NCBI GenBank assembly: GCA_051747585.1
Contig: JBNJGH010000050.1
Location: forward strand, 1 to 23,334
DNA: 23,334 bases
Source of the DNA: Candidatus Rifleibacteriota bacterium
GTDB taxonomy: Bacteria > Muiribacteriota > Ozemobacteria > Ozemobacterales > Ozemobacteraceae
Direction: 5' to 3'
Made by a program: the position numbers and the translations under genes. The number at the start of each line of letters is the position of its first letter. The first letter of the stretch is position 1. Shown piece by piece: positions 1 through 23,334 of the stretch. The notes below the pieces were generated by a model that was given only the letters and a program-made list of their open reading frames with translations, had not been told where the DNA came from and did not search any database.

Positions 1-224
1 TAGATGAGACGGTTGAGCTGATAAACGAACTTGGCGAGCAACTTAAAGAAAGCTTTGAAGACCCGGGGTTTCGTTTATTGAAAAAAGAAATTGTTCGGGC
101 AATTGTTTTATATAAAGGCTGTATGCCGGACCAGATAGATTTTGATGACCTGGATAAAAATCAGCTGCTTAACCCTGAATGGCAGGAGTTTTTATCTTTG
201 AAGCCGGCAAAGGAGGCTGGTTGA
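1..224 (+). CDS. 3' end of an upstream gene, possibly DUF721/DciA-family (partial)
   Basis: Frame 3 is open from the window edge (DETVELINELGEQLKESF...IVLYKGCMPDQIDF...KPAKEAG) to TGA at 222-224, which overlaps the next ATG (TGATG). The product is guessed only from the common recF-DUF721-DUF370-gyrB order. Confidence 0.5.
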   Translation, partial: DETVELINELGEQLKESFEDPGFRLLKKEIVRAIVLYKGCMPDQIDFDDLDKNQLLNPEWQEFLSLKPAKEAG

Positions 225-505
225 TGTTGATACATATAGGTCAGAATGAATTTGTAGATTTTCAACATTGTGAAGCAATATTTAATTTGCAAACAATAGA
301 TGAGGCGGCAAAAAAGAAAATTCTTTCTTTGCTTCCTTCTTCTGAAAGTTATGAATATAGAGCTGCTATACTTACCACAGAAGGTAAATGGAAAGGCTCT
401 ACTCTCTCAACTGAAGCTTTGGCTCAGCGGGGAATTTGTCACCCTTTTCAAAGTGCGGCTTATTTAAAAGCTGAATGGAAAAAAAGTGCCCATTATCATT
501 ATTAA
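224..505 (+). CDS. DUF370 / RemB-like small protein
   Basis: Start moved from 179 to ATG 224: AGGAGG at 211-216 and TGATG coupling. MLIHIGQNEFV...EAIFNL...AAILT...STLSTEALAQR fits the DUF370 pattern, and the gene sits directly upstream of gyrB as is typical. Confidence 0.7.
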   Translation: MLIHIGQNEFVDFQHCEAIFNLQTIDEAAKKKILSLLPSSESYEYRAAILTTEGKWKGSTLSTEALAQRGICHPFQSAAYLKAEWKKSAHYHY

Positions 506-526
506 TGGGTAATTATAAGGAGTTAA

Positions 527-2530
<2,004 letters not shown>

Positions 2531-2545
2531 TAAAGGGGTTATCAA

Positions 2546-5245
2546 ATGGATACCACCAATGAAAATATAAATTCAGGAAACTCAGGAGATAACCAGGCTC
2601 CGCCGCCAACCGGCACCAGGTTTGTAAATATTGAAGATGATATGAGGTCATCTTATATAGATTATGCCATGAGTGTAATAGTTGGTAGAGCGCTTCCCGA
2701 TGTGCGTGATGGTTTAAAACCGGTTCATCGAAGAGTTCTTTATGCGATGTTCAATCAGGGATTTACCAGCAAAAAAGCTTTTGTCAAATCAGCAAGAACA
2801 GTCGGTGAAGTTCTTGGTAAATATCATCCTCATGGTGATTCGGCTGTATATGACACCCTGGTTCGAATGGCTCAAGATTTCAGTCTTAGATATCAGTTGA
2901 TTGATGGTCATGGTAACTTTGGTTCGATAGATGGCGATGAAGCAGCGGCAATGCGTTATACCGAAGCAAGGCTAAAAGCGCTTGCCGAGGAAATGCTGCG
3001 CGATCTTGAGATGGAAACCGTTGACTGGATGCCCAACTTTGATGGTTCTCTTAACGAACCAATTGTTCTGCCAAGTAAATTTCCGAATCTACTGGTAAAC
3101 GGCTCTTCTGGTATTGCCGTAGGTATGGCCACCAACATGCCTTCACATAACCTTACCGAAGTTATAAACGGTACTGTAGCTTTAATTGACAACCCTGAAA
3201 TAACAATTGAAGAGCTGATGGAATTTATTCCCGGTCCGGATTTCCCGACTGGTGGAATAATAATGGGTACAGAAGGAATAAATACGGCCTATCGCAACGG
3301 CAGAGGTAGTGTCGTAGTTCGCTCAGTAGTAGATATCGAAGAATTCAACCGCGGGCGTGATCGTATTGTTGTTACCGAGTTACCTTATCAGGTTAATAAA
3401 GCCCGTCTGGTAAAATCTATTGCTGATCTGATTAAAGACAAAAAGATAGACGGTATTACTGATCTGCGAGACGAATCAAGTCATGAAGGAATGAGAGTTT
3501 GTATTGAGCTGAGAAAAGGCGTTAATACAGATGTAGTTTTAAATCAGCTTTATAAACATACTCAACTGCAGTCCAGCTTCGGAATAATAAATCTGGTTCT
3601 TGTTAACAACAAACCATTGGTTTTAGGTCTCAAGAGGATGATGGAGCACTATGTCGACCATTGTCGCGAAATAATCCGTCGTCGAACCATGTATCAGTTG
3701 AGAAAAGCTGAAGAAAAGGCTCACATACTCGAAGGCTTGACCATTGCCCTGGATAACCTGGATGCAGTAATTAAGCTGATTAAAGAATCCAACGATCCGG
3801 CAAGCGCTAAACAGGGGCTCATGGATACATTCATGCTCTCGGAAAAACAAGCTCAGGCAATTCTCGAAATGAGACTGCAGAAGCTGACCGGCCTCGAAAG
3901 AGACAAAATTGTAGCTGAATACCATGAAACTCTTGCTTTGATTCAAAAATTAAAAGGTATTCTCGAATCTGATCAGAAGGTTCGTGACATAATTAAAGAA
4001 GAACTGATTGAAATCCGTGAAAAATATGGAGACGAACGTCGCACTCAAATCAGTATGTCTATTGCTGAAAAGCTCAACATAGAAGACTTGATGCAGGAAG
4101 AAGACATAATTATTACTGCGACCAAAAACGGGTATATCAAAAGAATGTCTCCGACGATCTTCAGACAGATTAATCGCGGTAGTAAAGGCAGTTCAGTAAT
4201 GGGCGTCAAAGAGGATGATGTGGTTGAACACATGTTTCTGGCAACTACCCACTCATATTTACTTGCATTTACCTCGATTGGTAAAGTGCACTGGATCAAG
4301 GGTTATCAGATACCGGAGGGTGGTCGTCAGGCAAGTGGCAGGGCCATAGTGAATCTGCTGCAGCTCGGAGAAGATGAAATTGTAACCGCTTTATTGCCTA
4401 TTAAAAAGTTTGATGATATGCGCCGGCTGTTTATGGTTACCAAAAAAGGTATTGCCAAAATGGTCATGCTTTCGGCTTTCTCACGACCTTTATCTAGAGG
4501 TATTATTGCTATAAAACTCAAAGGTGATGACGAACTGGTAGGTGTTAAGCCCATCCTCGGCGGAGAACAGGTAGTAATTGCGACCAGAAAAGGTTATGCA
4601 ATTAGATTCTGTGAAAACGAAGTCAGAGTCATGGGCAGAAATGCACGAGGCGTCAAAGCGATGACCTTTAGAGAAAAAGACGACGAAGTTGTTGGCATGG
4701 AAGTTTTCCGAACTGCGGAAGAAAAAGAAAAATTATTGGCTTTACTTGCGGAAGAAAAAGAAGAACTCAAACTGGAAACAGAAAATGTCCAGACTTCTGA
4801 AAATGAAAATGCCGAAGATGCAGAGATCGTTGAAGAATTTCTGGTCGAAGAAGATGCATCTGAAAAAGTAGAAACTCCCGAAGATCAAGCTGGAAAAGAA
4901 ATAGACGATAAAGTTGTTTACGAAGGAAAACTTTTGACTGTTTCTGAACTTGGCTTTGGAAAACAGACTAATATCAAGAATTATCGCGTAACTCATCGTG
5001 GTGGTAAGGGTGTAATCAATCTTAAAATAATGAAGAAGACCGGTGAAGTTCTAGCCATTAAGCGTATGTTTGAAGGTGATGAACTTATGGTTGTAACAAC
5101 CACAGGAAAAGTGGTAAGACTTAGTGCCGATAAAATTAGAAATACCGGTAGAGCAGCATCCGGAGTTAAGTTGATTACTCTCGGTGATGACGATAAACTG
5201 ATTTCAGTAGTAAGAATACCGGCCAAAGAAGAAGCGGCCGATTAA
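2546..5245 (+). CDS. gyrA: DNA gyrase subunit A
   Basis: [38 protein letters not shown], catalytic [19 protein letters not shown], and C-terminal beta-pinwheel repeats. The GyrA-box is degenerate (INRGSKG). Confidence 0.95.
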
Positions 5246-5290
5246 AGATTAAAAATTCATGAGAGAATCTCTCATGAATTTTTAATCTTT
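5244..5290. repeat. Perfect 22-bp inverted repeat (hairpin/cruciform, possible terminator) after gyrA
   Basis: AAAGATTAAAAATTCATGAGAG (5244-5265), loop AAT, CTCTCATGAATTTTTAATCTTT (5269-5290); the arms are exact reverse complements. Confidence 0.85.
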
Positions 5291-5302
5291 GAGAGATAAA
5301 TA

Positions 5303-5668
5303 ATGGCAGAAGAAAAAAAAGTCAGCAGAAAAAAAAGAGTAAGATTCTCAACCGAGATTATGTTTATATTGTCGGTAGTTTTTTGCGTGGCTCTATCTGT
5401 AATTTACCTGGTAAGATATAATAATATTAGAAATCTGCTTCAGCGTGAGGCAGAACTTCAGGAAAAAATTGAAGCACTCGAAAGAGAAAATCGGCACCTG
5501 AAGCAAAATCTTGATATGTTATCTACACCAGAAGGCATAGAAAGACTGGCCCGCGAAAGACTTGGGCTGGTCAGGCCTGAAGAACTGGTTATCTATACCG
5601 TAAATGAAAATGAGTCAGAAAAGGAAAATGCTTCTAAGACAATGAGGGTTAACGAACCGATCGAATGA
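5303..5668 (+). CDS. ftsB: Septum formation initiator, FtsB/DivIC family
   Basis: Basic N-terminus, one TM segment (IMFILSVVFCVALSVIYLV), a coiled coil, and the family motif EGIERLARERLGLVRPEELVI. Confidence 0.82.
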   Translation: MAEEKKVSRKKRVRFSTEIMFILSVVFCVALSVIYLVRYNNIRNLLQREAELQEKIEALERENRHLKQNLDMLSTPEGIERLARERLGLVRPEELVIYTVNENESEKENASKTMRVNEPIE

Positions 5669-5685
5669 AAAAATAATCTAAATTG

Positions 5686-5714
5686 TTGATTTTATTCGGT
5701 ACATGTGGTAAATT
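5686..5714 (+). promoter_or_regulatory. Sigma70-type promoter of the tRNA-SRP operon
   Basis: TTGATT (5686-5691), 17-nt spacer, TAAATT (5709-5714) with extended -10 TG at 5706-5707, ending 11 nt before the first tRNA. Confidence 0.7.
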
Positions 5715-5725
5715 AACCAGCACTT

Positions 5726-5808
5726 GGAGGAATGGCCGAGTGGTCGAAGGCGTCGGTCTTGAAAACCGAAGGGCGAAAGCTCCGTGGGTTCGAATCCTAC
5801 TTCCTCCG
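5726..5808 (+). tRNA. tRNA-Ser (anticodon TGA)
   Basis: Acceptor GGAGGAA/TTCCTCC with G73, anticodon arm TCGGT-CT TGA AA-ACCGA, long variable arm, GGTTCGAATCC T-arm. No encoded CCA. Confidence 0.95.
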
Positions 5809-5821
5809 TTTTTTTTACTTT

Positions 5822-5910
5822 GGAGAGATGGGTGAGTGGCTTAAACCAACAGTTTGCTAAACTGTCGTACTGGGTAACTGGTACCGGGGGTTCGAATCCC
5901 CCTCTCTCCG
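5822..5910 (+). tRNA. tRNA-Ser (anticodon GCT)
   Basis: Acceptor GGAGAGA/TCTCTCC with G73, anticodon arm ACAGT-TT GCT AA-ACTGT, long variable arm, TTCGAAT loop. No encoded CCA. Confidence 0.95.
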
Positions 5911-5918
5911 AGGTAAAT

Positions 5919-5993
5919 GCGCCCGTAGCTCAGTTTGGATAGAGCACCAGATTGCGGATCTGGTGGCCAGAGGTTCGAGTCCTCTCGGGCGCG
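5919..5993 (+). tRNA. tRNA-Arg (anticodon GCG)
   Basis: Acceptor GCGCCCG/CGGGCGC plus G, D-arm GCTC/GAGC, anticodon arm CCAGA-TT GCG GA-TCTGG (anticodon 5954-5956), T-arm AGAGG-TTCGAGT-CCTCT. No encoded CCA. Confidence 0.93.
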
Positions 5994-6034
5994 CTGTTTT
6001 TTGTTACAGGGTTTACTCCCGTGCAAAAATATCC

Positions 6035-6123
6035 GGAAAGGTGGCCGAGTCTGGCTTAAGGCGCACGCCTGGAAAGCGTGTATAGGGACCTCTCTATCGC
6101 GGGTTCGAATCCCGCCCTTTCCG
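6035..6123 (+). tRNA. tRNA-Ser (anticodon GGA)
   Basis: Acceptor GGAAAGG/CCTTTCC with G73, anticodon arm CACGC-CT GGA AA-GCGTG, long variable arm, GCGGG-TTCGAAT-CCCGC T-arm. No encoded CCA. Confidence 0.95.
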
Positions 6124-6125
6124 TT

Positions 6126-6393
6126 GTCGTGCTAGGCGGAGGGCTCGGGGTCCTCTATCAACCGCAAAACCCCGTAGGCGGGCTGAATCCCTGTCAGAGG
6201 GCTTAGTTGGTAGCACCGGCCTGTTCCAAAAGCATTGAAGGACGGGTTCCACACGGCGAAAGTCCGTGAACCCCGCCAGGATCGGAAGATAGCAACGGTA
6301 AGCGATCGCTTTCGGGTGATGTGGCAGCGCCTGTCCTGAGCGGCTGGTTCAGGATACGGGCTATTGACTTAAGTTCGAAGGCAGGTGCACGAC
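6126..6393 (+). ncRNA. ffs: Signal recognition particle RNA, long (Alu-domain-containing, Bacillus scRNA-like) type
   Basis: Terminal helix GTCGTGC/GCACGAC encloses about 268 nt. Helix 8 is CCAGG-ATC-GGAA-GAT-AGCAACGG (GGAA tetraloop at 6284-6287). The 5' CGTGCTAGGCGG...CTGAATCCC and 3' AGGTGCACG resemble B. subtilis scRNA. It lies directly upstream of dnaX. Confidence 0.9.
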
Positions 6394-6396
6394 CTT

Positions 6397-6425
6397 AAAA
6401 CCCCTTTTGGGGGTTTTCTGTTTTT
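6397..6425 (+). terminator. Intrinsic terminator of the tRNA-SRP operon
   Basis: AAAACCCC-TTTTG-GGGGTTTT hairpin followed by CTGTTTTT. Confidence 0.8.
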
Positions 6426-6517
6426 AGCAGGTTTAGAATTTTATCTATTCTAATTTGCTTTTAATAAGAATTTAAGGTTATTTTTAGAACGAATTAAAAA
6501 GCAGCTGGAGTTAAATA

Positions 6518-8245
6518 ATGAATGTTCCCGAAAAACAGAACCTTTATCGCAAATACCGACCGGCAAAGTTTTCACAATTAGCTGGGCAACAACATATTTC
6601 TCATACCATTCAATCTTCTGTTGCCAGCGGTAGAATTTCTCATGCTTACATGTTTTCGGGCCCCCGGGGAACGGGTAAAACTTCCAGCGCAAGGTTGCTT
6701 GCCAAGATTCTAAACTGCTCTTCACCTGAGCTGGATGAAAAAAATCTTCTCGATTGCTGCTGTAAATGCGAAAATTGTCGACGCATCGAAGAACAGAAGT
6801 TTATGGATATTATAGAAATTGATGCTGCCAGCAACAACAGTGTTGAAGACATAAGGCAGATGAGAGAAAAAGTAAAATATAAGCCTGCAGAAGGTAAATA
6901 TAAAATTTACATTATCGATGAGGTTCATATGCTTTCGGGGGCAGCTTTTAATGCTTTTCTCAAGACCCTGGAAGAACCACCGGCAAATGTCATTTTTGTT
7001 CTGGCAACTACAGATCCGCAGAAGGTTCCTGCTACGATTATTTCCCGCTGTCAGGGGTTTGATTTCCATTCGGTTTCGCGGCGAATAATTAAAGAAAGGC
7101 TTGAAACCATTGTTGAGCTTGAAAGAGAAAATTCAGAAGATTTTCCTGAATTTGATTCTGAAGCTCTGGGAATGATTGCCGAATGTGCTCAGGGAGGTTT
7201 CAGAGATGCCTTGAGTCTTCTTGATCAGATATCTTCTTCTTCTGTCAGCAAAAAAATCGAGCTCGATCAGGTTTTGTTAATGACGCGAAGGCTGAGCTAT
7301 TCAACTTTAAAAGAAATTTCAGCAGGTATTTTTGCCAGAAAACCTGAGGTAGTGGTTAAAACTCTTAATGAATTGTATTTCAATGGCTATGAACCTGCTA
7401 CTATAGCAAGAGATTTTCTTGAGTACATGCGTAGATGTATGCTGCTTAAAATTGATGCCCAGGCCAACCAGATTCTTGATTTACCCGAGGAACAGGTAAA
7501 AGAAATTCTGGAATCGGTTAAAGATTTAACCCTTAAATTTTTGTTAACGACAGTTACCAGAATCGAAAATTCATTAATGCGATTAAAGAATTCCTTTCAG
7601 GCTAAAATTTTACTTGAAACAGAGTTATTGCGAATTTGTCTCGGAGAAGAAATTTTTACTGCAGAAGCCGTAGAAAAAAGAATTGAAAAGTTAGAGCAAA
7701 AAGTTGAAAGTTTGAAAAGGTTCCCTGGAGGGGCTGCTGGATCAGGTCGCCTGGTTAAAACCACTATCCCGGCCCGTAGTAAAGCTCCGACAGTATCGGC
7801 GCCCAAACGAGTTGTGGAAGAAAGACCCGAGCAGTTTGAATCGGTAGATACCAATGATCCGCTAGATAATTTTAAAGCGACTGTTGCCCGTAATTCACGA
7901 GTTTGCTCTGCATTACTGGTCAACGCCAAAATGAAATATAGAAATAACTGTTTATATATTCTTCTTGACCAGGAGTTTGCTCTTAATAAGCTTCGTGAAG
8001 AAAAGAATCAAAATATAATGCTAAGGGCTGCCGGTGAAGTTTTTGGCAGCGAATCCACTATAAAGACTGGTTCAACCAAGGATTTCAGGGAGAATCAATC
8101 TAATGAATTGCCAAAAAAAAAAGCTGATCATAGACAACAGGTTGCCCGCATAGATGAAGCTGCAAGGAAAAAAGTTTTAAACAAGCCCGCAATCTCTGAT
8201 GCAATAGAAGTTTTCGGCGGCGAGATCATTGATCTTGAAAATTAA
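6518..8245 (+). CDS. dnaX: DNA polymerase III subunit gamma/tau
   Basis: LYRKYRP, Walker A GPRGTGKT, Zn module (LNC...CCKCENC), EIDAASN, Walker B IIDEVHML, KTLEEPP, TIISRCQ, GGFRDALSLLDQ. Confidence 0.96.
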   Translation: MNVPEKQNLYRKYRPAKFSQLAGQQHISHTIQSSVASGRISHAYMFSGPRGTGKTSSARLLAKILNCSSPELDEKNLLDCCCKCENCRRIEEQKFMDIIEIDAASNNSVEDIRQMREKVKYKPAEGKYKIYIIDEVHMLSGAAFNAFLKTLEEPPANVIFVLATTDPQKVPATIISRCQGFDFHSVSRRIIKERLETIVELERENSEDFPEFDSEALGMIAECAQGGFRDALSLLDQISSSSVSKKIELDQVLLMTRRLSYSTLKEISAGIFARKPEVVVKTLNELYFNGYEPATIARDFLEYMRRCMLLKIDAQANQILDLPEEQVKEILESVKDLTLKFLLTTVTRIENSLMRLKNSFQAKILLETELLRICLGEEIFTAEAVEKRIEKLEQKVESLKRFPGGAAGSGRLVKTTIPARSKAPTVSAPKRVVEERPEQFESVDTNDPLDNFKATVARNSRVCSALLVNAKMKYRNNCLYILLDQEFALNKLREEKNQNIMLRAAGEVFGSESTIKTGSTKDFRENQSNELPKKKADHRQQVARIDEAARKKVLNKPAISDAIEVFGGEIIDLEN

Positions 8246-8345
8246 TTAATCAAAAAAATGATAATGCCGAAAAAATTAAGGCATTTTCATCTAATTTTAA
8301 AGAAAACCGTCCAAAATTTCACCCCTTAAAAACGTCTTTATCAGC

Positions 8346-8661
8346 TAATCAACAGCCTTTGTGTAGAAGATTTGTTTTGTACACTGAGAAATAGTGGAAA
8401 ATGTGGAAAACAATGGGGAAAAGCATTACAAGCGAAATGAATCCTGTGGAAAAAGAAATGTTCTACCCTCTTGACAAGATCTGTTTATACGGATTTAGAA
8501 AGAATTTAATCTTTTTTATTTTTTTCTTGCAAAATAAAAAATCTTTTTTGTCAAGGATTTGTGTACATAATTTAGAAAAAATACGGCGTTTACATAACTT
8601 GTGTACCGAGACTTATGTAAACCAATGTACATAGCAGGGGTTGTTTTTGAGCTTATATACA
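8346..8661. promoter_or_regulatory. Cluster of DnaA-box-like 9-mers flanking an AT-rich tract (candidate oriC or DnaA-binding locus)
   Basis: TGTGGAAAA at 8402 and 8445, AGTGGAAAA 8393, TGGGGAAAA 8414, TAATCAACA 8346, TGTACATAA 8562 and TTATATACA 8653. A very AT-rich stretch lies at about 8495-8550. No credible ORF. Confidence 0.55.
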
Positions 8662-8778
8662 AAACAGCTTAAGCGCGTTTTTTAGCTTTCTTTTAATATT
8701 TTCGACACAACAGCTTTTTTATTGAACCTTAAAAGTGATATTATTTTCAAGAATGCTTATTATTTTTGAGGGGTTTCC

Positions 8779-10395
8779 ATGAAAAGGACAATAGTTGTTT
8801 TTATTACAGGATTTTTGCTTGTTACTTCATTTGCGCATGCTTCTGAAGTGTTTTTAATGTTGGTAAACAAGAATAAGGGAAAAGTTTACCGCATGAAGAC
8901 CGACAATCAAGTTAGAAGACCACTGGGATACTTTTTTGCTTGTGATGCCGCCGATGATTTTTACATCGATAATTTTAAAGATTTTAGAATGCTTCGTTGC
9001 GAACAGACAGAATTTTCTAACAAGTGTGAAAGTTCAATATTCAGACAAGTAAATGACTCAGAGATTAAAAATAAAAAACTCCTTATTCATAATGATCAAA
9101 GAAACCAGCTTATTGAAGGGAGTCTGGCTATGCCGGTTTTCTGTCATAGAAGTTATCCTCTGGGCGCGGGTCCGGGAGTTCCGGTAAAAGCTGAGATTGC
9201 ACTCAATTCAATTGCCGAAAACATTTTGCAAACAATAGATAATAAACAATGGTATCGCATACCCAATGGATCCTGGTACAGAACCTGGTTAAAACCCCAA
9301 CATAATGAGGACGGTTACTTAGTTTATTATGACGAATGGCGAGAACAGCCGCTGGAAATAAAAGAAAGTTTCTGGAGAGGAGAATTTCCGGGTAAAGCTG
9401 TTGAGAGAGGAGTATTTGAACTATCTTCAAAGTCGCTTTTCAGAATTGCTGTGAACGAAAACCTGCAAATTAACCCTCAATTTCCTTCCAAGTTTACTGT
9501 TGCCAGGACAAATGAGAGATTTTCAAGCTTTTTCAAGCCCGGTAAGAACCTGAATAAAGGTGAGTTACTTCTATATTCATGGGAAAAGAATGAGCCGGGT
9601 AAATTTGAAGTTATTGGTAGTGACGACAACTTTAGCAAAGCGTTTGAATCAATATCATCTCATAAAAGATTTGCTGCAATAGGACATAAAAAAATATTTG
9701 TTATTGGTAGTGATATTCTTAAAAAGTGGCTTTATGAAGCTGGTATCGACAACGAAAAAGCAGAGAGTACACTCGCCTGTTTCAAAGAAGGAGCAGATGG
9801 AAAATCTGTTCTGGTTGCAGTCTATTCAGAGCCGGATTCAACTCTTTTCAAATTTAGATACAATGAAGAACTAAATGTCCTGGACCCGAATGTGGTCAGT
9901 ATCAAATTAGATTTAAAACCCGATGCAATATCTTTTGACAAGAATGCAAACCTGCTGGTTGCAGCAGTAGAAGAGAATGAAGTTGAATTTTTCAAGAATG
10001 TTCAGCCCGGGTACGAAGTTGAAACCACCTATTTTAATTCGGAAGTGCCTCTGGGAAAATTTTCAGAAGAAAAGAATGCCTATGTGGACGTTAATATTCC
10101 TGAAGCGCTGGATGGTGGTTTTATCTTTTCTCAGGGCTATCATGAAAATCTTTACCTTGTTGACAAAAATACTTCCAAATTTTCACTTTTGCACTCGATT
10201 AATTTAAAGAAAAATTATTTTTGTCGCGAATTTACTTTGTATAACGCTTCAGAGAAAGTTCTAGGTATGGATTATGAAGAACTTATGAAAGTTGCCCGAA
10301 AATCGGGAAACTATCTTAGTGAAATAAAGACAGAGGTTCCCGATTTTCCTGATCAGTTTAAAAAACCCGAGAAAGTTTTTATTGCAACTTTCTAA
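8779..10395 (+). CDS. Hypothetical exported protein
   Basis: 538-aa ORF with RBS GAGGGG and a Sec-type signal peptide (MKR, hydrophobic core, AHA/SE). A possible extended -10 TGATATTAT lies at 8736-8744. No family recognised. Confidence 0.75.
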   Translation: MKRTIVVFITGFLLVTSFAHASEVFLMLVNKNKGKVYRMKTDNQVRRPLGYFFACDAADDFYIDNFKDFRMLRCEQTEFSNKCESSIFRQVNDSEIKNKKLLIHNDQRNQLIEGSLAMPVFCHRSYPLGAGPGVPVKAEIALNSIAENILQTIDNKQWYRIPNGSWYRTWLKPQHNEDGYLVYYDEWREQPLEIKESFWRGEFPGKAVERGVFELSSKSLFRIAVNENLQINPQFPSKFTVARTNERFSSFFKPGKNLNKGELLLYSWEKNEPGKFEVIGSDDNFSKAFESISSHKRFAAIGHKKIFVIGSDILKKWLYEAGIDNEKAESTLACFKEGADGKSVLVAVYSEPDSTLFKFRYNEELNVLDPNVVSIKLDLKPDAISFDKNANLLVAAVEENEVEFFKNVQPGYEVETTYFNSEVPLGKFSEEKNAYVDVNIPEALDGGFIFSQGYHENLYLVDKNTSKFSLLHSINLKKNYFCREFTLYNASEKVLGMDYEELMKVARKSGNYLSEIKTEVPDFPDQFKKPEKVFIATF

Positions 10396-10397
10396 AA

Positions 10398-10889
10398 CTA
10401 ACTTAGCTCTTGAATCATTTGCTCCAGCTCTTCGTCTTCAAAAGGTATATCCTGGGCTTCTCTAATCATAAAAACAAGTTTTTTTAGTTCAAGATCGGAG
10501 ATATCACCTTTTTCAACTGAACTGTTTTTCGCTGCTTCTTCTTGTAGAAGCTTCTTTATGAATTTTTCTCTTGTTTTTTGATCGGTAATAGCCTGATAGA
10601 TTTTTTCTGCCAGGACATTAGGATCTACCAATTTATAGGTGCCGTTCTGCACCTGTTTCGTAATCTCCTGCAATCGCTGCATTCGATTCACTTGCTGTTG
10701 TTGAATAATCTTGAGATTATTCTGTGCCGGATTCAAACGGGCGGTATTTGCTCCCGCTTTTTCACTTCCGGAGCTTTTGTTTTTTAAGGTTTTATCAAAA
10801 GAATCGGTTTTATTGCCGGTTTTTTCTTTTCCCTTTGGTTTAGTTGTTATTATTATTCTTTTTCCAGGTCCCTTGATGGAATCAACCAT
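10398..10889 (-). CDS. flgM: FlgM-like anti-sigma-28 factor with C-terminal extension
   Basis: Low-complexity K/S/T-rich N-half, then R69-MQRLQEITKQVQNGTYKLVDPNVLAEKI-97, which matches the FlgM C-terminal signature (R.ekv..lk..i..GtY.vd...iA.k). RBS AGGGAG and a sigma28-like promoter lie upstream. Confidence 0.68.
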   Translation of the reverse strand: MVDSIKGPGKRIIITTKPKGKEKTGNKTDSFDKTLKNKSSGSEKAGANTARLNPAQNNLKIIQQQQVNRMQRLQEITKQVQNGTYKLVDPNVLAEKIYQAITDQKTREKFIKKLLQEEAAKNSSVEKGDISDLELKKLVFMIREAQDIPFEDEELEQMIQELS

Positions 10890-10950
10890 TTTTCTTACTC
10901 CCTTGTAACTTCCATGTTAAAAAGGCATTTTTTCCCTAATCCCATTATTA

Positions 10951-10978
10951 CTATCGTCACTTTTGCTAAAAAAGTTTA
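10951..10978 (-). promoter_or_regulatory. Sigma28 (FliA/SigD)-like promoter for the FlgM-like gene
   Basis: The minus strand reads TAAA-CTTTTTTAGCAAAAGT(16 nt)-GACGATAG, versus consensus TAAA-N15/16-GCCGATAA, about 60 nt upstream of the start codon. Confidence 0.65.
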
Positions 10979-11070
10979 TGTTTGTGCCCAAAAAAATTAA
11001 AAAATTCTCCAGTTTTTTATTGATTCAGTCGATGTTTTCTATATAAAGACATCAAAACGGAGGCAGAATC

Positions 11071-12954
11071 TTGTATAAGAAAATATATGCAGCTGTTTTT
11101 ATCTATATACTGGTTGTTTCATCACTTTGTAGTGCATCGATCGGTAAGGTTAAAAACATATTTACTCAGGGTGAAAAGGCTTTTCAACAGCATAATTACA
11201 GCTTGGCATCCAAAAAATTTGCCCAGGCTGTTAAGCTTGATCCCGACAATCCGAGAACCAGGTTTCGTTATGGCCAGGTACTATTTTCGCTTAATAATTA
11301 TTCAGCTAGTTTAAAACAGTTTCAGAAGGTTCTGCTTAAATCGCCCAACAATATTAATGCCAGAATATTTTTATGTGAAAATATGCTGAGATTGCAAAAA
11401 GCCCAGGAAGCAAAAGCTCATCTTGAATGGATATTAAAAGTTCAACCCGGTCATCAAAAAGCTGAAAATTTGCTTGAACAGTTAGGCAATAATGATTTTT
11501 CGCCAAAATCGAATGATATAAGTAGCAGCGCTAAGTTTGAAAAAGAAGAAATTCCCTCTGGATTTCAGCCTTTGCCAGTTAAAGATGCAGATAATGCCAA
11601 AATAAATAAGAATACACAGGAAAGGGAAATGAAATCGGATTCATTAAGAAGAGAGAAAAAGTTGGCTGCAAGCGCTGATAATAAAACTCTGCCCCCTGAA
11701 GCTTATGAATCTGAAACATGGCAAATTGTCGATTTTTTGCAGCAGAGTTCAGAATCTTTCCTGGTTAACCTTGAATATGCACGCTATGCAATAGAAAAAG
11801 ACAGCCTTAAAGTTGCTTTAAAAAAGCTTAAAAAAGCCAACAAACTTGCGAAAAATTCCCAAAATACAAGAAAGTTTCTTGAGGTACAGATACTAACAGG
11901 AATGGTGCATATCTATAAAAAGGATTTTCCTGCATTTGGTCAGCAATTGATGAAACTCAAAAATATGTTGTCTGACGAATCTTATAAGTCATTTTTAAAC
12001 ATTTATAATCAGGCTAACGCTATAAGAGAAGAAGCAGAAAAGAACAGACTTGCCGCAGGAATTGCCATGGGAGCAGGGCACTATGCCGTTGCCGCGCGCT
12101 TGCTCCGGCAGGCGGTAGAATACAGGCCAGATGATATTCTTTTATTAAACCTGCTTGCCGAAGCTCAAATGCAAAACCTCGATTACAAAAGGGCAGAAAA
12201 TACTTTACAAAAAATTGCTCACATAAATCAAAAAAATTCTGAAGCTTATTTCAATCTTGCCAGGTTTTACCTTACAGCTGTTTATAAACCCGAAATGGCG
12301 AGAAAGTGTGCCGAATATGCCAAATCAATTAAATCTAATGACCCCAGATTGTCAGTTATTCTGGCTTTGCTCGATTATGCCGAAGGTAAAATCGAGACAG
12401 GTGTTGCCAGATTGGAACAATTGTTACCTCAACTTAAAGATAAAGGTTTTAAAGCTGTTTGTAATAGAATAATAAATGATGGTCGCTATGCCGACAGCAA
12501 AAGAGGTTCAGAACAGGTCGATTTTGCGCGAATTATGGCACTTCCCGGCGCCACACACGCATCAATTGACAGTTATGGTCTTGTTGCCGCAGATTCTCTT
12601 AAAAGAGGGTCTTTTTTTACTGCCATGAAATATTTTCTTAAAGCACGAGATCTGGCAGAAATAGGTCGAACCTATCTGGGGCTTTCTTCAGCATTATATA
12701 CCGGTGGCGAAAAAGAAGCTGCTGCCACAGCTGCCGGATTTGGCTTAAAAGCTTTAAATGACGAGCTGACAAAGACTCCAACACATCCCGGGGCAAATTT
12801 ATATCTGGCTCTATATTATTTTGAGCGCAACGAATTTACTCTGGCAGATAATGCAATTAAAAAAGGATTGACAGGAATGGGAGACAGAAGCACAAGAAAA
12901 CGTCTGACTTCTTTGCTCGATACCTTGAATAAGACTCTTAACAGAAAATTTTAA
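11071..12954 (+). CDS. Exported tetratricopeptide-repeat (TPR) protein
   Basis: TTG start with GGAGG RBS and an N-terminal hydrophobic signal. TPR-like helices (FAQAVKLDPDNPRTRFRYGQVLF, FQKVLLKSPNNINARIFL, NSEAYFNLARFYL, HPGANLYLALYYF) are separated by a charged linker. Possible promoter TTGATT-16-TATAAA at 11020-11047. Confidence 0.85.
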   Translation: MYKKIYAAVFIYILVVSSLCSASIGKVKNIFTQGEKAFQQHNYSLASKKFAQAVKLDPDNPRTRFRYGQVLFSLNNYSASLKQFQKVLLKSPNNINARIFLCENMLRLQKAQEAKAHLEWILKVQPGHQKAENLLEQLGNNDFSPKSNDISSSAKFEKEEIPSGFQPLPVKDADNAKINKNTQEREMKSDSLRREKKLAASADNKTLPPEAYESETWQIVDFLQQSSESFLVNLEYARYAIEKDSLKVALKKLKKANKLAKNSQNTRKFLEVQILTGMVHIYKKDFPAFGQQLMKLKNMLSDESYKSFLNIYNQANAIREEAEKNRLAAGIAMGAGHYAVAARLLRQAVEYRPDDILLLNLLAEAQMQNLDYKRAENTLQKIAHINQKNSEAYFNLARFYLTAVYKPEMARKCAEYAKSIKSNDPRLSVILALLDYAEGKIETGVARLEQLLPQLKDKGFKAVCNRIINDGRYADSKRGSEQVDFARIMALPGATHASIDSYGLVAADSLKRGSFFTAMKYFLKARDLAEIGRTYLGLSSALYTGGEKEAAATAAGFGLKALNDELTKTPTHPGANLYLALYYFERNEFTLADNAIKKGLTGMGDRSTRKRLTSLLDTLNKTLNRKF

Positions 12955-13041
12955 TAAAGTCCGTATGGTTTTACAGGAGGTGTACATCTTCTATTTCAGG
13001 ATGAAATAGGGAAATAAATTATAATCTGTTGCGTAAATGGG

Positions 13042-13071
13042 TTGCAATTTAATATTATTTCTCATTATAAT
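13042..13071 (+). promoter_or_regulatory. Putative sigma70 promoter of the receiver/HEAT-CheR unit
   Basis: TTGCAA (13042-13047), 18-nt spacer, perfect TATAAT (13066-13071). Confidence 0.5.
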
Positions 13072-13111
13072 CAGCTTTTAAGATTCCAGAATTTCCGGAG
13101 GATTCCTAACA

Positions 13112-13498
13112 ATGGCCAAAACAATATTAGTGGCTGAAGACTCCCTGATGTTGCGCAAAGTTGCCTGTTTCCCGCTTGAAAAAGCCGGTTACAAGGTGCT
13201 GGAAGCCAACAATGGTATCGAAGCCATTGAAGCAATGTCAAAGAATGAAGTCGACATAATCATTACCGACCTTAACATGCCTGGGATGGATGGATTTGAG
13301 TTAATTACCCAGGTTAAGGAAAACGAAAAGTTCAAACACATACCCATTATTATTTTAACCACCGAAGGTAAAAAAGAAATGGTTATGAAAGGATTGACAC
13401 TTGGTGCTAATTCTTTTCTTCAGAAACCCATTAAACCTGATTTAATGCTGCAGGAAGTCGAACGTCTTCTTGGTAAAGCATCTGGAAAGGGGAGCTGA
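13112..13498 (+). CDS. Single-domain response regulator, CheY-like
   Basis: Intact receiver residues E9-D10, phosphoacceptor D53 (TDLNMPGMDG), T83 and K105-P106, with no output domain. RBS GGAGG. Confidence 0.92.
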   Translation: MAKTILVAEDSLMLRKVACFPLEKAGYKVLEANNGIEAIEAMSKNEVDIIITDLNMPGMDGFELITQVKENEKFKHIPIIILTTEGKKEMVMKGLTLGANSFLQKPIKPDLMLQEVERLLGKASGKGS

Positions 13499-13500
13499 TT

Positions 13501-16500
13501 ATGACAAGTTCATCCGTATTACTTGAACAATTACAAAATTCAGATCCCGGACAGCGCAGAAAAGCAGTAAGAGAGCTGGCTAATTTTCCAGAAGACAAAG
13601 AAGTAATTCAGGCTCTTTGTCAGGCTTTGGGCGACCCTAACAAAGGCGTTCAAAATATTACCATTGACTCTCTCTCCAGAATGCGCCATGAAAATGTTGT
13701 TCATGGTCTTATACCTGTAGTTCGAAGCTCCGATTTAAACACAAGAAACTCTGGTATGTCTGTACTGCGCAATCTGGGGCCAATGACCATATCGCCCTTG
13801 ATCGAGACAGTTAAAGAAGCAAAGGATGTTGATGAAATCATTCAGATTCTGGTTATTCTTGGTGACATAGGCTCTCCATTGGCAACCGGCACTGTTATAA
13901 GCTTCATCGATCATGAGGATGACAATGTTAAGACTACAGCGGTTGAATCTCTTGGTAAGATTCAAGATCCGGAAGCAGTAGATGTTCTTATTGAAACCTA
14001 TAAAAATACTGACATTCTCAAATATTCCATAGTTGAGGCTCTTGGTAACATCGCAGTTGAAAGCGCTATGCCAATACTTCTCGGCGCTCTGGAATCTGAA
14101 GATATTCTTGAGTATTTTACCGGCATAGGTGCTCTTGGCTCCATGGAAAGCCCCGAAGGCATAGATCCTCTTTTTAAAAAGCTGCAAAAAGAAGATGACA
14201 GCGGAACTCGAAGATTGATTCTAAAATCGCTGGCGCAGATCGAAGAAGCCAACCCGGGAAGTCTCAAGAAGATTGATAAAGATACTTTAAGACCTATTTT
14301 GACTAGTTTACTTGAAAACCAGGATGCTGCAGAATATCGCTTTATGGTAAAAGTAGCCGCTTCTGTTGAAGATGAGGCTTATACCGAAGCTTTGATCGCT
14401 GCGTTACAATCATCCGAATATGAAATTGTCGAAATTGCTTTTTCCGGTTTGCAGAATCTTGGCAAAAAAGCCGTTAAGCCTGCCCTTGATAAAATTGGCA
14501 GAGTTGAGCCACCAGTAGCTGTTAAACTTCTCGAATTCCTGGCTCAGCACCCAAGCAGCGAAATACCTGCAGCGGTTTCTCTTTTTGCTCAGAATCCGGA
14601 AGACAGTTTGCGTCAGGCTCTGGCAAAAACTCTCGGAGCAAACCCGTCAGATACTTCATTCAATACTTTGAAAGATTTATTGAATGATCCTGATGAAACC
14701 GTAAGAAAATTTGCGGTAATGAGCATCTCGAGTATGCTCGACTATGATGGAGCATTAACCGCTCTCATCAGTAAGTTTAAAGACATTAACGGTCACGTTA
14801 GAAGAGAAGCTGCTCTGGCTCTGGGTAACTCCAATTCAAGCCAGCTGGTTGAACCGCTTTTTAATGTTATTACCACTGAACCCTATGGCGATGTCAGAGA
14901 AGCAGCAGCTTCGGTTCTGGCACGACGCAAAGATCCCGAAATTACCAAAAGACTGCTTGAACTTCTTGACAGCGACAATTCAAGAATTCGCGAAACTATT
15001 TCACGCACTATCTGGCAATGTGGTTCAACTCACGCGGTTGATTCTCTTATTCAGAAATTGAATGACAAAGAATGGCGTGTAGTAGTTAATTCCTGTAAGT
15101 CACTTGAAAAGGTTAAAGACCTTAAGTCTATTTTCCCGCTTAAAGAACTGCTTAAAAATGGTGACTGGCAGATTAGAATTTCAGCTCTTTCAGCTCTTAG
15201 AGCATTTCAGAGCAAAGAACTCAAACAGTTCTTTATTCCTCTGCTGGCAGACGAAAATGCACAGGTTGCCAAGCTGGCAGTAGTTGCTTTAAGTGAGCTT
15301 GGTGATAAATCTCTGGATAAAGATTTCCAGAAATATATTGACCACTCTCGCTGGGAAGTCAGATATCAAATCGTTAAAGCACTCGGAAGTATCAAAAGCC
15401 AGTCCAGCGTAAAAACTCTTATCAATCTGGTTGACACAGATAAAAACAATGCTGTGCGTTCCAGAGCAATTCTTACACTGGCAAAAATTGGCGATAAAAG
15501 CGCTTGTGATACTATCTTAAAAGTGCTTGACAGCGAAGATCAGAACCTGGTTGTAGCCGGTATCAAATTCTTCTGCGACTCTGGTAACACTGACTATGAC
15601 AATCTTGAAGAAAAAATTGAAGACATATTCCTTAAGCGTCCCTGGGTTAAAGATTATTTTATTCAAACTTTTGCTCAGAACAAGTCTGCATTTTTGGAAA
15701 AAGTGCTTAAATCAGTTATCGCCCCAAGACAGGCCAGATATATCGATAGAACCAGAGATATCAAAGTCGAAGATACCGGAATTAATCCTGAAGAAGCTTT
15801 GCTTCTCAGAGATATAATTTCTAATCTGTGCGGTATTGAAATTAACGATAAAAAACAGCTCGAACAAAAATTGAGTAAAAATCTCGGACGTTTCTTCATC
15901 ACCTCATGGATAGAATATTATCATGCTCTGAGATATGGTGCGGTTGAAGGCGATGACCTGCTTATAAGTCTTTATGACTCTATAACTGATCCTTCCACCG
16001 AATTCTTTGGCGAAGCCGAACAGAGTCAGGTGCTTGTTTCTACAATCATTCCGGGACTCATCGAAGAAAGAGCCAAAGAAAACGTCGATGAGATCAAGGT
16101 TCTTTGTTGCGGTTCATCTTTTGGTCCCGAGGCTTTCTCTGTGGCAATGAGTGTTCTCGAAGAAGTTCATTCAGATAAAGCAAGAGTAACCGTAACAGGT
16201 ATAGATATTTCTCATATCTGTCTTAATACCGCTAAAAGAGCAATATACAAAAGAGAAATGTTCAGACAGGTAGACCAGAAATACATCGACCTTTATTTTG
16301 AAGATGATCGCGGTGATCTCAGAGTTAAAGATGAAGTCAAGAACCTGGTAGAATTCAAGTTTACCAATACGGTAAACTCTGAAGCCATGGAGCAATTAGG
16401 TGAGTTTGATGTGGTAATCTGCCGAAATGTCTTTTCCAGATTCTCGCATAGGGCTAAAGAAAAGATGGCCGAAAATATTTACAACATTCTAACTCCCGGT

Positions 16501-16599
16501 GGAGTTCTGCTCATTGGTGGTTCAGAAACTCTGTATAATGTAACCAAAGCTTTCAGATTACAGACCTTCGACAAGGTTGTCGCTTACAAAAAGCTTTAA
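13501..16599 (+). CDS. HEAT/PBS-lyase-repeat protein fused to a C-terminal CheR-type methyltransferase domain
   Basis: About 700 aa of HEAT-like repeats (LNDPDETVRKFAV, DINGHVRREAALALG, DKEWRVVVNSCKSL, SRWEVRYQIVKALG). From about aa 760 a CheR-like domain follows: TEFFGE, CCGSSFGPEAFSVAM, GIDIS...AKRAIY, FDVVICRNVF, LTPGGVLLIGGSETL. Confidence 0.85.
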   Translation: MTSSSVLLEQLQNSDPGQRRKAVRELANFPEDKEVIQALCQALGDPNKGVQNITIDSLSRMRHENVVHGLIPVVRSSDLNTRNSGMSVLRNLGPMTISPLIETVKEAKDVDEIIQILVILGDIGSPLATGTVISFIDHEDDNVKTTAVESLGKIQDPEAVDVLIETYKNTDILKYSIVEALGNIAVESAMPILLGALESEDILEYFTGIGALGSMESPEGIDPLFKKLQKEDDSGTRRLILKSLAQIEEANPGSLKKIDKDTLRPILTSLLENQDAAEYRFMVKVAASVEDEAYTEALIAALQSSEYEIVEIAFSGLQNLGKKAVKPALDKIGRVEPPVAVKLLEFLAQHPSSEIPAAVSLFAQNPEDSLRQALAKTLGANPSDTSFNTLKDLLNDPDETVRKFAVMSISSMLDYDGALTALISKFKDINGHVRREAALALGNSNSSQLVEPLFNVITTEPYGDVREAAASVLARRKDPEITKRLLELLDSDNSRIRETISRTIWQCGSTHAVDSLIQKLNDKEWRVVVNSCKSLEKVKDLKSIFPLKELLKNGDWQIRISALSALRAFQSKELKQFFIPLLADENAQVAKLAVVALSELGDKSLDKDFQKYIDHSRWEVRYQIVKALGSIKSQSSVKTLINLVDTDKNNAVRSRAILTLAKIGDKSACDTILKVLDSEDQNLVVAGIKFFCDSGNTDYDNLEEKIEDIFLKRPWVKDYFIQTFAQNKSAFLEKVLKSVIAPRQARYIDRTRDIKVEDTGINPEEALLLRDIISNLCGIEINDKKQLEQKLSKNLGRFFITSWIEYYHALRYGAVEGDDLLISLYDSITDPSTEFFGEAEQSQVLVSTIIPGLIEERAKENVDEIKVLCCGSSFGPEAFSVAMSVLEEVHSDKARVTVTGIDISHICLNTAKRAIYKREMFRQVDQKYIDLYFEDDRGDLRVKDEVKNLVEFKFTNTVNSEAMEQLGEFDVVICRNVFSRFSHRAKEKMAENIYNILTPGGVLLIGGSETLYNVTKAFRLQTFDKVVAYKKL

Positions 16600-16610
16600 A
16601 TAAATCCTTT

Positions 16611-16647
16611 AAAAAGGGGCTGGCCATAAACGGCCGGCCCCTTTTTT
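16611..16647 (+). terminator. Intrinsic (potentially bidirectional) terminator
   Basis: AAAAAGGGGCTGGCC-ATAAAC-GGCCGGCCCCTTTTTT, starting 11 nt after the HEAT-CheR stop. Confidence 0.88.
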
Positions 16648-16682
16648 GTTTTCTTATAAATAAAAGTGTTAAAAGATTAAAA

Positions 16683-16810
16683 ATTGCTTCTTCGTGATGC
16701 TCGTCGCAATGACCAAAAACCATTTCCGGGTCTCTTCGACCCGGGCGACTCGCAATAGCGAGTCATTGCGAGGAGTTCTGCGAAGCAGAACAACGAAGGA
16801 ATCTGAGATT
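16683..16810. repeat. GC-rich palindromic REP/RPE-like element
   Basis: ATTGCTTC...TCGCAATGAC (16683-16713) and its inverted counterpart GTCATTGCGAGGAG...ACGAAGGAATCT (16762-16804), plus three internal hairpins. It resembles the widespread GTCATTGCGAG...GCAATC intergenic repeats. Confidence 0.65.
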
Positions 16811-16925
16811 CTTGACACTGTTTCTAAAAACAAATAAAGAATTACTTCAAACTTTGCTGCGGTGCTTCTATTTAAAAGCTTTTTCTGCTATTATTATGCA
16901 CAAATAATTTGAGGGAGAGTTTTAG

Positions 16926-18374
16926 ATGGAAGCAAAACAAAGGGTATTGGCGTTTTTTGTTCTTGCCGTAACGTTGTTAACTGGCTGTAGTCTCGGTGGT
17001 GACGATGGAGACTCAACCGGACCCGTAGTTCCAACTGAATATGTTACCCTGTCCGGAACCTTGACCGCACCGGAGCAGATAGAGTCTTCACTTATTGCTA
17101 ATTTGCTACAAAACACCGATTCACAGGTAAGAGACGCTTTTGATGATTCAGCCGTCTTTGTTAATGGAGCACGAAACAGTAATTTTACTCTTAACCCCCT
17201 TTCATCAACTCCAAACTGGTCGTTCAGGCTCCCCAATGTGGCAAAAAGCAGTAACGATAAATATAGAGTCGAAGTAACAGTGGGTAAAATTAATCTTAAG
17301 TCTCTGGTAACATCGGCCAACAAAGATAATTTCAAAATAAACACTCAAACTACCGCTTCATTGATGCTTGCAGATGCTACCGGCATGTCAGTCGAAAACC
17401 TGCTTGCTTCTTACCCTTCATTTGTGACCGACGTCGAAGCAAGTCTTATAGACGCTTCAAAACAGAATTCAGAAATAATTAACTCTTCTATAGTAAAAAT
17501 TGCTTCGGTCACTGAAGAAATAAATAATCAGAAAAGTTTTATTACTGACCTGCAGGGAATTGAAACAACCGCAAAAGTTGCTTACCTTGAGTCTGAAAAC
17601 GACCTTGATGGTGATGGAATTATAGATGTTAAAGTTGAACCCAATACTTATGGAACCAGAGTAAGATTTTATACCGCACTTTCAAGTGCTACTTCATTTC
17701 TTGAAGGCATAGAAACAATCCAGGGTTATACTGACGATAGGTTATTGCAGGATTTCGATCAGGGACTTACCTCTGCTACAAGGTTTTTTTCGCCCCAATC
17801 GGCTGATTTTGCTCTAGGCCTATATTTTAAAAAGTCCGCCGCAGCTGACGAATATCTTAAGCTTTTTGTCAGACGAATAGATTTAGATGAGGGTGAGTTG
17901 CAGGGGGTAGTGGCCGAATATGAAATAGTTAAAACCGAGACTACCGCAATAGCTACCGGAACCAAAACCTTTATGCTTGTCGGCGAGACTCCGGTAGAAG
18001 GAGCAGTTGTGGCCTCTAATTTTATTACAGACACTGAAGAAACCGGGCCCTATGTTATGTCGTTCTTAAGCGCAGCTGACGGGCTTGGTAACAATGAAAC
18101 CCCTATGGTTAAATACCTTCAGGGAAAACCGGAGTTGAAAGATATAACAGCTGCAGAAACTTATCTTGCAGGTGGCGGTAATTATTATTACAACACCACA
18201 GAGGCTTTAAAAGCGTCTTATAATGACCGTACCATCGAAGTTGACGATGTTTTTTATGCCTACTTCCCCAGCAGTAAGAATTATGCTTTGTTTAAAATCC
18301 AATGGATAGATACAGATCGAGTTACCGTTGATTATGTGGTTAATTCTGCAGAAAATGAGCCAAGATTTAACTGA
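16926..18374 (+). CDS. Hypothetical lipoprotein
   Basis: Lipobox LTGC (Cys21) after a hydrophobic core, flexible GGDDGDSTGP linker, Ca-binding-like DLDGDGIID loop, and RBS GGGAG. Confidence 0.8.
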   Translation: MEAKQRVLAFFVLAVTLLTGCSLGGDDGDSTGPVVPTEYVTLSGTLTAPEQIESSLIANLLQNTDSQVRDAFDDSAVFVNGARNSNFTLNPLSSTPNWSFRLPNVAKSSNDKYRVEVTVGKINLKSLVTSANKDNFKINTQTTASLMLADATGMSVENLLASYPSFVTDVEASLIDASKQNSEIINSSIVKIASVTEEINNQKSFITDLQGIETTAKVAYLESENDLDGDGIIDVKVEPNTYGTRVRFYTALSSATSFLEGIETIQGYTDDRLLQDFDQGLTSATRFFSPQSADFALGLYFKKSAAADEYLKLFVRRIDLDEGELQGVVAEYEIVKTETTAIATGTKTFMLVGETPVEGAVVASNFITDTEETGPYVMSFLSAADGLGNNETPMVKYLQGKPELKDITAAETYLAGGGNYYYNTTEALKASYNDRTIEVDDVFYAYFPSSKNYALFKIQWIDTDRVTVDYVVNSAENEPRFN

Positions 18375-18406
18375 AGTTGACGTAGTTTAAGCTTAACTGT
18401 TATTTT

Positions 18407-19393
18407 ATGCACATGAGACAACCTGAGAATTATAAAAAGCAGAGCGATGGAAAATTTAAATGTTTGCTTTGCCCAAATTTCTGTGTTCTTGCAGAAGGTC
18501 AGACCGGCAAATGCCTGAGCCGGGGGGTGCGAAATGGCAGTTTTCAGCTGCTTAATTACGGTCATGTGGTGGCGGCCGGTGTCGATCCCATTGAGAAGAA
18601 GCCCCTGTACCATTTCTTTCCTGGCAGAGCGGTTTTATCGGTCGGTTCGTATGGGTGCAATCTTAGATGTAAATTTTGCCAGAACGCCGATATATCACAG
18701 TCTGAGCAGCCTTCAACCATGATGACCCCTGAGCAACTACTGCAGAAAGCATTTAATCTCCAGGATAATATTGGGGTTGCTTTTACCTACAACGAGCCCG
18801 GTATCTGGTATGAATACATACTAGACTGTGCTCCGAAGCTGCGTGAGTCAGGGTTAAAAACTATTCTGGTTACCAACGGATTTCTTTGTTCCGAGCCATT
18901 CAAAGGCCTTTGCAAAGTCGCTGATGCTATGAACATTGATTTAAAAGCGTTTAACCAGGGTTTTTATAAAGATGAATGTCAGGGCGATTTCGAGACCGTT
19001 AAAAATAATATAATCACTGCAGTTGAGTCTGGTATTCATGTAGAACTTACCAATCTGGTAATAACCGGCTTAAATGATTCAGAGGCCGAATTCAGAAAAA
19101 TGGTAGATTGGGTTGCAGGCTTGAACCCGGATATTCCATTTCATATTTCCAGGTATTTTCCGCGATATCTTGAAACTGCTCCGGCAACAAAAATTTCAGT
19201 TATTGAACGCTTTGTCGAAATTGCAAAAGAAAAGCTGAGTTTTGTATATGCCGGTAATATTGCCGGTAATCAAAATACCTGTTGTAAAAAATGTGGTAAA
19301 ATTCTGGTTGAACGAACCGGCTATTTTATCAGATTAAACTTTGAAGGACGAAAATGTGAGTGTGGCTGCGAACTTCCATTTGTTCTTGATTGA
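18407..19393 (+). CDS. amrS: AmmeMemoRadiSam system radical SAM enzyme (PFL-activating-enzyme-like)
   Basis: N-terminal CLLCPNFC...GKC, family motif DPIEKKPLYHFFPG, radical SAM CNLRCKFC, TYNEP, and C-terminal CKKCG...CECG. The start could be 18407 or 18413. Confidence 0.88.
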   Translation: MHMRQPENYKKQSDGKFKCLLCPNFCVLAEGQTGKCLSRGVRNGSFQLLNYGHVVAAGVDPIEKKPLYHFFPGRAVLSVGSYGCNLRCKFCQNADISQSEQPSTMMTPEQLLQKAFNLQDNIGVAFTYNEPGIWYEYILDCAPKLRESGLKTILVTNGFLCSEPFKGLCKVADAMNIDLKAFNQGFYKDECQGDFETVKNNIITAVESGIHVELTNLVITGLNDSEAEFRKMVDWVAGLNPDIPFHISRYFPRYLETAPATKISVIERFVEIAKEKLSFVYAGNIAGNQNTCCKKCGKILVERTGYFIRLNFEGRKCECGCELPFVLD

Positions 19394-19413
19394 AATTTTG
19401 TGAGGAAATTAAC

Positions 19414-19914
19414 TTGAACGATAATCAGCAGGACAGTTCAGAATATAACAGGCAATTTGACTGGGGGCCTCCTGCCAACAGTTGGCTTGATAAATTCAAA
19501 GAAATGCTGGTTTATCTGATATTTATTGCCTTACTGGCACTTGGAGCATGGTTCTTGCTTGATGTTAGCGGAAAAAAAAATCTGGAAAAACCCTTAACAG
19601 GTACTTTGCAAAGTAATAAGGTTAATAAAGATATTAAGGCTACTGAGCAAGTGGCCAGGCCACAAAAAGAGAAAAAGACTTCAAATATAAAATATCTGGT
19701 TCAGTTGGGCGCCTTCGCAAGCAAAGAAAGTGCTCAAATGGCTTTTGATGCACTTAAAACCGAAGGCTTTTCACCAACACTTTCTGAACCTGATGAGCAG
19801 TATGAAATTTACCGGGTTTCCCTGGGGCCCTTTTCAGACGAAGCAGAAGCAGAATATCTGGCTGAAAAACTCAATTCATTAGAATTCCATTCATTTGTGA
19901 TAGAATACCGATAG
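19414..19914 (+). CDS. Membrane-anchored SPOR-domain protein (FtsN/DedD-like architecture)
   Basis: Start TTG 19414 is preferred over 19390 (GAGG at 19402-19405). One TM segment (LVYLIFIALLALGAWFLL), a basic linker, and SPOR motifs YLVQLGAF...A and YRVSLGPF...EAE. Confidence 0.85.
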   Translation: MNDNQQDSSEYNRQFDWGPPANSWLDKFKEMLVYLIFIALLALGAWFLLDVSGKKNLEKPLTGTLQSNKVNKDIKATEQVARPQKEKKTSNIKYLVQLGAFASKESAQMAFDALKTEGFSPTLSEPDEQYEIYRVSLGPFSDEAEAEYLAEKLNSLEFHSFVIEYR

Positions 19915-19935
19915 AACATAAACGGGGGGTTAATC

Positions 19936-20868
19936 TTGGCTATTAAAAGTTCTAAAGAAACGACGGTCTCAATTAGTTTTCTATCGCCGTTTATGATTTG
20001 TTTTGCCGTTTTTCTTGTTTTCCCTATTTTTTACTCTTTTTATCTGAGCTTTTTTGGCTCACCGACAGACTATAGTTTGGCAAACCTCGAGTTTGTAGGG
20101 CTGAAAAACTACTATAGAATTTTTACTGATTTTCAGTTCTGGTGGTCTCTTGGGGTGACTGCGCTTTACGGTCTCATGACTATTCCTCTTGGAATTGTCG
20201 TATCTTTAACTCTGGCATTATTGCTCGATAATAAGCTGTTTGGTAAAAGCTTTTTTCGCAGTGCTTTTTTTCTCCCAAACGTTCTTGATATGCTGGTGGT
20301 AGGTGTAATATGGACTCTGATTTATGCCCCCAAGTTTGGTGCCCTGGCTCAGATAACGACCTGGCTGTTTAGCGAAGAAAACTTTTTTAATACTACTGGC
20401 ATGCTTGGTAGTCCCTATACGGCCTTGCCTGCTGTTGTTATTGCAATGGTGCTCAAAGGAGCAGGTTTTGGTATGGTTCTGTTTCTTGCCGCTTTGCAGA
20501 ACATACCTCACACCATTTACGAAGCTGCTGATATAGACGGAGCTTCAGAGTGGCAGAAATTTCGTAATATAACGGTGCCTCTACTCAAGCCAATAATTGT
20601 TTTTATGCTTATTACCGGAGTAATTGCTTCATTAAACGCTTTTACCGAAATATACGCCATGACTTCAGGTGGGCCTCAGGTTGTGGTTGGCGGAGAAACA
20701 GTAGGTTCAACTTCTGTTGCCGGTTATTATCTTTACAAACAGTTTGAAGCCGGTAATTACGGTTATGCAGCCGCCATTTCTTATATGTTGCTGATTATAA
20801 CCCTGGGAATTACCTGGATTCAGCAGCGGTTTGCCGCCAGAAAAGAAAAACAGGAGGCCGCAAAATGA
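19936..20868 (+). CDS. Carbohydrate ABC transporter permease (MalF/UgpA-like)
   Basis: FVGLKNY, FFRSAFFLP, and EAA loop IYEAADIDGASEWQKFRNITVPLLKP; multiple TM segments. Confidence 0.92.
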   Translation: MAIKSSKETTVSISFLSPFMICFAVFLVFPIFYSFYLSFFGSPTDYSLANLEFVGLKNYYRIFTDFQFWWSLGVTALYGLMTIPLGIVVSLTLALLLDNKLFGKSFFRSAFFLPNVLDMLVVGVIWTLIYAPKFGALAQITTWLFSEENFFNTTGMLGSPYTALPAVVIAMVLKGAGFGMVLFLAALQNIPHTIYEAADIDGASEWQKFRNITVPLLKPIIVFMLITGVIASLNAFTEIYAMTSGGPQVVVGGETVGSTSVAGYYLYKQFEAGNYGYAAAISYMLLIITLGITWIQQRFAARKEKQEAAK

Positions 20869-22049
20869 TCACCAACAAAGCACAAAAAACAAGCCCCTTT
20901 AGAATCCTGATTTTCATGGTTTTGATTGTTGGCCTTATTTCAATTACTTACGTAGCTTCTGGTCAGCTCTTTAAATTTGGAGCTATGGTTGTTACCGCTT
21001 TCGCATCAGGCGACACGCCCCCCGCCGGCGACGGAGCTCCCCCGGCTTCTGCCGACATAATGGTCAAATTAATGCCCGTTTATAATGGAATGGCAGTAAT
21101 TCTGGCTATTGCTCTTACCATTTTTGCAATTAGAAGATATATGGGAACAATCAGCGAAAATCGCGCAACTTTCCTTAAAAAGATGTTTCTTTATGAAGCT
21201 CTTATAGTTGGGGTTGTTGTTGTTCTTTTCCCTTTCTTCTGGATGCTGTGCACTTCATTTAAACCATCTGGGCAGGAACTGCTTATCAATAAGTCAAATC
21301 CTTTCGATATAGTGCCATCAAATCCCACTTTGATAAACTTCAAGAAAGTACTCAAAGTCGATGAAGCTTCTCTTAAGATGGCAGAAGAAGATCCAATCGA
21401 GCAGAAAAAGAACTTTGGCACCTATTTCCTGAACAGTTTGCTGGTGTCTACAACCGCCGCTTTTCTGATAACTTTGTTTGCTGCGATGGGAGCCTATGTT
21501 TTTTCCAAAAAAGAGTTACCTTATAAGCAGCAGATGTTCATGCTGTTGCTGGCAACCATGATGATACCGGGGATGATGTTTATGGTTCCCCAGTTTTTTA
21601 TGGTTTGTAAAATGGGCCTGTTTGGTACCAAGTGGGCAATGTTTTTACCTCATCTTGCATCTGTTTTCGGTATTTTTATGCTTAAACAGTTTATGGATAC
21701 TATTCCCGATTCATTGCTCGAGGCTGCCCAGATTGATGGCGCTTCTGAATGGCAGGTATTCAGAGTAATTATAGTGCCATTGGCGTTGCCTATTATTCTT
21801 ACTCTATTTTTACTTACTTTCCTTTTTCACTGGTCAAACTTCCTCTGGCAGCTGATTGTAACAAATTTTGAAAATCCGCTGAGTATTACTCTTCCGGTGG
21901 GCCTGGCACTTTTTAGAGGTCAATATACTTCAGAGCTTGGTTTAATTATGTCGGCTTCCTGTTTTTCTATTGTGCCTATCGCTGTTTTATTCCTTTTCGC
22001 CCAGCGATATTTTATTGAAGGCATGACCCAGGGTGCAGTGAAAGAATAG
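20865..22049 (+). CDS. Carbohydrate ABC transporter permease (MalG/UgpE-like) with N-terminal membrane extension
   Basis: ATGA overlap with the previous gene; PFFWMLCTSFK, YFLNSL, EAA loop LLEAAQIDGASEWQVF, WSNFLWQL, and QRYFIEGMTQGAVKE. Confidence 0.92.
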   Translation: MITNKAQKTSPFRILIFMVLIVGLISITYVASGQLFKFGAMVVTAFASGDTPPAGDGAPPASADIMVKLMPVYNGMAVILAIALTIFAIRRYMGTISENRATFLKKMFLYEALIVGVVVVLFPFFWMLCTSFKPSGQELLINKSNPFDIVPSNPTLINFKKVLKVDEASLKMAEEDPIEQKKNFGTYFLNSLLVSTTAAFLITLFAAMGAYVFSKKELPYKQQMFMLLLATMMIPGMMFMVPQFFMVCKMGLFGTKWAMFLPHLASVFGIFMLKQFMDTIPDSLLEAAQIDGASEWQVFRVIIVPLALPIILTLFLLTFLFHWSNFLWQLIVTNFENPLSITLPVGLALFRGQYTSELGLIMSASCFSIVPIAVLFLFAQRYFIEGMTQGAVKE

Positions 22050-22058
22050 GAGCATATA

Positions 22059-23300
22059 ATGAAGGAAAATAAACTAATAATCCTGGCAGTTATAGCCTAC
22101 ATAGCTCTGGTAATGGTCAGCTGGAACGACACCATCGAAAAAACCAAAGATGGTCGGGCTATTATTACTTTCTGGCATACCTATAACGATCTCGAAGAAG
22201 GGTATTTGAAAGATGTAATCAAAGAATGGGAAAGTAATAATGCAAGTTTTACCATTCGCCCGGTAAGGTTGCCCTTTGATGGCCACAAGCCCAAGCTTAG
22301 AACTGCGCTTACCGTTGGGCAAGGCCCTGATATGGCCAGAGTCGACTGGTCTTTTGTCTGTGAACTGGCTCGCAAAAATGCAGTAGCAGATCTCGAGCAG
22401 TTTGGATTTTCGCAAATTCGTGACCGTTATCTTAAAGCCCCCCTTGAAACAGGCTATATAGACGGCAAATACTACGGCATACCAGATCAGACCACTTGTG
22501 TTGCCATGTTTTATAATAAAAAGCTGTTTAGAAAAGCAGGGCTCGAGCCCAAAGTTCCCGAAACCTGGGAAGAATTTGTAGAAGTTGGCAAAAAGCTTAC
22601 CGACACTTCCAAAGGTCAGTATGCATTTGCGATGCTTAACACACTCTGGTGGAATCTGCCCTTTTTTAACACCTTCGGTGCCCGGGTTGTTTCTGCTGAT
22701 GGCAAGGAGTGTGTACTTGATTCCGAAAAAGGCATTGCTGCCCTGGAATTTATGGCTGATCTTTTTAACAAGCATAAAATTGAAGCAGGGGCATGGCGGC
22801 CCGGAGCAATTTCACCCGAGCAGGGCTTTGTTAATGATAAATACGCCATGATTTTTATGGGGCCATGGAACCTGGCCAAGTTTAAAAACACCGATCTGGA
22901 TTATGGGGTCGGTCTCATACCGGCAGGACCTGCCGGAACTTCGACTAACGTCGGTGGCACTGATACCGTTATTTTTAAGCATTCTAAATATAAAAAAGAA
23001 TGCTATGACTTTCTTACTTTCTTTACTAATGCTAAAAACCAGGCGCGTTGGTGTTCTGAGCTTAATCAGCTTCCAATTAATCTCGGAGCTTATGATCTGG
23101 TAGAGTTTGAAGACGAACAACTCAAAGTTTTCATGGAGCAGATGAAGCATGCAAAAGTGAATCCTGTTGTTACCAGCTACGGTCTACTTGAAGACATAGT
23201 TAACCCGGAAATGGAGGCCGTTCTTTCCGGCCAGAAGACTGCAGAACAGGCGTTAAAGAATGCTGCAACCAAAGTAAACGAGAGGGTTATAGACTTATAA
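22059..23300 (+). CDS. Carbohydrate ABC transporter substrate-binding protein (SBP family 1)
   Basis: ITFWH, GQGPDM, DGKYYGIP, MFYNKKLF, PETWEEF and MIFMGPW motifs; RBS AGGAG. Confidence 0.92.
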   Translation: MKENKLIILAVIAYIALVMVSWNDTIEKTKDGRAIITFWHTYNDLEEGYLKDVIKEWESNNASFTIRPVRLPFDGHKPKLRTALTVGQGPDMARVDWSFVCELARKNAVADLEQFGFSQIRDRYLKAPLETGYIDGKYYGIPDQTTCVAMFYNKKLFRKAGLEPKVPETWEEFVEVGKKLTDTSKGQYAFAMLNTLWWNLPFFNTFGARVVSADGKECVLDSEKGIAALEFMADLFNKHKIEAGAWRPGAISPEQGFVNDKYAMIFMGPWNLAKFKNTDLDYGVGLIPAGPAGTSTNVGGTDTVIFKHSKYKKECYDFLTFFTNAKNQARWCSELNQLPINLGAYDLVEFEDEQLKVFMEQMKHAKVNPVVTSYGLLEDIVNPEMEAVLSGQKTAEQALKNAATKVNERVIDL

Positions 23301-23317
23301 TTATTGAGAGGTGTTTT

Positions 23318-23334
23318 ATGTTGAAATTTGATCT
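23318..23334 (+). CDS. Start of the next gene (partial, MLKFD...)
   Basis: GAGGTG RBS followed by ATG at 23318, open to the window edge; too short to assign. Confidence 0.45.

Follow-up and report, generated by a model that had tools for sequence, protein, structure and literature searches.

A conserved two-gene operon of Ozemobacteraceae couples a CheY-like receiver to a HEAT–CheR fusion that has lost both CheR catalytic residues

The module lies on the forward strand of a 23,334-nt stretch of DNA from a Candidatus Rifleibacteriota bacterium (the window). It consists of two ORFs separated by 2 nt, a CheY-like receiver of 128 aa (13112–13498) and a HEAT–CheR-like fusion of 1032 aa (13501–16599). 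A candidate sigma70-type promoter (TTGCAA-18-TATAAT, 13042–13071, 10 of 12 consensus positions) and a GGAGG ribosome binding site (13097–13101) precede the receiver, and a candidate intrinsic terminator (16611–16646, hairpin z = −5.75) follows the fusion gene, all on the same strand. Within the window alone the promoter match is not above chance (12 sites found, 11.1 expected); the candidate is supported because it is conserved across related loci: of 42 compared, 41 have TATAAT 5′ of the receiver and 33 have TTGCA..TATAAT. A more permissive pattern, picked only after the sequences had been viewed, matched all 42 loci versus 13 of 2100 shuffles. All 42 also keep the GGAGG sequence. At the terminator position downstream of the fusion gene, 44 of 46 related loci have a hairpin with z < −2, four of the 50 related loci being left out as truncated. 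Of the 50 loci, 7 are truncated before the start of the fusion gene; in each of the 43 that include it, the receiver lies immediately upstream. Receiver and fusion form a conserved operon across the family. A sequence-only reading of the window had described a two-gene unit with its own promoter candidate and terminator and asked whether the CheY neighbour is conserved. In three RNA libraries, the fusion gene was represented by short contigs only and the receiver by none.

That reading had also stated that the window holds no cheA, cheW, cheB or receptor gene. None was found among the 16 window ORFs scanned, nor in the 50 related loci (30 of them at least 16 kb), and identical queries matched control loci. 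The description of the unit as stand-alone holds by position only, since other parts of the host genome (G000) carry cheA, cheW and cheB, intact cheR genes and five MCP matches.

Profile scans, which the same reading had suggested for CheR, CheR_N and HEAT_2, matched Response_reg, HEAT_2 and CheR. The first product is a lone receiver domain (Pfam PF00072, E = 6.5e-29) in which the acidic pocket, phospho-Asp, Thr and Lys are all present; E9, D10, D53, T83 and K105 are invariant among 16 aligned receiver sequences. Of the 51 family genomes, 47 carry it as a single-copy gene, with 85–100% identity, and a search of 36 further genomes from the phylum did not find it. We rejected the idea that it is uniquely ultra-conserved, since in the same five genomes its identity (85–93%) equals that of flagellar CheY (86–94%; yardsticks GyrB 73–78%, L13 56–71%). 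The closest solved receiver is 3dge chain C (101.6 bits), which we take to be Thermotoga RR468, the partner of an ordinary histidine kinase. The CheYs of the HEAT–cheR clusters considered below score 100 bits, have the EDS/TTEG/LGAN/KPI pattern in common with the receiver, and are linked to it in a tree with support of 0.65. One CheA dimerisation-domain match is present in 21 of 51 family genomes, 20 of which carry the receiver, and in the host this CheA sits in the flagellar cluster. Because 3dge chain C scores like the cluster CheYs and the host genome has 28 HisKA matches, the phosphodonor need not be CheA. Two of these 28 kinases were considered as donors and set aside, as they are not family-wide (37 of 51 genomes at E ≤ 1e-55; 31 of 51 at E ≤ 1e-70).

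The structure model of the fusion (pLDDT 90.2, pTM 0.84) resolves into an all-helical HEAT alpha-solenoid of roughly 22–24 helix pairs (residues ~4–751; 13510–15753) and a CheR-fold domain (residues ~761–1032; 15781–16596). Pfam HEAT_2 matches the protein in eight stretches (E = 3e-83). We recovered 77 homologues with at least 56% identity in the CheR part, which rules out an assembly artefact, and 48 of the family's 51 genomes (Ca. Riflebacteria/Ozemobacteraceae, judged by named relatives) encode the fusion CheR domain. Two blocks of the solenoid, residues 1–280 and 361–640, are conserved (49/280 and 52/280 invariant columns), with a variable stretch between them (1/80). Co-folding of the receiver with fusion residues 1–700, within the solenoid, scored 0.00 in two runs and is evidence neither way.

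The C-terminal domain matches Pfam CheR (PF01739, residues 832–1022, E = 1.4e-40) at 139.2 bits, over a cut-off of 27; on the NCBIfam CheR equivalog model it scores 88.6, short of the 435 required, and Pfam CheR_N has no match to the fusion at E ≤ 0.01. Structurally, it displays the two-domain CheR fold with the beta-subdomain insertion (Z = 23.5, RMSD of 2.9 Å over 252 residues versus 1af7; best non-CheR match Z = 13.4), and superimposes on the SAH-bound CheR1 C-terminal domain 5xlx with an RMSD of 1.8 Å and a TM-score of 0.91.

The catalytic residues of CheR are R98 and Y235, and R98A abolishes swarming, according to PMC3447774. In gap-free alignments, G837 (nt 16009) lies opposite the Arg of the xFR motif in P. 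aeruginosa and B. subtilis CheR, at the place where the sequence-only reading had seen FFGE instead of FFRE, and R980 (nt 16438) lies opposite Salmonella Y235. Among the 77 orthologues, position 837 is occupied by G60 A6 D3 S3 C2 R1 L1 H1 and position 980 by D48 A15 V6 S4 N2 R1 T1. Arg is found at the R98 site in 1/77 orthologues versus 144/148 outside CheRs, Tyr at the Y235 site in 0/77 versus 145/148, and both together in 0/77 versus 142/148. The sole orthologue with Arg837 is without Tyr980, so that both residues are gone in 76/77. The substitution noticed earlier at position 980 is therefore general as a loss of Tyr (77/77) and particular to this sequence as a gain of Arg (1/77), the usual residue being Asp (48/77). 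Both catalytic residues are retained in 78/78 CheRs of the HEAT–cheR clusters and in 9/9 other HEAT–CheR fusions; by alignment, they are lost family-wide here, and six more CheR-conserved positions are lost beyond R98, Y235 and the adjacent Ile.

These losses weigh on one rival reading, in which the protein is a conventional chemoreceptor methyltransferase, perhaps a slow one, that carries a HEAT domain in addition. The Pfam score far over the cut-off, the CheR name that the protein carries in some databases, a helix alpha2 whose net charge stays positive (+2.5 versus +2.1) and the receptors encoded in every family genome would all suit such an enzyme. However, the absence of both catalytic residues from 76 of 77 orthologues and of one from the remainder, the six further lost positions, and the intact CheRs that the host already has at C29 (with cheB) and C47 make it very improbable.

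The cofactor pocket tells a different story. Pocket positions were taken from the 1bc5 alignment, and T833, G871, E877, D902, N956 and R975 are kept in 77/77 orthologues. D902 (nt 16204), the equivalent of D154, had already been singled out as the retained SAM-binding Asp; E129, N212 and R230 are likewise, we assume, cofactor-pocket residues of CheR. The N92-equivalent position is Pro in 73/77. From this pattern, the domain likely still binds SAM/SAH. Nor is it decaying, because dN/dS is low (0.020–0.056 in 8 pairs, on which grounds gene decay was rejected) and, across five genomes, 101/277 columns of the fusion CheR are invariant versus 52/292 of the intact cheB-linked CheR. On these substitution patterns, the fusion CheR domain is under purifying selection.

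The most invariant part of the fusion is the beta-subdomain region (residues 902–948; 16204–16344, forward strand), which includes EDDRGDLR (934–941) and C907: 25 of its 47 columns are invariant among the 77 orthologues, and most of these are variable among the 148 outside CheRs. The whole CheR domain has 36 lineage-specific invariant positions, among them C907, five residues past D902, which with P876 and L868 is close to the cofactor pocket. R941 is also invariant and lies opposite Salmonella R197, a pentapeptide-contact residue; the beta-loop is four residues shorter than that of Salmonella.

The sequence-only reading had left two options, a pseudo-methyltransferase or SAM-sensing scaffold on the one hand and a retargeted methyltransferase on the other. 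In the latter, an active enzyme would modify a non-receptor substrate presented by the HEAT solenoid and would be switched by the phosphorylated receiver. The invariant SAM pocket, the intact fold relative to 5xlx and the lineage-specific invariant positions near the pocket are what such an enzyme would be expected to have, and small residues in place of Arg and Tyr would widen the substrate channel. A new specificity, though, usually fixes new residues at such positions, whereas 837 and 980 take eight and seven residues of mixed charge; new conservation is most marked on the surface of the beta-subdomain, and no substrate-like gene is linked, the commonest neighbour other than the receiver occurring in 32 of 51 loci and missing from the others. 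We regard retargeting as the chief rival, though a rather doubtful one, and the pseudo-enzyme is favoured over it because the two catalytic positions vary freely (n = 77).

An argument for receptor independence from absence failed, as MCP and CheW matches are found in all 51 family genomes; the module may still have a receptor-related role. In a further rival reading, it would serve flagellar chemotaxis as a phosphate sink or as a timer, with the scaffold sequestering or dephosphorylating the second receiver and the CheR domain acting only as a tether near receptor arrays. The conservation of the receiver to the level of flagellar CheY, the MCPs and CheW of all 51 genomes and the invariant R941 fit this proposal, and a haloarchaeal HEAT_PBS protein is required for flagellar switching (PMC2666748). 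Against it stand the operon's own promoter candidate, the absence of che genes from the 50 related loci, and the shortened beta-loop. In addition, all five MCP frames in the host end without an NWETF-like tail. We consider the sink improbable.

We compared the module with chemosensory clusters in which, as the earlier reading noted for some deltaproteobacteria, HEAT and cheR genes are separate neighbors. A HEAT gene directly precedes cheR in 51 of 55 assessable cluster loci, a proportion biased by retrieval of these loci with a HEAT–CheR fusion as query. The order of these clusters, cheY-cheA-cheW-(mcp)-cheW-HEAT-cheR-cheB-cheY, is like that of M. xanthus Che8, and we presume that the labels 'F10' and Geobacter 'beta group' refer to them. 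Their HEAT proteins, mostly 650–740 aa where complete, match the solenoid colinearly (23–27% identity, E down to 5e-42), and their CheRs are the top-scoring outside relatives of the fusion CheR, reaching 211 bits on the fusion profile versus 192 for the best single-domain library representative. The gene order agrees with the Che8 locus tags in PMC3945109, where two untabulated genes precede cheR8. Like these clusters, the module has a long HEAT segment ahead of CheR, here fused to it, and a CheY in the unit. Unlike them, it is without the cheA, cheW and cheB (often also mcp) of the same cluster; the cluster CheRs are catalytically intact and the genes are unfused in 80 loci. Trees disagree on the origin of the CheR domain and do not settle it: the fusion CheR joined the HEAT-associated CheRs in a first FastTree run (0.93), an IQ-TREE run that had not finished returned a comparable topology with no supports, and a second FastTree run placed it outside the HEAT-associated clade on a long branch. 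HEAT–cheR clusters in two family genomes (L100 and L101) were set aside as the direct source, their HEAT proteins being 303 and 356 aa with a best E of 4e-8. Judged by gene content and similarity, the module is likely a remnant of a larger Che7/Che8-like chemosensory cluster.

The Che7 system of M. xanthus is among the nearest known parallels. It too combines a single-domain receiver with a HEAT-repeat output protein (PMC11514114 and PMC9040617), CheY7 being bound by the HEAT protein Cpc7 (PMC11514114), and cheR7 belongs to the same cluster (PMC3945109). Che7, however, comprises a complete set of CheA, CheW, Mcp7, CheR and CheB and keeps its HEAT protein apart from CheR, whereas the module is a receiver and a HEAT–CheR fusion alone, with a degenerate CheR site; Cpc7 was compared by description.

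The fusion architecture by itself is neither new nor unique. Nine intact HEAT–CheR fusions (P0094, P0129, P0156, P0169, P0178, P0207, P0222, P0223 and P0236) likewise carry HEAT repeats N-terminal to CheR, but are 608–875 aa long, with about half the solenoid and both catalytic residues in place, and an ESM Atlas cluster holds 98 HEAT–CheR fusions, most commonly from Myxococcota. Nor is a degenerate solenoid–CheR unprecedented. The CheR–TPR fusions WspC and FrzF also join CheR to an alpha-solenoid, and four N-terminal TPR–CheRs, which likewise have neither R98 nor Y235, have been proposed to lack activity (Munoz-Martinez 2012, PMC3447774); these have TPR rather than HEAT repeats and are four scattered sequences, as opposed to a lineage-wide conserved gene with its own receiver. 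The Halobacterium HEAT_PBS protein OE2401F is a HEAT-family partner of Che proteins (PMC2666748), but it is archaeal, HEAT only and encoded within a che region, and its likeness to the module is one of repeat type. Searches of the open-licence literature turned up nothing on either HEAT–CheR fusions or the module.

On balance, we lean toward a receiver-controlled scaffold whose CheR domain is probably inactive as an enzyme and predicted still to bind SAM/SAH, a reading we hold with a little better than even confidence. The unit would derive from a Che7/Che8-like cluster whose HEAT–cheR–(cheB)–cheY end remained after the kinase, adaptors, receptors and methylesterase had been lost. The receiver would be phosphorylated in trans, most likely by the CheA of the flagellar cluster, and would then bind the HEAT solenoid as CheY7 binds Cpc7. 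The CheR domain, receptor methylation lost, may use its invariant beta-subdomain to dock on the solenoid or a different protein, and SAM/SAH occupancy may act as a stabilizing or regulatory input. A bolder version, which we offer tentatively and think unlikely to hold in full, is a cluster collapsed to two core proteins, lineage-wide in Ozemobacteraceae, in which the pseudo-CheR reads the SAM/SAH ratio and, by way of the solenoid clamped onto its beta-subdomain, gates the output of the phosphorylated receiver.

CheR is usually regarded as an enzyme devoted to receptor methylation, and the fusion bears that label in databases. Because its catalytic residues are lost family-wide, yet the domain shows about double the conservation of the working CheR in those genomes, selection appears to maintain another function of the CheR domain. 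HEAT–CheR fusions, together with the two-gene minimum described here, provide a handle on the role of HEAT proteins in Che7/Che8-like clusters, among which Che8 is described in PMC9040617 as having no identified function. Both products are predicted to be soluble and could be expressed and assayed without the organism. If the sensor reading is true, CheR has been turned from an enzyme into a metabolite sensor in this family, and the HEAT proteins of Che7/Che8-like clusters would bind and regulate CheR generally.

The receiver gene (13112–13498) and the 1032-aa HEAT–CheR fusion gene (13501–16599, both forward strand) form a conserved pair: the receiver lies immediately 5′ of the fusion gene in 43/43 loci holding the gene start (50 loci in all). 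For the sequence-only reading, the ORF pair with its 2-nt gap, the assigned domains and all three residue positions were re-derived unchanged. The promoter that it proposed is a chance-level match taken alone, but is backed by conservation across related loci, with TATAAT 5′ of the receiver gene in 41, TTGCA..TATAAT in 33 and GGAGG in all of 42 loci (one of 43 was left out, having too little upstream DNA). For its candidate terminator, a hairpin (z<-2) of differing sequence follows the fusion gene in 44/46 loci. The absence of cheA, cheW, cheB and MCP genes near the module extends to 50 related loci, where none was found using queries that matched 6 to 61 of 80 control loci. Other neighbors vary, the two commonest being a TPR protein gene (11071–12954, forward strand; 32/51 loci) and a FlgM-like gene (10398–10889, reverse strand; Pfam E = 7.6e-6; 28/51 loci); in five loci, three other genes set the TPR gene apart from the receiver. 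A palindromic dispersed repeat (16670–16830) lies just past the terminator; the first 40 BLAST matches listed place partial copies of it on over 25 contigs. The ORFs at 179–505, 8779–10395 and 16926–18374 have no Pfam or NCBIfam match, and the latter two are common to 19 and 22 of 51 loci, respectively.

Named relatives of the module come mostly from Ca. Riflebacteria or Ozemobacteraceae assemblies (the family). The fusion CheR domain occurs in 48, and the receiver in single copy in 47, of 51 family genomes, which are kin and not independent of one another; the three genomes without a CheR domain match are 83%, 69% and 74% complete. Outside the family, 36 genomes of the phylum gave no receiver match at E≤1e-28, and 16 gave no full-length match to the fusion. 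A fusion profile search of 1.84 billion representatives returned only 2 family members, and the best match beyond the family scored 215 bits versus 495. Two assemblies carry a second, 5′-truncated fusion copy (L092:8001–9269 and L093:8001–9269; residues 610–1032), which is ∼80% identical in nucleotides to that assembly's full copy and adjoins unrelated genes on the other strand; these could be mobile-element junctions, mixed bins or misassemblies.

Alignment to characterized CheRs supported the motif register, which is gap-free against solved CheRs: TDPSTEFFGE aligns with TTNETLWFRD (P. aeruginosa CheR1), and CRNVFSRF with CRNVMIYF (Salmonella CheR). The 1bc5 alignment, anchored on D154 and Y235, yields the equivalences E877=E129, D902=D154, R941=R197, N956=N212, R975=R230 and R980=Y235. 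The Salmonella stretch with R98 lies outside the 1bc5 alignment, and this residue was matched through the alignments to P. aeruginosa and B. subtilis CheR and through the CheR motif. In CheR, E129, N212 and R230 have cofactor roles. Across 77 orthologues, position 837 is G60 A6 D3 S3 C2 R1 L1 H1 and position 980 is D48 A15 V6 S4 N2 R1 T1, and none has both catalytic residues together. Of the deviant residues, Gly is the commonest at 837 (60/77), and R980 is not a feature of the family (Arg in 1/77). Among the best 150 representatives, 142 of the 148 outside the family keep both catalytic residues. Passages of PMC3447774 name R98 and Y235 as key catalytic residues, and passages of PMC5907407 name R98, Y235 and D154 as key. 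Because two defining residues fail in these alignments, we do not class the fusion protein as a CheR, and an ordinary CheR seems very improbable.

Taking the positions on which 80% or more of the outside CheRs agree, the fusion has lost 9 and kept 36, the latter including T833, G871, E877, D902, N956 and R975. C907 (16219–16221), five residues past the SAM-binding Asp, is Cys in 77/77 orthologues and in 3/148 outside CheRs. The domain is under strong constraint, with dN/dS of 0.020–0.056 in 8 pairs (dS 0.4–2.2, partly near saturation) and 101/277 columns invariant in five genomes versus 52/292 for the cheB-linked CheR. Residues 902–948, the β-subdomain region, are the most invariant (25/47 columns), and outside CheRs vary at most of these columns. 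The enteric β-subdomain binds the receptor pentapeptide via R197, according to passages of PMC5907407; the equivalent R941 is invariant in orthologues, though the fusion's β-loop has four fewer residues. The predicted domain superimposes on the CheR structure 1af7 (Z 23.5, RMSD of 2.9 Å, 252 residues), and the full-length model, with a pLDDT of 90.2 and a pTM of 0.84, suggests a defined mutual arrangement of solenoid and CheR domain.

We lean toward a receiver-controlled pseudo-methyltransferase scaffold. The CheR domain would have lost its chemistry, because two catalytic positions vary freely; it probably still binds cofactor, because the pocket is invariant; and its β-subdomain probably meets a fixed protein partner, because it too is invariant. 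An enzyme retargeted to another substrate is a less likely reading. The receiver keeps all phosphorylation residues, its conservation equals that of the flagellar CheY and exceeds that of GyrB or L13, and the solenoid has two conserved blocks; we infer both a phosphodonor and an output for the module. Binding of CheY7 to Cpc7 is a published analogue (parts of PMC11514114 and PMC9040617).

The module's parts are already known. Among 31 longer or top-scoring matches picked from the best 150, nine are HEAT–CheR fusions, and every one keeps its motifs intact; an Atlas cluster of this architecture, with 98 members, is also the top match for the window protein. P0094 is a CheR–HEAT–CheR protein; P0095, P0097 and P0204 each have two CheR domains in tandem. 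For a degenerate CheR joined to a solenoid, the four TPR–CheR proteins of PMC3447774 are a precedent. Searches of open-licence papers found none that describes HEAT–CheR fusions or the receiver-plus-fusion module. Among 80 cluster loci collected with one intact HEAT–CheR fusion as query, the gene order, where contigs are long enough, is cheY-cheA-cheW-(mcp)-cheW-(receiver)-HEAT-cheR-cheB-cheY; it agrees by locus tags with M. xanthus che8 and is similar to che7 (parts of PMC3945109). HEAT lies directly 5′ of cheR in 51 of 55 loci with at least 700 nt upstream, a query-biased sample that bears out the description of the two as separate neighboring genes. The cluster HEATs align end to end with fusion residues 1–690 (23–27% identity) and share register-specific motifs with the solenoid (RN82-83, D140-N142 and W618-R621 among others), and 78/78 full-length cluster CheRs retain both catalytic residues. 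The module likely descends from such clusters, although the CheR trees disagree with one another and the receiver's placement is weak.

The host genome (G000) was checked for che and MCP genes and a canonical cheR, and has them: a flagellar cluster that includes cheY, cheA and the gene for an Hpt–CheW protein, a cheR-cheB pair with intact CheR motifs (C29), an intact lone cheR and five MCP matches. A sink or tether for this flagellar chemotaxis is an improbable role for the module. The lone cheR (L017:6230–7270, forward strand; C47; 347 aa, with a C-terminal extension of ∼65 aa) lies outside any che cluster. Of two lone cheW genes (L019:6520–7038, reverse strand; C44; and L018:7093–7572, reverse strand; C17), one is divergent with a partial Pfam match and one canonical, adjoining ribosomal protein genes. 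A 415-aa HEAT-repeat gene (L015:4990–6237, forward strand; C20) converges on the flagellar che operon end, among more than 20 HEAT-like ORFs in the genome. Larger che clusters are also present in two family genomes (L100:7729–14871 and L101:293–16059); each has cheB, cheY and an intact cheR, and their HEATs are short (303 and 356 aa).

The 502-aa Hpt–CheW protein (L015:6234–7742, reverse strand; C20), encoded after cheA, has a CheA-like Hpt at its N-terminus, a CheW domain at its C-terminus and no CheA dimerization domain match; many family genomes have CheW matches in frames of ∼500–600 aa. It may belong to a phosphorelay or an array, and could be what phosphorylates the orphan receiver. MCP and CheW matches occur in 51/51 family genomes. 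Exactly one CheA dimerization-domain match was found in 21 of them (in G000 it lies in the flagellar cluster), and 20 of these 21 carry the receiver; the module is therefore retained even though it includes no kinase.
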